Shown here piece by piece: positions 1 through 64,000 of a stretch of DNA of 64,000 nt (positions within the stretch are counted from its first letter, which is position 1; each line of letters starts with the position of its first letter). Source of the DNA: a virus; IMG/VR virus record IMGVR_UViG_3300027805_000008, positions 27,330 through 91,329 of that record; one strand, written 5' to 3'. Position numbers and translations under genes: made by a program. The notes below the pieces were generated by a model. It was not told the origin of the DNA, did not search any database, and saw only the letters and a list, made by a program, of their open reading frames with translations.

Positions 1-398
1 TCTATGATCCAGTTACTAGCACTAAGTATGCCTGGAATGGGTCTGGAACGGTCTCTAAGGCCTCTATAAGCAAAGTTTACGTCAATGGGGTAGACAAGAC
101 CTCACAGACAAATATAAGCAATTTCCTGGTGGCTGGAGAGCCTCATCATATAGTACTAGTTTTATCTTCTTCTGTTTCTGGCAACATTCAGTTTAATTAT
201 GAAACTTCAGGAGGACCAGATAATTTATACAACAATATAGGAATATATAATAGGACTCTCACTCAAGCCGACGTAGATACCCACTTTGACCTATATTGTG
301 GAAGACCTGCTTCTACAACCACTGATCCAGTAATTGACCTGACAGAATTGTCTCCAATATATTATGATAATGACTGGATTGTGTTACAAAGTACGTAA
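1..398 (+). CDS. 5'-truncated probable virion protein (beta-rich, LamG-like C-terminus)
   Basis: Frame is open from nt 3 (YDPVTSTKYAWNGSG...KVYVNGVD...HHIVLV...NIGIYNRTLT), extending the 129..398 ORF; YVNG and IYNRTL resemble LamG/ConA-like motifs. Confidence 0.55.
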   Translation, partial: YDPVTSTKYAWNGSGTVSKASISKVYVNGVDKTSQTNISNFLVAGEPHHIVLVLSSSVSGNIQFNYETSGGPDNLYNNIGIYNRTLTQADVDTHFDLYCGRPASTTTDPVIDLTELSPIYYDNDWIVLQST

Positions 399-424
399 TT
401 CTGTCAATTTGGGTGACAAAAAGC

Positions 425-453
425 TGGACTTAAACCATAAAGAATGGTAAAAT
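425..453 (+). promoter_or_regulatory. SigA-type promoter, near-leaderless
   Basis: TGGACT-17-TAAAAT with extended TG; ATG at 462 lies 8 nt downstream. Confidence 0.6.
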
Positions 454-461
454 TAAACTCT

Positions 462-806
462 ATGGACATTAACAAAATAAATACAAAGGTGTTAGATGAA
501 GAATCTACCCTAGGCATATATGTCTGGGAAATGCCCGATGGTAGGTGGATTGGAGACGATGATGGAAACTTTCTTTCAGTCACGTCGAAAAAAGGAAATA
601 GATCCAGAGTCGATGCTTTGGCTAGAGAGGTTCGCTCATACGGTATTTATGAGGGGCAGCCTAAATTCCTTTCTGCCAGACGCAAAATCACAGATGAAGA
701 GTTTGCAGAACAAGAACAAAGACTTAAGTGGGGACTAGTTCCAGATCCTTTGGATATTGGAAACTATAAAGACGAAATTAAAAATTTGAGGGCTCAGGGA
801 CAATAA
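462..806 (+). CDS. hypothetical protein upstream of portal
   Basis: ORF coupled to portal (TAATG); start placed at 462 from promoter position. Confidence 0.7.
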   Translation: MDINKINTKVLDEESTLGIYVWEMPDGRWIGDDDGNFLSVTSKKGNRSRVDALAREVRSYGIYEGQPKFLSARRKITDEEFAEQEQRLKWGLVPDPLDIGNYKDEIKNLRAQGQ

Positions 807-2389
807 TGATTAGATACGAAGAAGATAATGATTCTCAAGATATAGCAATATCTAATGTTGCAGACTGGATGAAGTTTAATACTCCAATGCAATCTACAAG
901 CAATGATCCATTTAAAATTGAAGGCGAAGAGATAGCAAAGGTATCTGGCCTCGGCGCATCATTTAGAAGAAAAATGAATCGTGATCTTCAAAAGAGATTC
1001 CAGGGAATCGAAGGAACAGAGACTCAGCAGAACTTACTTGCACAAGCAATTACTGGATATGCAATGTTTGATCTTATCGAGCCTCCATATAATTTAGATT
1101 ATCTTTCAACTATTTATGAAATTTCACCATACAACTATGCAGCAATTAATGCAAAGGTTTCAAATATTGTTGGCCTAGGCCACGATTTTGTTGAGACAAG
1201 AAAAACACAAGAAGCATTTGATAATATAACAGATGATAAATCACTAGATCGTGCACGTAGAAAATTAAATAGACTTCGTCAAGATTTATATGATTGGCTA
1301 GAAGAGTGCAATGAAGAGGAAACGTTTACAGAAACATTGATTAAAGCCTATACAGATGTAGAGGCAACAGGAAATGGCTATATTGAAATAGGCAGAACAT
1401 CAGCTGGAAAGATTGGCTATATCGGACATATACCAGCAAAGACAATGCGTGTTCGCCGCCTTCGTGATGGATTTATTCAATTGCTATACGGTAAGGCTGT
1501 ATTTTTCCGTAACTTTGGAGATCAAGAAACAGAGAATCCAATTGCAGGCGGACTAGATAGACCAAATGAAATTATTCACCTTAAGAAGTACACCCCAACG
1601 AATAACTATTACGGAATCCCAGATATCGTTGCTTCATCAAACGCTATGGCTGGTAACGAGTTTGCTGGCAAGTATAACCTTGACTATTTTGAAAATAAGG
1701 CTGTCCCTAGATATATTATTACAGTAAAGGGAGCAAAGCTTTCTACAGAGTCAGAGCGCAAATTGCTTGAATTTTTTCAGGTTGGCCTAAGAGGTAAGAA
1801 TCACAGATCTTTATATATTCCACTTCCACCAGATTCACCAGACTCAAAGGTTGAGTTTAAGATGGAGCCAATTGAGGCAGGAACTCAAGAGTCTTCATTT
1901 AACGTATATCGTAAATCTAATAGAGACGAAATTCTTTTATCTCATCGTGTCCCAATTAATAAAATCGGAACTCCTGAAGGAGTTAATTTGGCAGTGGCAA
2001 GAGATGCAGATAAAACATTTAGAGAGCAAGTTTGTCGTCCAGCTCAAATGAATTTAGAGAAAAAATTGAATAAAATTATTGAAGAAATGACAGATGCCCT
2101 TCTTCTTAAATTTAATGAGCTTACTTTGACCGACGAGGATACTCGCTCAAAAATTGATGAAAGATATTTAAGAATGCAGGTACTTACCCCTAATGAGGTT
2201 AGAATTAGAATGGGAATGGTTCCTCTAGATGGTGGAGATAAAGTTGTTGAATTGAAGCCACAGCAGCAAGCAGAGGTTAGGGCACAGGCAGGAAAAACCA
2301 GAAATAGAGACTCCGAAAGGTCTGCAAATTCACCAGATATTTCAGGGGAGGGTAGAAATACCCAAGGCGACGGAAGGCAAGTCGACTAG
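806..2389 (+). CDS. portal protein
   Basis: 527 aa; TGNGYIE, EIIHLK, YYGIP, FENKAVP, LTPNEVR..GM.PL..GD motifs of HK97/PBSX-type portals; precedes protease and capsid. Confidence 0.92.
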   Translation: MIRYEEDNDSQDIAISNVADWMKFNTPMQSTSNDPFKIEGEEIAKVSGLGASFRRKMNRDLQKRFQGIEGTETQQNLLAQAITGYAMFDLIEPPYNLDYLSTIYEISPYNYAAINAKVSNIVGLGHDFVETRKTQEAFDNITDDKSLDRARRKLNRLRQDLYDWLEECNEEETFTETLIKAYTDVEATGNGYIEIGRTSAGKIGYIGHIPAKTMRVRRLRDGFIQLLYGKAVFFRNFGDQETENPIAGGLDRPNEIIHLKKYTPTNNYYGIPDIVASSNAMAGNEFAGKYNLDYFENKAVPRYIITVKGAKLSTESERKLLEFFQVGLRGKNHRSLYIPLPPDSPDSKVEFKMEPIEAGTQESSFNVYRKSNRDEILLSHRVPINKIGTPEGVNLAVARDADKTFREQVCRPAQMNLEKKLNKIIEEMTDALLLKFNELTLTDEDTRSKIDERYLRMQVLTPNEVRIRMGMVPLDGGDKVVELKPQQQAEVRAQAGKTRNRDSERSANSPDISGEGRNTQGDGRQVD

Positions 2390-2406
2390 CCCTACTCAAC
2401 CATTAT

Positions 2407-2435
2407 TTGCCTTATATACAATAACGTTATAAAAT
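2407..2435 (+). promoter_or_regulatory. promoter, leaderless
   Basis: TTGCCT-17-TAAAAT; ATG 7 nt downstream; no SD. Confidence 0.65.
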
Positions 2436-2442
2436 TAAGCAT

Positions 2443-3771
2443 ATGAATATTGAGAAATCTCTTTGGTCTTCGCATGGCGACAACATTACGTTGTCCGTGC
2501 CTTTTACCAAAGTTAACCGTGAAAAAAGAACAGTCTCAGGATTTGCAACTCTAGATAATCTTGACCAGACTGGTGACGTTGTTACTGCAGATGCAAGCAT
2601 TAAAGCGTTTGAAAATTTTCGTGGAAATATTCGTGAGATGCATGGATCAAATGCAGTTGGCAAAATGGTTTCATTTAAGCCAGAAACATTTTATGATCCT
2701 ACTACAAAAGAATTTTATAATGGAGTGTATGTTGATGCATACATCTCAAAGGGCGCACAGGATACTTGGGAAAAGATTCTTGATGGAACTTTAGCAGGAT
2801 TTTCAATTGGCGGAAAGATTATAGATTCAGAAAACGAAGTTAACAAGTCAACTGGTAAGCCAGTTAGATTTATTAAAGAATACTCATTGATGGAGCTATC
2901 AGTAGTTGATTCTCCAGCAAACGAGCTATGCAACATTTTGTCTGTTCAAAAAATGAACGGTCAGCTAGTATTTAAAGGAATGGCAACAGAAGTTGTAGCA
3001 GAAAATATTTTTTATTGTGCAGATAGCGATTCGGTATTTGTATCAACAGAATCATCATATGATTCTCCAGTTACAGGTAAGCCTGCGACACTAATTGGGT
3101 GGGTTGAATCAAACGATGTTAACAAAGCAAAAGAGATAGATAAGATTCTTGATTTACATAAAAAGTCAAGATTGTCGATGCCTGAAACACAAATTGCAAA
3201 ACAGGCAGACATAGAAGGAGGTAAAGAAGTGTCAGATAATACAGAAAACGTAGTTGCAGAAGATGCAGTAGCACCAGAAGCAGCCGTAGAAGACACAGCA
3301 GTAGATGCTCCCGTTGAGGAAGCACCAGCTGTTGAAGAAGCTCCTGCAGATGCAGTAGCAGACGCTTCTGCCGAAACTCTAGAAAAAGCAGCCGACGTAT
3401 CAGAAGTTATGGTTGATGAACCTGATTTTGCAAAGATGCTTGGCGATCTTAAAGGCTTTTTCTCAGAAACACTAAATAAGGCTTCAGAAGCAAATGCTGC
3501 TCAAGTTTCAGCTATTAAAGAAACAGTTGAAACATTTAGCAAGAGCGTTGATGGCCGTATTTCAGAATTGGCAGAACAGCATACAGCACTTTCAAAGGCT
3601 GTAGAAGATATCAAGAACACGATTGATGGCGTAGAAAAGCGTGTCGATGCAGTAGAATCAGAGACTGCAATTAAGAAGTCCTCGGACCTTGGCGGGTCTC
3701 AGGAAGTAACAATCAAAAAATCAAAGTGGAACGGTTCTTTCCTCGGTTCCGTAAATGAAATTTTTAACTAA
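2443..3771 (+). CDS. prohead protease fused to acidic/coiled-coil scaffold
   Basis: VSGFA..D..GD, REMH, GFSIGG, ELSVVDSPAN motifs of HK97-family proteases; acidic coiled-coil C-terminal half. Confidence 0.9.
   Translation: MNIEKSLWSSHGDNITLSVPFTKVNREKRTVSGFATLDNLDQTGDVVTADASIKAFENFRGNIREMHGSNAVGKMVSFKPETFYDPTTKEFYNGVYVDAYISKGAQDTWEKILDGTLAGFSIGGKIIDSENEVNKSTGKPVRFIKEYSLMELSVVDSPANELCNILSVQKMNGQLVFKGMATEVVAENIFYCADSDSVFVSTESSYDSPVTGKPATLIGWVESNDVNKAKEIDKILDLHKKSRLSMPETQIAKQADIEGGKEVSDNTENVVAEDAVAPEAAVEDTAVDAPVEEAPAVEEAPADAVADASAETLEKAADVSEVMVDEPDFAKMLGDLKGFFSETLNKASEANAAQVSAIKETVETFSKSVDGRISELAEQHTALSKAVEDIKNTIDGVEKRVDAVESETAIKKSSDLGGSQEVTIKKSKWNGSFLGSVNEIFN
3229..3771 (+). CDS. nested in-frame scaffolding protein (180 aa)
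   Basis: AAGGAGGT at 3215-3222, 6 nt before an in-frame GTG at 3229, exactly where the acidic region begins. Confidence 0.7.
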   Translation: MSDNTENVVAEDAVAPEAAVEDTAVDAPVEEAPAVEEAPADAVADASAETLEKAADVSEVMVDEPDFAKMLGDLKGFFSETLNKASEANAAQVSAIKETVETFSKSVDGRISELAEQHTALSKAVEDIKNTIDGVEKRVDAVESETAIKKSSDLGGSQEVTIKKSKWNGSFLGSVNEIFN

Positions 3772-3793
3772 AAAAGGTAGGTGAAAATATAAA

Positions 3794-4846
3794 ATGAGTA
3801 ATGAACTATTAGAAAAGACTATTGCTGCAGGTACAACTGCAACAGGTACTTTTGCTTCCACTACAGGTGGAACAGGCGTACACCGTGCATCCGAAAACGG
3901 AAACGGTGGTCTACTAAACGCAGAACAGTCAGCTCGCTTCCTAGACTACATGTTCGATGCTACCGTAATTGGTAAAGTCGCACGTACCGTCCGAATGAGA
4001 GCAGATACTACTGAGATTGATCGTATGTCAGTTGGCGAGAAGCTTATGAAGCTTGCTACTGAAGGAGACGACACAGCAGGTAACAGCGCTGTCACTTTCT
4101 CGAAGATCTCTCTTACAACAAAGAAGCTTCGTCTAGATTGGGAGCTTTCAACAGAATCTCTAGAAGATAATATTGAAGGTGCTGATCTCGAAGATCATAT
4201 TGCCAGAATGATGGCAACACAAGCAGGTAACGATATTGAAGATGTAATCCTTAATGGAAATACATCACTATCATCAGATAACCTATATAAGGCATTTGAT
4301 GGTGTTGTAAAGAAGGCTAAGGCTAACGGTCACGTTGTCGATGCTGCTGGTGCAGGAGTTTCTCGTGCTGTATTCAATTCAGCTCTTAAGGCTCTTCCAC
4401 GTAAGTACAAGCAACGTCGTGCAGACCTTCGCTTCTTGGCAGGTTCAAACCTAATCCAAGACTTCCTATATGCTAACAGCATTGGAACAAACAACACAAT
4501 TCCACAGGATATCGCTTCAAGCGTAATCCGTGGACAAGGCGTACAGCCTCTAGGTGGTCCAGCAGGTTATGTGGCTCCATTCGCATTTGGTATTCCAATT
4601 GTCGAAGTTCCACTACTTCCTGAAGCACAAGATGGCGATTACACAGGTGAGACTGGTAATCACGGAGATATCCACTTGACATTCCCAAATAACGTAGTTA
4701 TTGGTATCAAGCGTGATGTAACTGTTTACCGTTTCTTCTGGCCACGTAAGGACTCAATTGAGTACACAATGTATACTCGTGTTGGCGTCCAGATCGAGCA
4801 AGCAGACGCTTGGGTCGTTGTAAAGAACGTTAAGGTCGCTTCCTAA
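3794..4846 (+). CDS. major capsid protein (HK97 fold)
   Basis: 350 aa after the protease; GGLLNAEQS.RF, LSTESLEDNIEG, DIEDVILNG; biased codon usage; terminator follows. Confidence 0.92.
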   Translation: MSNELLEKTIAAGTTATGTFASTTGGTGVHRASENGNGGLLNAEQSARFLDYMFDATVIGKVARTVRMRADTTEIDRMSVGEKLMKLATEGDDTAGNSAVTFSKISLTTKKLRLDWELSTESLEDNIEGADLEDHIARMMATQAGNDIEDVILNGNTSLSSDNLYKAFDGVVKKAKANGHVVDAAGAGVSRAVFNSALKALPRKYKQRRADLRFLAGSNLIQDFLYANSIGTNNTIPQDIASSVIRGQGVQPLGGPAGYVAPFAFGIPIVEVPLLPEAQDGDYTGETGNHGDIHLTFPNNVVIGIKRDVTVYRFFWPRKDSIEYTMYTRVGVQIEQADAWVVVKNVKVAS

Positions 4847-4870
4847 TTACTAGGATTTAGATCCCAGAAT

Positions 4871-4907
4871 AGCCCCCTAAATTAATTTTTGGGGGGCTTT
4901 TCATTTT
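4871..4907 (+). terminator. intrinsic terminator after capsid gene
   Basis: AGCCCCC...GGGGGGCT stem followed by TTTCATTTT. Confidence 0.85.
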
Positions 4908-4953
4908 AATTTACTAATGCTATAATTGTTTAGAGTAGAAATAGGAGATTTAT

Positions 4954-5355
4954 ATGTCATTTGAGACATTAAAGGTATCTGAGTTAAAAAAGATTGCAGA
5001 AGATTTTGCAGTTGATACAGATGGGCTAAAAAATAAAGCCGATGTTATTGCGGCCCTCGCAGAAGAAGGCGTAACTTGGTCTGTATATAACAAGACCATT
5101 GAAAAGATGGAAGAAGACGCAGAAGATATGTCAGTAGAAGTCTTGCCAAAGTTTGATCCAAAGGCGGAGCAGCCAGAGAATACAGTGCTAGTTAGAATGA
5201 CTAGAGCTAATTTTAGATACGATATACTAGGATTTACATTTACAAAAGATCATCCTTTCGTAGCAATGCATAAAGATGATGCTCAAAAAATTTTTGATAA
5301 GGAGGAGGGCTTTAGATTAGCAACTCCAAAGGAAGTCCAGGAGTACTACAACTAA
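4954..5355 (+). CDS. head-associated protein with N-terminal Rho-N/HeH-like helix pair
   Basis: LKVSELKKIAEDF.V...KNKADVIAAL; SD GGAG; own TG-n-TATAAT at 4918-4926. Confidence 0.6.
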   Translation: MSFETLKVSELKKIAEDFAVDTDGLKNKADVIAALAEEGVTWSVYNKTIEKMEEDAEDMSVEVLPKFDPKAEQPENTVLVRMTRANFRYDILGFTFTKDHPFVAMHKDDAQKIFDKEEGFRLATPKEVQEYYN

Positions 5356-5369
5356 TCTACGCCTTTTAA

Positions 5370-6350
5370 ATGGCAGAGATATTAATAAATTCACAGTCCC
5401 CAATAACACATAATGTTTTTTGGAATGGGGATATAGTAGAACCAAGCTCGCTTCCAGTAGTAAAATTATTTGATGTTACTACTGATCCAGCAATTAGTCC
5501 TGCCATCAACCCTACACAAATTCTTGCAGTTCTTAATTCTATTGCAGACGAAAATAATCCTGGCTCATATATAGTATATATACCGTATTCTTATACTAGC
5601 AGAAATAGAACTTTAAGACTTCAGTGGGAATATCAGGTTAATGGTACAAACGTTGCAAGGGCAGACGAGGTTTTTGTAGTAACCCCTTATGTAGACTTTA
5701 ATCATGTTCAAGATTTGGGATTTAGCACTGACTCATCTGATCCAAATTATAAATCATATAAAGAATTGATTAAAGCAGAAAAGTATGCAAGAAAACAAAT
5801 AGAGCAGCATACTGGCCAAAAGTTTTACCTGTACGATGATGTTGCTGTAGCTTATGGACATGGCTCAGACATACTGCCACTTTCCTCAAAAATTTATCAA
5901 ATTCATGAGCTTTATGCCCAAGACATTTTGTTATTAGACAATATTAATGAAATTAATAACTGGAACTATCCAGTTGAAATTTCAGAAAGCGGATATGGAA
6001 TAAAGATTAATAGGGCTGGGCTATTAGACAATACTGTATACACTGCAAATGGGATGGTTCCTCCAAGCATTAATGATTCTTCTGGAGTATTCCAGTCTGG
6101 AGTCACATATAAAATTCAGGGAAGATTTGGCTGGGAAAAAGTTCCAGACAACGTTGAGCTTGCCGCAATAGAGCTTATGAAAGACTATTTCTCTAAGGAC
6201 ACAATGTGGAGAAATAAGTATGTCAAAACAATATCTACATTCGATTGGGATTTTGAATATACTGGAGATGCATATACTGGTACAGGAAATGCATATGCCG
6301 ACAGCCTATTGGCAGATTATGTCTTAACAACAAAAGTAGAGATTATATAA
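5370..6350 (+). CDS. head-to-tail adaptor
   Basis: Position; ARKQIEQHTGQKF and GRFGWEKVPDNVELAAIEL resemble gp6/gp15-like adaptors. Confidence 0.7.
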   Translation: MAEILINSQSPITHNVFWNGDIVEPSSLPVVKLFDVTTDPAISPAINPTQILAVLNSIADENNPGSYIVYIPYSYTSRNRTLRLQWEYQVNGTNVARADEVFVVTPYVDFNHVQDLGFSTDSSDPNYKSYKELIKAEKYARKQIEQHTGQKFYLYDDVAVAYGHGSDILPLSSKIYQIHELYAQDILLLDNINEINNWNYPVEISESGYGIKINRAGLLDNTVYTANGMVPPSINDSSGVFQSGVTYKIQGRFGWEKVPDNVELAAIELMKDYFSKDTMWRNKYVKTISTFDWDFEYTGDAYTGTGNAYADSLLADYVLTTKVEII

Positions 6351-6778
6351 TGAATAGCATCGTAGACTCTGTCTTGTCTATGAATTTAGATGTTTATAGG
6401 CAATATGAAATTCAAGATCCAGATACTGGTGCAATCGTAAGAGAATGGAATTACTATAAAACTATTCCATGTCATGCCAAAGGAGTTATTAGCAATTCAG
6501 CTACAACTCGTTCTAGCGACAAGCAAATATTTTCAAATAAATATTTAAATGATCAAATTATTCAAGTAAGAACTGCAGAAAAATTAACAGCAAGAGAAAA
6601 AGTAACAAATATAAGAGATGTTGAAGGAAACACTATTTGGAATGAAATTAATTATCCAAATGAAACTCCTACAGTATTTGAGGTAATGGGAACTACACCA
6701 ATTACAGACCCATTTGGCCGTGTTATAGCCTATAACTCATCAATGAAGAGATCGGAGAACCAGCAAATTGGACAATAG
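6350..6778 (+). CDS. head closure/stopper protein
   Basis: Position, size, beta-rich; DVYRQ...DPDTGAIVREW. Confidence 0.6.
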   Translation: MNSIVDSVLSMNLDVYRQYEIQDPDTGAIVREWNYYKTIPCHAKGVISNSATTRSSDKQIFSNKYLNDQIIQVRTAEKLTAREKVTNIRDVEGNTIWNEINYPNETPTVFEVMGTTPITDPFGRVIAYNSSMKRSENQQIGQ

Positions 6779-7550
6779 CGGATTACTGGTTCAAGCATCA
6801 AGCGGACTCGAAAGAATGATGTATGCAAATCAAAATGGGCCACTGAAGGATAGCACTGTATCTCAAATATCCGCATTTGTGTATTATGAAGCAGCTGTAA
6901 TATCTAAGCTTACAACAAATGCTCAGTTTAAAGCAGCATTTACAAAAATTATGTTTGATCAAATAGAGTCAGATTTTGGCAACTACATAGATGCTCTGGC
7001 AAGATCAAAACCAAAATCTTTACATCATGTTTATGAATGGAAAAAGGCTGGTAATAAATCAGCAAGGCTTTTTAAATTAAATAAAGTTTCTGAAGATGGA
7101 CTCTCGTTTAAAATCAACTACACCTTGCTACCATCAAAATCTTTAGTACCATCAAATAATAGTAAGCGTCGTCATGTTTTTGCAAATAAAGCTGCTGTTA
7201 TGGAAGAAGGCAAGCCTTTGGTTATTAGACCTAAAAATTCAGAGCGCCTAGTTTTTGAATATGAGGGAGAGACTGTATTTATGCCTAAAGGAAAATCGGT
7301 TACAGTTAAAAGACCAGGTGGATCTGGATCAACAAATCAATTTAATTTAGCTCATTCAAGATTCTTCAGCGGTAGATTAGTTAATGAATCTATTAAGAAG
7401 TCTGGATTTCAAAGAATATTTAATTCTAGTATGACCAAAGCATTAAGAGTTCCTTCTGATATAAAGACAGTTAAGTATTCTTTTTCAGCTAATACTATTA
7501 GGTCTCAAGCAGATGCAGCTCTAGCAGCATCATTTGGAGGTGTAATGTGA
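6768..7550 (+). CDS. neck/tail completion protein
   Basis: Basic 260-aa protein between stopper and tail terminator; IRPK..ERLVF. Confidence 0.5.
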   Translation: MDNSGLLVQASSGLERMMYANQNGPLKDSTVSQISAFVYYEAAVISKLTTNAQFKAAFTKIMFDQIESDFGNYIDALARSKPKSLHHVYEWKKAGNKSARLFKLNKVSEDGLSFKINYTLLPSKSLVPSNNSKRRHVFANKAAVMEEGKPLVIRPKNSERLVFEYEGETVFMPKGKSVTVKRPGGSGSTNQFNLAHSRFFSGRLVNESIKKSGFQRIFNSSMTKALRVPSDIKTVKYSFSANTIRSQADAALAASFGGVM

Positions 7551-8059
7551 CAGCAAACTATAAACTAGACGCAATGCTTGAGCTCAGAAAGTACCTTTGG
7601 AAAGAGCTTTATACAAGAAATATTTTTGACGAGGACGATTATTGGAGCGATAATCTAAATGAAAATATAATCCCAATAATTCCAGTTCAGCAGGCTGCAG
7701 AAATGAATCAGTTCTTGAGCGGCAAGAAGCATATGGTATATGACAAGATAGGAATGTCTTATGAAGACAACTGGCTAATTTGTTGCGAGCAGGTCATGTT
7801 TACAGTATATTCAACATCTGTGGCTGATATAAATGAGATTAGAAACTATATGACAGACGAGTTTAGAAGAATGGACGAGTCTGCTAGGGATATAAATAAA
7901 TGGGTTGATCTTTCAGATAAGTTTAAATTTCATACATTATGGGTTGCAGACATATCCCCTACTGCCCCATCTGAAGAATTACAGGGATTCTTCTCCTCGG
8001 AAATCATACTCGAGATAAAGTATTCTAGAATTACAGACTCCCAGGGCAGGTTCCTGTAG
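7547..8059 (+). CDS. tail terminator protein
   Basis: Acidic 170 aa immediately before the tail tube gene. Confidence 0.55.
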   Translation: MTANYKLDAMLELRKYLWKELYTRNIFDEDDYWSDNLNENIIPIIPVQQAAEMNQFLSGKKHMVYDKIGMSYEDNWLICCEQVMFTVYSTSVADINEIRNYMTDEFRRMDESARDINKWVDLSDKFKFHTLWVADISPTAPSEELQGFFSSEIILEIKYSRITDSQGRFL

Positions 8060-8062
8060 GGT

Positions 8063-8091
8063 TTGCCTTTTTACCCTCAATGGAATACAAT
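8063..8091 (+). promoter_or_regulatory. promoter for tail tube gene
   Basis: TTGCCT-17-TACAAT; same -35 as the protease promoter. Confidence 0.6.
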
Positions 8092-8180
8092 TAGACCAAG
8101 AGGAAAGAGGCCTAGCCAGCCAGATTTAATTTTGATTTACAATTTAATAACTCAAGAATTCCAGGAGGTGGAAACACAAT

Positions 8181-8903
8181 ATGGCACAAAACGCAGGTAA
8201 TGCTAAAAACATTCTCGTAGGTGCATCTCCGTTGTTTATTTCGAATATCGATTCAACAACATCAGGATACGCAACATATGAGAACTCAGAGCCAGGTACA
8301 ACTAATGCAGGAGCATTTGCTACAGGAACATCCTATACAAATACACTTAACGCAATTGAAACTGGTACATTTTACTACAGAAACGTAGGATTTACAAACA
8401 ACGGTTTGCAAATTACATATAACCCAACATATGATTCAGTAACAGTGGATCAGCTTCTTGATACAGCTAAGCTGTTCAAGTCTGCTATGGAGGTTATGAT
8501 CGCAACTGAAATGTCAGAAGGTACACTAGAAAACGTTCTAGTTATTTTCGGTCAGCCAGACGATCCAACTAACAATACCGCAATCTCACAGAATAATACA
8601 ATTATTTCAACAGGTACAGGTACTTCAAAGAAAGACACACTAGGTATCGCAGCAGGTGCTCTTGGTATTGCACCAACAGAGCGTCAGCTCATTGCAGTTG
8701 GTCAAGCACCAACTACAGCGGGTGCTCAGACAGAGCGTGTATATTATGCACGTCGTGTTTTGTCAGTGCAGCAATCAGCTTTCACATTGGCAAGATCAGC
8801 CCCAACCACATTCCCAGTAACATTCCGTCTTCTTCCAACCGCTATGAGCGGCTACGAAGGACAAGAGTACGGTAAGATTATTGACCGTGTATTGGTAGTT
8901 TAA
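8181..8903 (+). CDS. major tail tube protein
   Basis: NILVGA, VGFTNNGL.ITY.P...VTVDQ, FPVTFRLLP; strong SD; terminator follows; precedes chaperone and tape measure. Confidence 0.85.
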   Translation: MAQNAGNAKNILVGASPLFISNIDSTTSGYATYENSEPGTTNAGAFATGTSYTNTLNAIETGTFYYRNVGFTNNGLQITYNPTYDSVTVDQLLDTAKLFKSAMEVMIATEMSEGTLENVLVIFGQPDDPTNNTAISQNNTIISTGTGTSKKDTLGIAAGALGIAPTERQLIAVGQAPTTAGAQTERVYYARRVLSVQQSAFTLARSAPTTFPVTFRLLPTAMSGYEGQEYGKIIDRVLVV

Positions 8904-8926
8904 TAATTTAATAATTATTCTACAGG

Positions 8927-8952
8927 GCCCCCAAGAAATTGGGGGCTTTTGT
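8927..8952 (+). terminator. intrinsic terminator after tail tube gene
   Basis: GCCCCCAA-GAAA-TTGGGGGC then TTTTGT. Confidence 0.88.
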
Positions 8953-9012
8953 GGTTGTGTTAGTATATAATTTTTAGTATAATGATTTAGACTAGATCCT
9001 AGGAGGATTAAA

Positions 9013-9345
9013 TTGGCAACAACAGTATATAGCGTAGAAGAGGTTCAGTTACAAAACGGTCAGACCGTAAAGCTAAAGCCTCTATCAATTAAAGAACTTC
9101 GTAAGTTCATGATAGCAATAAAGAAAACAGCAGAATCTCAAACAGAGGATGAGACATTAAACATCCTAATAGATGCATGTGCAATTGCACTAGAAAAGCA
9201 GCTACCAGAATTAGTAGCGGATAGAGAAGCGTTTGAAGATGCTATCGATGTACCAACTATGAATCGCATTCTTGAAGTTTGCGGAGGGATTAAGCTTGAC
9301 GACCCAAACCTACTAGCGGCAGCGGTTCTGGCTGGTCAGAACTAG
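9013..9345 (+). CDS. tail assembly chaperone (gpG-like)
   Basis: Between tail tube and tape measure; TTG start after AGGAGG; promoter TTGTGT-17-TATAAT at 8955-8983. Confidence 0.8.
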   Translation: MATTVYSVEEVQLQNGQTVKLKPLSIKELRKFMIAIKKTAESQTEDETLNILIDACAIALEKQLPELVADREAFEDAIDVPTMNRILEVCGGIKLDDPNLLAAAVLAGQN

Positions 9346-9677
9346 ACTTAGCCGCTTTAGAGGGTGAAATTTTTTTACTAGGACATTGGAAAAATTACGA
9401 TGATCTAGAAGAAAATTTATCAATGCCAGAGCTTATAAATACTTTACAGGCTTTAAAGAAAAAAGATCACGAAGATAAAAAGTTCTTTGCTTCTTTAAAG
9501 GGAGTAGAGATAGGTGAATACGAAGATGATAAAAAAGGAGGCCCTAGTTTCGAAGACATTCAGTTGAGAGCAGCAGGAATAGGTGCAACTAGCAACGATG
9601 TTGTTTCGCTACAAGGAAATTTCGCAGCGCAAGCTGGATTTGGAATTGGAGCGGGACTAGGATACTCTAGGGAGTAG
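9013..9677 (+). CDS. frameshifted tail assembly chaperone (gpGT-like, about 221 aa)
   Basis: C CCA AAC slippery heptamer at 9303-9309; -1 frame open (PTSGSGSGWSELDLAALEGEIFLLGHWKNY...) into the 9423..9677 ORF. Confidence 0.85.
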
Positions 9678-9687
9678 TTTGATATAA

Positions 9688-12600
9688 ATGGCTGACGAAA
9701 CAATCAGTACCAAGATAGTCGCTAATGCCGACTTCTCATCCCTTATTGCCGATGTGCATAAGGTTACCGCCAGCCTATCAAAATTACAAGAACAATTAGC
9801 TAACTCTAATAAGATGATGGCAAATCAAATTGCTGTCATGAACAGATCATTTGCAGACACACTAAGAAGTACAGGACAATTCTCCACACACTTTGTAAGC
9901 CTACAATCAGATGTAGAAAAATTTGGTAAAAATCTAGATGGCGGAAAACTAAAGTTAAATCAATATTTTAATACTTTTAGGGATCATGCTAGAACATCTG
10001 GCGGACTTATAAGAGAATTAGCAAAGCAACAAGTAGCCCTTCAGAACTCAGTATTACAACCGCTAGGCAGAAACGCACAAGGACTTATGCAGTTCAATGT
10101 GCATGTTCCAAGAGGGCTAGATGAAGTAAAAAATAAAACAGCAATAGTAAGACAAGAATTGCAAATTATGAATAAGGTTATTCAGGATGGTGCTGGACAA
10201 CTTATTAATTGGGGTAAAAATACTCAGTGGGCAGGCCGTCAGTTAACAGTCGGTTTAACCGTACCACTTGTAGCCTTTGGAGCACAAGCTGCAAAAGCAT
10301 TTAGAGAAGCAGATCAAGAGTTAGTTCGTTTAACTAAGGTTTACGGAGATGTTGCAGGAACATCAGCAGCAGAATTAGGTAGAGTTAGACAAGAAGTTAC
10401 TTCTACTGCAAAAGAAATTTCTGCAGCGATGGGTGTTTCATTTAAAGAAACTATTGGTCTTGCAGCAGATATTGCGGCTACTGGTAAAACTGGAGATGAG
10501 TTACTAGGGTCAATTAAAGAGACCACAAGACTTGCAGTACTTGGAGAAGTAGACAGACAAGAAGCTATGAAGGCCACACTTGCAATTCAGTCAGCATTTA
10601 AGCAAAATACAGATCAACTTTCAGAGTCTATTAACTTCCTTAACGCAGTTGAAAACCAAACTTCAACTACTCTAAATGACCTTGTAGAAGCAATTCCAAA
10701 AGCTGGTCCAGTAATTCAAGGTTTGGGAGGAAGCGTACAAGACTTAGCGCTTTACCTTACAGCTATGCGTGAAGGCGGAATTAACGCATCAGAAGGAGCT
10801 AACGCATTAAAGTCAGCTCTCGCATCTTTAATTAACCCAACAGATGTTGCTGTAGGAAAGTTTCAATCATTAGGAATAGATCTTTTAGGAATAGTAAATA
10901 ACAATGCTGGTAATTTAACTGGAACATTAATGGAATTACAAGGGGCTCTAGATAACCTAGATCCACTTCAAAAACAACAAGCAATCGAGCAGCTATTTGG
11001 AAAATTTCAGTTTTCAAGACTAAATGCTTTATTTGAAAATTTAGGTAGACAGGGAAGTCAAACGCTTCAGGTTTTAGATTTAATGAAGGCTTCTACTGGG
11101 GAATTAGCAACTGTAGCAGATCGAGAATTAGCAGCAGTAACCGAGTCGGCTTCTGGTAAGTATCGCAGGGCAATAGAAAGCTTAAGAGCATCTTTAGCTA
11201 CAGTAGGAGAACAATTCCTTCAAATTAATACGGTTCTTATTCAGGTTATTGATAAGATTGTACAGTTTGCTAATAATTTGCCAGGCCCAGTAAAACAAAT
11301 ACTTGCATTAGCTGGAGGATTTACAGCAATCATAGGTCCAGTAATTATGTTAACTGGTGTACTTGCTAACTTCTTTGGGTATTTGTTAAAGGGCGCATTC
11401 CATATGAAGGCATTCTTTAAGGGTGGCGAAGGATGGAAATATTTAACTCCAGAAATGTTAGCAGCAGAAAAAGCTGGCAGGCTAGTTGAGCAATCATTTT
11501 ACGATGACGCAAAAGCTGCAGCTGTACTACAGCAAGCGCTTAGAAATTTATTAGATGAATTTGCTATTCTAGAACAAAAAGCTAAAATAGGGTCAATGTC
11601 AATAAATCCAGCAGTATCAACAATGGCTGGAAGCATGATAGTGGGCGGACAGAGAGTGGTTAATCCCTCACACCCACTTGCGGGAGAACAGGGAACAAGA
11701 GCAAGTTCTCACATGGTTCCAAGAGCTGGTATGACGGAAGCTCAAAGACTGCAACAAACAATGTTTGGAATGGTTCCAGGATCAATCCCAGTAAATCAGA
11801 AAATTGGTCAGAACCCACAAATTTATATGAACGAACCTCTTCCAAATGTTCCTGGACTTACAACGGTTAATGGGGTATCTACAGGCATTGTTTCTGGAGA
11901 AGCTGCAAGATGGCATGCAATGATGGCTACACTTGGAATGCAGTCAAAGGCGGAAATTGAAACTTTAAAGAAAACAATTGTGGCTACTGGAACTGTAAGC
12001 AAAGAATTTATGATGCAGTTTGATGATATTCTTCCTGTTGTTTCAAGACTTACAGATAATGCAGCAAGAGAATCTGCAATGATTGTCGCAGAACTTCGTG
12101 CAGGAAAAATGACTGTAGAAGCTGCTAGGGCAAAAATTGTAGCTCTTAATTTGCAAACAGAACAAATGATTGCTTCTTCTGTTCAATCACAAGCACTGGC
12201 TATGGGCAGAACAATTAATCCAACAATGGTTCCAACATTAAATCAACCAGTAGTTGATGCTACTGGAAAATCAAATATGAGAGAGTTGTTTAAAAAGGGT
12301 AAAACAAGAGATTTCATTAATCGTATTGCTGGAGTATTGGGTGTAAGAACATCAGGTGCTGGGTACAATGTTGAAACCACAATTCCTAAAAAATTTAATA
12401 GAGGAAATATAGTTCCAGGATCTGGAAATACAGATACAGTTCCAGCAATGCTTACACCTGGAGAGTTTGTTGTTAATAAGCAAGCAACTCAGCAAAATAG
12501 GCCATTACTAGAAGCAATCAACAATAGTACATTGGGTGGGCAAGCAACTCCTGGAAGATCAAATTACGGTCCAATTAATCCAGGACTAATGGCAAATGTC

Positions 12601-15600
12601 TCAAGGCTATACACAAGGACTGGAAATTTTGCACGTAGGTGGTTCTGGGATACAAGCACTGGATCAAGTCTTTCTGGGCAGAGAGACTCACTTGTCAGAT
12701 CAATAAGAAAAAGACCAATACTAAATAAGAGCGGTGTTCCTTATTCTGAAGCAGAATTAAGAAAAGCTCCTAAAGAAGAAATTCAAGCATTATGGGCTAA
12801 CTATGATAGAGGACATGTAGCTCCACACAGGTCTATAGGCGGAACAGATAACTACTTTGCCCCAGGAATATTAATGCCTATGTTTAGAGGATCCAATAGG
12901 TCAATGATCTCTGCAGGAGATCCAATAGCAATTGCAAAAAGTTTAGAAAATCAATCAATTCATCCAACAGTATTTTTAGATGAAGCAGCCGAAGCATTTG
13001 GTTATGTTGCTGGTTCAAAAACAGATGCAGCTTATGAAGCATTGATAAAAGGATTATATAAGAGAGGTGCTAAGAAATTTGATCCTAGATCAGGTGATTC
13101 ATTTGAAAAGTTTGCGTTTGAAACAATATCTCCGTTTTTACAAAATATTAAAAATAGCTCTGGGGCAAATCTATTAGATGATCTTTCAAGAATTGGAACA
13201 GTAAGAGGAACTCAGGCAAATAGATCTTCTGGTGGACGTTCTGGAACTGGTTCAATAGCACCGTTTGCCGTAGCAGATGACTATTTCACACTAAACATGA
13301 ATACTGGCGGAATGGTTCCATCACCAAATGGACAAAAGTATAATATGGGCGGAATGGTTCAGGGTTACAATAGAGGCGGAATGGTAGCTGGACTACTTGG
13401 AGCTTCAGCAGTCGGTCTTGGCGGACAGATGCTAGGAAATGCAGTAGGCGGAGGACTTGGGTCAGCTATTACAATGGGCTCCTATCTTGCAAGTAGTATG
13501 ATAGGATTTGGTGGAATGGGTGGTAGAGGAGATCAAAAGGGTCCAGGTTTTGTTGGAAGACAAATGCAAAAAATTGATCCACAAGGTAATTTAACTAAGC
13601 CAATTGGACCATTAAATAACTTATCTGATGCAACTAAAAAGCTCTCAGGAAATCTGGGTGGGGTAAGCAGAATGTTTGGCCCATTATTAAGAGGCTTCAC
13701 AACTTTACTAAGACTAACAAGCCCGCTTGGAATAGCAATTACTGGAGTAACTGCTGCAATTGGATTTTTTGTAAAGGCTCAAAAAGAAAAAGCAAAAGCT
13801 TTAGAAACAGGTAGACAAGCATTCGGTATGGATGCTGCTGCTGCAGAAAAAGCAGGATTCAAATATACAGATTATAACGCTAAAATAAAGGTAGCAATTG
13901 AAGATGCTAAGGCATTAAAAGAAAGAAATATGATGATTTACGAAAGCATGACAAAGGCTAACGTTCCAATCAACATGACAATTGAACAATACAAAAAGCT
14001 TAAAGAACAAGTAAAGTCAACAATGGGAAGTTACATAGACCTATTTGATCAAACAGATAGAAAAGATGTTGGCAATGTTGCTGTTCAGTTAAAGGCACAA
14101 TTTATGGCAGCTGGAGATTCTGCAGAGGTTGCTACTGCTAAAATATTTACAATGATTAAGCAGTCTGAAAATGCTAATATGGCTGCGTCAGCAATTAGCT
14201 CTAATGCCTTCCAAAGCATTCAAAATATGGAACAGGCTTCTGCTCAAACAGTAAAAACATTTGAAGCAGCAATGAAAACTGGAGATGCTGAATCGCAAGC
14301 CAGGGCTTTGCACAGCACATTTATGGCAATGGATGCTACTCTAGAAGAAACCATTAGAAAGCAAAAAGAGCTAGGGGATTCAGGAAAAGCTAATGCAGAG
14401 CAGGTCGGCAGTGCAATAGAACAGAAGCTTGCAAGTATTAATAAGTCTTTTGGCACTCAGGCAAACCTATCAAAAGATGTTATTAGTGAACTAGGTAAAA
14501 CAGATCCTCTATTAGCGGAGATGTTAAATAGCACAGATACTCTTTCTAGTGCATGGGCTAAATACAGATTAATTCTTCAGGGTGCTGCTACCGATCTTGA
14601 GAATATGACTGGAGAAGCAGCAATCGCTGCGCTTTCTTTAAATGAAATAGTGAAGGCTCAAGTTCAACTAAACCCAGCTGTTGCTGCTGCAAATAAATCA
14701 TATGCTGGTATGACTGCTAGAATTAAAGAACTTGAAAAGGCACAAAGAGGCCAGTCTGTTAAAGCTCAATATAATGCTAAAGAAGAATCAGCTAGACTGC
14801 AAAAACAAATTGCAGAAATTAAAAAGGCTGCTCAAGAAAAAATTGATGGAATTCGCAAAGCAACTGAAGCAGAAAATACTCAGCTAGAAATTCAAAAAGC
14901 TCAACTAAGAGCTCAGCAAATGTTGATCCAGGGCAATATGTCTGGATACGCTGAAGAGCAAATGACAATTGAGCAGTTAATGAATGAGGCTAATCGTAAA
15001 GATGCAGAAGAAGCAATTATCGCTAAGGCAGAAATTGATATTAAGCCTCTTCAGGATGCACTTGATGCTATAGCAGACAAGAATGACAAAGCTGCAAAGA
15101 AGGCGGCACTTGCAGGAGAGAGCTTATCAGATCTTAGAACCAAGGCAAGCGATTACAATACTAAGCTTCAGGAGTATACACAAAATCTAAACACTACAAT
15201 GTTTAAGTATTTGACAGACATTAACTTTAAAAATACTCCAGAGTATGAAGCAGCAATAAAAGCCTTAGACAATCTTGGCCAAAAGCTAGGAATTAAAACT
15301 CCAGCGAAGGATGTTGTTTCAGAAATTACTAACGCATTAAAAAATGGAATTAACGCAGAAAACGTAACTCTTTATGCCGAAAAGGTTCAAGAAGGACAAA
15401 GAAGAGACTACACTAATAATTTAAAAAATATGACAGAAACCATTAAAAGGGGAGGCGGAGACGTAACAAAAATTTATGATCCAAATACTCAAGAATTAAC
15501 TCCACAAGCTAGAAGCGCTCTTATTAAGGGAGATGAGTTAATGCCTGGTGATACATTTACAGATAGTCAGGGAAGACCGTATAAGGTAACTAGAAAATTT

Positions 15601-15978
15601 GGTCCTGGACATGGAGCAGAATCAACAGGAGACCGAACTGTAAAAACAACACCGTCAATGTCGGCAAAAAGATTTTTGGGTGGAAGAGTTGTGCCAGGAA
15701 TTCCTTATACAATTAATGATGGTAAGAAAACAGAGGGGGTAGTGTTTGATTATCCAGGAATGATTAAACCAAATATTGAAACAGCCTTTAATATTCCTAA
15801 TGGAACTAAATATAACGGAATGGGCGGATCTACTACTTCAAATAGCAGTAACGTATATAATATAGAGATTGCTCTAAACGGAACAAACGTCACAGCAGAT
15901 GATGTTATAAACAGAATGAAACGAGAGATGGCTTTGATTAATGCTAAAGAAGGAATAAGTAGAAGGGTTGGTGCATAA
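9688..15978 (+). CDS. tape measure protein with internal nuclease-like insertion
   Basis: 2096 aa after the chaperone; TP901-type core (LTVGLTVPL, GGINASEGANALKS, AIEQLFGK); GNTDTVPAMLTPGEFVV; DRGH at aa 1040-1043. Confidence 0.92.
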   Translation: MADETISTKIVANADFSSLIADVHKVTASLSKLQEQLANSNKMMANQIAVMNRSFADTLRSTGQFSTHFVSLQSDVEKFGKNLDGGKLKLNQYFNTFRDHARTSGGLIRELAKQQVALQNSVLQPLGRNAQGLMQFNVHVPRGLDEVKNKTAIVRQELQIMNKVIQDGAGQLINWGKNTQWAGRQLTVGLTVPLVAFGAQAAKAFREADQELVRLTKVYGDVAGTSAAELGRVRQEVTSTAKEISAAMGVSFKETIGLAADIAATGKTGDELLGSIKETTRLAVLGEVDRQEAMKATLAIQSAFKQNTDQLSESINFLNAVENQTSTTLNDLVEAIPKAGPVIQGLGGSVQDLALYLTAMREGGINASEGANALKSALASLINPTDVAVGKFQSLGIDLLGIVNNNAGNLTGTLMELQGALDNLDPLQKQQAIEQLFGKFQFSRLNALFENLGRQGSQTLQVLDLMKASTGELATVADRELAAVTESASGKYRRAIESLRASLATVGEQFLQINTVLIQVIDKIVQFANNLPGPVKQILALAGGFTAIIGPVIMLTGVLANFFGYLLKGAFHMKAFFKGGEGWKYLTPEMLAAEKAGRLVEQSFYDDAKAAAVLQQALRNLLDEFAILEQKAKIGSMSINPAVSTMAGSMIVGGQRVVNPSHPLAGEQGTRASSHMVPRAGMTEAQRLQQTMFGMVPGSIPVNQKIGQNPQIYMNEPLPNVPGLTTVNGVSTGIVSGEAARWHAMMATLGMQSKAEIETLKKTIVATGTVSKEFMMQFDDILPVVSRLTDNAARESAMIVAELRAGKMTVEAARAKIVALNLQTEQMIASSVQSQALAMGRTINPTMVPTLNQPVVDATGKSNMRELFKKGKTRDFINRIAGVLGVRTSGAGYNVETTIPKKFNRGNIVPGSGNTDTVPAMLTPGEFVVNKQATQQNRPLLEAINNSTLGGQATPGRSNYGPINPGLMANVSRLYTRTGNFARRWFWDTSTGSSLSGQRDSLVRSIRKRPILNKSGVPYSEAELRKAPKEEIQALWANYDRGHVAPHRSIGGTDNYFAPGILMPMFRGSNRSMISAGDPIAIAKSLENQSIHPTVFLDEAAEAFGYVAGSKTDAAYEALIKGLYKRGAKKFDPRSGDSFEKFAFETISPFLQNIKNSSGANLLDDLSRIGTVRGTQANRSSGGRSGTGSIAPFAVADDYFTLNMNTGGMVPSPNGQKYNMGGMVQGYNRGGMVAGLLGASAVGLGGQMLGNAVGGGLGSAITMGSYLASSMIGFGGMGGRGDQKGPGFVGRQMQKIDPQGNLTKPIGPLNNLSDATKKLSGNLGGVSRMFGPLLRGFTTLLRLTSPLGIAITGVTAAIGFFVKAQKEKAKALETGRQAFGMDAAAAEKAGFKYTDYNAKIKVAIEDAKALKERNMMIYESMTKANVPINMTIEQYKKLKEQVKSTMGSYIDLFDQTDRKDVGNVAVQLKAQFMAAGDSAEVATAKIFTMIKQSENANMAASAISSNAFQSIQNMEQASAQTVKTFEAAMKTGDAESQARALHSTFMAMDATLEETIRKQKELGDSGKANAEQVGSAIEQKLASINKSFGTQANLSKDVISELGKTDPLLAEMLNSTDTLSSAWAKYRLILQGAATDLENMTGEAAIAALSLNEIVKAQVQLNPAVAAANKSYAGMTARIKELEKAQRGQSVKAQYNAKEESARLQKQIAEIKKAAQEKIDGIRKATEAENTQLEIQKAQLRAQQMLIQGNMSGYAEEQMTIEQLMNEANRKDAEEAIIAKAEIDIKPLQDALDAIADKNDKAAKKAALAGESLSDLRTKASDYNTKLQEYTQNLNTTMFKYLTDINFKNTPEYEAAIKALDNLGQKLGIKTPAKDVVSEITNALKNGINAENVTLYAEKVQEGQRRDYTNNLKNMTETIKRGGGDVTKIYDPNTQELTPQARSALIKGDELMPGDTFTDSQGRPYKVTRKFGPGHGAESTGDRTVKTTPSMSAKRFLGGRVVPGIPYTINDGKKTEGVVFDYPGMIKPNIETAFNIPNGTKYNGMGGSTTSNSSNVYNIEIALNGTNVTADDVINRMKREMALINAKEGISRRVGA

Positions 15979-15980
15979 TA

Positions 15981-16484
15981 ATGTCTATGTATTTACCCAG
16001 AGGTTCGGTTTTAAATGTAGAAGCAAAAGATCTTCTTGCCACACCGCAAGGTGCTGTAAAGGTTTGGAATAAAATTACCGAGCATAATAGATCAGATATT
16101 AGTATTTCTATAGAAAGAATTGAAAGATCAGTTAGAACATCTAATGGAACACTAAGAAAAAATCACATTGCTGATAAAAGAAGATTCTCAATGTCATGGA
16201 CAATGCTTCCTTCTTATAGAAATTTAACAGTGGATGGTGGATGGGGAGCAGAAGATTTAAGATCTTTTTACTTAAGCGACGACGGTAAAAAAGAATTTAA
16301 TATTAGAATTAACTTGGCAAAGAGCGGAACAGATACATCCTCATCTGGTGCTTTATATACGCCAACTATGGCAAATACATCATCAGAATTATATACCGTA
16401 GTATTTGGAGGCTGTAATTTTTCAGTTGTAAAACGTGGTCTACAGCCACACTGGAATGTTTCTATTGAACTGGAAGAAGTATAA
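15981..16484 (+). CDS. distal tail (Dit-like) protein
   Basis: Directly after tape measure; RTSNGTLR..IADKRRFSMSW, ends IELEEV. Confidence 0.6.
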   Translation: MSMYLPRGSVLNVEAKDLLATPQGAVKVWNKITEHNRSDISISIERIERSVRTSNGTLRKNHIADKRRFSMSWTMLPSYRNLTVDGGWGAEDLRSFYLSDDGKKEFNIRINLAKSGTDTSSSGALYTPTMANTSSELYTVVFGGCNFSVVKRGLQPHWNVSIELEEV

Positions 16485-19400
16485 TGATTTCATCTCCAAC
16501 GGTTAAAACTTTACTAGAAGAAAATACCACAATCCAAACTAATGTGGGCTGTACTATCGAATACAATATGAATTCAATGGTGGATAATATTTCTGTCACT
16601 GGAACAGATTATGTTAGATCAGATGGGGCTAAGCCTTATCAAAAACTTTTTCCAGCATCTTCTGTGGTTAAGCCATTTAGACCTTTAGGGGCTGGAGTCA
16701 AGTATGGAATATTTGGAGACGTATCTTTAAATACTTGGAAAGATCCTAAAAAGATAGAATACCCATTAAATTTTAGAACTTATTATCCTGGAACAGAAAC
16801 CTATTATAAGTATTGGGTATCTCAAAAAGGTGTTGGAGCAAATATAGCAATATCATACCCGCAAGCGGTTTTAACAAATAAAATTGTTGTTAGATTTGAA
16901 ATATCTCACTCTATTCCTGCAACATGGACTGTGTATAAACAAGGAGATATAGTTCTTGCAACAGGCACAAGTGCTGCTATAAAACCCTTTACAACTAATG
17001 GAATAAAAAACTATGACGCTGGAACACTAACTCTTTATTATAATGGCACGGCATGGGTAACTACAGAGCCTACAGCAATTGCAACACCAGTATCTATAAC
17101 AGGATTAAAGCTAGTAACATCAGGTGTTAATACGCCTATTAGGACGGCCCCTGAAATTAGCGGTTCTCATGTTGCAGTAATTGAGATTTCCCCTAGATGG
17201 GTAGCTGATTTAACAGATCATATAGTTGGATTTTCTATAAATCAAGAATCTTCTACCAGCGCAGACGACATTTTGCCAGTGGGAAAAGTTTCTGCTAACT
17301 CTTTATCTATGGATTTAGTTTCATATGAATCTTCTAGAAAAATTATTACATATGAAAAGGGCACGGCATTTGACTCTTCTAAATTATATATGTATAAGTC
17401 AGCAGAACTAAAGCCATATATAAAAGTTTATTATTCGGGAGCCCCATATACAGATTCAAATGGACAGCACGAGAGAGTCAAGCAGGGAGCTTTTTATATT
17501 GATAACTGGAGCACATCAGAGTTTGGAGATATTTCTTTAGACGCACTAGACGGGGCAAAGTACTTGCAAGACATATCTTGCCCTGGAATGGTTTCAAAAG
17601 ATTCTACTACAGTAGGAATTATTAGAAGGCTTTTAGACAATGTTGGATTTACAAATTATAATATAAACTATAAAACTAATATTCTTACTGGAGCAATTAC
17701 AGATACCTCTATTATAAGTCCCTTTTACTGGTGGACAGATGATGGAGAAAGTGTATGGAATGCAATCCAAGAGCTATGTAGAGACTCTCAAATGGTTGCA
17801 ACATTCGATGAAAATAATATTTTACAGTTTTACACAAGAGACTACCTATTCTCTCAATCAACAGCTCATTGGAATTTTAAGTATTCAAAAGATGGAAATA
17901 TTCTTCCTAATATAATTTCTTTTCAAAAAAGAGACCTTCCAGCAGTTAACCAAGTAAAAGTTTTATGGAGTCCAGTAACATCTAGCCAGCTCATTGGAGA
18001 TGGACAGCCATTGTGGAAATCTGGATCAGCGTATTTAGGCGCATACTCTTTGGTAACAGATATCCCGTCTAGTACCAACGGCGGTGGTGCTGGAACAACA
18101 ATTAGCTTAGTGCCAATAACAGTTAATCAAGACGTTAAACAAATTATATATAACTATGCTGGTTATTTGGTAATAGATTCTGAAATAATAGAGTATGATG
18201 CAATTGAGTATCAATATGTAAATCAACAATTAACTAGAACAAATATTTGGATCACCCAGTTCTCAGATTTGCAAAAAATTGCTAATGATATAACTACCTC
18301 GTTGCCAGCTAATCTAGCAATTGGGCAAACTGGAAGAATTCGAATAAAATCTAGAGGAGCATTTGGAACAAGCGCAGCTGCTCATGCAAGGACTGGTTCC
18401 GTAACTGGCTGGAATGGATTTGAGAATACCTTTAGGGCTAGCTCTGAAAATTTACAAGGTACAAGTACTCCATCAAGTGTTTCTCATGAACCTGCCGCAG
18501 TTCCAGATATACTGTCTGTTCCTCCAACAGCTGAAGAAGAAAAGGTTGGAACGAAGCTTGTTCAAAAATCTTTATTTCAAATAACATCTAGCGGAGATCC
18601 TAGCCAAAAAAATAAGTACTCTGTTTGTGTAAAAAATATGGGAATAGCTAATTCTGGAAACTACTATAATTTTGGCACTGGATTATTTTTTAAAGGAACT
18701 AAAGATAATACTAGGGCATCTGGCGGAATTGGATTTTTTACAAGTCCAAATGGATTAGATGGCTACTATATTAAACTAGAAACAACTAGCAATCTGGCAG
18801 ATAGCGGATCAGATAGGCCATTATCAATTTTTAAAGTTAAAAATGGAGTTATTACTCCTTTACAAGATAGTCAGGAAAAAGGTAGCAATAAATCATTAGC
18901 ATATTTAGCGCAAGGAATTTCTTATAAGGTAGATATGCGTATAAAAATTGAAAGTTCTGTTGTTGCGATAGACGTTTTTATTAATAACTTTAGAATAACA
19001 GCAGTTGATGCAACAGATACAATTTCTCCAACAAATAATATTGCATTATTTTCAAATGCTAACTCAACATTTTTTGATTATGTATATTCTATTCCTCTAA
19101 ACGAAGATCAATATAAAGATGGAATCATTGGAAGTCAGTATTCTGGAAGATTTGGATCAACAACTTTAGACTTTTTATATGGAGATAAACTATCCAGTGG
19201 ATTTGAAAACAGTGGAATCCCTGGAGGAGCCATTGACGAATTTGGAACGGTTGCTAGAGAGCTGCTAAAAGTAAATATTAAATATGACTCTAGGCCAGCT
19301 TTTCCAATAATTACCAGCCTAGGATTAAATCAATTCGTAGAGATGATTGGATATAGGCTCAATTCCTTCGGAGCAGAAGTATATGTTTTAAATAATGCTG

Positions 19401-19792
19401 GAACATTTATTCCCTTAGACGATTCTAGATTTGCCTCATTTAGTGTAATTGGTAATACACTAGTTCAGTCTGGTCAAAATGAATACTTAGATAAAACAAT
19501 AAATGAGTTTACAGTCCCAGAGCAGGTAACATTTGAGTCTGTCTGGATTCAAAAAGAATCTGATGCTAAAAGCCTCTCTGATTGGATTAAGGCACAGTGG
19601 TCAAAAAAACAATCTGTATGTGAGCTAGAAATTTTCTCAAACCCCTTGATTTCTGTAGGAGATATTGTTACAATTAACTACCCATCTAATAGTCTAGATG
19701 GAACACAAAAGTTTATAGTATCTAGCATTAATAATTCATTTGACGGGGGGCTAAGTACCAAAATAACAACTAGATCTATTTATAGTTCATAA
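16484..19792 (+). CDS. baseplate hub/minor tail protein
   Basis: 1102 aa; FYIDNW, WNAIQELC...FDENNILQF, NPLISVGDIVTI typical of hub proteins. Confidence 0.7.
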   Translation: MISSPTVKTLLEENTTIQTNVGCTIEYNMNSMVDNISVTGTDYVRSDGAKPYQKLFPASSVVKPFRPLGAGVKYGIFGDVSLNTWKDPKKIEYPLNFRTYYPGTETYYKYWVSQKGVGANIAISYPQAVLTNKIVVRFEISHSIPATWTVYKQGDIVLATGTSAAIKPFTTNGIKNYDAGTLTLYYNGTAWVTTEPTAIATPVSITGLKLVTSGVNTPIRTAPEISGSHVAVIEISPRWVADLTDHIVGFSINQESSTSADDILPVGKVSANSLSMDLVSYESSRKIITYEKGTAFDSSKLYMYKSAELKPYIKVYYSGAPYTDSNGQHERVKQGAFYIDNWSTSEFGDISLDALDGAKYLQDISCPGMVSKDSTTVGIIRRLLDNVGFTNYNINYKTNILTGAITDTSIISPFYWWTDDGESVWNAIQELCRDSQMVATFDENNILQFYTRDYLFSQSTAHWNFKYSKDGNILPNIISFQKRDLPAVNQVKVLWSPVTSSQLIGDGQPLWKSGSAYLGAYSLVTDIPSSTNGGGAGTTISLVPITVNQDVKQIIYNYAGYLVIDSEIIEYDAIEYQYVNQQLTRTNIWITQFSDLQKIANDITTSLPANLAIGQTGRIRIKSRGAFGTSAAAHARTGSVTGWNGFENTFRASSENLQGTSTPSSVSHEPAAVPDILSVPPTAEEEKVGTKLVQKSLFQITSSGDPSQKNKYSVCVKNMGIANSGNYYNFGTGLFFKGTKDNTRASGGIGFFTSPNGLDGYYIKLETTSNLADSGSDRPLSIFKVKNGVITPLQDSQEKGSNKSLAYLAQGISYKVDMRIKIESSVVAIDVFINNFRITAVDATDTISPTNNIALFSNANSTFFDYVYSIPLNEDQYKDGIIGSQYSGRFGSTTLDFLYGDKLSSGFENSGIPGGAIDEFGTVARELLKVNIKYDSRPAFPIITSLGLNQFVEMIGYRLNSFGAEVYVLNNAGTFIPLDDSRFASFSVIGNTLVQSGQNEYLDKTINEFTVPEQVTFESVWIQKESDAKSLSDWIKAQWSKKQSVCELEIFSNPLISVGDIVTINYPSNSLDGTQKFIVSSINNSFDGGLSTKITTRSIYSS

Positions 19793-19808
19793 ATGGTATA
19801 ATGAAAAA

Positions 19809-20216
19809 ATGGCATCATCAGATAAGAAAAAGCCTTCCGCAAGCAGTCAGCCAAATAGTGCTGCCCTGGTTACAGTAGCTGGGTCAGAGCTAGATTTTTA
19901 TACAAATTCAAATTATTTAGCCTATGAGCTACCTCAATATGCAGCAGCACAAAGGCTAGGCAAGCTAGGTAGCGATGATTTAGATGATGATTTAAGAGGA
20001 GATCCAGAAGAAGAAACGGGATCAGATGATGATGATACTGGTGATGAGGGAACTAAACAAAAAAATACTAGACCAAGCCTTTCTGATATTGAGATAGTCT
20101 CAAACGAAGTAGTTTTTGATTCAGCAAATAATCCTACTGCAAAAGTAGTCTTTAAGGTTAAGAATAGTAGTGGTAAAGAATTAATGGCAGTGAATGTCAG
20201 AGTGGAGAAAAAATGA
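19809..20216 (+). CDS. tail-region hypothetical protein
   Basis: Leaderless start 6 nt after TG-n-TATAAT (19794-19802); acidic linker plus beta domain. Confidence 0.6.
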   Translation: MASSDKKKPSASSQPNSAALVTVAGSELDFYTNSNYLAYELPQYAAAQRLGKLGSDDLDDDLRGDPEEETGSDDDDTGDEGTKQKNTRPSLSDIEIVSNEVVFDSANNPTAKVVFKVKNSSGKELMAVNVRVEKK

Positions 20217-21139
20217 TAACTAAGTTTGGTAAAAGATTTTTAACAAGCTATTTAGCTGGCAGCGAGTCGTTTTTAAATAAGGAGCTAGCATTTGGTATTG
20301 GTTCTACTGCTCCCAATTTAAAGGGAAATGATACAAGGCTAGAATTTGAATTTTATAGAATACCAGTAGAGTTATCAAGTTTTAATATTTTGCAAAGCGG
20401 GGTAGATATAGACGGAGACCCAGTATTTAATTACTTTGTGACATACAAATCAACAATTCCACAAGACATATCTGGTGTTATTTCTGAAATAGGTCTGTAC
20501 CCTGGTGGTAGACAGTCTTTCAATAACTTTGACAGTAAGTTTATAACATCATTTACAAATGAGTTTAACTGGTTTGATGGATCAGTTAATCCTACTTCTC
20601 AGGCAAATACTCAAGATTCTAATGGAGCGTATACCTTTTTGTCAAAGGTAAGTGATAGCATGATACGGGTAGATGTTGCATCTGGGCAAACAAAAGAATA
20701 TATTAATACACTTATATCGGATGATATATCTGGATATAGCATAAATGACACAATATCTATTGCGTATAAAAAAGCGGATAATAATGTTTCTAAGATTAGA
20801 GTAAAGTTTTATAGTTCTGATTTAGCGTATTACTATGTAGACTTTACACCACAATCTGGAACAGGAGATAAGATTCAAACCCTGTCTCTAAGCAATCTTT
20901 TTTCAAACTATACAGCTTCTCCAAATTTACCAGACCCGTCATCAATAATAAAAATTGGAGTTGCAACAACAGCAACTGGCGGCGCCACAACAGTCTATTT
21001 TGATGCCATTAGAATAAACGATGAAGACACATTTGATCCAGGCTATGGGCTAATTAGTAGATCTATTTTATCAACCCCATTAATTAAAAAACCTGGTAGA
21101 CCAGTAGATATAGAATATAAATTACAGTTGGATTTTTAA
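20213..21139 (+). CDS. minor tail/baseplate protein
   Basis: MITKFGK...LAFGIG...DTRLEFE..R, ISEIGLY, IEYKLQL resemble tail-collar-type proteins. Confidence 0.6.
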   Translation: MITKFGKRFLTSYLAGSESFLNKELAFGIGSTAPNLKGNDTRLEFEFYRIPVELSSFNILQSGVDIDGDPVFNYFVTYKSTIPQDISGVISEIGLYPGGRQSFNNFDSKFITSFTNEFNWFDGSVNPTSQANTQDSNGAYTFLSKVSDSMIRVDVASGQTKEYINTLISDDISGYSINDTISIAYKKADNNVSKIRVKFYSSDLAYYYVDFTPQSGTGDKIQTLSLSNLFSNYTASPNLPDPSSIIKIGVATTATGGATTVYFDAIRINDEDTFDPGYGLISRSILSTPLIKKPGRPVDIEYKLQLDF

Positions 21140-24112
21140 ATGGGAGCATTAGACGCAGCTAATTGGGAAAAGTGGTACGGTAGTGGTGCCAACTATCCTG
21201 ATGATCTAAATAAAGATAATAAGGTAAAAACTGGTCAAGACTATTTTACAATACCAGTTGTTAATTTAAAAATTGACTCTCCTTATTCTTTTAATTTTCA
21301 ATGGAAATATCCAGATGGAACTGTTGGCCCATGGTCAGATGGACTATCTTTAACAACAGCTGATATTCCAGCATTAACTGTTCCTAAATTTTTAAATACA
21401 GATTTAAGTTATTTTAATGGACAATTAATTATTACATGGAATGGCCAAGATGCAAATGGTCAAGCATACACTAAGGCATTCGACAGAGTAAATGTATATA
21501 TAAAAGATGAGACCATAATTGGTTCACCCTACAGACTTGTTGGATTTTTAAAGTCTGCTGGAACCATAAGAGTTGCTGTGCCACCAAGAGCGCATAGCGT
21601 GAAGTTAACAGTAGTTTCGATAGACGGATCTGAATCCGATTTTAGTACAGCACAATTTGAAACTCCTAAATTAATTCCAAATACACTGCCAACTACAGTC
21701 ACTGGTTCATGGGTTGGTACAAACTTCAGTGTTGCTTTTAATCACAACCCCGCAGAAGAATTTTTTAGCTATTATAAAGTTACACTTACTGCTGGTGGAA
21801 CCTCAAAAGTATTTGACTTAGCCGCAGTTCCAGGAACTTCATCTCAATCATTTACGCTTAGCCTATCTCAAAATAGAGCAGCATTTGGAGTTCCTCAAAC
21901 ATCATTTAGTGGATCAGTAAAAACTGTTAATATATATGGCAATGAAGGATCTGAAGTTACGTTTTCTGCAGTATCTTATGTTAACGCACTGCCAGCAGCT
22001 ACAATTGTAGCAACTCCAATTAGTAATGGGTATAGCGTTTCATATACAAGTCCAGCGGATGCAACATTTAATACAATTGAAATTGAAGAAGTTGAATCTT
22101 CTAGTTCTACAGCACCTACAACTGGATTTACAAAAATATTTTCTGGATCAAGCAATCCAGCAGTTGTTATTGTTCCAAATACAAATAAACGATGGGTTAG
22201 AGCAAGATTTTCTGACAATATTGGAAGCTATGGAGTATATGGAGCAGCCGTAGCCGTTACCCCAACAAGTCCTGTAGTTGTTGATAATGATGGGCCACCA
22301 GATGTTGACTCCGTAACAACTTCAGGTGGATTAGATACCAGTGGAACAGTAGGCTTTAATGGATACGCAGATATATCTTGGCCTGCCGTAACAACTGGCG
22401 GAATTCGTGGATACAGAATTAGATATAAGGCAACAACCTCTTCAGTATACTCTTATGCAGACTCACCTGGTTCTGGAACATCATATAAATTAACAGGCTT
22501 AGGTGCTGGACTAGTATATGAAGTAGCCGTTGCCACATATGACGAGTATAACAATACCTCTTCTAATTATGTTGCTGGTTCTAATGTTACTGTAGGCGGA
22601 ACACCGTATATTGCAAGTACAGTAGATGTTACTGGATACTTTAAGGCAAAAGCAAATCCTACAGATTTAGATAGCACAGCATTTAAATTTGGATACGGAG
22701 TAGATACAGGCAAAAGAGGACTTGTATTTAATCCAAATAACTATTGGTATATAGATTCTAATCAATCTGCATCATTAAAAGTCGGCGGAGCAACAACAAA
22801 TTACATTGAGTGGAATGGTGCATCCTTTGTCATAGATGGAGATCTAAGGGCTAAAAAGGGATCATTTAGTGGAAACGTTAATATAGCAAGTGGTGCTTCT
22901 TTATATAGTGGAACACTAACTGGCAATACTGTTACAGCTACTGGAGACACTGGTGGATCTTTATCTGGTGCTGGATATATATTAAATTCTTCTGGGCTTA
23001 CCTTTAGCTCATCATCTGTTTCTGGAATTACAACAATAGATGCAACTACTGGCCGATTAACAACTGCTAGCGCAAATATTGGTGGATGGGATGTAACGTC
23101 AAGCACAATTAACAAAACTTCTGGCAGTGGAACAGTAACTATTGATTCTTCAAATGCTCAAATAAGAGTTTCAAGTCCAACGTATACAGCTGGTATAGCT
23201 ACTCCAAATACTAATGCTGCAACCGACATTGTATTTTGGGCTGGTGGAGCAAGAGATACAAATGCTAATTTCTATGTAAGGGCAGACGGAACAGTTGTCA
23301 TGAAATCAGCTGTTATTACTGGATATGCATCTGATGCAACACTAGATACGTTAGCTAAAAAAGATATGAGCAACGTAACTACTATCGATGGTGGTAAAAT
23401 AACTACTGGGCAAATTAAATCATCGAATCATGTAGTTGGAACAGTTGCACAGCTTCCATTTTCAGGAGCAGGAACTTTAATTGATCTATCAAATGGCTCT
23501 ATAATTTCTCCTCAATTTTACCTAAATGGATCAACTGGAACGGCAAGCTTTAAGGGAACATTATCTGCTGGAATTTCAATTGACACCCCAACAATTACTG
23601 CGGGAACAATTACTGGAGCTACGGTCACAGTAACTGCTGCAATTACATCTTCTGGTTTACCTAGCACAAGCGATAGCTCACTATCTGAATCAAATGATAC
23701 AAACCAAGATGGATCTACTAGTTACGTTGGAAATACTACATTCAATCCGATACTAACATTACAAAACGGCAAAATATCATCAAACAGTATAATGAGAATA
23801 GAGGGGTCTAGCTATACTGAAATTTTATCTGGAGGAACTCAGTCTGCAATGTTTGATTCAACTAGATCTGCGTTAAATTTTACAACTGGACTCTATCTTG
23901 GAAATCCCGCAACATCTTCTTCTGCAAACGTACAGAATCATAGCACTCCATATATAACTGTAGATGCTAGAATGCGTTTGAGAAAAGGTGCTCCACTTTT
24001 ATATCCAGGCGGAACTGCTGGAGCATATATTAGAAACATTTACATTAAACAAACAACAAGTACACCTGCCGCAACAACGGGGCATGTAGGCGACGTTTTT
24101 ATTACATACTAG
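21140..24112 (+). CDS. FnIII-repeat tail protein/tail fibre
   Basis: Several FnIII-like units (ISWP...GYRIRY...YKLTGL..GLVYEVAVATYDEYNN); Gly/Thr-rich shaft; ends GDVFITY. Confidence 0.75.
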   Translation: MGALDAANWEKWYGSGANYPDDLNKDNKVKTGQDYFTIPVVNLKIDSPYSFNFQWKYPDGTVGPWSDGLSLTTADIPALTVPKFLNTDLSYFNGQLIITWNGQDANGQAYTKAFDRVNVYIKDETIIGSPYRLVGFLKSAGTIRVAVPPRAHSVKLTVVSIDGSESDFSTAQFETPKLIPNTLPTTVTGSWVGTNFSVAFNHNPAEEFFSYYKVTLTAGGTSKVFDLAAVPGTSSQSFTLSLSQNRAAFGVPQTSFSGSVKTVNIYGNEGSEVTFSAVSYVNALPAATIVATPISNGYSVSYTSPADATFNTIEIEEVESSSSTAPTTGFTKIFSGSSNPAVVIVPNTNKRWVRARFSDNIGSYGVYGAAVAVTPTSPVVVDNDGPPDVDSVTTSGGLDTSGTVGFNGYADISWPAVTTGGIRGYRIRYKATTSSVYSYADSPGSGTSYKLTGLGAGLVYEVAVATYDEYNNTSSNYVAGSNVTVGGTPYIASTVDVTGYFKAKANPTDLDSTAFKFGYGVDTGKRGLVFNPNNYWYIDSNQSASLKVGGATTNYIEWNGASFVIDGDLRAKKGSFSGNVNIASGASLYSGTLTGNTVTATGDTGGSLSGAGYILNSSGLTFSSSSVSGITTIDATTGRLTTASANIGGWDVTSSTINKTSGSGTVTIDSSNAQIRVSSPTYTAGIATPNTNAATDIVFWAGGARDTNANFYVRADGTVVMKSAVITGYASDATLDTLAKKDMSNVTTIDGGKITTGQIKSSNHVVGTVAQLPFSGAGTLIDLSNGSIISPQFYLNGSTGTASFKGTLSAGISIDTPTITAGTITGATVTVTAAITSSGLPSTSDSSLSESNDTNQDGSTSYVGNTTFNPILTLQNGKISSNSIMRIEGSSYTEILSGGTQSAMFDSTRSALNFTTGLYLGNPATSSSANVQNHSTPYITVDARMRLRKGAPLLYPGGTAGAYIRNIYIKQTTSTPAATTGHVGDVFITY

Positions 24113-24120
24113 GAATATAG

Positions 24121-27100
24121 ATGCCAATATACGCTAAGATAGGAAGCAGCACTTGGTCAACAAATGCCAAAAAGGTATGGGTTAAAGCAAGTGACGGTTG
24201 GAAGTCTGCCACAAGATTATTTGCAAAGACAGTTGCTGGTTGGGTTCAAATGTGGCCTGGAGATGCTCCAGCATCAAGCTTAACAGATCCAATTGATATA
24301 AGGCTTACTGGATACAATGGTCCAAGGGCAAGCAGTCCAGAATATATAAATACAGTGTTATATGGTAATGATGGAACTATTACTGGCGCAACACCGATTA
24401 CTGTAAATTCAAGAAGAATGAAAATATCTGAAGACAATACTGGAAATACGACTAGATATCAGCTAGAGACAACAGATGTTTATAACTTAACCAGCAACTC
24501 TGAGACAAATATTGGTTTTAAAAGATTTATGGCTGATGGATGGTGGTTGTTTTACGAGCTTGTTGCCTCTAACGTATGGTCTCCATTTCCTCCAGGAACT
24601 ACTTTATATTCTCCAGCAATTAAAATCATAAAGCAGGCTCCAACATTTAGCGCAAACTCGCCGTCTTTATCGCAAGATTACTCAACATCAAATCCATTTT
24701 TTTCTTTAAGCTTTTCATTCAGCGACACTTGGTGGAAGTCAGCAGATCTTTCTAGGTCTTATATTAGGTGGTGGAGAAATACATCTAAGACTCCTGGCGG
24801 AACAGAAATAAAAACTACATATATACAAGATATATCTGGACTTTCAACTACTAGAAGTGGCGGGCAGTATGAAGAATATGACGGTCAAGGGACAACAGTA
24901 AGTGGGAATGATTATCACTCAGAGATCGGCGGTATTCCAGCAGGCCAATATATAATAGCTCAAGTTGTTTTAATTAATTCATACACTGATCACTATGGAG
25001 GATTCGTTTCTGCTTTTGTTTCTACAGGAGACAAACCATCAATAACAAGCCTTACAGTTACAGATGATAACGGTAATGGCGTTGTTGATAATCAATCTCC
25101 TCCTAGAATTATGTCAGATGGTTGGTTAAACTTTACTGCAACTGTATCAGATGCATTGTCATCTACCTATTATTTATTAGAGCCTAGAATGTATAACTGG
25201 GTAAATGGAAATACATATGAGTTTAATACGGCTAACATAATAGGAAGCACTTCATGGCCGACTGACCTTGGCCCATCATCTGTTTCATTAAATGGAACTA
25301 CAGCAACTGTAACATGGAGAATATATATTGAGCCAACTACTATTTATAATATTGGAACTCCAACATATTCTGGTGGACAAGCCAGATGGCAATTTGAATT
25401 TAGAGTAAGTGCACGAGCATCTTCAACTTCAACAAATGCATCAGCTTCTTATTTTACTGGAATCGCATCTTTGGGTGCAGATACTGTATATATGCAGGGG
25501 CTAGATGTTCCAGCCATGGTTAATGTTCATCCGTCTTCAGCAATGACATTGAATGTAAGCACAACAACACCAACTTTTGGATCTTCTGTAACATTTTCTG
25601 GAACAACAGTAGGATATCCAACATCTACATATTCTTCTTTTCCAAGAAGATACCTTATAGATTATGGTGATGGAACAAATAGCGGTTGGCAATTTTTTTC
25701 AACTGGAACAAGCAATCCAAGTTTTTCAGGAATAACTAAAACATATTCTAATTCAGGAACCTATATAGCTACATTAAAATGGGAGCCTCAAGGAGATCCA
25801 TCAAGAAGTACTAGATCTAGAGTTATTACTATGGGGGCAAATCTTGCTCCTCCTACAAGTACATCAATAGTATCTGTAAACAGATTAACAGATACTGAAA
25901 CTAGAGTTATAGTTTCTTCTTCTGGTGGAAGCGGACCATACTATCAAATGTATTGGCAGTCTGGATCTACAGCCCCATCAACTACAAATTATGACGCAGC
26001 ATCTACAACAAGCACAGTAACAGAAGACTTTAGTTTTGCAAATGGAATTACCTATTATTTTTATATTAGATCTTCTTCAGAAAATTTAGGAAACACAATT
26101 ACAGGAGGAACAGCTACTGGTGGAACATATAGTAATTATGGGCCAACAACAGGGGCAGCATCCTATACGTTTGCCCAACCAACTGGAAGCGTTAGCGTTT
26201 CTCCATCATCTGGAACTGCAGGAACTACACAATTTACAGCAAATCCTTCAGTAAGCTCAGCTCCTACTGCAAATATATCATATCAATGGCAATTTTTTGA
26301 AAGTGCTACAATTGGATGGGTTGCAATATCTGGAGCTACATCTTCAACTTATACACCACCATCAAATTATGTTTCTTTATATGGGGCTTCTTTAAGGTGT
26401 CAAATAACTGCAAATAACGGCGTTGGAACCACTCTTACAACAGCATCTTCAACCGTAACTGTTGCTGCAGCAGCAACAAAACTTACTACCCCAACAAATG
26501 TTTCTGCATCAGATACTAGAACTGACGGAATTCAAGTCTCTTGGACAAATGTTTCAAATGCTGCAACATATGGAGTCTGGTGGGGAGGAGCCCCCAGTTA
26601 TGATAGTAGCCCAGATTTTGGTGGACCAAATAATAATGGCGGGGTATCTATTACGTCTTCACCATTTTTAGATACTGCAGCTCCAGTAGGATCAAGAACA
26701 TATTACGTTCAGGCTTTTCCTTCAACAGGTTCTACTACATTTTTAAAATCAGACTGGTCTGCTGGAGATTCTGGAACAAGGCTTGAAGCGCTAGCAAAAC
26801 TTGCAACACCTACTGGAGTTAATGCATCAGATACTAGAACTGACGGGGTAAACGTTACATGGAATGCAGTTAGCGGTGCTGCATATTATGGAGTCTGGTA
26901 TGGAGGAGCTCCAGGTTACGACTCTAGTCCAGATTTTGGTGGACCAAATAATCCTACTTTAATTACTGGAACATCCTATCTTGATACGGCCATTGGTGCT
27001 GGAGTAACAAGAGACTATTATGTCCAGGCGTTTCGTTCTGGAAATCCAACAGGAACAAAGTCTGATTGGGGTGGTCCTAATTCTGGAACAAGGCTGGCCT

Positions 27101-27717
27101 TAGTAAGTATTCCATCTGGTGGATCGGTAACGCTAAATGGAGGAAATACTGTTGGAAGTATAATAACTGCATCTACAAGCGGTTGGAGCGGTTCCCCTAC
27201 ATCATATGACGTGTATATAACAACAGCATTGTCTCCAAATACTCCTACTTCTGGAAGCTCTCGTGTTGCTTCAAGCGGTGGTGGAACATCGGCCTCGTAT
27301 TCCATTACATCTGGAGATGCAGTTTCTCCAGTTAACGTATTTAGAGCATTTGCAACAGCAAGCAATAGCGCTGGAACATCTGGAACTGTTCAGTCTTCAA
27401 ACACAATCACTACTCAGGCGGCTGTAACGGGAACAGCTCCTTCAACTCCAACTGGATTGAGTAATTCATATTCATCTGGACCATCATGGACTGGATCTTG
27501 GTCTGCGTCAAGTGGTACGGCGACGATTACATATTTCTGGACACTATACCAGTCTTCTTCTAATGGAGGAGCAATTACTGCAACGGCAAGCGGAAATACA
27601 ACTGGAACATCTTTTACAAGATCAATGTCAAGCGCAAACGGACTTTGGGCATACTTTACAGTATTTGCAAGCAACTCGTTTGGCACATCTGGAACGGCTA
27701 CATCCCCATGGGCATAA
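24121..27717 (+). CDS. receptor-binding/tail fibre protein with PKD and FnIII/Ig repeats
   Basis: WVKASDGWK N-terminus; IDYGDGT...KTYSNSGTY (PKD); YQWQ...ISGATSSTYTP; duplicated FnIII-like unit. Confidence 0.75.
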   Translation: MPIYAKIGSSTWSTNAKKVWVKASDGWKSATRLFAKTVAGWVQMWPGDAPASSLTDPIDIRLTGYNGPRASSPEYINTVLYGNDGTITGATPITVNSRRMKISEDNTGNTTRYQLETTDVYNLTSNSETNIGFKRFMADGWWLFYELVASNVWSPFPPGTTLYSPAIKIIKQAPTFSANSPSLSQDYSTSNPFFSLSFSFSDTWWKSADLSRSYIRWWRNTSKTPGGTEIKTTYIQDISGLSTTRSGGQYEEYDGQGTTVSGNDYHSEIGGIPAGQYIIAQVVLINSYTDHYGGFVSAFVSTGDKPSITSLTVTDDNGNGVVDNQSPPRIMSDGWLNFTATVSDALSSTYYLLEPRMYNWVNGNTYEFNTANIIGSTSWPTDLGPSSVSLNGTTATVTWRIYIEPTTIYNIGTPTYSGGQARWQFEFRVSARASSTSTNASASYFTGIASLGADTVYMQGLDVPAMVNVHPSSAMTLNVSTTTPTFGSSVTFSGTTVGYPTSTYSSFPRRYLIDYGDGTNSGWQFFSTGTSNPSFSGITKTYSNSGTYIATLKWEPQGDPSRSTRSRVITMGANLAPPTSTSIVSVNRLTDTETRVIVSSSGGSGPYYQMYWQSGSTAPSTTNYDAASTTSTVTEDFSFANGITYYFYIRSSSENLGNTITGGTATGGTYSNYGPTTGAASYTFAQPTGSVSVSPSSGTAGTTQFTANPSVSSAPTANISYQWQFFESATIGWVAISGATSSTYTPPSNYVSLYGASLRCQITANNGVGTTLTTASSTVTVAAAATKLTTPTNVSASDTRTDGIQVSWTNVSNAATYGVWWGGAPSYDSSPDFGGPNNNGGVSITSSPFLDTAAPVGSRTYYVQAFPSTGSTTFLKSDWSAGDSGTRLEALAKLATPTGVNASDTRTDGVNVTWNAVSGAAYYGVWYGGAPGYDSSPDFGGPNNPTLITGTSYLDTAIGAGVTRDYYVQAFRSGNPTGTKSDWGGPNSGTRLALVSIPSGGSVTLNGGNTVGSIITASTSGWSGSPTSYDVYITTALSPNTPTSGSSRVASSGGGTSASYSITSGDAVSPVNVFRAFATASNSAGTSGTVQSSNTITTQAAVTGTAPSTPTGLSNSYSSGPSWTGSWSASSGTATITYFWTLYQSSSNGGAITATASGNTTGTSFTRSMSSANGLWAYFTVFASNSFGTSGTATSPWA
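26479..27096 (+). repeat. tandem duplication of a ~106-aa FnIII-like domain (318-nt period)
   Basis: ASDTRTDG...YGVW.GGAP.YDSSPDFGGPNN occurs twice; TGCATCAGATACTAGAACTGACGG identical in both copies. Confidence 0.9.
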
Positions 27718-27917
27718 CTTTAGAAGAAAAAATTGATATTATTAATAATAGAATTGATAATATGAATATCCATATAGAAATTCTTGAGCGTGATATTGCT
27801 AGTAATCCAAACGATGACGTTGAGGGTAAAAGGCCCAGGATAGAAGTTTTGAATGACTTTTACCTTAAAAGATCACTTATGCTGCAAGAAAGGGAAGCCT
27901 TGACTAATCAAGGTTAA
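27708..27917 (+). CDS. small helical protein, possible fibre chaperone
   Basis: MGITLEEKIDIINNRI...; overlaps end of fibre gene; similar to next ORF. Confidence 0.6.
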   Translation: MGITLEEKIDIINNRIDNMNIHIEILERDIASNPNDDVEGKRPRIEVLNDFYLKRSLMLQEREALTNQG

Positions 27918-27945
27918 ATGATATAATTATGAAAGGAGGTAGATT

Positions 27946-28176
27946 ATGACTATTGAATTAACAAATGAAGAAAAGTTGAGTATTGTTAATCAGCATATCA
28001 AGTCTATAGATTATAGCATTTATGGACTACAGCTAGATTTGATGGAAGCTCAAGCACTTGATACCCCAGATCCAATACAGATCTCGTCTGTTAGTGGAAG
28101 AATTACTTCTGCTAACGCTAGAAGATCCGTACTTGTCACTGAAAGAGATTCTTTGACACCTGAAACAGAAGAGTAA
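27946..28176 (+). CDS. small helical protein, paralog of upstream ORF
   Basis: Strong SD AAAGGAGGT; promoter TTGACT-16-TATAAT at 27900-27927; LTNEEKLSIVNQHI...ERDSLT. Confidence 0.7.
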   Translation: MTIELTNEEKLSIVNQHIKSIDYSIYGLQLDLMEAQALDTPDPIQISSVSGRITSANARRSVLVTERDSLTPETEE

Positions 28177-28180
28177 ATAA

Positions 28181-28384
28181 ATGGCAGATAAGGCTCAGTT
28201 AGTAATAACAGCATTACAGCAAAGAATCGGCGAAATTGTTTCTAATTACGAAACTCAAATTGCAATTTTACGTGCAGACTATACAAATGCTATGGAGCAG
28301 TTGAATAATAAAGAAAGAGAAGCGGATGCTAAAGTTGAAGCGGCAGAAGCCTATTCAGAAAAACTTAATAACCTTACCGACTAA
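28181..28384 (+). CDS. small coiled-coil protein
   Basis: Heptad pattern; tight packing with neighbours. Confidence 0.65.
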   Translation: MADKAQLVITALQQRIGEIVSNYETQIAILRADYTNAMEQLNNKEREADAKVEAAEAYSEKLNNLTD

Positions 28385-28730
28385 TTTCCCTTCAGGTATT
28401 GCTGTTAAAACAGATAAAGATACCTATTGGATTAAAGACGGTAAAAGGTACAGGCTAATTTCAGATAGGGCCGCCCAGTCTTGGTGTTTTACTACGGTAT
28501 TAGCAACTGAGGCGGCATTATCGGGAATTAAATTGGCTGGTAAGCTAGGCTTCAGAGACGGTACCTTGATCAAGAATGTTGCTGATGGTAAAATGTATTT
28601 ATTGTCACAAAATAAACTAAGACACATTGTTGACCCAGATTCTTTTAATAAGTATGGTTTAGATAGGTCAAAAATGATTGAGGTTTCAGAAAAAGAAATT
28701 TCAGCACATGATTTAGGAGAAAGTATATAA
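28326..28730 (+). CDS. hypothetical protein with two internal beta repeats
   Basis: YWIKDGKRYRL and MYLLSQNKLRHI; start uncertain. Confidence 0.6.
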   Translation: MLKLKRQKPIQKNLITLPTNFPSGIAVKTDKDTYWIKDGKRYRLISDRAAQSWCFTTVLATEAALSGIKLAGKLGFRDGTLIKNVADGKMYLLSQNKLRHIVDPDSFNKYGLDRSKMIEVSEKEISAHDLGESI

Positions 28731-29164
28731 TGAGCGACACATTTAACGATGGAGATCCAATAGATGCAACACTATTACAAAAATTAAAAACAGATGTTGC
28801 TAAGGCTACTGCATTGGCTGGAGCAAAAGTTAGTGCTGGTTCAAACATTAATGTTGGCGATCTTACAGATAGGAGTGCAGGAGATATCACAACCCCTACA
28901 TTTTTTGGAGGAAAAACGTCTTCTCAAAAAGTAATTAAGGGTATTCGTTCTACATTCAATATTGATTATTCAGGTGCTAAATTTTCTGGCAAGCCTTCCG
29001 CAATAACACTAACAGCTATTTCTAAGGATGGACTTGCGGATATAAATGAACCATCTATAATTAGTGGATCTGTTACACAGACTGGTGCAGAGGCACAAAT
29101 ATGGGGTGCTGGAGATCCTAAAACCATAACATTGTTTTTTATAGCAGTACAAAATCAAAATTAA
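28730..29164 (+). CDS. probable small virion/tail-tip protein
   Basis: FNDGDPIDA..L N-terminus; FSGKPSAITLT...LFFIAV resembles H-type lectin/gp53-like folds. Confidence 0.5.
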   Translation: MSDTFNDGDPIDATLLQKLKTDVAKATALAGAKVSAGSNINVGDLTDRSAGDITTPTFFGGKTSSQKVIKGIRSTFNIDYSGAKFSGKPSAITLTAISKDGLADINEPSIISGSVTQTGAEAQIWGAGDPKTITLFFIAVQNQN

Positions 29165-29168
29165 TCTA

Positions 29169-29196
29169 TTGACAATCTAATTCTATATGCTACAAT
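29169..29196 (+). promoter_or_regulatory. promoter of replication block
   Basis: TTGACA-16-TACAAT with extended TG. Confidence 0.65.
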
Positions 29197-29210
29197 TTAG
29201 ATAATATCAA

Positions 29211-29235
29211 GGTCACGACTCCGTGACCCTTTTTT
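29211..29235 (+). terminator. intrinsic terminator lying downstream of that promoter
   Basis: GGTCACG-ACTC-CGTGACC then CTTTTTT. Confidence 0.8.
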
Positions 29236-29250
29236 ACGCAGGGAAGTTAA

Positions 29251-30051
29251 ATGACAAACGATTTAAAATGGATGTTGTCATCCGATCAGCAATTCCCTTA
29301 TCAAGATGATAAGATGATTGCGCTATGGTTTAAAGTTATGAAGTGGTTTAAGCCAGATGTGGTAGATTATCTAGGTGATACTGACGACCAAGCTTGCTAT
29401 AGCAAATATACGGAAGGAAGATCTGCAGAATTTCTTCAACTTCATAAAGATGACAGTCGTGATTTAATTGTTCCAATGATGCGTCATGAGGCAAAAGGTG
29501 CGAGAGATTTTTATGCAAAGACTCGTGAGATGCTTCCAGATGCACAATTATTTTCAGCATTAGGAAACCACGATATACGAATCTTTGATTACATAGATAA
29601 AAAGCTTCCAGATTATGCAAAGGATGTTACTCCAGAGTCGCTATGGTCTTTAGATTCATTGGGTTACGAGTATATTTATTATGACTCATTGCCTAAACGC
29701 CGATTTGGAGATGTTCACGTACATCACGGAATTTCTATTGCAGCAACGGGATCTGTTCGTAAGGATATGGAAGACCTACAGGTATCACTTATTAGAGGCC
29801 ACTCACACAGAATTGCTTCCCATATGGTAACATATGAACTTAGAAACGGTGGCGAAGGAGAAACTCTTCGTGGTTATGAGATAGGACACATGTGTGATGA
29901 AAAGGGTCCAGGAATGAAGTATACTCAGCATCATGATTGGCAAAAGGGATTTGCTATTGCACATATTGTAAATGACTATCCACATATTCAGATGATTCAT
30001 ATTGCTCCAGACTACTCTTGCGTTGTAGATGGGAAGACATTCTCGATATGA
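29251..30051 (+). CDS. calcineurin-like metallophosphoesterase
   Basis: SDQQ, LGDTDD, GNHD, HHG, GHSH motifs. Confidence 0.85.
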   Translation: MTNDLKWMLSSDQQFPYQDDKMIALWFKVMKWFKPDVVDYLGDTDDQACYSKYTEGRSAEFLQLHKDDSRDLIVPMMRHEAKGARDFYAKTREMLPDAQLFSALGNHDIRIFDYIDKKLPDYAKDVTPESLWSLDSLGYEYIYYDSLPKRRFGDVHVHHGISIAATGSVRKDMEDLQVSLIRGHSHRIASHMVTYELRNGGEGETLRGYEIGHMCDEKGPGMKYTQHHDWQKGFAIAHIVNDYPHIQMIHIAPDYSCVVDGKTFSI

Positions 30052-30236
30052 TGAAATGTGGAAGGTGTAACGGAAGAGTCTTTATTGATAGAGTATTCTC
30101 TCAAAAACTACACACAGAATTGTTTTGCATCCTATGCGGAAAGCGTTGGATGATCAATAAAGAAACGAATGCATTCGGTAAATGGCTAGAGAAAACAGAC
30201 AGCGACTACGCAAAAAATTCGTCTATTTCTTCTTAA
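30048..30236 (+). CDS. small zinc-ribbon protein
   Basis: CGRC...CILCG; ATGA overlap with upstream gene. Confidence 0.7.
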   Translation: MMKCGRCNGRVFIDRVFSQKLHTELFCILCGKRWMINKETNAFGKWLEKTDSDYAKNSSISS

Positions 30237-30664
30237 ATGGTAAGGTACATAAAGTACTAAAGCTATCTAGAGCTAAAGACGAAGTTATAGCATGGTGCTA
30301 TCCCGACAAAAAAAGATTAATGTATTCTTATTCTCAGGTAGACAAGGGCATGGAGCGAGCATATAGTGTTGTAGAGGCTAGTAAGATATTAGGCAGGCAT
30401 AGGGTAACAATTGAAGAATATATTTTACAGGGTAAAATAAAACAGCCACAAAAAGTATATCCAATTAGTAATCCAGACAGCACCTGGTCTAAATATATGT
30501 TGAGCGAATCGGACATTTTGGACATTCATCAATTTATTATTGATGCTGGACATATTAGAGATTTGCCATCAAGATCAGAATTGCAGGCTATTCTCAAACA
30601 CAATTTAATATTGTATACTAAGACAGAAGATGGAAAATTTGTACCTGTATGGAAGGCGGAATAA
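30182..30664 (+). CDS. HTH DNA-binding protein (excisionase/MerR-like)
   Basis: YSVVEASKILGRHRVTIEEYILQGKI. Confidence 0.7.
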   Translation: MARENRQRLRKKFVYFFLNGKVHKVLKLSRAKDEVIAWCYPDKKRLMYSYSQVDKGMERAYSVVEASKILGRHRVTIEEYILQGKIKQPQKVYPISNPDSTWSKYMLSESDILDIHQFIIDAGHIRDLPSRSELQAILKHNLILYTKTEDGKFVPVWKAE

Positions 30665-30870
30665 TGTCAGAAACAAGAGTAAAGGTGGACCTATCGTTCA
30701 CACGCAATTTAGGAAACTACGAAAGTATTAAGATCGGTATTGGCGTGGAAGATGATGTTCGTAGTGGAGAGAATGTTGATGCTGCTACTGAAAGAGTATA
30801 TGCTTTTGTTGAGAGTAAGCTAATTGAGAAAACTCGTGAGGTTGAAGAGGAATTAAAACGTGGCAAGTGA
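30664..30870 (+). CDS. hypothetical protein
   Basis: TRNLGNYESIKI; TAATG coupling. Confidence 0.7.
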   Translation: MSETRVKVDLSFTRNLGNYESIKIGIGVEDDVRSGENVDAATERVYAFVESKLIEKTREVEEELKRGK

Positions 30871-31180
30871 GAAAGAGCCATATGTTTTAATTGGTCTATA
30901 CGAAAATCTTTATAACGAAAAGTATGGAAGAAAACCACGCATAAATAAATTTCGTGAGAAATGGGCTATGCAGGATGTTATTGACAGCGTAGGTTTTGAC
31001 AAAGCCAGGGATCTTTTGGTATATTATTTTAAGACAACGAAGTCTGGTCATCCACTTAACTTTTTTTTCTATAACTTTGATAAAATGGATTACGCAAAAA
31101 CAGAACGTGAAAAAGATGAGAAGCATCGTCGATTGCTACTTAAAGCAACGAAAGAATTAGTTGAAGGCGGGAACGAGTGA
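30860..31180 (+). CDS. hypothetical protein before helicase (possible loader)
   Basis: GAGG SD, GTG start, overlaps helicase start. Confidence 0.6.
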   Translation: MASEKEPYVLIGLYENLYNEKYGRKPRINKFREKWAMQDVIDSVGFDKARDLLVYYFKTTKSGHPLNFFFYNFDKMDYAKTEREKDEKHRRLLLKATKELVEGGNE

Positions 31181-32421
31181 ATACAGAAGCAGAATTAATC
31201 TCAGCAGTATGCAAGAATAAGGATATTAGCACACTCCTTGCAGACAATGTTGATGAAATATTCACATCTCACAAAGATATTTGGGATTCATTAAAGTCTT
31301 ATTATTATAAGTTTAAGGCAGTTCCAGAAGTTGGAATCCTTATGGAAAGATTTAAAGATTTTGATCCAGTTGAAACAAAGGGTGAGACTGGTTATTATTT
31401 AGATAAACTTAAGAATGAATATCTAACTGGAAGACTAAAGAATATTATTCTGCAAAGTGGATCTGCTCTAAGAGAAGATGCAGCTTCTAGAGTATTGGGT
31501 GACTTGCAGGCAAAGCTTTCACAGCTTTCAAAGTTTACCAATAACGTACGTGACGTAGATATTACTGATATCGAATTAGCGGAAAAGCATTTCTTGGCCG
31601 TTAAAGAGCGTTCTAATATTATGGGTGGCGCTCCAGGAATTCTAACAGGCTTCGACGCTATCGATAAGGCATATCCTACAGGAATGGCACCTGGACACCT
31701 TATTGTGGCTATTGGTTGGCCAGGACGTGGTAAAACATGGTTCACATCGTATCTTGCTTGTAAGGCCTGGGAGCAAGGGTTTAAGCCCATGATTGTATCT
31801 CTTGAAATGTCACCAGAGAATATGCGTGACCGTATTTACACAATGATGGGCTCTGGTCTATTTCGTGCCTCGGACTTCGCAAGAGGCGATGTTAACGTTG
31901 ATACCTTTAGGTCATGGGGTCAGAAAAGATTTGAAAACAAAAATGGATTCATTCTAGTATCTAACGAAGGTATGGGTGAAGTTAACGCTAATACTGTTCA
32001 GGCAAAGATAGATCAGCATAAACCAGACCTAGTAATCCTTGATTATCATCAGCTATTTTCAGATAATAAGAGAAGCTCTGGCGCAACTGAGCGCAACATG
32101 AATGTGTCTCGTGAATTTAAAATGCTAGCCATGACAAATAACATTCCAGTGATTGATATTACTGCAGCAACAATGGATGACATTACCGATCAGGATGCTC
32201 CGCCCATGCTGTCTCAGGTTGCTTGGTCAAAAGCAATTGAATATGATGCAGATATGGCAATTGCAATTCATAAGTATACAGATACTAATATGATTGAAGT
32301 TGTTAGTAGAAAGAATCGTCATGGTCAGGATTTTAATGTGTTCTTAGATTGGGATATCAACAGGGGTATCATCAAAGAGATTTATGAGAATCCGTTTGCT
32401 AATGACGCATCGAAAAATTAA
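31177..32421 (+). CDS. dnaB: DnaB-like replicative helicase
   Basis: Walker A GWPGRGKT, SLEM, ILDYHQL, IEYDAD, KNRHG. Confidence 0.93.
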   Translation: MNTEAELISAVCKNKDISTLLADNVDEIFTSHKDIWDSLKSYYYKFKAVPEVGILMERFKDFDPVETKGETGYYLDKLKNEYLTGRLKNIILQSGSALREDAASRVLGDLQAKLSQLSKFTNNVRDVDITDIELAEKHFLAVKERSNIMGGAPGILTGFDAIDKAYPTGMAPGHLIVAIGWPGRGKTWFTSYLACKAWEQGFKPMIVSLEMSPENMRDRIYTMMGSGLFRASDFARGDVNVDTFRSWGQKRFENKNGFILVSNEGMGEVNANTVQAKIDQHKPDLVILDYHQLFSDNKRSSGATERNMNVSREFKMLAMTNNIPVIDITAATMDDITDQDAPPMLSQVAWSKAIEYDADMAIAIHKYTDTNMIEVVSRKNRHGQDFNVFLDWDINRGIIKEIYENPFANDASKN

Positions 32422-32704
32422 AAGATTTCAAATCGATGTAGAGTTTCAAGATAATGCTCAGTTAATTAGTTTGAGACCACAGTATGAGAATTTACTGGTT
32501 CAGGACATGAGAGGTAAAGGCTACGTCAGAGTACTTGACATAGACCCAGCTTTTTCGGTAGAATTTACGGGCGAGACATGGAAGTTCTTGATGAGCATTC
32601 ATGGTGTTTATGTGGGAAAGAAGAAAGCATGGCAATTAGAGGGTATAACACAAGGGAAGTCGATACCACGCACTACACGCCAACGCACATCAAGTCGATC
32701 CTAA
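32402..32704 (+). CDS. hypothetical protein
   Basis: Fills gap between helicase and primase; start uncertain. Confidence 0.55.
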   Translation: MTHRKIKRFQIDVEFQDNAQLISLRPQYENLLVQDMRGKGYVRVLDIDPAFSVEFTGETWKFLMSIHGVYVGKKKAWQLEGITQGKSIPRTTRQRTSSRS

Positions 32705-33627
32705 AATCTATAGGACTTGAAATTGTTGGTGAGACTGGTAATGACTTTCTATGCTACTGCCCATTTCATTCCAATAGGCATACATCTAGTTTTAGCGTAA
32801 GTCGTGAAAAGGGGGCATTTATATGCTTTAATCCTTCATGCGGTGAGGCTGGAACTTTACAGGAGCTTGTAAAGCGTGTTATGAACAAGAACGAGTTTGA
32901 AGCAATGAGGTTTATTGCAACAAAAGAGGCTGAGTCACTAGAGAACTTTGACTCATTGCTTTCAGATGCCATGGAAGAAAAACCAGTATTTGAAGAATTT
33001 TCTTTAGACATATTAAATAAACTAAGTAAAGAATTGTTATCTACAGAAGAAGGAAAGTCTTATTTTAAATCTAGAGGTATCGAAGAAGAGTCTATGAGAC
33101 ACTTTGATTTAGGATACTCTAAGAATATGGGAATGGTTACAGTTCCAGTTCACAGCCCAGACGGAATGCCAATAGGAATTGTTGGCAGATCAATTGAAGG
33201 TAAGTCTTTTAAAAATAGCACCAATTTGCCAAAGAGCAAAACATTATTTAATATTCATCGTGCTAAAAAAATTGGTAACCATGTTATAGTTGTGGAGTCT
33301 AGCTTTGATGCAATCCGTGTGCATCAGGCTGGATTTCCAAATGTAGTTGCTACACTTGGTGGTTTTCTTTCCACAGAGCAGCAAAATCTTTTAAATAGAC
33401 ACTTTAATAAAATAACTGTTATGACTGATGCTGACCAAGCTGGTAGAGAATTAGGCAAAAGCATAGTAAATAAATTAAGGTTCAAAGACCTCTTGTGGGC
33501 TTCGTACGAATATGGTAAGATATATCCTCATGATGCAAAAGATGTTGGCGACATGACCGATGAGGAAATAAAAACCTGCATTAAAAATTCTGTATCCGAC
33601 ATAGAATACAGATCTTGGAACTCGTGA
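32629..33627 (+). CDS. dnaG: DNA primase (CHC2 zinc finger + Toprim)
   Basis: CPFH...CFNPSC, VVESSFDA, DADQAG, KDVGD. Confidence 0.92.
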   Translation: MAIRGYNTREVDTTHYTPTHIKSILKSIGLEIVGETGNDFLCYCPFHSNRHTSSFSVSREKGAFICFNPSCGEAGTLQELVKRVMNKNEFEAMRFIATKEAESLENFDSLLSDAMEEKPVFEEFSLDILNKLSKELLSTEEGKSYFKSRGIEEESMRHFDLGYSKNMGMVTVPVHSPDGMPIGIVGRSIEGKSFKNSTNLPKSKTLFNIHRAKKIGNHVIVVESSFDAIRVHQAGFPNVVATLGGFLSTEQQNLLNRHFNKITVMTDADQAGRELGKSIVNKLRFKDLLWASYEYGKIYPHDAKDVGDMTDEEIKTCIKNSVSDIEYRSWNS

Positions 33628-33679
33628 TATAATAAAAAATACAGATGGATTTATACCATCAACTATAAAGGAGATATAA

Positions 33680-34351
33680 ATGAGTATAGTAAAGGGTCTA
33701 AAAGACCTCAACAAGGCACTAGATAAGCCTACCTATAGCGGTGGCGATGAGAACAAGGGTCGTTGGCTAAAGATTGAAGACGGCGAAAGCGTAAAGATCA
33801 GATTCCTACAGGAACTTGATCCAGACTCACCAACATATAATGACAAGCTTGGATGCGGATTTATTGCATTAGAGCACACAAACCCAAAGGACTACCGTCG
33901 TAAGGCTCTAGATACAATGGAGACTGAGGGCCGTGATTGGGCAAACGAACAACACCGTAAGGATCCAAAGGCTGGCTGGAAAGCCAGAACACGCCTCTAC
34001 ATCAACGTCTTGGTGGACGATGGTAAAGAGGAGCCATACGTAGCAATTCTTTCACAAGGAACAAGCGGTAAAACAATTACTCCTACCCTAATTGAATACG
34101 CTGGTGAAATGGGAAGCATCACAAACCTAATGTGGAGAATCAAGCGTAACGGTTCAAAAACAGATACAAGTTATACAATTATTCCATTAGGAAAAGACGA
34201 AGCTCCATTTGATTTTTCAGGACTAGAATTGTATGATCTTGAAAAGACTGCAGTTCGTCATGTTCCATATGCAGAGCAAGAAGCTTTTTATATGGGAGAA
34301 AATGGTAATACAGAAGAGTCTTCTGCTTCATCTAGCAGCGTAGACTGGTAA
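33680..34351 (+). CDS. single-stranded DNA-binding protein (gp32-like)
   Basis: KIEDGESVKIRFL, RLYINVL, IKRNGSKTDTSYTI, acidic tail ending DW; TG-n-TATAAT at 33625-33633. Confidence 0.75.
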   Translation: MSIVKGLKDLNKALDKPTYSGGDENKGRWLKIEDGESVKIRFLQELDPDSPTYNDKLGCGFIALEHTNPKDYRRKALDTMETEGRDWANEQHRKDPKAGWKARTRLYINVLVDDGKEEPYVAILSQGTSGKTITPTLIEYAGEMGSITNLMWRIKRNGSKTDTSYTIIPLGKDEAPFDFSGLELYDLEKTAVRHVPYAEQEAFYMGENGNTEESSASSSSVDW

Positions 34352-34375
34352 TATAAAGTTAAAGGCGGAGAGTTA

Positions 34376-37300
34376 ATGTCATTCACACATTTACATGTGC
34401 ATTCTTACTATTCATTAATGGATGGTCTTAACTCTCCTGCCGAACTTGTAAAAGCAGCGAAAGATGCTGGCCAAACAGCATTGGCAATAACAGATCACGG
34501 AACATTATCTTCGCACCGTGAAATGCAGATTGCGTGTAAGGAGCAGGGCATCAAACCCATCCTTGGAGTAGAAGCGTATATATCCCCGACAGATAGGTTT
34601 GATCGCTCCTCTAAAACAGATAAGTCTATTCAAGCTTACAATCATATTATTTTATTAGCAAAGAATAAAAAAGGCCTTGAGAATATAAATATTTTGCAAG
34701 AGCTTGCTTGGAATGAAGGCTTTTATCATAAGCCACGTATTGATAGAGAGGTATTAAAAGAATATGCAGAAGGCATTATTGTCCTTTCTGGTTGCCTTAA
34801 CGGACTTATTTCTAAGGCTATTGAGAAGGGCGAATTTTCAGAAGCCAAGCTTATACTCAAAGATTTTAGTAACACTTTTGGAAAAGACTTTTATATTGAG
34901 GTGCAGTCTCATAATCCGCATGAAATAAATTCTAAGCTTTTAGAGTTAGCGGATGAACTTAAAATTAAGGCGGTGGCAACAGGAGATGCTCACTTTGCTA
35001 AAGAAGAAGATCGTATATTAGAAGAGGCTATGCTTATTCTATCAACATCCCCTAAGTCTGATAAAGAAGCAGACTTTGATATGTCTAGGAATATTAAAGA
35101 TATGTTAGATAGATTTAACTATCTTTATCCAGACAGAAAGATCTCATTTGCAGACTATAATTTATTCATTCAGACTAGAGATGAAATTGAGGCTGACTTT
35201 AATAAGGCTGGAATTACTCGCAAGGATATCTATGAGAATACAATGGAGATAGCCGATAAAATTGGAGAATACGACTTTAACAGTGGATTAGACCTGCTCC
35301 CTGTCCCTAAGACCAATGCTGATAAAAAGCTTTCTGAAATGGCCTTAGAAGGCCTTAAAAGGCTAAACCTGTCAGGGGATAAGGTCTACCTAGACAGACT
35401 TGAAGAGGAGTTATCTGTAATTAAAGATAAGTCGTTTGCCTCATATTTTCTAGTTGTTGGAGACATGATTAATTGGGCCAAGGAAAATAATATTATGGTT
35501 GGTCCAGGACGTGGATCTGCCGCTGGATCTTTAGTTTGCTATACATTGGGTATCACGGATGTGGATCCAATTAAATATGACCTTCTATTCTTCCGTTTTA
35601 TTAACCCAGAACGTAATGACTTTCCTGATATAGACACGGACTTTGAAGACCGCCGTCGTAAAGAAGTTAAAGATTATTTAAAGAAAAAGTTTAAGCACGT
35701 TGCATCTATTTCAACATACACATACTTCAAGGATAAAGGTGTAATTCGTGATGCTGCTCGTGTATTCATGGTGCCGTTGTCTGATGTTAATCGTGCAATG
35801 AAATCAATCGATACGTTTGAAGACTTTATGGATTCTCCAAATACAAAAGAATTTAGAATGAAATACCCAGAAGTCGTCTGGCTTGCAGAAAGATTGCGTG
35901 GCAAGATTCGAAGCGTAGGCGTACATGCTGCGGGAGTTGTTGTAGCTAAAGATGACATTCGTAAGTTTGCTCCAGTAGAATCTCGTGCAGATGCTAGTGA
36001 TGATGTGTCAGGTAGAATTCCAGTCGTTGCATACGACATGGATACGGTTGCAGATATAGGTCTTATTAAACTAGATGCACTAGGACTTAAGACCTTATCT
36101 GTGATATCAGATACATTAAAGTCTATTAAGGATCGAAGCGGGAAGCAAATTAATCTTTCCAGCCTTCCTTTAGACGACCCTAAAGTTTATAAGACACTAA
36201 GCGAAGGATATACAAAGGGAGTGTTCCAGGCAGAAGCAACTCCATATACTAACCTATTGATTAAAATGGGAGTAAGCGTATTTGAAGATCTTGCTGCATC
36301 AAATGCATTGGTAAGACCAGGAGCTATGAATACTGTGGGAGCATCTTACATTAAACGTAAGCATGGCCAAGAAGCTGTTCAGTACATCCACCCAATCATG
36401 AAGCCTTTTACAGAAAATACATACGGTGTTATTATATATCAAGAGCAGGTTATGCAGGCTTGTGTACACTTAGGCGGAATGTCTTGGTCAGAGGCTGATA
36501 AAGTCCGAAAGATTATTGGAAAGAAGAAAGATGCAAAAGAATTTGACGAGTTCAAAGATAGGTTTATTATTGGGGCTTCAAAACACATTTCTAAGAAGCA
36601 AGCCGAAACCTTATGGCATACTTTCGAGGCTCATGCTGGCTATTCTTTTAACCGCTCTCATGCTGTTGCTTATTCCATGCTTTCTTATTATACTGCTTGG
36701 CTTAAAACTTATTACCCTCTTGAATTTATGTTTTCAATTCTTAAAAACGAAAATGATAAAGATGTTCGTACAGAATATTTAATTGAAGCCAAGAGGCTAG
36801 GTCTTAAAGTATTACTTCCTCATGTTAATGAGTCAGATATTTACTTCTCCTTGCAAAAAGATGCAATCAGGTTTGGGCTTGCAGAAGTTAAGTTTATTTC
36901 TGATAGTATTGCAAATAAGATCATGGAAAAAAGGCCATACGCTAACTACTCTGATTTTATAGATAAGGCTTCTAAAAAGGGAAGCGGAATTAATAGCAGA
37001 GCAATATCTGCATTAAATTCTATTGGTGCAGCAGCATTCGAAGATAATCCTAGACAAGGTAACGAAAAGGATAACTATTATGAGTATCTTGGCATTCCAA
37101 CATTTAATCTGGATCTGCCTCCAAGAATTAAAACTCAAGCAAGACCAATTTCAGAATTTGATGACCTAGGGTCTTTTGTTATGTTTGGTATGGCAAAATC
37201 TATTAAAAGAGGTAATGGGTGGGCAAGAATTGAGCTTGTAGATGAAACTGGGTCTATCGGGTTATTCCATAATGAACAAACACCAATTGAAACAAATCAG

Positions 37301-37642
37301 ATGTACTTTATTCTTGTCGGAGATAACAGAATTGCACGTTACGTAAAGGTTCAAGATATCGGTCCAGACTCAAAGGATTCTTTCGTAGACTTTTTGTACA
37401 GAAAAGAATATGCTCTTGCCGATAACGAATATGTTGTCGTAGACTTTACGCCTTATAAAACAAAGGCTGGCAAAACTATGGCACATATCGTAATGTCAGA
37501 CAAGGATAAAAATTTAACTAGAGCTATTGTATTTTCTAGTATGTATAAGATTGCCTTAGCAAAAATGCGTGAGGGAATGACATGTCAGGTAGTATTATCT
37601 AAACTAGATGATGGAACTCTGATGGTTAAGGAGATAAAGTGA
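34376..37642 (+). CDS. dnaE: DNA polymerase III alpha subunit
   Basis: PHP HLHVHS..SLMDG/TDHG, GPGRGSAAGS, PDIDTD, HAAGVV, YSFNRSHA; no intein. Confidence 0.97.
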   Translation: MSFTHLHVHSYYSLMDGLNSPAELVKAAKDAGQTALAITDHGTLSSHREMQIACKEQGIKPILGVEAYISPTDRFDRSSKTDKSIQAYNHIILLAKNKKGLENINILQELAWNEGFYHKPRIDREVLKEYAEGIIVLSGCLNGLISKAIEKGEFSEAKLILKDFSNTFGKDFYIEVQSHNPHEINSKLLELADELKIKAVATGDAHFAKEEDRILEEAMLILSTSPKSDKEADFDMSRNIKDMLDRFNYLYPDRKISFADYNLFIQTRDEIEADFNKAGITRKDIYENTMEIADKIGEYDFNSGLDLLPVPKTNADKKLSEMALEGLKRLNLSGDKVYLDRLEEELSVIKDKSFASYFLVVGDMINWAKENNIMVGPGRGSAAGSLVCYTLGITDVDPIKYDLLFFRFINPERNDFPDIDTDFEDRRRKEVKDYLKKKFKHVASISTYTYFKDKGVIRDAARVFMVPLSDVNRAMKSIDTFEDFMDSPNTKEFRMKYPEVVWLAERLRGKIRSVGVHAAGVVVAKDDIRKFAPVESRADASDDVSGRIPVVAYDMDTVADIGLIKLDALGLKTLSVISDTLKSIKDRSGKQINLSSLPLDDPKVYKTLSEGYTKGVFQAEATPYTNLLIKMGVSVFEDLAASNALVRPGAMNTVGASYIKRKHGQEAVQYIHPIMKPFTENTYGVIIYQEQVMQACVHLGGMSWSEADKVRKIIGKKKDAKEFDEFKDRFIIGASKHISKKQAETLWHTFEAHAGYSFNRSHAVAYSMLSYYTAWLKTYYPLEFMFSILKNENDKDVRTEYLIEAKRLGLKVLLPHVNESDIYFSLQKDAIRFGLAEVKFISDSIANKIMEKRPYANYSDFIDKASKKGSGINSRAISALNSIGAAAFEDNPRQGNEKDNYYEYLGIPTFNLDLPPRIKTQARPISEFDDLGSFVMFGMAKSIKRGNGWARIELVDETGSIGLFHNEQTPIETNQMYFILVGDNRIARYVKVQDIGPDSKDSFVDFLYRKEYALADNEYVVVDFTPYKTKAGKTMAHIVMSDKDKNLTRAIVFSSMYKIALAKMREGMTCQVVLSKLDDGTLMVKEIK

Positions 37643-37842
37643 CAGAAAATGTAGAAGGGCCAATTCAGTCCGTTAGTATAAATCAAATTTTAGTAGCCAT
37701 ACTAGAAGAGCATGGAAAAATTACTGTGCCAACTCTAAAGTTTTTAGATGCCGCACAAACCGATAAAGAATTAGTTATAGATTATGATGAAACCGTTCCA
37801 TCATTTACTTTTAGCTTAAGGGATAAAATTGAACAGCAATAA
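37639..37842 (+). CDS. hypothetical protein
   Basis: SD AAGGAG, GTGA overlap. Confidence 0.65.
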   Translation: MTENVEGPIQSVSINQILVAILEEHGKITVPTLKFLDAAQTDKELVIDYDETVPSFTFSLRDKIEQQ

Positions 37843-38176
37843 TATTTTAACAGAATATGGGCTTGATGCATTATCTGCAGTGCTTCATGAAACAGCAAGA
37901 GAGAAGGGGTTTTGGGATGGAGAATATTCTAATGACAAGATTGGAAACAAGCTTGCACTCGTACATTCAGAAGTTACTGAAGTATTAGAAGCAATTAGAA
38001 AGTCTAAGGGAAGCGAATATATTGTAGAAGAAATGGCAGATGTTATTATTCGCCTACTAGATGTATACGCTGCAATGAGAAATGAAGAGCAAATTCTTCA
38101 TAGTTTGGATGAAATATTAGAGACAAAAATAAATAAAAACAAAGATCGTCCAAGACTTCACGGCAACCTTTTTTAA
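37829..38176 (+). CDS. MazG-like nucleotide pyrophosphohydrolase
   Basis: LVHSEVTEVLEA...EEMADVIIRLLD...K..KN..RP. Confidence 0.85.
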   Translation: MNSNNILTEYGLDALSAVLHETAREKGFWDGEYSNDKIGNKLALVHSEVTEVLEAIRKSKGSEYIVEEMADVIIRLLDVYAAMRNEEQILHSLDEILETKINKNKDRPRLHGNLF

Positions 38177-38209
38177 TGATATAATGAGCAGAGAGAAGAA
38201 AGAATAATA

Positions 38210-39214
38210 ATGAAAATTGTATTAGATGATATATTGGCAAAATTAGATCCAAAAACAAGAGCAAGAGTTCAGTCGGCAGTAGATGTAAATGTAGATAAGC
38301 AACCAACTCCAAGCATAGGTCTTAACCTGGCCTTGAAGGGTGGACTTGCCTACGGCAGGCAGATCCTTGTTTGGGGAAATAAATCAGCTGGAAAGTCTTC
38401 TTTTTGCTTACAAATGATTGCACTAGCTCAAAAAGAAGGAAAGACATGCGCCTGGATTGATGCAGAGCATTCTTATGACCCAGCGTGGGCAGAACTTTTA
38501 GGAGTAGATTCTGAAAAATTAATTTATTCACCAGCAAAAACTGTTAATGATATGGTTGATGTTGCAACCAAGCTTATGGATGCAGGCGTGGATATGATTG
38601 TAGTAGATTCTATTTCAGCATTACTACCAGCAATTTATTTTGAAAAAGATGGAAATGAAATGAAAGATTTGCAAGACACAAAGCAAATCGGTGCAGAAGC
38701 AAAGGATATGACACATGCGGTTAAAATGCTTAACTACGCAAACAAGAACACGCTTCTTGTCCTTATCTCTCAACAGCGCAATCAATTCGGATCAATGCAT
38801 GCGAGCCATATCCCAACAGGAGGGATGGCAGTTAAATTCTTCTCCTCTACAGTTATTAAATTATGGTCTTCAGAAGCTGAAGCTAATGCTATCAAGGCTG
38901 GCATTAAGGTTGGCGATAAGATTATTGAGCAAAGAGTCGGAAGACCAGTAAATTGGATTATTGATTATAATAAGGTTGGGCCACCAAATCTTTCAGGTCA
39001 ATATGATTTTTACTACCAGGGCGATACCCTGGGTATTGACGCTATAGGAGAAACTCTTGATGTTGCAGAAATGTGCGGAATCGTGGAAAAAGGTGGTGCT
39101 TGGTATACCGTTAATGGAGAAAGATTGCAGGGAAGAGCAAAAGCAGTGCAGTACCTTCGTGATAATCCAGAAGTAGTTATATTACTACAAGAGGAGATAC
39201 GTGCCAAATCTTAA
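38210..39214 (+). CDS. recA: RecA-like recombinase
   Basis: GNKSAGKS, WIDAEH, VVDSI, TGGMAVKFFSS, KGGAWY. Confidence 0.93.
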   Translation: MKIVLDDILAKLDPKTRARVQSAVDVNVDKQPTPSIGLNLALKGGLAYGRQILVWGNKSAGKSSFCLQMIALAQKEGKTCAWIDAEHSYDPAWAELLGVDSEKLIYSPAKTVNDMVDVATKLMDAGVDMIVVDSISALLPAIYFEKDGNEMKDLQDTKQIGAEAKDMTHAVKMLNYANKNTLLVLISQQRNQFGSMHASHIPTGGMAVKFFSSTVIKLWSSEAEANAIKAGIKVGDKIIEQRVGRPVNWIIDYNKVGPPNLSGQYDFYYQGDTLGIDAIGETLDVAEMCGIVEKGGAWYTVNGERLQGRAKAVQYLRDNPEVVILLQEEIRAKS

Positions 39215-39386
39215 TGAGTTTTTTCATAAAGAAGAAATTAAAGCAGTCGAGCTTGAGCGTTTGGGTGGTAAAAAGCCATGTAATAAATGCGATAAAGATG
39301 CAGAAGAATATTTTTGGGATGCAACTACATTAACAATGAGTTGGACATGTCCAGATGGACATGATAATAGTTATAGGATTAAGTAA
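39201..39386 (+). CDS. small zinc-binding protein
   Basis: CNKC...CPDGH; GAGG SD. Confidence 0.65.
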   Translation: MPNLNEFFHKEEIKAVELERLGGKKPCNKCDKDAEEYFWDATTLTMSWTCPDGHDNSYRIK

Positions 39387-39700
39387 TGTCTGAAAGATCT
39401 GAAGTAAAACGTGATGGGGCCAAGGCTCAAAAAAACAGTGGGCGTGGCGATTATCAAAAAGGCGACGCTAAATGGAATCAATTTTTAGTAGATTATAAAG
39501 AGGCCTCGTCTTCTTTTACTTTAAATAAACCAGTATGGTCTAAAATATGTACTGATACTTTTAAGGTAAGCAGAGATATGCATCCAGCATTAAAGATTAT
39601 TATTGGAACAGAGTCTAAAGTTAGACTTGGAATTATAGAATGGGCAGTCTTAGAAGAACTGATCCAGTTTTGGGAGGATAACAATGGCGAACAAGCGTAG
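39386..39700 (+). CDS. PD-(D/E)xK nuclease, Holliday junction resolvase-like
   Basis: E...NSG...KGD...VDYK pattern. Confidence 0.7.
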   Translation: MSERSEVKRDGAKAQKNSGRGDYQKGDAKWNQFLVDYKEASSSFTLNKPVWSKICTDTFKVSRDMHPALKIIIGTESKVRLGIIEWAVLEELIQFWEDNNGEQA

Positions 39701-39812
39701 GTTTAATGACACAATTATTAAAAATGGAATGATTGTAAAGATTCGTAAAGATGGCACAATACGATCAGTAGTTGGTCCGTATATAGTAAATCACAAAAAG
39801 GCAAAGCAATGA
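39684..39812 (+). CDS. 42-aa basic microprotein (not in ORF track)
   Basis: GGAGG SD; MANKRRFNDTIIKNGMIVKIRKDGTIRSVVGPYIVNHKKAKQ. Confidence 0.6.
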   Translation: MANKRRFNDTIIKNGMIVKIRKDGTIRSVVGPYIVNHKKAKQ

Positions 39813-39964
39813 AAGAAATAATTTATACTACCTTAACTGGAGTTGCAGTAGGAGGGATATTTAGTATATTTAAACTACCTATTCCTGCACCACCAGTATT
39901 TGCTGGACTCATGGGAATTGTTGGTTTGTGGATCGGATACGGTCTAGTTCAAAGGTTCGCATAA
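39809..39964 (+). CDS. XapX/DUF1427-like small membrane protein (51 aa, not in ORF track)
   Basis: G.AVGGIF..FKLPIPAPP..AGLMGIVGLWIG signature; ATGA and TAATG coupling. Confidence 0.75.
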   Translation: MKEIIYTTLTGVAVGGIFSIFKLPIPAPPVFAGLMGIVGLWIGYGLVQRFA

Positions 39965-40074
39965 TGGAAATATTTCTTCTTGGAATGATGATTGGTTTTG
40001 CAGTTGGATACCCAATGGGGTTATTTGTAGATAAGTTGGATAAGAAAGAGAAGGCTAAGAATGGCGGAAGATAA
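39964..40074 (+). CDS. 36-aa single-TM microprotein
   Basis: MEIFLLGMMIGFAVGYPMGLFVDKLDKK...; coupled start. Confidence 0.55.
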   Translation: MEIFLLGMMIGFAVGYPMGLFVDKLDKKEKAKNGGR

Positions 40075-40399
40075 GAATACTTTAGAGTTAATTAGCTCTA
40101 TTACTGAGTTTAATGATTTGCATGAGTATATGGGAGATGATCAATTAGATAAGGCTTTGGCTATTGTTGTAAAACTATTAATGAACCCAGATGTTCCTTC
40201 AGCCAAGGCACCGTATTTGATTATTGAGCTTCAGGCAATGTCTACTAAGTTTTCAATGATGGCGTCATACTATTCTACAATAGCTAAGGATAAGGCTGGA
40301 ACTACAAATAACAACAAGAAAAACATTTATTATTCAGCAAAGGAGTCCATAGACAAACTTGTAGATGCACTCAAATATGTCGTTAGGTATAATTCGTAA
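40061..40399 (+). CDS. hypothetical helical protein
   Basis: ORF coupled to the Cas4-like gene. Confidence 0.65.
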   Translation: MAEDKNTLELISSITEFNDLHEYMGDDQLDKALAIVVKLLMNPDVPSAKAPYLIIELQAMSTKFSMMASYYSTIAKDKAGTTNNNKKNIYYSAKESIDKLVDALKYVVRYNS

Positions 40400-41190
40400 T
40401 GGGTAGAGATATTGTAAAGAACCTTAAGTTTAAGAAGCATACTGGTAAACATTTTGACCCAGAACTATTTGCACAGTTGCTTGATGAGTCATACCGAAAT
40501 ACAAAACGTGCAGATGGAGAGATGACTAAGAAGTCATTTAGCCCAAGCTCTTTAGGATACGGTCATGGAACATGCCCAAGATATTGGTACATGGCTTTTA
40601 GCGGTGCAATGTTTATTGATGATAACGATGCCGTGGCTGTTGCTAATATGGCTCAAGGGACACAGGCACATGAAAGACTTCAGAAGTTAATTGCTACAAT
40701 GCCACAGTTTGTTGCCGAAGAAGAAGAGATTATTAATGAGTATCCTCCTATTCGTGGGTTTATTGACTTGATTATGGAATATGATAATGAAAAAGTAATT
40801 GGTGAAATTAAAACTGCTAAGCAAGAAGTGTGGGATGCTCGTCAGTCTGAAATGAAGCCCACACCCAATCACCTGCTTCAGTTGCTAACATATATGAAAC
40901 TTAAGAATGCTAAAGAAGGATTTTTTCTTTATGAAAATAAGAATACTCAAGAGCTAATCGTTATTCCAGTTTCTATGAATGAAAAGAATACTAAGATTAT
41001 TGAAGATACATTTACTTGGATGTGCGAAGTATGGGATAATTTTAAAGACGGAGATTTGCCAATGAGACCAGAAGGATCTTCAAAGTCTAAGATGCCCTGC
41101 ACATATTGCCCAATCAAGAAAGAATGCTACAGTAAAGATACCCCTGTCGGTACTGTTCAGATAGAGTTGTTTTCGGTACCCAAAGTATGA
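40399..41190 (+). CDS. Cas4-like PD-(D/E)xK exonuclease
   Basis: PSS...CPR, GTQAH, GFID, EIKT, QLLTY, C-terminal CTYC....C. Confidence 0.85.
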   Translation: MGRDIVKNLKFKKHTGKHFDPELFAQLLDESYRNTKRADGEMTKKSFSPSSLGYGHGTCPRYWYMAFSGAMFIDDNDAVAVANMAQGTQAHERLQKLIATMPQFVAEEEEIINEYPPIRGFIDLIMEYDNEKVIGEIKTAKQEVWDARQSEMKPTPNHLLQLLTYMKLKNAKEGFFLYENKNTQELIVIPVSMNEKNTKIIEDTFTWMCEVWDNFKDGDLPMRPEGSSKSKMPCTYCPIKKECYSKDTPVGTVQIELFSVPKV

Positions 41191-41465
41191 TTTGTGCAAA
41201 TAAAGAATGCGCTAAAGACTTTGAGCCAAAGACTCACAATCAAAAATATTGTACTGACGAGTGCTGCCGCATTGCAACTAATAGAAGAATTATGGAAAAG
41301 TATTACGAAAAGAAAGCTATTAGAAATGGCGCTGCTCGTGGATGTAAAAAATGTGGAGCTCAATTAAGTAGATACAATGATACTGTTTTGTGCGCTTCAT
41401 GTCAAAAAAAGATTGATATAACAAAAAGAAATAAAATTGTAGGAATGCTAGATGAAATTAGCTGA
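41187..41465 (+). CDS. double zinc-finger protein
   Basis: CANKEC...YCTDEC; CKKC...CASC. Confidence 0.7.
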   Translation: MICANKECAKDFEPKTHNQKYCTDECCRIATNRRIMEKYYEKKAIRNGAARGCKKCGAQLSRYNDTVLCASCQKKIDITKRNKIVGMLDEIS

Positions 41466-42018
41466 ACTTATAAAAACTAAGGCGAACAGAGTTTTGGGTA
41501 TAGATGCGTCTACTAATTCAGTTGCATTCTGCTTAATGGAAAACGATCAGCCATTAAAGTGGGGCAAGATTGATTTTGTGGGAGCAGACATATATGAAAA
41601 GATATATGATGCCAAGGTAAAGATGCATGTAATGTTAAATGAATTAAAGTCTGATTATATTGCTGTAGAAGGAGCTATCCTTGTTAGATCACCAGATGCT
41701 GTGATAAAATTATCGTACGTCTACGGCGTTGTTATCGCCGAATTAATGTCTACTGGAGCTAAGGTTATTACAATTAGTCCAAGTTCTTGGCAGGCTTATA
41801 TAGGAAATAAAAATCCAACCAAAGATGAAAAGCAGGCAATTAGAATAAAGAATCCAGGATATGCGGACTCATGGTACAAGACGCAGTTACGCAATATGAG
41901 AAAACAAAGAACCGTAGATTACTTTAATAAGAAGTATAATTTACTGCTATCAGATTTTGACGTAGCAGATGCATTTGGCATTGCTCATTATGCTAATAAG
42001 GTGTTAACAGAACGATGA
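41452..42018 (+). CDS. ruvC: RuvC-like resolvase
   Basis: VLGIDAS, IAVE, DVADAFGIA. Confidence 0.8.
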   Translation: MKLAELIKTKANRVLGIDASTNSVAFCLMENDQPLKWGKIDFVGADIYEKIYDAKVKMHVMLNELKSDYIAVEGAILVRSPDAVIKLSYVYGVVIAELMSTGAKVITISPSSWQAYIGNKNPTKDEKQAIRIKNPGYADSWYKTQLRNMRKQRTVDYFNKKYNLLLSDFDVADAFGIAHYANKVLTER

Positions 42019-42161
42019 AATTATATCAAAGCAAAGATTGGCTATATAGAAGATATGTAGTTCAAAAGAAAACCGTTACAGAGATAGGCAAGGAGTGTGG
42101 TGTTTCTGCTATGACTATACAGAGATACCTGGAGCAGTTTGGACTAATTAAAAAAAGATGA
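42015..42161 (+). CDS. 48-aa HTH protein (not in ORF track)
   Basis: KDWLYRRYVVQKKTVTEIGKECGVSAMTIQRYLEQFGL; ATGA overlaps at both ends. Confidence 0.75.
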   Translation: MKLYQSKDWLYRRYVVQKKTVTEIGKECGVSAMTIQRYLEQFGLIKKR

Positions 42162-42718
42162 AAATTTATGAAGGTAGCAATAGTCAAGCTGGCCAGGAGT
42201 CATTTGTCCTTAATTCATTGAAAGAAAAAAGGCATGGATTTTATGTAGAAATAGGAGGCTATCACTCAAAGAATGATAGCAATACTTATTTACTAGAGAA
42301 ACAGTATGACTGGAAAGGTGTGGCTTTAGAGATAGATAAAGAAAGATCAGATGAGTATAATGCGAATAGATCTAATATATGTTTAAATGTTGATGCCACC
42401 ACCTTTGACTACCTTAAGTATTTTGAAGAAAATAATTTCCCAAATACAATAGATTACTTACAGGTTGACATTGAGCCCGCATTTCAGTCTTTAAAAGCTT
42501 TAGAGTCGATACCCCTTGACAAGTATAGGTTTTCTGTTATAACATTTGAACATGACCTTTATGCTGATTTAAATAATTTATTAATAAAGAAAAAAGCAAT
42601 GGAAATTTTGTTTAAGTTTGGATACACCCTTGCCGTAGAAAATGTAGAGGGTGATGAAAAAATTTTTGAAGACTGGTGGTTGGATTCAAATATAAGAAAC
42701 GGGGTAAGTAATGAGTAA
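42158..42718 (+). CDS. FkbM-family methyltransferase
   Basis: SQAGQE, YVEIG, SNTYLLE...WKG, IDYLQVDIE, ITFEHD, EDWW. Confidence 0.75.
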   Translation: MKIYEGSNSQAGQESFVLNSLKEKRHGFYVEIGGYHSKNDSNTYLLEKQYDWKGVALEIDKERSDEYNANRSNICLNVDATTFDYLKYFEENNFPNTIDYLQVDIEPAFQSLKALESIPLDKYRFSVITFEHDLYADLNNLLIKKKAMEILFKFGYTLAVENVEGDEKIFEDWWLDSNIRNGVSNE

Positions 42719-43262
42719 AGATGTTTGGCTAAATGCCACCATTGAAGATGCTGGAGATCTAATATTAACTGGCTATACTGGAGACTTTAAGGATATGCCA
42801 GTATATGAAGAAGTTATTTCATTAACTAAAAGTTTAGAAGGTCATAGTCAATATGCACTAGATTTTGGATGCGGTGTTGGAAGAAACACTATGTCCCTAG
42901 CTAAAGATTATAGAAAAGTTGTAGGATTTGATTTGCCAAGCATGATCTCATTAGTTCCAGATGATAACAAGTCAAACAATATATTGTATACGTCAGACTG
43001 GAGCACAGTTAAAAGCTTTAAATTTGACTTAGTCCTTGCTAGCCTAGTATTTCAACATATACATGACGATGAATTAAATGAGTATTTATCTGAATTAAAT
43101 ACTTCTAAATTGGTTTTGCATAGCCGAACTTGGATGGACGATACTGGAACAGAGGTCTTGACAATTGTTGAGAAATATTTTAATATAGAAACTATTGAGT
43201 ATGTAAGAGATCCTAATAATCCCATTGATGATCATTTTATTGCAGTTCTAAGGAAGCGCTAA
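42711..43262 (+). CDS. class I SAM-dependent methyltransferase
   Basis: LDFGCGVGRN, VGFD, FDLV...VFQHI. Confidence 0.85.
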   Translation: MSKDVWLNATIEDAGDLILTGYTGDFKDMPVYEEVISLTKSLEGHSQYALDFGCGVGRNTMSLAKDYRKVVGFDLPSMISLVPDDNKSNNILYTSDWSTVKSFKFDLVLASLVFQHIHDDELNEYLSELNTSKLVLHSRTWMDDTGTEVLTIVEKYFNIETIEYVRDPNNPIDDHFIAVLRKR

Positions 43263-43585
43263 TGTTAAGGCCAGTATTTGAAGATACTAATCAGTTTAAG
43301 TTTGAAGACTTATATCTATATGCAGTTGGTGCTCCAGCTGGAAATAAGATACTAAGCTCATGCTTAGAAATTGCCCATATGCTTATTGAGAAGAATATTT
43401 CATACGGAAACTCTGCCCTTGATCCAGCTAGAATATTTTCAACGGCGGACTCAACAGAACAATTAAAGGTTCGTATTGATGATAAATTAAACAGAGTAAA
43501 GAATAACCAAGGGTTCGCTGGAGATAATGATATAGACGACCTAATAGGATACTTAATTTTATACAAGATATCCAAATCCAGTTGA
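43262..43585 (+). CDS. DUF1599/nucleotide-modification-associated (Nmad1-like) protein
   Basis: KNISYGNS...RIDDKLNR...DLIGYLIL. Confidence 0.7.
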   Translation: MLRPVFEDTNQFKFEDLYLYAVGAPAGNKILSSCLEIAHMLIEKNISYGNSALDPARIFSTADSTEQLKVRIDDKLNRVKNNQGFAGDNDIDDLIGYLILYKISKSS

Positions 43586-43617
43586 TTTTTTAGTCGACTA
43601 AGAGTATACTCTAATAT

Positions 43618-44160
43618 ATGTCTGAAATTGAATTAGCTGATCATTTTGATCGCATGAATATAGTAGTCTCAGAACTACTAAAGGGAAATAACCCAACCCA
43701 AATTGCCACCCTAACAGGCTTCAAGAGAGCCGAAGTGGTTGAGTTGATAGATGAGTGGAAGAGTGTGGTCCACAACGATACAGCGGCCCGTGACAGGGCT
43801 AAAGAGGCTATCTCTGGAGCTGATCAACACTATGCAATGCTTATTAAAGAGGCATGGAAAACAGTTGAAGATGCAGATCAGGCGGGACAACTAAGCGTTA
43901 AATCAGGAGCGCTAAAACTAATTGCCGATATTGAGGGTAAAAGAATTGGTATGTTGCAGGAAGTTGGCCTATTAGATAATGCAGAGCTGGCAGATCAAAT
44001 TGCTGAGACTGAGCGCAAGCAGGATATCTTGGTTAAGATATTAAAAGAAGTAACAGCTTCCTGTTCTAAATGTAAAATGGATGTTGCAAAAAGACTTTCT
44101 CAAATTACTGGAATAGTTGAGCCAGTAGTATTAAGCGAAGAAGAGGCTAATGTACTGTGA
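43618..44160 (+). CDS. HTH protein, probable terminase small subunit
   Basis: N-terminal HTH (GNNPTQIATLTGFKRAEV) plus helical oligomerisation region; upstream of TerL; leaderless promoter TTGATT-17-TATACT (43582-43610). Confidence 0.6.
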   Translation: MSEIELADHFDRMNIVVSELLKGNNPTQIATLTGFKRAEVVELIDEWKSVVHNDTAARDRAKEAISGADQHYAMLIKEAWKTVEDADQAGQLSVKSGALKLIADIEGKRIGMLQEVGLLDNAELADQIAETERKQDILVKILKEVTASCSKCKMDVAKRLSQITGIVEPVVLSEEEANVL

Positions 44161-44305
44161 TCATGTTTATAAGGAAATGGATACAGATTTGTGTCCAGAA
44201 TGTGCCATGCCTACGCATAGAATTGATTGGAAAGAAGTAGCACGATCACATAAAGAGTGGATTGATAGTGGTAAGGCAACTACTCAAGGATGGTGGTCAA
44301 TATAA
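44150..44305 (+). CDS. 51-aa Cys/His microprotein
   Basis: MYCDH...LCPEC; GAGG SD; TAATG coupling to TerL. Confidence 0.6.
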   Translation: MYCDHVYKEMDTDLCPECAMPTHRIDWKEVARSHKEWIDSGKATTQGWWSI

Positions 44306-46095
44306 TGGAACTTAACTTTAATGATTTAATTGACATTCTAGACGGAGAAGAGTTTGATGAGCGCCCAGTAGATCTACGCACATTTGTAACTAGTCCAGAT
44401 TACCTAGGCCTACCGCCACTTTCTGAATACCAATATATATTAATTGAAAAATCTTCTCAGGTGTATAAAGAATCTACTTTGATAAAACTATTTGGCGAAG
44501 ATGAAGGCCGAAGAATGTTTAAGCAAACTGCTAACGAAGTGGTTGCTCAGCTAGGAAAGGGTTCTGGTAAAGATTATTGTTCTACTATATCAGTAGCCTA
44601 TATAGTATATTTACTATTGTGTTTAAAAGATCCAGCTCAATATTATGGAAAGCCTCCTGGAGACTCTATTGATATAATTAATATTGCTATTAACGCACAG
44701 CAGGCAAATAACGTTTTCTTTAAGGGATTCAGGACACGTATAGATAGGTCTCCCTGGTTTATTGGGAAATATACTGAAAAAGCTTCTGAAATAAAGTTTA
44801 ATAAAAATATAACAGTACACTCAGGGCACTCGGAGCGAGAGGCCTGGGAAGGATATAACGTTATCGTAATCATCCTTGACGAAATCTCAGGATTTGCTAC
44901 AGAGAATACAACTGGTCACGAACAGGCTAAAACTGGTAGTGCTATATATGAGATGTATCGTGCCTCTGTTGATTCACGTTTTCCAGATTATGGAAAAGTT
45001 ATTCTGCTTTCATTTCCAAGATATAAAAACGATTATATTCAACAAAGATATGAAGATGTTGTTGCAGAAAAAGAAATAGTTATTAGAACGCATCATTTCA
45101 AGTTAGACGATTCTTTGCCAGACGGAACAGAAGGCAATGAATTTGATATTGAGTGGGAAGAAGATCATATCCTATCTTACAAATACCCTAGAATGTATGC
45201 ATTAAAAAGACCAACGTGGGAGATTAATCCAACTAGAAGCATTGATGATTTTAAAGTAGCCTTTTATAAAAATGCTCCAGACGCACTAGGAAGATTCGCC
45301 TGCATGCCATCAGAGGCAATAGATGCATTTTTTAAGTCTAGAGAAAAAATTGAAAAGTCTTTTAGCAATATGGCTTCAGCCGTAGATGAGTTTGGTAGGT
45401 TCGAGCCTTGGTTTGCACCAGACCCAGATAAAGAATATTTTATACACGTTGACCTAGCTCAAAAACACGATCATTGTGCAGTTGCAATGGCTCACGTACA
45501 AAAATGGGTAAATGTAAAAGTAACAGACACATACTCTCAGCCAGCACCCATTGTTGAAGTTGATGCAGTTAGATATTGGACTCCAACTCCAGATAAATCA
45601 GTAGATTTTACAGAAGTAAAAGATTATATACTATCTCTAAGGACAAAGGGGTTTAAGGTTAGGGTCTGCACCTTTGACAGATGGAATTCTCATGATATGA
45701 TGCAGCAATTAAAACAGTATGGAATTAATACTGAAACTTTATCTGTTGCTAAGAAGCATTACGACGATATGGCAATGGTTGTTGCTGAAGATAGGCTTAC
45801 TGGACCACATATTCAATTATTAATTGACGAATTATTGCAGTTAAAAATTATGAGAGATAGGGTTGACCACCCAAGAAAGGGATCTAAGGACTTAGCAGAC
45901 GCCGTCTGTGGATCTATATTTAATGCTATTAGTAGAAGTAGGCCACAAAATAATGAAGAGATAGATATTCACACCTATACATCTTTAAAGTGGGATAGAG
46001 AAGAAGACGAAGATACAATTGTTACAAACATGATAAGGCCACCAAGAATGCCAAAGGATTTATCAGATGTATTAGACGGAATGGAAATAGTATGA
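44305..46095 (+). CDS. terminase large subunit
   Basis: Walker A GKGSGKD, Walker B IILDE, RNase H-like HVDLA, FDRWNS, DHP..GSKDLADA. Confidence 0.9.
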   Translation: MELNFNDLIDILDGEEFDERPVDLRTFVTSPDYLGLPPLSEYQYILIEKSSQVYKESTLIKLFGEDEGRRMFKQTANEVVAQLGKGSGKDYCSTISVAYIVYLLLCLKDPAQYYGKPPGDSIDIINIAINAQQANNVFFKGFRTRIDRSPWFIGKYTEKASEIKFNKNITVHSGHSEREAWEGYNVIVIILDEISGFATENTTGHEQAKTGSAIYEMYRASVDSRFPDYGKVILLSFPRYKNDYIQQRYEDVVAEKEIVIRTHHFKLDDSLPDGTEGNEFDIEWEEDHILSYKYPRMYALKRPTWEINPTRSIDDFKVAFYKNAPDALGRFACMPSEAIDAFFKSREKIEKSFSNMASAVDEFGRFEPWFAPDPDKEYFIHVDLAQKHDHCAVAMAHVQKWVNVKVTDTYSQPAPIVEVDAVRYWTPTPDKSVDFTEVKDYILSLRTKGFKVRVCTFDRWNSHDMMQQLKQYGINTETLSVAKKHYDDMAMVVAEDRLTGPHIQLLIDELLQLKIMRDRVDHPRKGSKDLADAVCGSIFNAISRSRPQNNEEIDIHTYTSLKWDREEDEDTIVTNMIRPPRMPKDLSDVLDGMEIV

Positions 46096-46343
46096 GTATA
46101 TACCAAGAAAAAGCTAAAGAGTGTAAATGTTGTGGAAAACATGTGCCATTACCAACAGTATTAAAAGAATATAATGGAGTATCAGTATGCCCAACTACAT
46201 TTGCTAATGTTATAGAATATAAAAGAATGTGGAAGTCTTTGGGGAAAAGGCCTTCTGGAAGTATAAGAAAGCATTTCTCTGATTATGTACAACAGTTAGT
46301 AGAAGAAACCATTGACAAAAATGAAGATGGCACGTTACAATAG
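46092..46343 (+). CDS. hypothetical Cys-containing protein
   Basis: CKCCG...CPT; ATGA overlap. Confidence 0.6.
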   Translation: MSIYQEKAKECKCCGKHVPLPTVLKEYNGVSVCPTTFANVIEYKRMWKSLGKRPSGSIRKHFSDYVQQLVEETIDKNEDGTLQ

Positions 46344-46350
46344 ACACTTG

Positions 46351-46424
46351 GCACCAGTAGCCAAGTTGGTCAAGGCCCCGAACTCATAATTCGGCTATCG
46401 TAGGTTCAAGTCCTACCTGGTGTA
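46351..46424 (+). tRNA. tRNA with CAT anticodon (Ile2 or elongator Met); CCA not encoded
   Basis: Acceptor GCACCAG/CTGGTGT+A; anticodon arm CCGAA-CTCATAA-TTCGG; T arm GTAGG-TTCAAGT-CCTAC; promoter TTGACA-18-TACAAT at 46312-46341. Confidence 0.92.
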
Positions 46425-46437
46425 CTAAGGAGACATT

Positions 46438-46761
46438 ATGAATGAAAATGAATATGACGACAGCGATTCAAGATTGGCATACTATTTAGAAATAGGCGCT
46501 GTATCCCTTGAGGGTATGGACGAAAACGGCGAGATGATATTTTCTATAAGCGAAACAGCAAAGGATATAGCTCCAGAACTTTGGGAGTCTCATATAGAAT
46601 ATGTTGATAAGTCTCTTATGGAATTGTATGAAGCAGGGCTAGTGGAAGTCGAGTACGATGAAAATCTAGAGGCGACATTACACTTAAGTCCAGAAGGACA
46701 GAAGTTAGCTAAAGAAAAAGGCTTGATCGAATTAGACATGCCAGATATTCCAAACGATTAA
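46438..46761 (+). CDS. acidic hypothetical protein (winged-helix-like)
   Basis: LMELYEAGLVEV...LSPEG; AAGGAG SD. Confidence 0.65.
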   Translation: MNENEYDDSDSRLAYYLEIGAVSLEGMDENGEMIFSISETAKDIAPELWESHIEYVDKSLMELYEAGLVEVEYDENLEATLHLSPEGQKLAKEKGLIELDMPDIPND

Positions 46762-46780
46762 TCTCTTAGTGTCGTATAGT

Positions 46781-46846
46781 GTTAGCCTACATTTAACCCA
46801 GAGTTTCCATTAAACTTTGTAATTATGTATTTTTAAAAGATATACT
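46781..46846 (+). promoter_or_regulatory. pstS promoter with three 11-bp PHO-box-like units
   Basis: GTTAGCCTACA/TTTAACCCAGA/GTTTCCATTAA then TTGTAA-18-TATACT. Confidence 0.45.
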
Positions 46847-46855
46847 ATTAATACT

Positions 46856-47893
46856 ATGAGAAATAAATCTATAGTCATAACGCTAGCATTGGTTGCTAGT
46901 ATCTTTACATCACATCCCGCCACCGCATCAGAAGATGTAGTTGGATCGGGATCATCATTTATATCAAATTACCTTGACGCATGCAGAATTAGTTATGCCA
47001 AGGCAACTGGAAACACCATAACCTATTCTTCATTAGGATCTGGTGCTGGTAGATCACAATTAAACAATAAGATCATCGACTTTGCTGGAACAGATACTCC
47101 ATATAATCCAGGAGAACTAAAGCCATCTGGTATAGTCTACGTTCCTTTTATTGCTGGCCCCATTGGAGTCATCTATAGACTTGATGGATATTCAAAGCCT
47201 ATACAGCTTAAAAAGGAAACGTTGGCAAATATTTTTGCAGGTAAGATTACAAAATGGAATCATAAGTCTATTATTTCAGATAACACAATTAAGGGAGTCA
47301 AGCCAAAGATTCCAGCAACAGCTATTCGAATTGCTTATCGTGCAGACGGATCTGGGACAAGCCAGATATTCACAGAGTATTTAAATGCAGTAGCTCCAAC
47401 AATTTGGACTAAGGCAGGCAATAAAGACTTTAAGAGCGCTTACCCTGGAACGTTGTCTTTTAGCTCTCAGGCAGGTTCAGGATCTCATGGAGTCGTAATG
47501 ATAGCCCGCCAAATGAATGGCGTAATAACATACGCAGAGTCCTCATTTGCTGGCGGATTAAAACTTGCCCTAATTGAAAATGGTGCTGGTAAATTTACTG
47601 CTCCTACTTCAAAAGCAGCATCTCAATTCCTTAGTGATTTTGAGCCATTGGCTAACGGACTCATAAAAGCAAACTATAACAATAAAAACCCTTTATCGTA
47701 TAACGTATCGGCATTCAGTTATATCGTTGCATTTAAGGAAAGCACACCGAAAAACGATGCAGTAAAAGAGTTCTTGTCTTTTGCTGTAACCAAGTGCAAT
47801 AAAGAGGCCGTGGCCACTGGGTATTCCCCATTAGTTGGCCCAGTTTTAGCTATTGCTAAGTCTAAAATAGCTGAAGTTTCCTCTGGCGAATAA
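46856..47893 (+). CDS. pstS: phosphate ABC transporter substrate-binding protein
   Basis: Signal peptide; GSGSS, GSGAG, DFAGTD, IFAGKITKWN, RADGSGTS..FT.YL. Confidence 0.93.
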   Translation: MRNKSIVITLALVASIFTSHPATASEDVVGSGSSFISNYLDACRISYAKATGNTITYSSLGSGAGRSQLNNKIIDFAGTDTPYNPGELKPSGIVYVPFIAGPIGVIYRLDGYSKPIQLKKETLANIFAGKITKWNHKSIISDNTIKGVKPKIPATAIRIAYRADGSGTSQIFTEYLNAVAPTIWTKAGNKDFKSAYPGTLSFSSQAGSGSHGVVMIARQMNGVITYAESSFAGGLKLALIENGAGKFTAPTSKAASQFLSDFEPLANGLIKANYNNKNPLSYNVSAFSYIVAFKESTPKNDAVKEFLSFAVTKCNKEAVATGYSPLVGPVLAIAKSKIAEVSSGE

Positions 47894-47912
47894 ATAAAAT
47901 ATTTGATATAAT

Positions 47913-47977
47913 AATATACGGGTCGTCCAATAGGAGGCCCGTATATTAACTTATTCGCTTAAAGGAGGAATAAAATG
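47913..47977 (+). ncRNA. ROSE-like RNA thermometer in hsp20 5' UTR
   Basis: 5' hairpin plus second hairpin TTATTC-G-CTT/AAAG/GAG-GAATAA with the UCGCU motif pairing the SD. Confidence 0.65.
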
Positions 47978-48400
47978 GTAACATCATACACATTGGATCT
48001 TTTTAAGGATCCATTTTTTATTGGCTTTAATCGTGAACTAGATAGACTTACAAAAGTTCACAGCCACGCATCACACTCAACATACCCACCTTATAACGTA
48101 ATCAAAACAGACGACGAAGATACATTTTTAATCGAAGTTGCTGTGGCGGGTTTTGCAAAAGAAGACATTGAAATCACTGTAAAGGATCAGACTCTTACCG
48201 TAAAGGGAGAGCTTAAGGATATTACAGAAGATGCAAAATTCGTGCATAAGGGTATTGCAACTCGTAAATTCACAAGAGAATTTGCTCTTGGAGAATATAT
48301 TGAGGTTACTGGTGCAAAGGTTGAAAATGGTATGCTAACTATTAATTTAGAGCGTGTCGTTCCTGAAGAGGAAAAGCCAAAGACCATCAAAATCAAGTAA
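47975..48400 (+). CDS. small heat-shock protein (IbpA-like Hsp20)
   Basis: YPPYNV, IEVAVAGF, HKGIATRKF.R.F.L, NGMLTI.L..VVPEEEKPKTI.I. Confidence 0.95.
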   Translation: MVTSYTLDLFKDPFFIGFNRELDRLTKVHSHASHSTYPPYNVIKTDDEDTFLIEVAVAGFAKEDIEITVKDQTLTVKGELKDITEDAKFVHKGIATRKFTREFALGEYIEVTGAKVENGMLTINLERVVPEEEKPKTIKIK

Positions 48401-48410
48401 TAGTATAATA

Positions 48411-48498
48411 GTAGTCTGCACCCCGTCACTGGGGAGTCGCAGACTATATGCGGGCCGCTACCCGCAGGATCCACCTGAGCATTGTGGCTAAACTGCTC
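48411..48498 (+). ncRNA. candidate structured RNA: two hairpins plus H-type pseudoknot
   Basis: 60% GC island (53/88); TAGTCTGC/GCAGACTA, TGCGGG/CCCGCA, crossing CCAC/GTGG and GAGCA/TGCTC; TATAAT at 48404. Confidence 0.6.
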
Positions 48499-48518
48499 TT
48501 TAAAATTTAAGGAGAATT

Positions 48519-48926
48519 ATGTTTGAATATAGAGTTAAGCAGGTTACAAAAATAGTGGACGGAGATACTATTGATGTTGACATTGACCTTGGATTCAGCA
48601 TTTCATATTCTCAAAGACTAAGACTTGCTGGAATAGATACACCAGAATCTAGAACAACAGACAAGCTTGAAAAAACATTGGGGCTAGAATCAAAAGAATA
48701 TCTTAAGTCTAAGTTTAAAGAATCTAAAGATATTGTAGTAAAGACAGAGAAACCAGATAGTTCTGAAAAGTACGGACGTATACTTGGCTGGGTTTATCTT
48801 GACGGAAACACTAAATCTGTTAATGAACAAATGATTGAAGATGGTTATGCGTGGGGATACATGGGAGAAACTAAGGTCAAAGATTTTGTTGCCTTAGCCG
48901 AAAAGAGAAAACAGAGCGGTAAATAA
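48519..48926 (+). CDS. thermonuclease (SNase-like)
   Basis: VDGDTI, RLAGIDTPE, KYGRILG, N..MI..GYA. Confidence 0.9.
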   Translation: MFEYRVKQVTKIVDGDTIDVDIDLGFSISYSQRLRLAGIDTPESRTTDKLEKTLGLESKEYLKSKFKESKDIVVKTEKPDSSEKYGRILGWVYLDGNTKSVNEQMIEDGYAWGYMGETKVKDFVALAEKRKQSGK

Positions 48927-49111
48927 TGCCTATTTATGAATACAAATGCGAGTGTTCGCCAGAAGAGATTGTCTCTAAAGAAAGATCTATAACTTCTGTT
49001 GAACCAAACTATATATGCAATGAATGTGGTAAAAGATTACAAAGGCACTATGGTTCATTTGGTATTAAGTTCAACGGTTCTGGCTTTTATAAAACAGACA
49101 ATCCTAAGTAG
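48926..49111 (+). CDS. FmdB-family zinc-ribbon protein
   Basis: MPIYEYKC...CNECG...FNGSGFYKTD. Confidence 0.85.
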   Translation: MPIYEYKCECSPEEIVSKERSITSVEPNYICNECGKRLQRHYGSFGIKFNGSGFYKTDNPK

Positions 49112-49178
49112 TTTAAATTAACATTCTGATATAATATCTAAGTAAGCAAAGATCTTGCATTACTTAGGAGATACCTAG

Positions 49179-52100
49179 TTGACTAGAAAGTTACAGTACT
49201 TTGTAACCAGCCTTTTTATTATCGGCTGGCTTTTCCTTTTTGGGCCCAGTGTAGCAAATGCTGATGAGCCAACAGTTCAAGTAACTCCAGCTAATCCTTC
49301 TTCAGATACCGCCACAGCAACCACTCCTGTTACAGTTGAGATAGTTGCAGACAAGGTTGAAGCGGCAGCAGAGACATTGCAGGCAGCGGCAGAAACACAG
49401 GCAACAGCAATCACTACTACAATTCAGGCAAATGTTCCTAACACAACAACAGAGCAAGCAGCTACAATTGCTACTACACAAGAACCAATTGCTACTGCAG
49501 TAGCAGAGGCTACGGTAAAGGTACAAGAGGCCACAACAGCGATTCAGTCTGCTGAGACAGCAGTTGCAGTTGCAGAGTCAGCAACAACAGTTGTTGTTGC
49601 AGCAACCGCAGTTGTTGCAGAAAAGGTTGAAGAGGTTGCAACAGCAACAGCGGCTAAAGATACTGCTGTGCAAAATAACCAAGTAGCCGAAACAAATTTA
49701 AATACGCAAACTCCTATTACTATTGCTTCTCAGGCGGCCTACGATACAGCAAGAGATAACACAAATGCAGCACAGACAGACTTAAATGCCAAGCAGGAAA
49801 CTTTAAATTCAGCCACGACTGCAGTTCAAGTACAGACAGCAGTTGTTGCATTAGATCAATCTGCGGTAAATGCGGCACAAGCAGTAGTAGATGCAAATAC
49901 TTCTCCAGGACTTAATGTAACCGTTTACAGCAATCCAGGAACTGGGGGTTCCCCAGCTCAGGGAGGTACTGTTGTCTATACTGGAAAAGATACTAACGGT
50001 ATCAATGAGCAATACGGAGGCGGCGGCCCAACAGTAAATGGTGGGACAACAACTACTACTGAAACATTTAGCGGCAATAAGTTAAATACAAATATTGGAA
50101 TTACAGTAAATGGTACTCCTGTTTCAACTACAAACAATAGCGGTGTTTATATTGCTTCAATTGGTTGGCCAGGGGGACAAGATCCATCGCTAACCATGTA
50201 TGGTGCAACTGCTAATACAACTATAACAGTTCCAGCAAATACAGTTAATGCGAGTTTTCAAATGTTTGCTAAGAATGGCGACTCAACTGGAACTGTAACA
50301 TATACAGATGGAACAACAGAGTCGTTCACCTTGCAAAACAATGTAAGCTCTGAGTATCCAAATTATACTCATACAGAGACCTTTGTAGCACCAGAAGGAA
50401 AGAAGATAGCAACTATTCTTATACCAGCAAACTGGGACTATTATGCTATAGATAACGTATCTGCAACTACACAAACTACAACAACCGTAACAGAAGATTT
50501 TCAAATTAAGTGGGATGGAATATGGACTCCACAGACAACGGGAACTCAGTATATTACTGCTCCAGCAGATGACGGAGTTATATTAAAATTAGATGGGCAA
50601 GTAGTTATTAATGACTGGGTTGATAAAGGTGGCGGAGGGTCAACAGCAGATGTTTCGACCACAGCTGGGGTCTCTAAAACTTTTGAAATGTGGTACTACG
50701 AAAATGGTGGAGGAGCTGCAGTTTCCCTACAAAGATATAATGGAAGCACTTGGGAGGTAATTCCAGCTTCTGAGTTCTCTACTTCTTCAGCAACACCTCA
50801 ACAAATAGCAACCTTAAATGCCGCAAAGACTACCCTTGCGACAGATACGGCTACTCTAAATACTTTAACTACACAAAAAGTAACAGCTGAGACCGCAGTA
50901 AACGCTGCAACTTCTGCTTTAACAACTGCACAAGCAACTCAATCTTCCGCTGCCACCACCATGCTTGCCCAAGAAGCAGTTCAAGCTGTAGTTCAGCAGG
51001 CAGCTTGGGATACTCGTGCAGCAGTAGAAACTACTACAGCAAACTTGACAGCAGCAAATCAAAACTTAACAAATGCTAATCAAAACTTAACAACTGCTAA
51101 TCAAAACCTACAGGTGGCAATTCAAGCAGCAGACTCTCTTGCTAATACGGCAACAACAAAAGTAAATGAAGCAGTAACTGCAATGACAAATGCTGCTCAG
51201 GTTACTACAAATTATTATGCAGAACAGCAAGCGTTAGCACAAGCAGCTGCACAAGCTGCAGCGCAAGCTGCAGCACAACAAGCCGCACAAGAAGCTACAG
51301 CAGCGGAAGCAGCAGCAGCTCAAGCAGAAGCACAAGCTAAAGCAGCCGCTGAAGCAGCGGCAAAAGCTGAAGCAGAAGCAAAAGCAGCTGCAGAAGCTGC
51401 AGCAAAAGCAGAAGCCGAAGCTAAAGCAGCCGCTGAAGCAGCGGCAAAAGCTGAAGCAGATAGAGTTGCTGCTGAAGAAGCAGCAGCTAAGGCAGAGGCA
51501 GATCGTGTAGCAGCAGAAGAAGCTGCAGCAAAAGCAGAGCAAGAGGCTAAAGAGCAAGCGGAAGCAGATGCAAAAGCAGAATCAGATAGATTAGAAGCAG
51601 AGGCAGAGGCTGCAAGAGAAGCGGAAGAGCAAGCAAAGGCAGAAGCAGAGGCTAAGGCACAAGAAGAAGCAAACGCTAAAGCAGAAGCAGAAGCAAAGCA
51701 AGCGGAGGCTGAAGCTAAACAAGCAGAAGCAGATAAGTTAAAGGCGGAAGCAGAAGCAAAGCAAGCAGAAAAGGAAGCCCTTGATAAAGCAATAGAAGAT
51801 GCTAAAGCAGGTAAAGAATTAACTGAAGAGCAAAAAGATGCAGTAGTTGCTACATTGATTGAAGATTTAAAGCCAGGGCAAGCAGTAAGTTCTGCAGACA
51901 TTAAAGCATCTGGAATTGAGTATAAAGATCTTCCAGCAGCAACACCAGTAGATGTTAGAACAGATGAAAATGGAAATGCAGTTGTAATTACTGCAGCAGT
52001 TGCTGCACAAGTAGAGCTACTTCAGGATCCAGGAGCACTAGTAGAAGAATTATTTACAAATCCAGCAGCAGCTTTGGCGGCATTTGGATCAATTGGCGCA

Positions 52101-52298
52101 GACATGTCTGAAGAAGAAAGAGAAGAAGCAACAGAGATGGTTGTAGCTACAGTAGTTGCAGCAGGTGCTGCAATCAATGCAGCAGCAGTTGCCACAGGAG
52201 GAGCCACAGGAGGTGGCACGGGAGGCGGAGGAAGTTCTGGAGGAGGTGGCGCTTCAGGTGCCAATTCACCAGGTTCACGAGGAGGTAGAAAATGGTAA
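49179..52298 (+). CDS. giant secreted/surface protein: signal peptide, coiled stalk, split PA14 domain, Ala/Glu/Lys repeats, C-terminal hydrophobic and Gly-rich tail
   Basis: ANA-DE signal cleavage; FQIKWDG...ADDGV...INDW...YYENGGGA (PA14); TTG start after AGGAG. Confidence 0.8.
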   Translation: MTRKLQYFVTSLFIIGWLFLFGPSVANADEPTVQVTPANPSSDTATATTPVTVEIVADKVEAAAETLQAAAETQATAITTTIQANVPNTTTEQAATIATTQEPIATAVAEATVKVQEATTAIQSAETAVAVAESATTVVVAATAVVAEKVEEVATATAAKDTAVQNNQVAETNLNTQTPITIASQAAYDTARDNTNAAQTDLNAKQETLNSATTAVQVQTAVVALDQSAVNAAQAVVDANTSPGLNVTVYSNPGTGGSPAQGGTVVYTGKDTNGINEQYGGGGPTVNGGTTTTTETFSGNKLNTNIGITVNGTPVSTTNNSGVYIASIGWPGGQDPSLTMYGATANTTITVPANTVNASFQMFAKNGDSTGTVTYTDGTTESFTLQNNVSSEYPNYTHTETFVAPEGKKIATILIPANWDYYAIDNVSATTQTTTTVTEDFQIKWDGIWTPQTTGTQYITAPADDGVILKLDGQVVINDWVDKGGGGSTADVSTTAGVSKTFEMWYYENGGGAAVSLQRYNGSTWEVIPASEFSTSSATPQQIATLNAAKTTLATDTATLNTLTTQKVTAETAVNAATSALTTAQATQSSAATTMLAQEAVQAVVQQAAWDTRAAVETTTANLTAANQNLTNANQNLTTANQNLQVAIQAADSLANTATTKVNEAVTAMTNAAQVTTNYYAEQQALAQAAAQAAAQAAAQQAAQEATAAEAAAAQAEAQAKAAAEAAAKAEAEAKAAAEAAAKAEAEAKAAAEAAAKAEADRVAAEEAAAKAEADRVAAEEAAAKAEQEAKEQAEADAKAESDRLEAEAEAAREAEEQAKAEAEAKAQEEANAKAEAEAKQAEAEAKQAEADKLKAEAEAKQAEKEALDKAIEDAKAGKELTEEQKDAVVATLIEDLKPGQAVSSADIKASGIEYKDLPAATPVDVRTDENGNAVVITAAVAAQVELLQDPGALVEELFTNPAAALAAFGSIGADMSEEEREEATEMVVATVVAAGAAINAAAVATGGATGGGTGGGGSSGGGGASGANSPGSRGGRKW
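51334..51780 (+). repeat. TolA-like coding repeats
   Basis: 14-aa units (AKAAAEAAAKAEAE x3, DRVAAEEAAAKAE x2); identical 43-nt copies at 51334 and 51418. Confidence 0.9.
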
Positions 52299-52474
52299 GA
52301 GTAATAAAAAATATAATCAAGGATCTAATTGATCAGGCCTGGACCCTTCTTGGTATGTTTATTGCTTGGGTAGTCCTTGATGGTAGTGCTAAAACTATTG
52401 TGGGCTATGGAATTATAGCAACAACGGCCCTTTGGATAGTCACAAGCCCTGCTAGAAATAAAGAATCCGAATAG
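52292..52474 (+). CDS. small two-TM protein coupled to the surface protein
   Basis: GGAGG SD inside the upstream gene; QAWTLLGMFIAWVVLDG. Confidence 0.75.
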   Translation: MVRVIKNIIKDLIDQAWTLLGMFIAWVVLDGSAKTIVGYGIIATTALWIVTSPARNKESE

Positions 52475-52488
52475 GGTATAATAGTAGC

Positions 52489-52704
52489 ATGAGGAAATTA
52501 ATTACTATTGCCCTATCTGGGCTATTAATGCTATCATTGACTGGATGCGATTCTTTGAATAGATACCGCTATCCATGTCAAGATCCTAAAAATTGGGAAA
52601 TTGCAGAATGTAATCCTCCAGAATGTGAAGCCTCACAGACTTGCACGAAAGATGTAATAACAATTACACCTACTACACCAGAACAGGAAATAACAAATGG
52701 CTAA
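52489..52704 (+). CDS. small Cys-rich lipoprotein
   Basis: Lipobox LTG-C20 plus four further Cys; leaderless after TATAAT at 52477. Confidence 0.75.
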   Translation: MRKLITIALSGLLMLSLTGCDSLNRYRYPCQDPKNWEIAECNPPECEASQTCTKDVITITPTTPEQEITNG

Positions 52705-53107
52705 AGAAAAACTAACGCCCGCAGACCTAGATGCTCGTTTAAAGTTTATTCTAGGAATAACTCTTGGAAGCATTCTGTTTCTAACAGCTCTTGGAATTAT
52801 CTACGGATTGTTGTTTGTAACACAGCCTATCGGAGCACAGTCAGAGAACGATAAAATGTTTTTTAACGTTCTAGGTAGTATTGCAACATTTATTACAGGA
52901 ACACTCGCAGGAATTCTAATTGGTAACTCTGGTGCTAAAGATATTATGAAGGCTCAGTTAGATAACAAAGAGATGGATGCTAAGAACACACAAGCAGACA
53001 AGAAGCTTGAAGCAGAAATTGATGCAACTGCAGCACGTTTAGCAGCAAAGCCAGATGGCGCAATGCCAGCAGAGCAGCCAGTTGATGAAGATTGGGATAA
53101 AGACTAA
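52697..53107 (+). CDS. two-TM membrane protein (holin candidate)
   Basis: Two hydrophobic helices, charged tail, in lysis cassette. Confidence 0.6.
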   Translation: MAKEKLTPADLDARLKFILGITLGSILFLTALGIIYGLLFVTQPIGAQSENDKMFFNVLGSIATFITGTLAGILIGNSGAKDIMKAQLDNKEMDAKNTQADKKLEAEIDATAARLAAKPDGAMPAEQPVDEDWDKD

Positions 53108-53331
53108 TGAAGATGAAAGATAAGTTAATGTGGGTTATCACCCTCGGAATACTTGGCTTCATTGGCTTAGTAGTTCTTGGTGAATACGCTTCAATGCTTG
53201 CACAACAGTTTACTTCAGGTGAAAAATATGGAACCAATGAAGACGCAATTGCCCTAGTGCAAAATGCACTTGTAGGACTTATAGGAATTATCGGCGGATA
53301 TTTTGCTGGTAAAAGTAAAGGTGATGAATAA
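53107..53331 (+). CDS. two-TM membrane protein (holin/antiholin candidate)
   Basis: ITLG motif and Gly-spaced second helix shared with previous gene. Confidence 0.55.
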   Translation: MKMKDKLMWVITLGILGFIGLVVLGEYASMLAQQFTSGEKYGTNEDAIALVQNALVGLIGIIGGYFAGKSKGDE

Positions 53332-53927
53332 TGTCGCAAGATTTTCCAGTACCAGCAGAAACAGCAAAAGCACCTAAAGGTAGCGTTGCCAGATTAATTC
53401 AGGTTGCTAAATCTCAAGTAGGATACATCGAAGGTCCTAAAGATAATGAGACAAAGTACGGCGCATATACAAAAGCTAACTTCCAGCCTTGGTGCGGATC
53501 TTTTGTAAACTGGTGTGCAAATGAAGCAGGAGTAAAGATTCCTAATACAGTTTATACCCCAGGTGGCGCAGCAGCATTTAAGAAGGCTAATGCATGGATT
53601 GACGGAGACATTGCAGATCCAGAGCCAGGAGATATCGCCTATTTTGATTTCCCTTCAGACGGTGTCGATAGAATTTCTCACGTAGGAATTGTTATTGAAG
53701 ATAACGAAGATGGAACAGTGTGGTGCATTGAAGGAAATACTTCTTCAAAGAAATCTGGAAGCCAAAGAAATGGCGGAGAGGCCTGTAAACAACTTCGTGC
53801 ATTTAAGAAAAACAAAGCAGGAGTACAGGTTTCTATAGTAGGGTTTGGACGACCAAAGTTTAAATCTGGAGGAGCAACAAGGCCAGCTGTAACAGGCTCT
53901 GCAGTATGCCCAACCTGCGGAAAGTAA
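53331..53927 (+). CDS. CHAP-domain endolysin
   Basis: A..QVGY.E..N.TKYG...PWC.SFV.W, PGD, SHVGIV, EGNT, GFGRP. Confidence 0.88.
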   Translation: MSQDFPVPAETAKAPKGSVARLIQVAKSQVGYIEGPKDNETKYGAYTKANFQPWCGSFVNWCANEAGVKIPNTVYTPGGAAAFKKANAWIDGDIADPEPGDIAYFDFPSDGVDRISHVGIVIEDNEDGTVWCIEGNTSSKKSGSQRNGGEACKQLRAFKKNKAGVQVSIVGFGRPKFKSGGATRPAVTGSAVCPTCGK

Positions 53928-53928
53928 A

Positions 53929-54072
53929 ATGAATACATACAAGATTAAACTAGAAGTAGATGCTGAAGTAGAAGCATTTTCTTCAGATGATGCAGTAGAT
54001 TATGCTAATGATATTTTTGGCGTAGACGATGAAGTTAAAAATGTTAAAGTTGTTAGCGTAAAGGAGAAATAA
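53929..54072 (+). CDS. 47-aa acidic microprotein
   Basis: MNTYKIKLEVDAEVEAFSSDDA...; fills the gap exactly. Confidence 0.6.
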   Translation: MNTYKIKLEVDAEVEAFSSDDAVDYANDIFGVDDEVKNVKVVSVKEK

Positions 54073-54939
54073 ATGGCAAAAGAAGGATATAAGCCTACTG
54101 CTGGAATGCAATCAGCAGCACGACGTGCTATTAAGCTAAAAGAGCAGGGAAAAGCAAAAGGTGCTGGAACAGTAGTTGGCTGGACTCGTGCAGGACAATT
54201 AGCTCGTGGAGAAACATTAAGCCTATCTACAGTTAAACGTATGTATTCTTATTTCTCACGTCATGAAGTAGATAAAAAAGGTAAAGATTGGGATAACTCA
54301 GAAAATCCTTCAAACGGAAAGATTATGTGGTTAGCATGGGGCGGAGATGCAGGATTCTCTTGGTCTCGTAAAATAGTAGAGAGAGAGAAGAATATGAAGA
54401 AGTCACTTACAACAAATGAATTAGTAGAAGAAATTAAAGATATGCTGGATGATGTAATTAATCCAGCAGATACAGTAGTTGAAATTCCAGATGATGAAGA
54501 AATTACAAAAGCCCTACGCCCTGAAGTTACAAAAGAACAACTGGGCATGGTTATTGAACATTTAATGGAAGCAATTGAGGGCATGATTGAGATGCCAGAA
54601 GAGGAAGACTCAGAAGAAGAGTCAGATTCAGCAGAAATGGAAGTAGAAGACGCAAATCCTTCCAATCCAGCTCCAGTTGGAGATCCTATGAAGAACGAAG
54701 TAAATTGGCCAGTATCAAAATCAAATGACGAAGATAAAGAAGACTATGAGTCAGACAATGAAGAAGAAGATAAATGGGACAATATGGCCAAAGCTTGCTG
54801 GTCAGGATATACCCAAAGAGGCATGAAAGAAAAGAATGGCAGAATGGTTCCAAATTGTGTGCCAGTTGAAAAAGCACAAGACCTATCAGAAGCAGATCAA
54901 GTCAAAAAGTCCATATGGGATGGAACTTTTATTAAATAG
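54073..54939 (+). CDS. probable internal head (capsid cargo) polyprotein
   Basis: Basic N-terminal domain (TVKRMYSYFSRH, LAWGG), acidic linker, CWSGY...VPNCVP motif, C-terminal KKSIWDGTF matching the scaffold end. Confidence 0.6.
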   Translation: MAKEGYKPTAGMQSAARRAIKLKEQGKAKGAGTVVGWTRAGQLARGETLSLSTVKRMYSYFSRHEVDKKGKDWDNSENPSNGKIMWLAWGGDAGFSWSRKIVEREKNMKKSLTTNELVEEIKDMLDDVINPADTVVEIPDDEEITKALRPEVTKEQLGMVIEHLMEAIEGMIEMPEEEDSEEESDSAEMEVEDANPSNPAPVGDPMKNEVNWPVSKSNDEDKEDYESDNEEEDKWDNMAKACWSGYTQRGMKEKNGRMVPNCVPVEKAQDLSEADQVKKSIWDGTFIK

Positions 54940-54942
54940 CTA

Positions 54943-55001
54943 TTGACATAGCCGTAGCAAAACCTGTATAATATATATCAGTGGGATGCTACGGTTTATG
55001 T
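54943..55001 (+). promoter_or_regulatory. promoter of whiB operon enclosed by an inverted repeat
   Basis: TTGACA-18-TATAAT; CCGTAGCA (54952-59) / TGCTACGG (54987-94). Confidence 0.7.
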
Positions 55002-55011
55002 TTAAGGAAAT

Positions 55012-55239
55012 ATGTTAAATTTAACAGAACTAGGTGTCGAAGTCTTTATAAAAAAGGCAAAGAATATAACTCCATATTGGGACAATTACGATCTGATTAT
55101 ATGGAAAAAAGACAATAGTGGATTTACAAACATAAAGGGCATGTTCAGAGAGAACGCTTGGGGAACAGCAGAAAGAATTGCTGTTAACGATAACGGAATA
55201 TGGAAGTTGCCCGCAAAATATGTCAGAAATTTTAAATGA
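55012..55239 (+). CDS. hypothetical protein
   Basis: AAGGA SD; Trp-rich. Confidence 0.65.
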   Translation: MLNLTELGVEVFIKKAKNITPYWDNYDLIIWKKDNSGFTNIKGMFRENAWGTAERIAVNDNGIWKLPAKYVRNFK

Positions 55240-55531
55240 TCTAGGCATAGATTCAGAAGATTTAGATTGGTTTCACCTTGGCATATGCAGAGGCATGGAC
55301 ACCAATTTATTTTATGATAAATATGAATCAGATTCTAATATAGCAAAAAATATTGATGAAATGTGTTTAAGCTGTCCAGTTATAAGCATGTGTTATGAAT
55401 CTGCAGTAGAGAATAATGAATACGGTGTTTGGGGTGGAGTTTATTTGAGCCTAGGATCAATAGATAAATCTAAAAATTTACACAAAACACAAGAGACTTG
55501 GAAAAGGTTAAAGAAAAAAAATGTTTATTGA
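55220..55531 (+). CDS. whiB: WhiB-family transcription factor
   Basis: W...C...D..LF...CLSCPV...C...EYGVWGG. Confidence 0.92.
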   Translation: MSEILNDLGIDSEDLDWFHLGICRGMDTNLFYDKYESDSNIAKNIDEMCLSCPVISMCYESAVENNEYGVWGGVYLSLGSIDKSKNLHKTQETWKRLKKKNVY

Positions 55532-55847
55532 TAAGAGCAATGATAAATTAAAAGAACATTTTAAATACGGTATTAATCAGTGGACAGGCGAACCAAATAA
55601 GCCAGTATTTTATACAGAAGAGATGAAAAAAGCAGTACATCAAGTCAAGAAGCCTTCCATGCTTCTAATGGATATAGTAATGTATCCAGACTTCTTAGCA
55701 TTAAGACTATATGAAGATAATTTTTTACAGTTTGAGGGAACCAAAAAAGAAATGGTTATTGATTATGTAACAAAGGTCAAGAGGTTGATCGAATCATACG
55801 GAGTAAGATGCGAGTTGGAGGGAAAACCTAGTGAGAGAGTACTATGA
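55521..55847 (+). CDS. hypothetical protein
   Basis: ORF in tight operon. Confidence 0.65.
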   Translation: MFIDKSNDKLKEHFKYGINQWTGEPNKPVFYTEEMKKAVHQVKKPSMLLMDIVMYPDFLALRLYEDNFLQFEGTKKEMVIDYVTKVKRLIESYGVRCELEGKPSERVL

Positions 55848-56028
55848 TACAACCCATATTGTATTTATTCATTCTGAACAGTGCTATGGGACTGTCGAAA
55901 AGCTTGGTGCATGGGCATCAATTGTGAAGTACGATAATGATGGGATAGAGTATAACGAGCTTATGGAAAATGAAGAATTTACTATAGTAGACGAAATAGT
56001 ATTTAAACATGTTGAGGAATCAAATTAA
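55831..56028 (+). CDS. hypothetical SH3-like protein
   Basis: GGAGG SD; YGTVEKLG...IVKY. Confidence 0.6.
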   Translation: MREYYDTTHIVFIHSEQCYGTVEKLGAWASIVKYDNDGIEYNELMENEEFTIVDEIVFKHVEESN

Positions 56029-56264
56029 TGGAAAAAATTCTGTGTTACAGTTGCAATAAGTCTAAGAATAAATTAGACGTAAAAAGATCTTCTCTTTTGC
56101 CAATAAACTTACTTGTTTGTGAGTCATGTAGTTCGGCTAAGCTTGAGCCACGCTGGGTAGTAATATTAGCAGGCAGATCAAATGGCCCAGACCATGTTAG
56201 AGATTTTATTGTAAAAAGAAAGTATTTAGGCAACGAAATTACTGCCTCTGAACTCTTAATTTAG
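56028..56264 (+). CDS. zinc-finger protein
   Basis: CYSC...CESC...EPRW. Confidence 0.7.
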   Translation: MEKILCYSCNKSKNKLDVKRSSLLPINLLVCESCSSAKLEPRWVVILAGRSNGPDHVRDFIVKRKYLGNEITASELLI

Positions 56265-56292
56265 GTTCATTTCACTGTATAATTAGTTTATA

Positions 56293-56622
56293 ATGGATAT
56301 AAATTATACCTCTATAGTAATTGCTATTTCTGCTGCCATATTGTCTGGCATGGGAACTGCAATTATTGCTGGTTTACGAGATAATAAAAAAGAAAAAACA
56401 AGACGGCAAGAGCGTGAGCAAGATCATCTTAAATTAGAGCTAAAAGACTTAAAGCTTGAATTATATAGAATTGAAAGAGAATTGACAGAATGGAAGGATA
56501 AATATTATAATGCCATTCAAGAGCTCATATCTGTTAAGTCTGAGCTCGAGGAAACAATGCTTAAACTATCATTTATAGACCATCAAATAGAGAATTTAGA
56601 GTCGCTGGACAGAGAATTTTAA
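56293..56622 (+). CDS. N-terminal TM plus coiled-coil protein
   Basis: Hydrophobic N-terminus, heptads; TATAAT at 56278. Confidence 0.7.
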   Translation: MDINYTSIVIAISAAILSGMGTAIIAGLRDNKKEKTRRQEREQDHLKLELKDLKLELYRIERELTEWKDKYYNAIQELISVKSELEETMLKLSFIDHQIENLESLDREF

Positions 56623-56640
56623 AAATAGTATACTGGGCTT

Positions 56641-57207
56641 ATGACCTGTATAGTAGCCCTTATTCACGAAAATAAAGTCCTTCTTGGGGGAGATGCCGCT
56701 GCATCTGACGACAAGTCTGGTTTAATTTTTCAAAGAACAGATCCGAAGGTTTTTAAGGTGGGCCAGTTTGGAATAGGGTTTGTAGATAGTTTTAGAATGG
56801 GTCAAATACTTCAATACAATTGGACTCCACCTAAGTATACTCCGACTGCTGGCTATAGAAACTTAGATAAATTTATTAGAACAAAGTTTGTTGAATCAAT
56901 CAAGGACGCCTTTAAAGAGCAAGGCTATGGAAATTTTAGTTCTGGTACAGAAGACGGCGATGAAGGCGGAATATTTTTAATAGCAGTGCAGGGTGCTGGC
57001 AGAATATTTACAATGGATTCTGATTTTCATATTGGAGAAGCTGACGTGCAGTATATGTCAGAGGGTGCAGGACAAGAGCTTGCGCTAGGATCTCTGTACT
57101 CTACATCAATGGTCAAGACTCCACGTAAGCGTGTACGTATGGCGTTAGAGGCTGCAGCTAAGTTTAATATGAGCGTAAGACCTCCCTTTACAATTATTGA
57201 AGTCTAG
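56641..57207 (+). CDS. Ntn-hydrolase (HslV/proteasome beta-like) peptidase
   Basis: M-T-C-I-V N-terminal Thr, GGD, KVFKVG, GAG..LALGSL; leaderless promoter TGGACA-17-TATACT. Confidence 0.8.
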   Translation: MTCIVALIHENKVLLGGDAAASDDKSGLIFQRTDPKVFKVGQFGIGFVDSFRMGQILQYNWTPPKYTPTAGYRNLDKFIRTKFVESIKDAFKEQGYGNFSSGTEDGDEGGIFLIAVQGAGRIFTMDSDFHIGEADVQYMSEGAGQELALGSLYSTSMVKTPRKRVRMALEAAAKFNMSVRPPFTIIEV

Positions 57208-57221
57208 AGTATAATAGATTT

Positions 57222-57548
57222 ATGAAATGGGTCAATCGTTTATCAGCAACCCTAGTTGGATTGATCGGCGTGGGTGTAATAAAAAGCTTTTTTGAAAGAT
57301 ACGACGTTTTAATTTTTGATAAAAATGATATCGAAGAGGCTAGGCAGGAGTCTTTAAAGCCTGAGTATAACCCAGTAGATCTTCGTGGAACCCCCACGCA
57401 TGCTTGTGTTTGTGGATCAATTCATTTTTATGTAAGAGCCATATTTGAAAATTATGAGATTGCAACCTACTTTTTAGATATGCAGTGTGTTGAGTGCGGT
57501 GCCTTATTGACGGCTCCTACCCCTTTAGACAGAGAGATAACAGAGTGA
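57222..57548 (+). CDS. membrane-anchored zinc-ribbon protein
   Basis: TM then DLRGTPTHACVCGS...CVECG; leaderless promoter TTTACA-17-TATAAT. Confidence 0.7.
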   Translation: MKWVNRLSATLVGLIGVGVIKSFFERYDVLIFDKNDIEEARQESLKPEYNPVDLRGTPTHACVCGSIHFYVRAIFENYEIATYFLDMQCVECGALLTAPTPLDREITE

Positions 57549-57715
57549 GAAAATCAGATAGAATCAGACTGCTTGAAATGGAAATGCTAAGAATGCAGTT
57601 CCAAATAGAGTATTTAAATACAGCGGTAAGGCTTTTGCTAGATGAAGCCAAGGTTACTGGGCCAGAGATGGATGCTGGCAAATGGTACAACGCTAAACTA
57701 AATAAAGATAAATAG
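57545..57715 (+). CDS. hypothetical protein
   Basis: GTGA overlap; MRKSDRIRLLE...DAGKWY. Confidence 0.55.
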   Translation: MRKSDRIRLLEMEMLRMQFQIEYLNTAVRLLLDEAKVTGPEMDAGKWYNAKLNKDK

Positions 57716-57756
57716 TAGCTATTGACAGCATTAAGTATATTTAGTATTATTGTTTT

Positions 57757-58683
57757 GTGAAGAAAAAAGTATTATTAATTGCTTTATGCATTATGTTCAT
57801 AATGCCATCATATTCCAATGCAGATCAATCTGAAAATGATATTCCAGTAATCGCAATACTTGATGGAGCGTTTGAAACCTCCTTGCCTATTTTTAAAGAT
57901 AGAATTTTATTTGAAGCATGTGTTACGGAATGGGCTTCATGCCCAAACGGTCTATCTGAGATGGAGGGTCCTGGATCTTCTACAATTAAACAAGAATGGA
58001 TTTCAAAAAATAATTTTGGTCATGGAACGCAGATGGCGTCAATAGCTGCCTTAGAAAATCCAAAAGTAAAGTTTGTGCTTGTCAGAGTTATTAGCATAGA
58101 CCATAATGGATCTAGGCTGGTGTCTAGCGAATCAACAGTTTATAATGCATTAGACTGGATTATTAAAAATAAAGATAGATTTAACATTCACTCTGTATCT
58201 ATGTCTCAAGGATATAGGATTCCGTATAGTGTGAAGAACTATTGCCCACATACTCCTATGACTGAAGAGAAGATTAAAGCCCTTATTGATGCTGGTATTC
58301 CAGTGTTTTTCCCATCAGGAAATTCTGGAGATTTATATAAAATAAATTGGCCAGCATGCATTTCTTCTTCTATTGCAATTTCAGCAACAGCGGAGAATTC
58401 AACAATCGCAAGATATACAGACTATGACCAATATAAAACAGACTTCTTTGCTAAAGGAAGTTCAAAAGCAATAAACATTAATAATAAAACTATTAATGCT
58501 ATTGGAACATCTGTAGCCACAGTAATTGCTGCTACACAGTGGGCAACAATTAAATCAGTAAATAAAAGTCTAACATATGCTCAAATATATGAGATGATTT
58601 CTAATACTGCAAAGCCAGTAAATAATTCAAAAATTATTGGCGGAAAACTAATTAACCTAAAAGGAGCGTTAAATGGAAAGTAA
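57757..58683 (+). CDS. secreted S8 subtilisin-like protease
   Basis: Signal peptide; IAILD, HGTQM, SGN, GTSVA catalytic motifs; leaderless promoter TTGACA-17-TATTAT. Confidence 0.85.
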   Translation: MKKKVLLIALCIMFIMPSYSNADQSENDIPVIAILDGAFETSLPIFKDRILFEACVTEWASCPNGLSEMEGPGSSTIKQEWISKNNFGHGTQMASIAALENPKVKFVLVRVISIDHNGSRLVSSESTVYNALDWIIKNKDRFNIHSVSMSQGYRIPYSVKNYCPHTPMTEEKIKALIDAGIPVFFPSGNSGDLYKINWPACISSSIAISATAENSTIARYTDYDQYKTDFFAKGSSKAININNKTINAIGTSVATVIAATQWATIKSVNKSLTYAQIYEMISNTAKPVNNSKIIGGKLINLKGALNGK

Positions 58684-58903
58684 TGAAAAGAGAATGTCAA
58701 TCCTAGAATCAATTATTCAGGATGTGGCAAGAGCACTTTTTCAAAAGTGGGCAAATGGTCTACCCGAAGAAAATCGCTCAGAGGAAGCACTAGCTAATTT
58801 AAATAAAAATGCTATAGACTCAACATACTTTGTTGTAAAAATGTTTATGGATCAATTTAATGCAGCAGCAGATGAATTGAAAGCACAGCCTGACGAGCAA
58901 TAA
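58673..58903 (+). CDS. hypothetical helical protein
   Basis: AAGGAG SD. Confidence 0.65.
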   Translation: MESNEKRMSILESIIQDVARALFQKWANGLPEENRSEEALANLNKNAIDSTYFVVKMFMDQFNAAADELKAQPDEQ

Positions 58904-58944
58904 CCCTATTGACTCTCTTATAATAATTTAGTAGAATAGGTACC

Positions 58945-59415
58945 ATGCAAACATTCTTACCAGAGGCGGACTTTGCCGAAACAGCAAAGCATTTAGACCG
59001 TAAGCGTTTAATTAAACAAAGTGTTGAGAACCTACAAGTTCTAAAGTCATTAGCTGGACTTTATAGTTCAGGTGCATGGAAAAATCATCCAGCAGTAAAA
59101 ATGTGGGATGGGCACGAAGACTGGCTATTTGTTTATAATGAAGCAATAATTAAAGAAATTATTATGCGTGGTTATAAAAATAGCACAAGGCAGACCTTCG
59201 ACGATATCTATCAAGAACACTTTATGCTGCTAGAGTCAGACAAGCCTTGGTGGCTAGGTGACGATAAGCTTCATTATACCCATAAGGGTCGGCTGTTTGA
59301 AAAAGATCCAGAGTCTTATTATTTCTATAATGAGTATTCAGACTATCGTGAGCTTGGGTATACATGTTGCGAAGCATGCAGTTACTATTGGCCAACCCAT
59401 GTGGAGTCAAAGTGA
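58945..59415 (+). CDS. pyrimidine-dimer DNA glycosylase (DenV-like) family protein
   Basis: MQTFLP...LD.KRL.KQ.VE..Q...HPAVKMW.G...RGY...PWWLG; leaderless promoter TTGACT-17-TAGAAT. Confidence 0.8.
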   Translation: MQTFLPEADFAETAKHLDRKRLIKQSVENLQVLKSLAGLYSSGAWKNHPAVKMWDGHEDWLFVYNEAIIKEIIMRGYKNSTRQTFDDIYQEHFMLLESDKPWWLGDDKLHYTHKGRLFEKDPESYYFYNEYSDYRELGYTCCEACSYYWPTHVESK

Positions 59416-59714
59416 TAGTTACGGACACATCTTTTGAAGATGCAATTAAAAGTAACAGTTTAATCTTAGTTGATTTCTGGGCAGAATGGTGTGGACCATG
59501 CAAAAGGGTCTCCCCAATCCTAGATGAAATATCTGAATCTCATGGCTTACCAGTTGGTAAGTTAAATATTGATGAGAACCCAGAAAAAACTCAGGAATAC
59601 TCTGTACATTCAATACCGACTATGGTATTATTTAAGGATGGAATTCCAGTCCACACAGTGCTTGGCGCAAAACCCAAGCACGTGCTTCTAAAGGAGCTTG
59701 CGGAATGGATATAA
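59412..59714 (+). CDS. trxA: thioredoxin
   Basis: VDFWAEWCGPCK, SIPT, FKDG; GTGA overlap. Confidence 0.93.
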   Translation: MIVTDTSFEDAIKSNSLILVDFWAEWCGPCKRVSPILDEISESHGLPVGKLNIDENPEKTQEYSVHSIPTMVLFKDGIPVHTVLGAKPKHVLLKELAEWI

Positions 59715-59938
59715 CATTTGATGAATGGATTTCATACGGCATAGAAAAAGGTTGGTGCGGACCTCCTGTATGTTACACACACGACGGACTACCAATGTCT
59801 GAACAAGAAGATACCGAGTTTGGCGAAGGCCAAGACCCCTGTATTCATATTGTTCGAATGTACGAAGACATTGATACGAAAAAAGAAATAGAGGACAATC
59901 ACTCTCCGTCCCAATGGCGGAACTCGTACACAAAATAG
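59705..59938 (+). CDS. hypothetical protein
   Basis: W..YG..KGWCGPPVC.THDG.P...DPC.H. Confidence 0.7.
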   Translation: MDITFDEWISYGIEKGWCGPPVCYTHDGLPMSEQEDTEFGEGQDPCIHIVRMYEDIDTKKEIEDNHSPSQWRNSYTK

Positions 59939-59985
59939 AATTCCACGCTCAGCAAGAGGTGGAAAAATTAAGGAGAATAAATTAA

Positions 59986-61047
59986 ATGAACTCATTTAAG
60001 AAAGTATCGCTAATCATCGCTGCAGCCCTGACTAGCACAATGCTTGTAGCACCATCGGCAAATGCCAACGCAGGCACTGTCACATTGACAGTAGCAGGCT
60101 CTGCAGCAACAGGTGGAACAGTAGTAACAACTCCTGTATCACTACCAGTGCCAGCAGACAACAGCGTTGATGCAGCAGATGCGCTAAAGATTGCAGTTAC
60201 AGGTGTCGACACAGGTACAGTTGTAACGGCAGTTGCAGTAAATGCAACAATTGTTCCTGCAGTAACTGGTACTACAGTAGTAACAGCATCATCTGGAACA
60301 TCAACACTTTCAGTTTCAACAGGAACTGGAAACTCAGCAGACTTTTATGTATATACTAAAAGTACAGCAGTAGGATCAGTATCGATCACTCGTTCTGGAA
60401 CTACAACAGTTTACTATGTCCAAGGCCAAGCAGGTGCTTTGAGCTCAATTACACTAACCGCTCCTGCATCAGCAGCAGCAGGTACATCACAGGTACTTAA
60501 GGTATCTGGATTTGACGTGTTTGGTAATCCAAAGGGTGGAGCCACAATTAATACTTTGGTTTCAAGCTCTGGAGTAGCATTAGCAACAGCGCTAACAACT
60601 GACACAGCAGTAGCAACACTAGGGACAAAAGAGCAGACAGTAGCAATTCCTGCAGTTGGATCAGTAACAGTAGTTGCTTATGCAACAGTAGCAGCAGCCG
60701 TAACAGGCTTATCAGCACCAGTAGGTTCTGTAAGCGCTACAATTGTAGTCCGTGATATTGCAGCAGAACTTGCAGCAAAGAATTCAGAACTAGCAACAGC
60801 TAATGCAGCACTAGCAGCAAAGAATGCAGAACTAGCAACAGCTAATGCAGCACTTAAGGCAGCTCAAGATGCTCTAGCAGCAGAGAAAGCTGGACGTGCA
60901 TCAGATTCTGCAACTGCAACAGCAGCAGCAGTAACAGCAAAGGCAGCAGCAGATCTTGCTAAGGCTACATATGTAGCAGAGTATAATGCTCTGGCTACAA
61001 AGTGGAACAAGAAGTTCCCTAAGCTTAAGGTTAAGCTAAAGAAGTAA
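59986..61047 (+). CDS. secreted Ala/Thr/Val-rich surface (Ig/S-layer-like) protein
   Basis: MNSFKK...APSANA signal peptide, D.FGNP Ig-like motif, coiled coil, basic tail YNALATKWNKKFPKLKVKLKK. Confidence 0.75.
   Translation: MNSFKKVSLIIAAALTSTMLVAPSANANAGTVTLTVAGSAATGGTVVTTPVSLPVPADNSVDAADALKIAVTGVDTGTVVTAVAVNATIVPAVTGTTVVTASSGTSTLSVSTGTGNSADFYVYTKSTAVGSVSITRSGTTTVYYVQGQAGALSSITLTAPASAAAGTSQVLKVSGFDVFGNPKGGATINTLVSSSGVALATALTTDTAVATLGTKEQTVAIPAVGSVTVVAYATVAAAVTGLSAPVGSVSATIVVRDIAAELAAKNSELATANAALAAKNAELATANAALKAAQDALAAEKAGRASDSATATAAAVTAKAAADLAKATYVAEYNALATKWNKKFPKLKVKLKK
60772..60855 (+). repeat. 42-bp tandem duplication
   Basis: Two copies with 2 mismatches encoding AAKN(S/A)ELATANAAL. 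Confidence 0.9.
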
Positions 61048-61064
61048 TTCTTTATATTGTTCGT

Positions 61065-61086
61065 GGGGCAGGGTAAACCTTGCCCC
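61065..61086 (+). terminator. GC-rich hairpin after surface protein gene (no U-tract)
   Basis: GGGGCA...TGCCCC; 3' arm doubles as the next -35 (TTGCCC). Confidence 0.55.
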
Positions 61087-61113
61087 ATTGACATATAAAT
61101 GATAGAATATACT

Positions 61114-61266
61114 ATGGCACAAGATGAGGTCTACGAGCTTGAAGGATATTTTGAACGTAAATATAAAAAGCAAATAATGGATCAAATAAATAATTTTGAG
61201 TTTCCAAACGAATGGACTCCGAAGCAGGTAGTAGACTATATTACCTATAAAATAGATAGGAAGTAA
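61114..61266 (+). CDS. 50-aa leaderless microprotein
   Basis: TTGCCC-17-TAGAAT then ATG; MAQDEVYELEGYFERKYK... Confidence 0.6.
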   Translation: MAQDEVYELEGYFERKYKKQIMDQINNFEFPNEWTPKQVVDYITYKIDRK

Positions 61267-61267
61267 G

Positions 61268-61513
61268 ATGTTTAATAAGTTAAAGTTATGGTTGTTCCCA
61301 GCATCAGTTAAAGGATTTAATTATAATGCTGTGGATAAAGACGGGGATGGCCTTGTTCAAGAAGGCACCCGATTTGAAAGAAGGGTAACTGTTGTGAAGA
61401 AAACAGCAAAGAAGCCAGCAGCAAAGAAGAAGGCCCCTGCAAAGAAGTCTCCAGTAAAGAAGACAGCTCCTGTAAAAAAGACTGCTCCTAAGAAGACCAC
61501 AAAAAAGAAGTAA
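61268..61513 (+). CDS. Lys/Ala/Pro-rich histone H1-like protein with DxDxDG motif
   Basis: DKDGDGLVQEGT then KKTAKKPAAKKKAPAKK... Confidence 0.7.
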   Translation: MFNKLKLWLFPASVKGFNYNAVDKDGDGLVQEGTRFERRVTVVKKTAKKPAAKKKAPAKKSPVKKTAPVKKTAPKKTTKKK

Positions 61514-61635
61514 TGCCTTTAGAAGAAGTATGCGAAATGACTGGTTGTAATAGAAATGCAACTAGAATAACCAGCACAGAAACCAAATATATAGTAATTT
61601 GTGATCCATGTTGGCATGATAAGTATAGAAAATAA
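61513..61635 (+). CDS. 40-aa zinc-finger microprotein
   Basis: CEMTGC...CDPC; TAATG coupling. Confidence 0.6.
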   Translation: MPLEEVCEMTGCNRNATRITSTETKYIVICDPCWHDKYRK

Positions 61636-61701
61636 TAAATGCTATAATTATATGATAGATGTGAACGTATAATCATCTAAATATGACATATAGGAGTAAA
61701 G

Positions 61702-61860
61702 ATGTGTATTGAATGCGGATGCGAATCTGTAGGTAGCGAATCGGGTATCGAAACGATTCTTGGGGGCATGCTAAATGTTTCTACAGATGGAGAAGCAGGG
61801 CTTACGTTAAATATGACCGCAACTCCAGAACAAAGAGAAAGATTTATTTCAGGTGAGTGA
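61702..61860 (+). CDS. 52-aa MCxxCGC microprotein
   Basis: AGGAG SD; MCIECGCESVG... Confidence 0.65.
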   Translation: MCIECGCESVGSESGIETILGGMLNVSTDGEAGLTLNMTATPEQRERFISGE

Positions 61861-62068
61861 TAACGGTACGGGTATGACTACTCCGCCAAATAATCAACCA
61901 TCTGGCGCAGTAACTTCACAAGAAGCGGGAAGAAAAAATCCTTCGCAAGGTAAGTTTAAATCTGGATTTTCTGGTCCAAGACCAGCAACTAAGATAGATA
62001 CAAATAAACATGGTATTAGAAGAGAGACCGTACTTGGTCAAAAGAAAACTAAGCCTAAAAAGGTTTAA
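61853..62068 (+). CDS. basic disordered protein
   Basis: GTG start overlapping upstream stop; followed by hairpin. Confidence 0.6.
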   Translation: MSDNGTGMTTPPNNQPSGAVTSQEAGRKNPSQGKFKSGFSGPRPATKIDTNKHGIRRETVLGQKKTKPKKV

Positions 62069-62076
62069 TTAAGTAT

Positions 62077-62119
62077 TCCCCACTAAGCCCTACTCTTAGG
62101 GCTGGTGGGGATCTTTATT
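62077..62119 (+). terminator. hairpin terminator
   Basis: CCCCAC..AGCCC/GGGCT.GTGGGG then ATCTTTATT. Confidence 0.65.
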
Positions 62120-62127
62120 GGAGATTT

Positions 62128-62214
62128 ATGTGCAAAGAATGCGGGAGCTGTGATAAAGAACATAGCAGAACAATAGATGATTCTATTGACAAAACCTTGG
62201 ACTCTCCTATATAA
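62128..62214 (+). CDS. 28-aa MCxECG peptide
   Basis: GGAG SD; MCKECGSCDKEHSRTIDDSIDKTLDSPI. Confidence 0.45.
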   Translation: MCKECGSCDKEHSRTIDDSIDKTLDSPI

Positions 62215-62239
62215 TTAGGAGATAGAGAAAGAGGCGGAT

Positions 62240-62434
62240 ATGTTAGAGCTATTTTTTATAGTGCTGTCATTTGCTGTTGGCAGATGGATGGGAATTGATC
62301 AGGCAAAGAATCAAGTTCACGAAGAACGAGATAAGTTTAAGTCATTATGGTTAGACGCAGAAGATAAGGCGAAAACCTGGAAGCGCAGATATAACAATCT
62401 CCTTCCAACTACACAAACATCATTTGAGGAATAG
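62240..62434 (+). CDS. TM plus coiled-coil microprotein
   Basis: GAGG SD; promoter TTGACA-18-TATAAT at 62186-62215. Confidence 0.65.
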   Translation: MLELFFIVLSFAVGRWMGIDQAKNQVHEERDKFKSLWLDAEDKAKTWKRRYNNLLPTTQTSFEE

Positions 62435-62436
62435 CA

Positions 62437-62667
62437 ATGGCATGGTCATGGATATTAGCAGTAATCGGAGTAGCTGGCATTTACTTTGTTGGGCGGAAAA
62501 CAATATGGGGTTGGCTAGTATTACTATTTAATGAATGTCTATGGATAGCATACGCATTAATAACAGACCAATATGGATTTATATTTAGCGCATTAGCATA
62601 TGCCATTGTATATATTAGATCATACATTCATTGGTCTAAAGAAAAGGTAAACGATATACCACTATGA
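62437..62667 (+). CDS. three-TM protein, PnuC/SemiSWEET half-transporter-like
   Basis: GRKTIWGW...LWIAYA...QYGFI...Y.RSYIHW. Confidence 0.6.
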   Translation: MAWSWILAVIGVAGIYFVGRKTIWGWLVLLFNECLWIAYALITDQYGFIFSALAYAIVYIRSYIHWSKEKVNDIPL

Positions 62668-62801
62668 ATAAGAAAACTATCACACTAATTGGGCTACTCG
62701 TAGCCCTTGTTGCAGTTGCTTTTGCAGCATATAACAGCTTTAGTCAACTAAAAGATATTGACTATGATCTATTTGAAACGGAAGATGAAGATGATGATTA
62801 A
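62664..62801 (+). CDS. 45-aa TM protein with acidic tail
   Basis: ATGA overlap; MNKKTITLIGLLVALVAVAFAAY...EDEDDD. Confidence 0.6.
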   Translation: MNKKTITLIGLLVALVAVAFAAYNSFSQLKDIDYDLFETEDEDDD

Positions 62802-63096
62802 ACCAATTGGCGGAATGCTACTTGTCACAAAAAAGCAGGAAGAGGATAAGACTACTAAGTCTGGTTTAGTTATCTCTGCAGTATTCAATGACTCTGGACC
62901 CAAGATCGGAACTATCGTAGACATGGGTGCAGGAGAGGTCAACTACAAGGGCGACTTGATCCCTATCCCAGAGCTTGATATTGGGGATGAAGTTTACTTC
63001 CCAGACCACACAGGCACGGAGATTGAGGACGATCAATCTAACAAGTATCTTCTAATTAATCATAAACATATTATGGCTAAATTAGACCGCAATTAG
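62791..63096 (+). CDS. groES: GroES-like co-chaperonin
   Basis: IKPIG..LLV, TKSGLVI, GTIVDMGAG, GD.V.F....GTEI, YLLI....IMA. Confidence 0.88.
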   Translation: MMIKPIGGMLLVTKKQEEDKTTKSGLVISAVFNDSGPKIGTIVDMGAGEVNYKGDLIPIPELDIGDEVYFPDHTGTEIEDDQSNKYLLINHKHIMAKLDRN

Positions 63097-63126
63097 TGAA
63101 GCGAAAAGTGCGGCGAAAGTAGAGAC

Positions 63127-63246
63127 ATGAATTCCACAGAATTTGACGAAGAGTATGATCTTGACAGATCATTGCGTCTAAAGCGTGTAATAGAGCAGGT
63201 GTTAGAAGAAAATGCTGAACTATTTGAAAGGCTGAAAGATGACTGA
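63127..63246 (+). CDS. 39-aa acidic helical peptide
   Basis: MNSTEFDEEYDLDRSLRLKRVIEQVLEENAELFERLKDD. Confidence 0.55.
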   Translation: MNSTEFDEEYDLDRSLRLKRVIEQVLEENAELFERLKDD

Positions 63247-63442
63247 TCCGAATCAGACACCCGCTAGAGGCGATTGGGCATGTCCATGCTCAGGATGCCA
63301 GAAGGCGGTGGCATGGGAAAGAAAACAACTCATAGAAGAGATAAAGCAATTAAGATTACATTCCCATACTTCAGAGTCTCCATATGATGATATTATTCTA
63401 TTAATTGAAAATAGAATGCCGAAACCGAAGGTGAAGAAATGA
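63239..63442 (+). CDS. hypothetical protein (CPCSGC)
   Basis: ORF in tight cluster. Confidence 0.6.
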   Translation: MTDPNQTPARGDWACPCSGCQKAVAWERKQLIEEIKQLRLHSHTSESPYDDIILLIENRMPKPKVKK

Positions 63443-63708
63443 TTGATTGGCTAGTAAATAGATTATTTTGGTGGACTCCACTGAGAAATGCCTTGCTTGC
63501 AGAGGCTACATTTTATAACTCCATGACTACTCTTTTGAATGATCCAGAGTCCATGAAGACTGCTACAGCATATTGGAATGAGGGAGATGGCTGGAGAGGC
63601 TGGACAATCGAGGACAATAAATATTACTTTAATGATGTACCAGAGTATGACATGCTTAGCGCATGGGAAGCTTTAGATGAAATGACAGATGGCCAGAGAC
63701 CACTTTAA
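63439..63708 (+). CDS. hypothetical protein
   Basis: ATGA overlap. Confidence 0.6.
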   Translation: MIDWLVNRLFWWTPLRNALLAEATFYNSMTTLLNDPESMKTATAYWNEGDGWRGWTIEDNKYYFNDVPEYDMLSAWEALDEMTDGQRPL

Positions 63709-64000
63709 AAAGCTGTGGTCTACTATCCTATCGAACGGTGTTCGCCAGGACTCTGAGGGTAATTGGACAGTCATTAATTCTTCCACGAATAAGAGGAGAA
63801 TGGATAAGACTGGATCCTCTGTAGGTGGAGCATCAGGTCCATCCTCTCAGGAATGGATCCCTGCTAGAATATATGTTACACCAGAAGAGTTGGCGGAGAT
63901 CTGGGATAAACAGGGCGGGAAGTGTTATTGGTTTAATATCCCCTTAGATATAACACTACTATATAAAGACCATAAAGATTGGATGCCTAAACATCCATTA
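63689..64000 (+). CDS. 3'-truncated probable HNH-type endonuclease
   Basis: Open to window end; LAEIWDKQGGKCYW..PL...HPL resembles the segment preceding HNH cores. Confidence 0.45.
   Translation, partial: MARDHFKKLWSTILSNGVRQDSEGNWTVINSSTNKRRMDKTGSSVGGASGPSSQEWIPARIYVTPEELAEIWDKQGGKCYWFNIPLDITLLYKDHKDWMPKHPL

Follow-up and report, generated by a model that had tools for sequence, protein, structure and literature searches.

Why should a small protein encoded behind the lysis genes of a phage end in the same peptide as the scaffold of that phage's head? The question is raised by the window, i.e., the whole stretch of 64,000 nucleotides analysed here, which is the right-hand 64 kb of a 91,329-bp IMG/VR virus contig and carries all of its genes on the + strand. 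The source is an uncultured actinobacterial phage. Its capsid protein is 58% identical to counterparts in Stanwilliamsviridae (Streptomyces phages) and its protease-scaffold 44%, while complete relatives of the phage measure 105-113 kb and have terminal repeats. We refer to the small protein as the cargo polyprotein. The genes on which the argument turns are the following (window coordinates; a slash within a sequence marks a predicted or known cut).

806..2389, + strand: portal protein (Pfam PF04860), head-module context
2443..3771, + strand: prohead protease (S78) fused to scaffold, 442 aa, with 9 hydrophobic-x-K-(S/A) sites (Pfam PF04586, phrog_9427)
3712..3768, + strand: scaffold tail IKK/SKWNGSFLGSVNEIFN, conserved from these phages to Streptomyces phages (SKWGGHFLSVSDIK)
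3794..4846, + strand: major capsid protein of the HK97 fold family (Pfam PF05065)
52697-53107 and 53107-53331, + strand: two small membrane proteins of the lysis block
53331-53927, + strand: CHAP endolysin of the lysis block (PF05257)
54073..54939, + strand: cargo polyprotein ORF, 288 aa, pI 4.7, last gene of the late/lysis block (matches phrog_2859 and phrog_9737)
55178-55531, + strand: WhiB-family transcription factor (PF02467, E 1.8e-12), a pointer to an actinobacterial host

The S78 match of the protease-scaffold (PF04586, E 4.6e-6) lies above the curated cut-off, so the phage that encodes the cargo also encodes an S78 protease; the scaffold part of the fusion is acidic and helical. The capsid gene is the next gene downstream, and its product is presumed to be what the scaffold tail and the cargo tail both bind. 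Immediately 5' of the cargo gene lies the lysis block (52697-53927), and right behind the cargo stop, before a block of small genes, stands a perfect sigma-70 consensus (TTGACA, 18 nt, TATAAT; 54943-54972), which indicates that the cargo gene ends the late/lysis transcription unit. A 1039-aa protein with a PA14 domain (PF07691) is encoded between the tail and lysis genes, at 49179-52298.

The cargo polyprotein and the scaffold share a C-terminal peptide

The cargo polyprotein ends in VKKSIWDGTFIK (longer form ...QVKKSIWDGTFIK) and the S78 protease-scaffold in IKKSKWNGSFLGSVNEIFN (longer form ...TIKKSKWNGSFLGSVNEIFN). A common motif at both ends had been claimed in an earlier sequence-only reading of this DNA, and both its sequences and its coordinates hold: VKKSIWDGTF lies at 54901-54930 in the cargo and IKKSKWNGSF at 3712-3741 in the scaffold, ending 2 and 9 residues before the respective C-termini. 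Searched in six frames over the whole 91,329-bp contig, the patterns [KR]S.W[DNSGA][GNKD].F and W[DNSG]G[TSKAIV]F matched the cargo and scaffold ORFs only. When the scaffold 10-mer was compared with the phage proteome, the cargo tail was the top match (BLOSUM62 score 39; next 26), and a score of 39 was reached in 0.2% of 500 shuffled proteomes, a figure into which the C-terminal placement of both motifs does not enter. A match of the two tails by chance is unlikely. Recent duplication was considered as the origin of the shared motif and rejected: the DNA of the two stretches differs, and the likeness therefore exists at the level of the protein. In sequence terms, we thus find a short terminal peptide common to otherwise unrelated proteins of known or probable head-interior location, which is the mark of capsid-targeting or cargo-loading peptides.

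Modular build and predicted cleavage sites of the cargo polyprotein

The cargo polyprotein can be divided into the following parts.

54073..54402, + strand: N-terminal basic domain (N-domain), aa 1-110, pI 10.2, five-helix fold (AF2 pLDDT 90.8)
54403..54792, + strand: three acidic spacers, aa 111-240, pI 4.1, with predicted cut sites after K110, K146, K216 and K240
54793..54873, + strand: two-Cys module ACWSGY...VPNCVPVEK, aa 241-267 (27 aa), pI 9.3, predicted beta-hairpin
54874..54900, + strand: variable linker preceding the tag, replaced or down to 1-2 residues in homologues
54901..54936, + strand: C-terminal tag VKK/SIWDGTFIK, aa 277-288

The make-up proposed from the sequence alone (a basic domain of ~110 aa, acidic spacers and a Cys peptide) was therefore right, as the pI values of 10.2, 4.1 and 9.3 show. 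Further pieces between predicted sites are a linker at aa 268-279 (pI 4.6) and the tail itself at aa 280-288 (pI 5.6). The two-Cys module, flanked by K240/A241 and K267/A268, recurs in many mosaic proteins, and the invariant residues of the N-domain are R63-H64, D67-K68 and W89-G-G-D92. The polyprotein has 4165 homologues at E<=1e-3, and a Pfam search with it returned no family at E<=0.01, so no recognisable effector enzyme domain was detected. Structure in the AF2 model is confined to the N-domain, a helix at aa 154-172 and the hairpin at aa 246-264; the tail is disordered in this monomer model and lies, with five of the six K-S/A sites, in low-confidence linkers, while K110/S111 sits within a predicted helix. 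The helix at aa 154-172 (54532-54588) is amphipathic (KEQLGMVIEHLMEAIEGMI) and near-invariant within an otherwise variable acidic spacer, and it might contact the scaffold or the protease. Taken together, the cargo is probably a passenger of the head interior, composed of a basic five-helix domain, acidic spacers, a two-Cys hairpin and a disordered tail of 9-12 residues that copies the scaffold's.

All of the hydrophobic-x-K-(S/A) sites that had been listed earlier for the cargo and the scaffold are present, and both proteins are enriched in them. Specifically, the cargo contains 6 against 0.87 expected (p about 5e-5) and the protease-scaffold 9 against 1.9 expected (p about 1e-4), which places the two at ranks 1 and 2 of 79 ORFs with an enrichment of 5-7 times. 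The third rank is held by the tape measure protein (9688-15978; PF10145), with 14 sites against 6.9 expected (p about 0.006), where processing and helix composition are alike possible. Across the cargo homologues, these sites keep a hydrophobic P3, vary freely at P2 and mostly have S or A at P1'; the share of sequences with K at P1 lies at 82-100%, according to the site, and reaches 100% at three of the six. Four site columns are likewise conserved among scaffolds that are only about 45% identical. The capsid start LLEKT, also noted previously, was found as MSNELLEK/T, a candidate site in an N-terminus that is conserved in Streptomyces phage Peebs. We predict that the K-S/A sites are S78 cleavage sites, cut after Lys.

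Given that the cargo ends in the scaffold's peptide and has predicted sites at most of its junctions, it is probably carried into the head and cut there. We assign a probability of roughly 0.6 to the reading that the cargo would be loaded into the procapsid by mimicry of the scaffold tail and then be cut at its junctions by the prohead protease.

The tag is conserved in homologues of the cargo and of the scaffold

Conservation of the motif in related phages had been suggested as a check, and once run it went in favour of the tag: the tail is present in nearly all of the 120 cargo homologues listed of 4165. Most of these 120 end K-S-(I/V/L/F)-W-x-G-x-F, with variants WGK.F, WAN.F and FSG.F. Their linker before the tag is AQDLSEADQV, SYDEEKEEEPKI or only 1-2 residues, and in some homologues (e.g., P0099 and G004) the tag comes after an extra last module that is DUF5872-like. 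In an alignment of 41 sequences, K279 and W282 were near-invariant and S280 and F286 invariant.

The tail of the protease-scaffold is nearly invariant across ten related genomes. It takes the form EKS(L/V/A)WGG(R/S)FL in eight other lineages and SKWGGHFLSVSDIK in Peebs, and the scaffold of Rhodococcus phage Weasels2 retains the upstream TAFKKS alone. Although Peebs has the scaffold tail, neither a second tagged ORF nor a cargo homologue was found when both were looked for there. No co-variation between scaffold and cargo tails was visible, since scaffold tails are almost invariant within each lineage; in one phage, two tail variants occur side by side. Each of three complete relatives has exactly two tagged ORFs, scaffold and cargo, and it is a limit on the address-tag reading that here, as in those three, a single tagged cargo accompanies the scaffold.

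Some cargo tails are degenerate. Those of P0026 and G010 read VVKSFFSNLDPYDL and EKSSFFSSFNPYSL, and the HK97 protease gp4 (L104:3348-4025) ends LLQSIKSFPSNLGK, a short likeness to a C-terminus known for capsid targeting and the second such likeness noted here; Duda et al. are said to have described such a C-terminal targeting region of gp4 in 2013. In cargo homologues of the P0026 type (G005 and G006), a degenerate internal tail is followed by a PDGSYPI..NAI..GR module that ends IPDNWK. The same module is found inside the DSL-LC01 protease-scaffold, and it may be an alternative head anchor.

The tag resembles the scaffold spoke of HK97

The scaffold domain of HK97 gp5 ends EELIKSWDGKQGTFGAKTFNK/SLGS. 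In relatives of gp5 (n=120), the residues K, S, W, D/N, G and F are near-invariant while their neighbours vary, and many of these relatives read KSWNGSKGSF, near the KSKWNGSF of the window's scaffold. The spoke motif, K-S-W-(D/N)-G-x(0-3)-(S/T)-F, is thus found in sequence at the C-terminal end of the scaffold; we estimate from residue frequencies that a chance match at that position of a 100-residue domain would have a probability of the order of 1e-6 to 1e-4. The hydrophobic-x-K-(S/A) rule is also obeyed by TFNK/S in HK97, the one cut of the archetypal S78 protease that is known from experiment. In the cryo-EM structure of HK97 Prohead I, residues 76-103 run from a helix (S76-S88) through a turn into a strand (K92-G97), which on the inner surface joins the three-strand P-domain sheet of the capsid, and cleavage takes place at K103/S104 (PMC10275583). 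Phage D3 has the same helix-turn-strand, there called PDAR, placed on a hydrophobic patch of the P-domain (PMC12749128); the spoke motif was looked for in the D3 sequence and is absent, meaning that the motif is not universal to the fold. Judged by this short-motif match, the tag looks like the turn and strand of the HK97 spoke.

The tail could instead be an element by which the protease docks on or recognises its substrates, or the P' side of a cleavage site, rather than a capsid-binding tag. It would then be common to scaffold and passenger because both are substrates of the S78 protease, and encapsidation, if any, would come about otherwise. The most conserved tail residues, K-S, do themselves obey the site rule, HK97 has L-x-K-S at the matching place, and relatives without the tail exist. 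However, W, G and F are conserved far above the level of other K-S/A sites, and in HK97 the residues that match them make contact with the capsid P-domain rather than with the protease (PMC10275583). The tail is, moreover, terminal or near-terminal, save in some module proteins where it is internal. On balance, we consider it unlikely that protease recognition accounts for the tail.

In cultured phages the N-terminal domain lies in head modules

A full HMMER scan of 1.8 billion representatives identified 4661 proteins that carry the N-domain. These are mosaics of small modules, namely CxGY..GCH, PCWDGY..PNCVP, Hva1_TUDOR, DUF5824, DUF5872, PDGSFPI..NAI..GR and four-Cys modules. In cultured phages, the N-domain always lies within the head module. 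For example, Roseobacter phage CRP-811 has a single 816-aa protein with the order N-domain, Tudor, protease, scaffold and capsid; in Limnohabitans phage DC31 the N-domain is joined to an XkdF-type protease and the scaffold has a Tudor insert; and in Vibrio phage 1.122.A it opens the protein that occupies the scaffold slot. It is also contained in HGTV-1 gp11 and in a DSL-LC01 protein annotated as capsid maturation protease. BFVD matches of the N-domain are named prohead protease, XkdF, portal and capsid protein (MCP). A fold search with Foldseek against the PDB gave nothing at E<=0.001 (best 2.3), and the best Z of 4.9 from VIA-align against 48,161 chains is at noise level for helical models.

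Among 94 N-domain representatives, the co-resident Pfam families included Phage_Mu_F (6), ADP-ribosyltransferases (ART; 4), Acb1 (2), Peptidase_S78 (2), DUF2213 (2), zeta toxin and a portal, and proteins such as P0176 and P0182 join MuF, N-domain and ART. Head-packaged polyvalent and MuF-linked effectors have been described with the same pattern (PMC5512222). In one relative (L214; G030:C1:51614-54802), the protease-scaffold is 531 aa long and has an insert of ~90 aa between its protease and scaffold parts. This insert, which is absent from the other aligned scaffolds and Tudor/SH3-like by eye only, may be a passenger inside the scaffold protein itself.

These fusions bear on a further explanation, by which the cargo would be no passenger meant for delivery but an accessory scaffold, or a modulator of assembly, which tunes that process by vying with the main scaffold for its place on the capsid, as in the case of CpmB. 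CpmB, which has a hook in common with the 80alpha scaffold, is a precedent (PMC5644958), and the near-invariant helix at aa 154-172 resembles scaffold segments, as do the acidic helical spacers. Yet the modules are elsewhere fused to MuF, ADP-ribosyltransferase, Acb1 and zeta-toxin domains, which are typical of delivered effectors, and module content is freely swapped among relatives, unlike in a scaffold that sets geometry. An assembly role of this kind is improbable in our estimation.

A common tail and a common junction rule in mosaic proteins

Many N-domain mosaics end in W-x-G-S-(P/A)-F tails. At 80 loci of one lineage set, a tail of the form W-x-(G/D/S/E/N/K)-x(1,2)-F, typically W-x-G-S-x-F, was found in 40 of 93 module ORFs compared with 3 of 537 others. 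Two adjacent tagged genes occur at many of these 80 loci; genome G029 has two besides the scaffold, and hence three tagged proteins. About a third of the related module proteins stop at the Tudor module and have no tail, and in some others the tail is internal, with another module after it. Many tail-less forms (L149, L150, L155, L171 and others) end ...GHKLKTLRA(S/K) at the point where the tagged ones run on as KK/S-x-W-x-G-x-F.

We also found that (LIVMFA)-x-K, mostly followed by A or S, occurs at a fixed offset just upstream of the module start. It was present in 82 of 91 N-domain contexts, 51 of 56 Cys-module contexts, 39 of 40 Tudor contexts and all 7 DUF5824 contexts (179/194 in all), against a rate of 20% at random positions. 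A single junction rule before four unrelated modules is what would be expected of a common processing protease. The K-A/S junction could, alternatively, be the conserved start of each module and not a cut site. The cargo would then be packaged via its tail and stay unprocessed, and the K-S/A pattern would stem from helix composition and from the way modules begin: each module could open with conserved residues K-A-D/E-S/T, and the tape measure protein is mildly enriched too. Against this, one three-residue rule holds before four modules that are unrelated to each other, the HK97 cut obeys it as well, and P1 is fixed while P2 varies freely, which leaves packaging with no subsequent cleavage a doubtful account.

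That the tail similarity has no bearing on the head at all, being due to chance, an inherited remnant or another purpose (e.g., turnover or localisation), is highly improbable: the motif is short, but in this phage only the two proteins have it, thousands of sequences conserve it, and it is present on the scaffold from these phages through Streptomyces phages.

A proposed route into the capsid

The core of the sequence-only reading (i.e., a C-terminal address tag, hydrophobic-x-K-(S/A) processing and modular passengers) is partly supported, in that independent comparisons of sequences back it. From these we infer binding, packaging, cleavage, ejection and the roles of the modules, in three steps. 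First, during procapsid assembly, the cargo tail would bind the inner face of the capsid at the site of the scaffold tail, most likely as the HK97 spoke does, with W-(D/N)-G making the turn and a short strand then extending the P-domain sheet; with its tail bound there, the passenger would be enclosed. Second, the S78 prohead protease would cut both scaffold and passenger after Lys at the hydrophobic-x-K-(S/A) junctions, and since one predicted cut falls at the start of the tag, the modules would be freed from the shell. Third, the acidic spacers would be lost, and the basic modules would remain with the DNA and may enter the host.

A broader reading, which we hold tentatively and at somewhat below even odds, is that many uncultured actinobacterial and other aquatic phages may use an encapsulin-like loading code. 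A tag of 9-12 residues, homologous to the HK97 spoke, would be borne by interchangeable module strings that the prohead protease splits at a universal hydrophobic-x-K/(A/S) junction, so as to deliver mixed small proteins, some of them anti-defence, along with the DNA. The N-domain, two-Cys hairpin, Tudor-like, DUF5872 and DUF5824 modules are neighbours of ADP-ribosyltransferases and Acb1 in related proteins. If the tail does load procapsids, it would show how internal proteins are packed in phages that have neither T4-type cores nor MuF anchors, and it would link phage scaffolds to encapsulin cargo peptides via a defined site of the HK97 fold. It would also offer a means of filling capsids with proteins of choice, by way of a very short natural tag and a linker that the phage protease itself cleaves, and it would mark out as likely injected proteins thousands of mosaics that have no annotation in aquatic viromes.

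Comparison with known systems

Known phage-head targeting peptides include the T4 CTS, the HK97 protease tail and P1 Dar. Such peptides, scaffold-tail sharing (CpmB) and polyvalent packaged proteins are thus already known. A literature search on the motif and on virion proteomes of Stanwilliamsviridae or DSL-LC01 gave nothing relevant, and we found in the literature no description of a phage's own scaffold peptide on an unlinked module string or of a single junction rule that joins unrelated modules. What this analysis adds is the match to the HK97 spoke and cleavage site, the cross-lineage statistics of tails and junctions, the multi-cargo loci, and the fusions, including those to MuF-ART and Acb1.

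The likeness to the HK97 gp5 spoke consists in L-x-K-S-W-(D/N)-G...(S/T)-F at the scaffold's C-terminal end and in an S78-family protease in both systems. In HK97, however, the element is a covalent part of the capsid protein and has three extra residues between turn and strand, whereas here it ends a separate scaffold and is copied to an unlinked protein. SaPI1 CpmB and the 80alpha scaffold have a C-terminal RIIK hook in common and bind the same capsid site (PMC5644958), and there too two unrelated proteins carry the scaffold's C-terminal peptide. By contrast with our cargo, CpmB is a satellite's size-redirecting scaffold and not the phage's own cargo, and both its motif and its bound helix and hook differ.

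In T4, a short terminal peptide directs the internal proteins (IPI-III and Alt) into the prohead and is removed by the prohead protease, and the basic internal proteins stay with the DNA (PMC9958956, PMC9026906). The T4 targeting sequence sits at the N-terminus and addresses the scaffold core, and the protease that removes it belongs to family S77 and cuts at L-x-E; the tag described here is C-terminal and of the same kind as the scaffold's own tail.

Encapsulin shells, which have the HK97 fold, take up cargo proteins of various kinds through a short C-terminal peptide that attaches to the shell interior. Scaffold, protease and DNA are all missing from encapsulins, unlike in the present case; the parallel between cargo and scaffold has been discussed for them (PMC13669383).

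Finally, phage polyvalent proteins and MuF-fused effectors are strings of unrelated modules whose genes lie close to late genes and for which packaging and injection have been predicted (PMC5512222, Iyer et al. 2017). Like these, the cargo has several unrelated modules in one polypeptide (three in the window), and its N-domain occurs in MuF-N-domain-ART proteins and is fused to virion genes (MuF, portal and protease) in relatives. It differs from them in its small size and in lacking a MuF or portal anchor as well as any recognisable enzyme domain. In place of such an anchor, a linear tail like the scaffold's would hold the cargo in the head, and the prohead protease, rather than a peptidase of the polypeptide's own, would process it.
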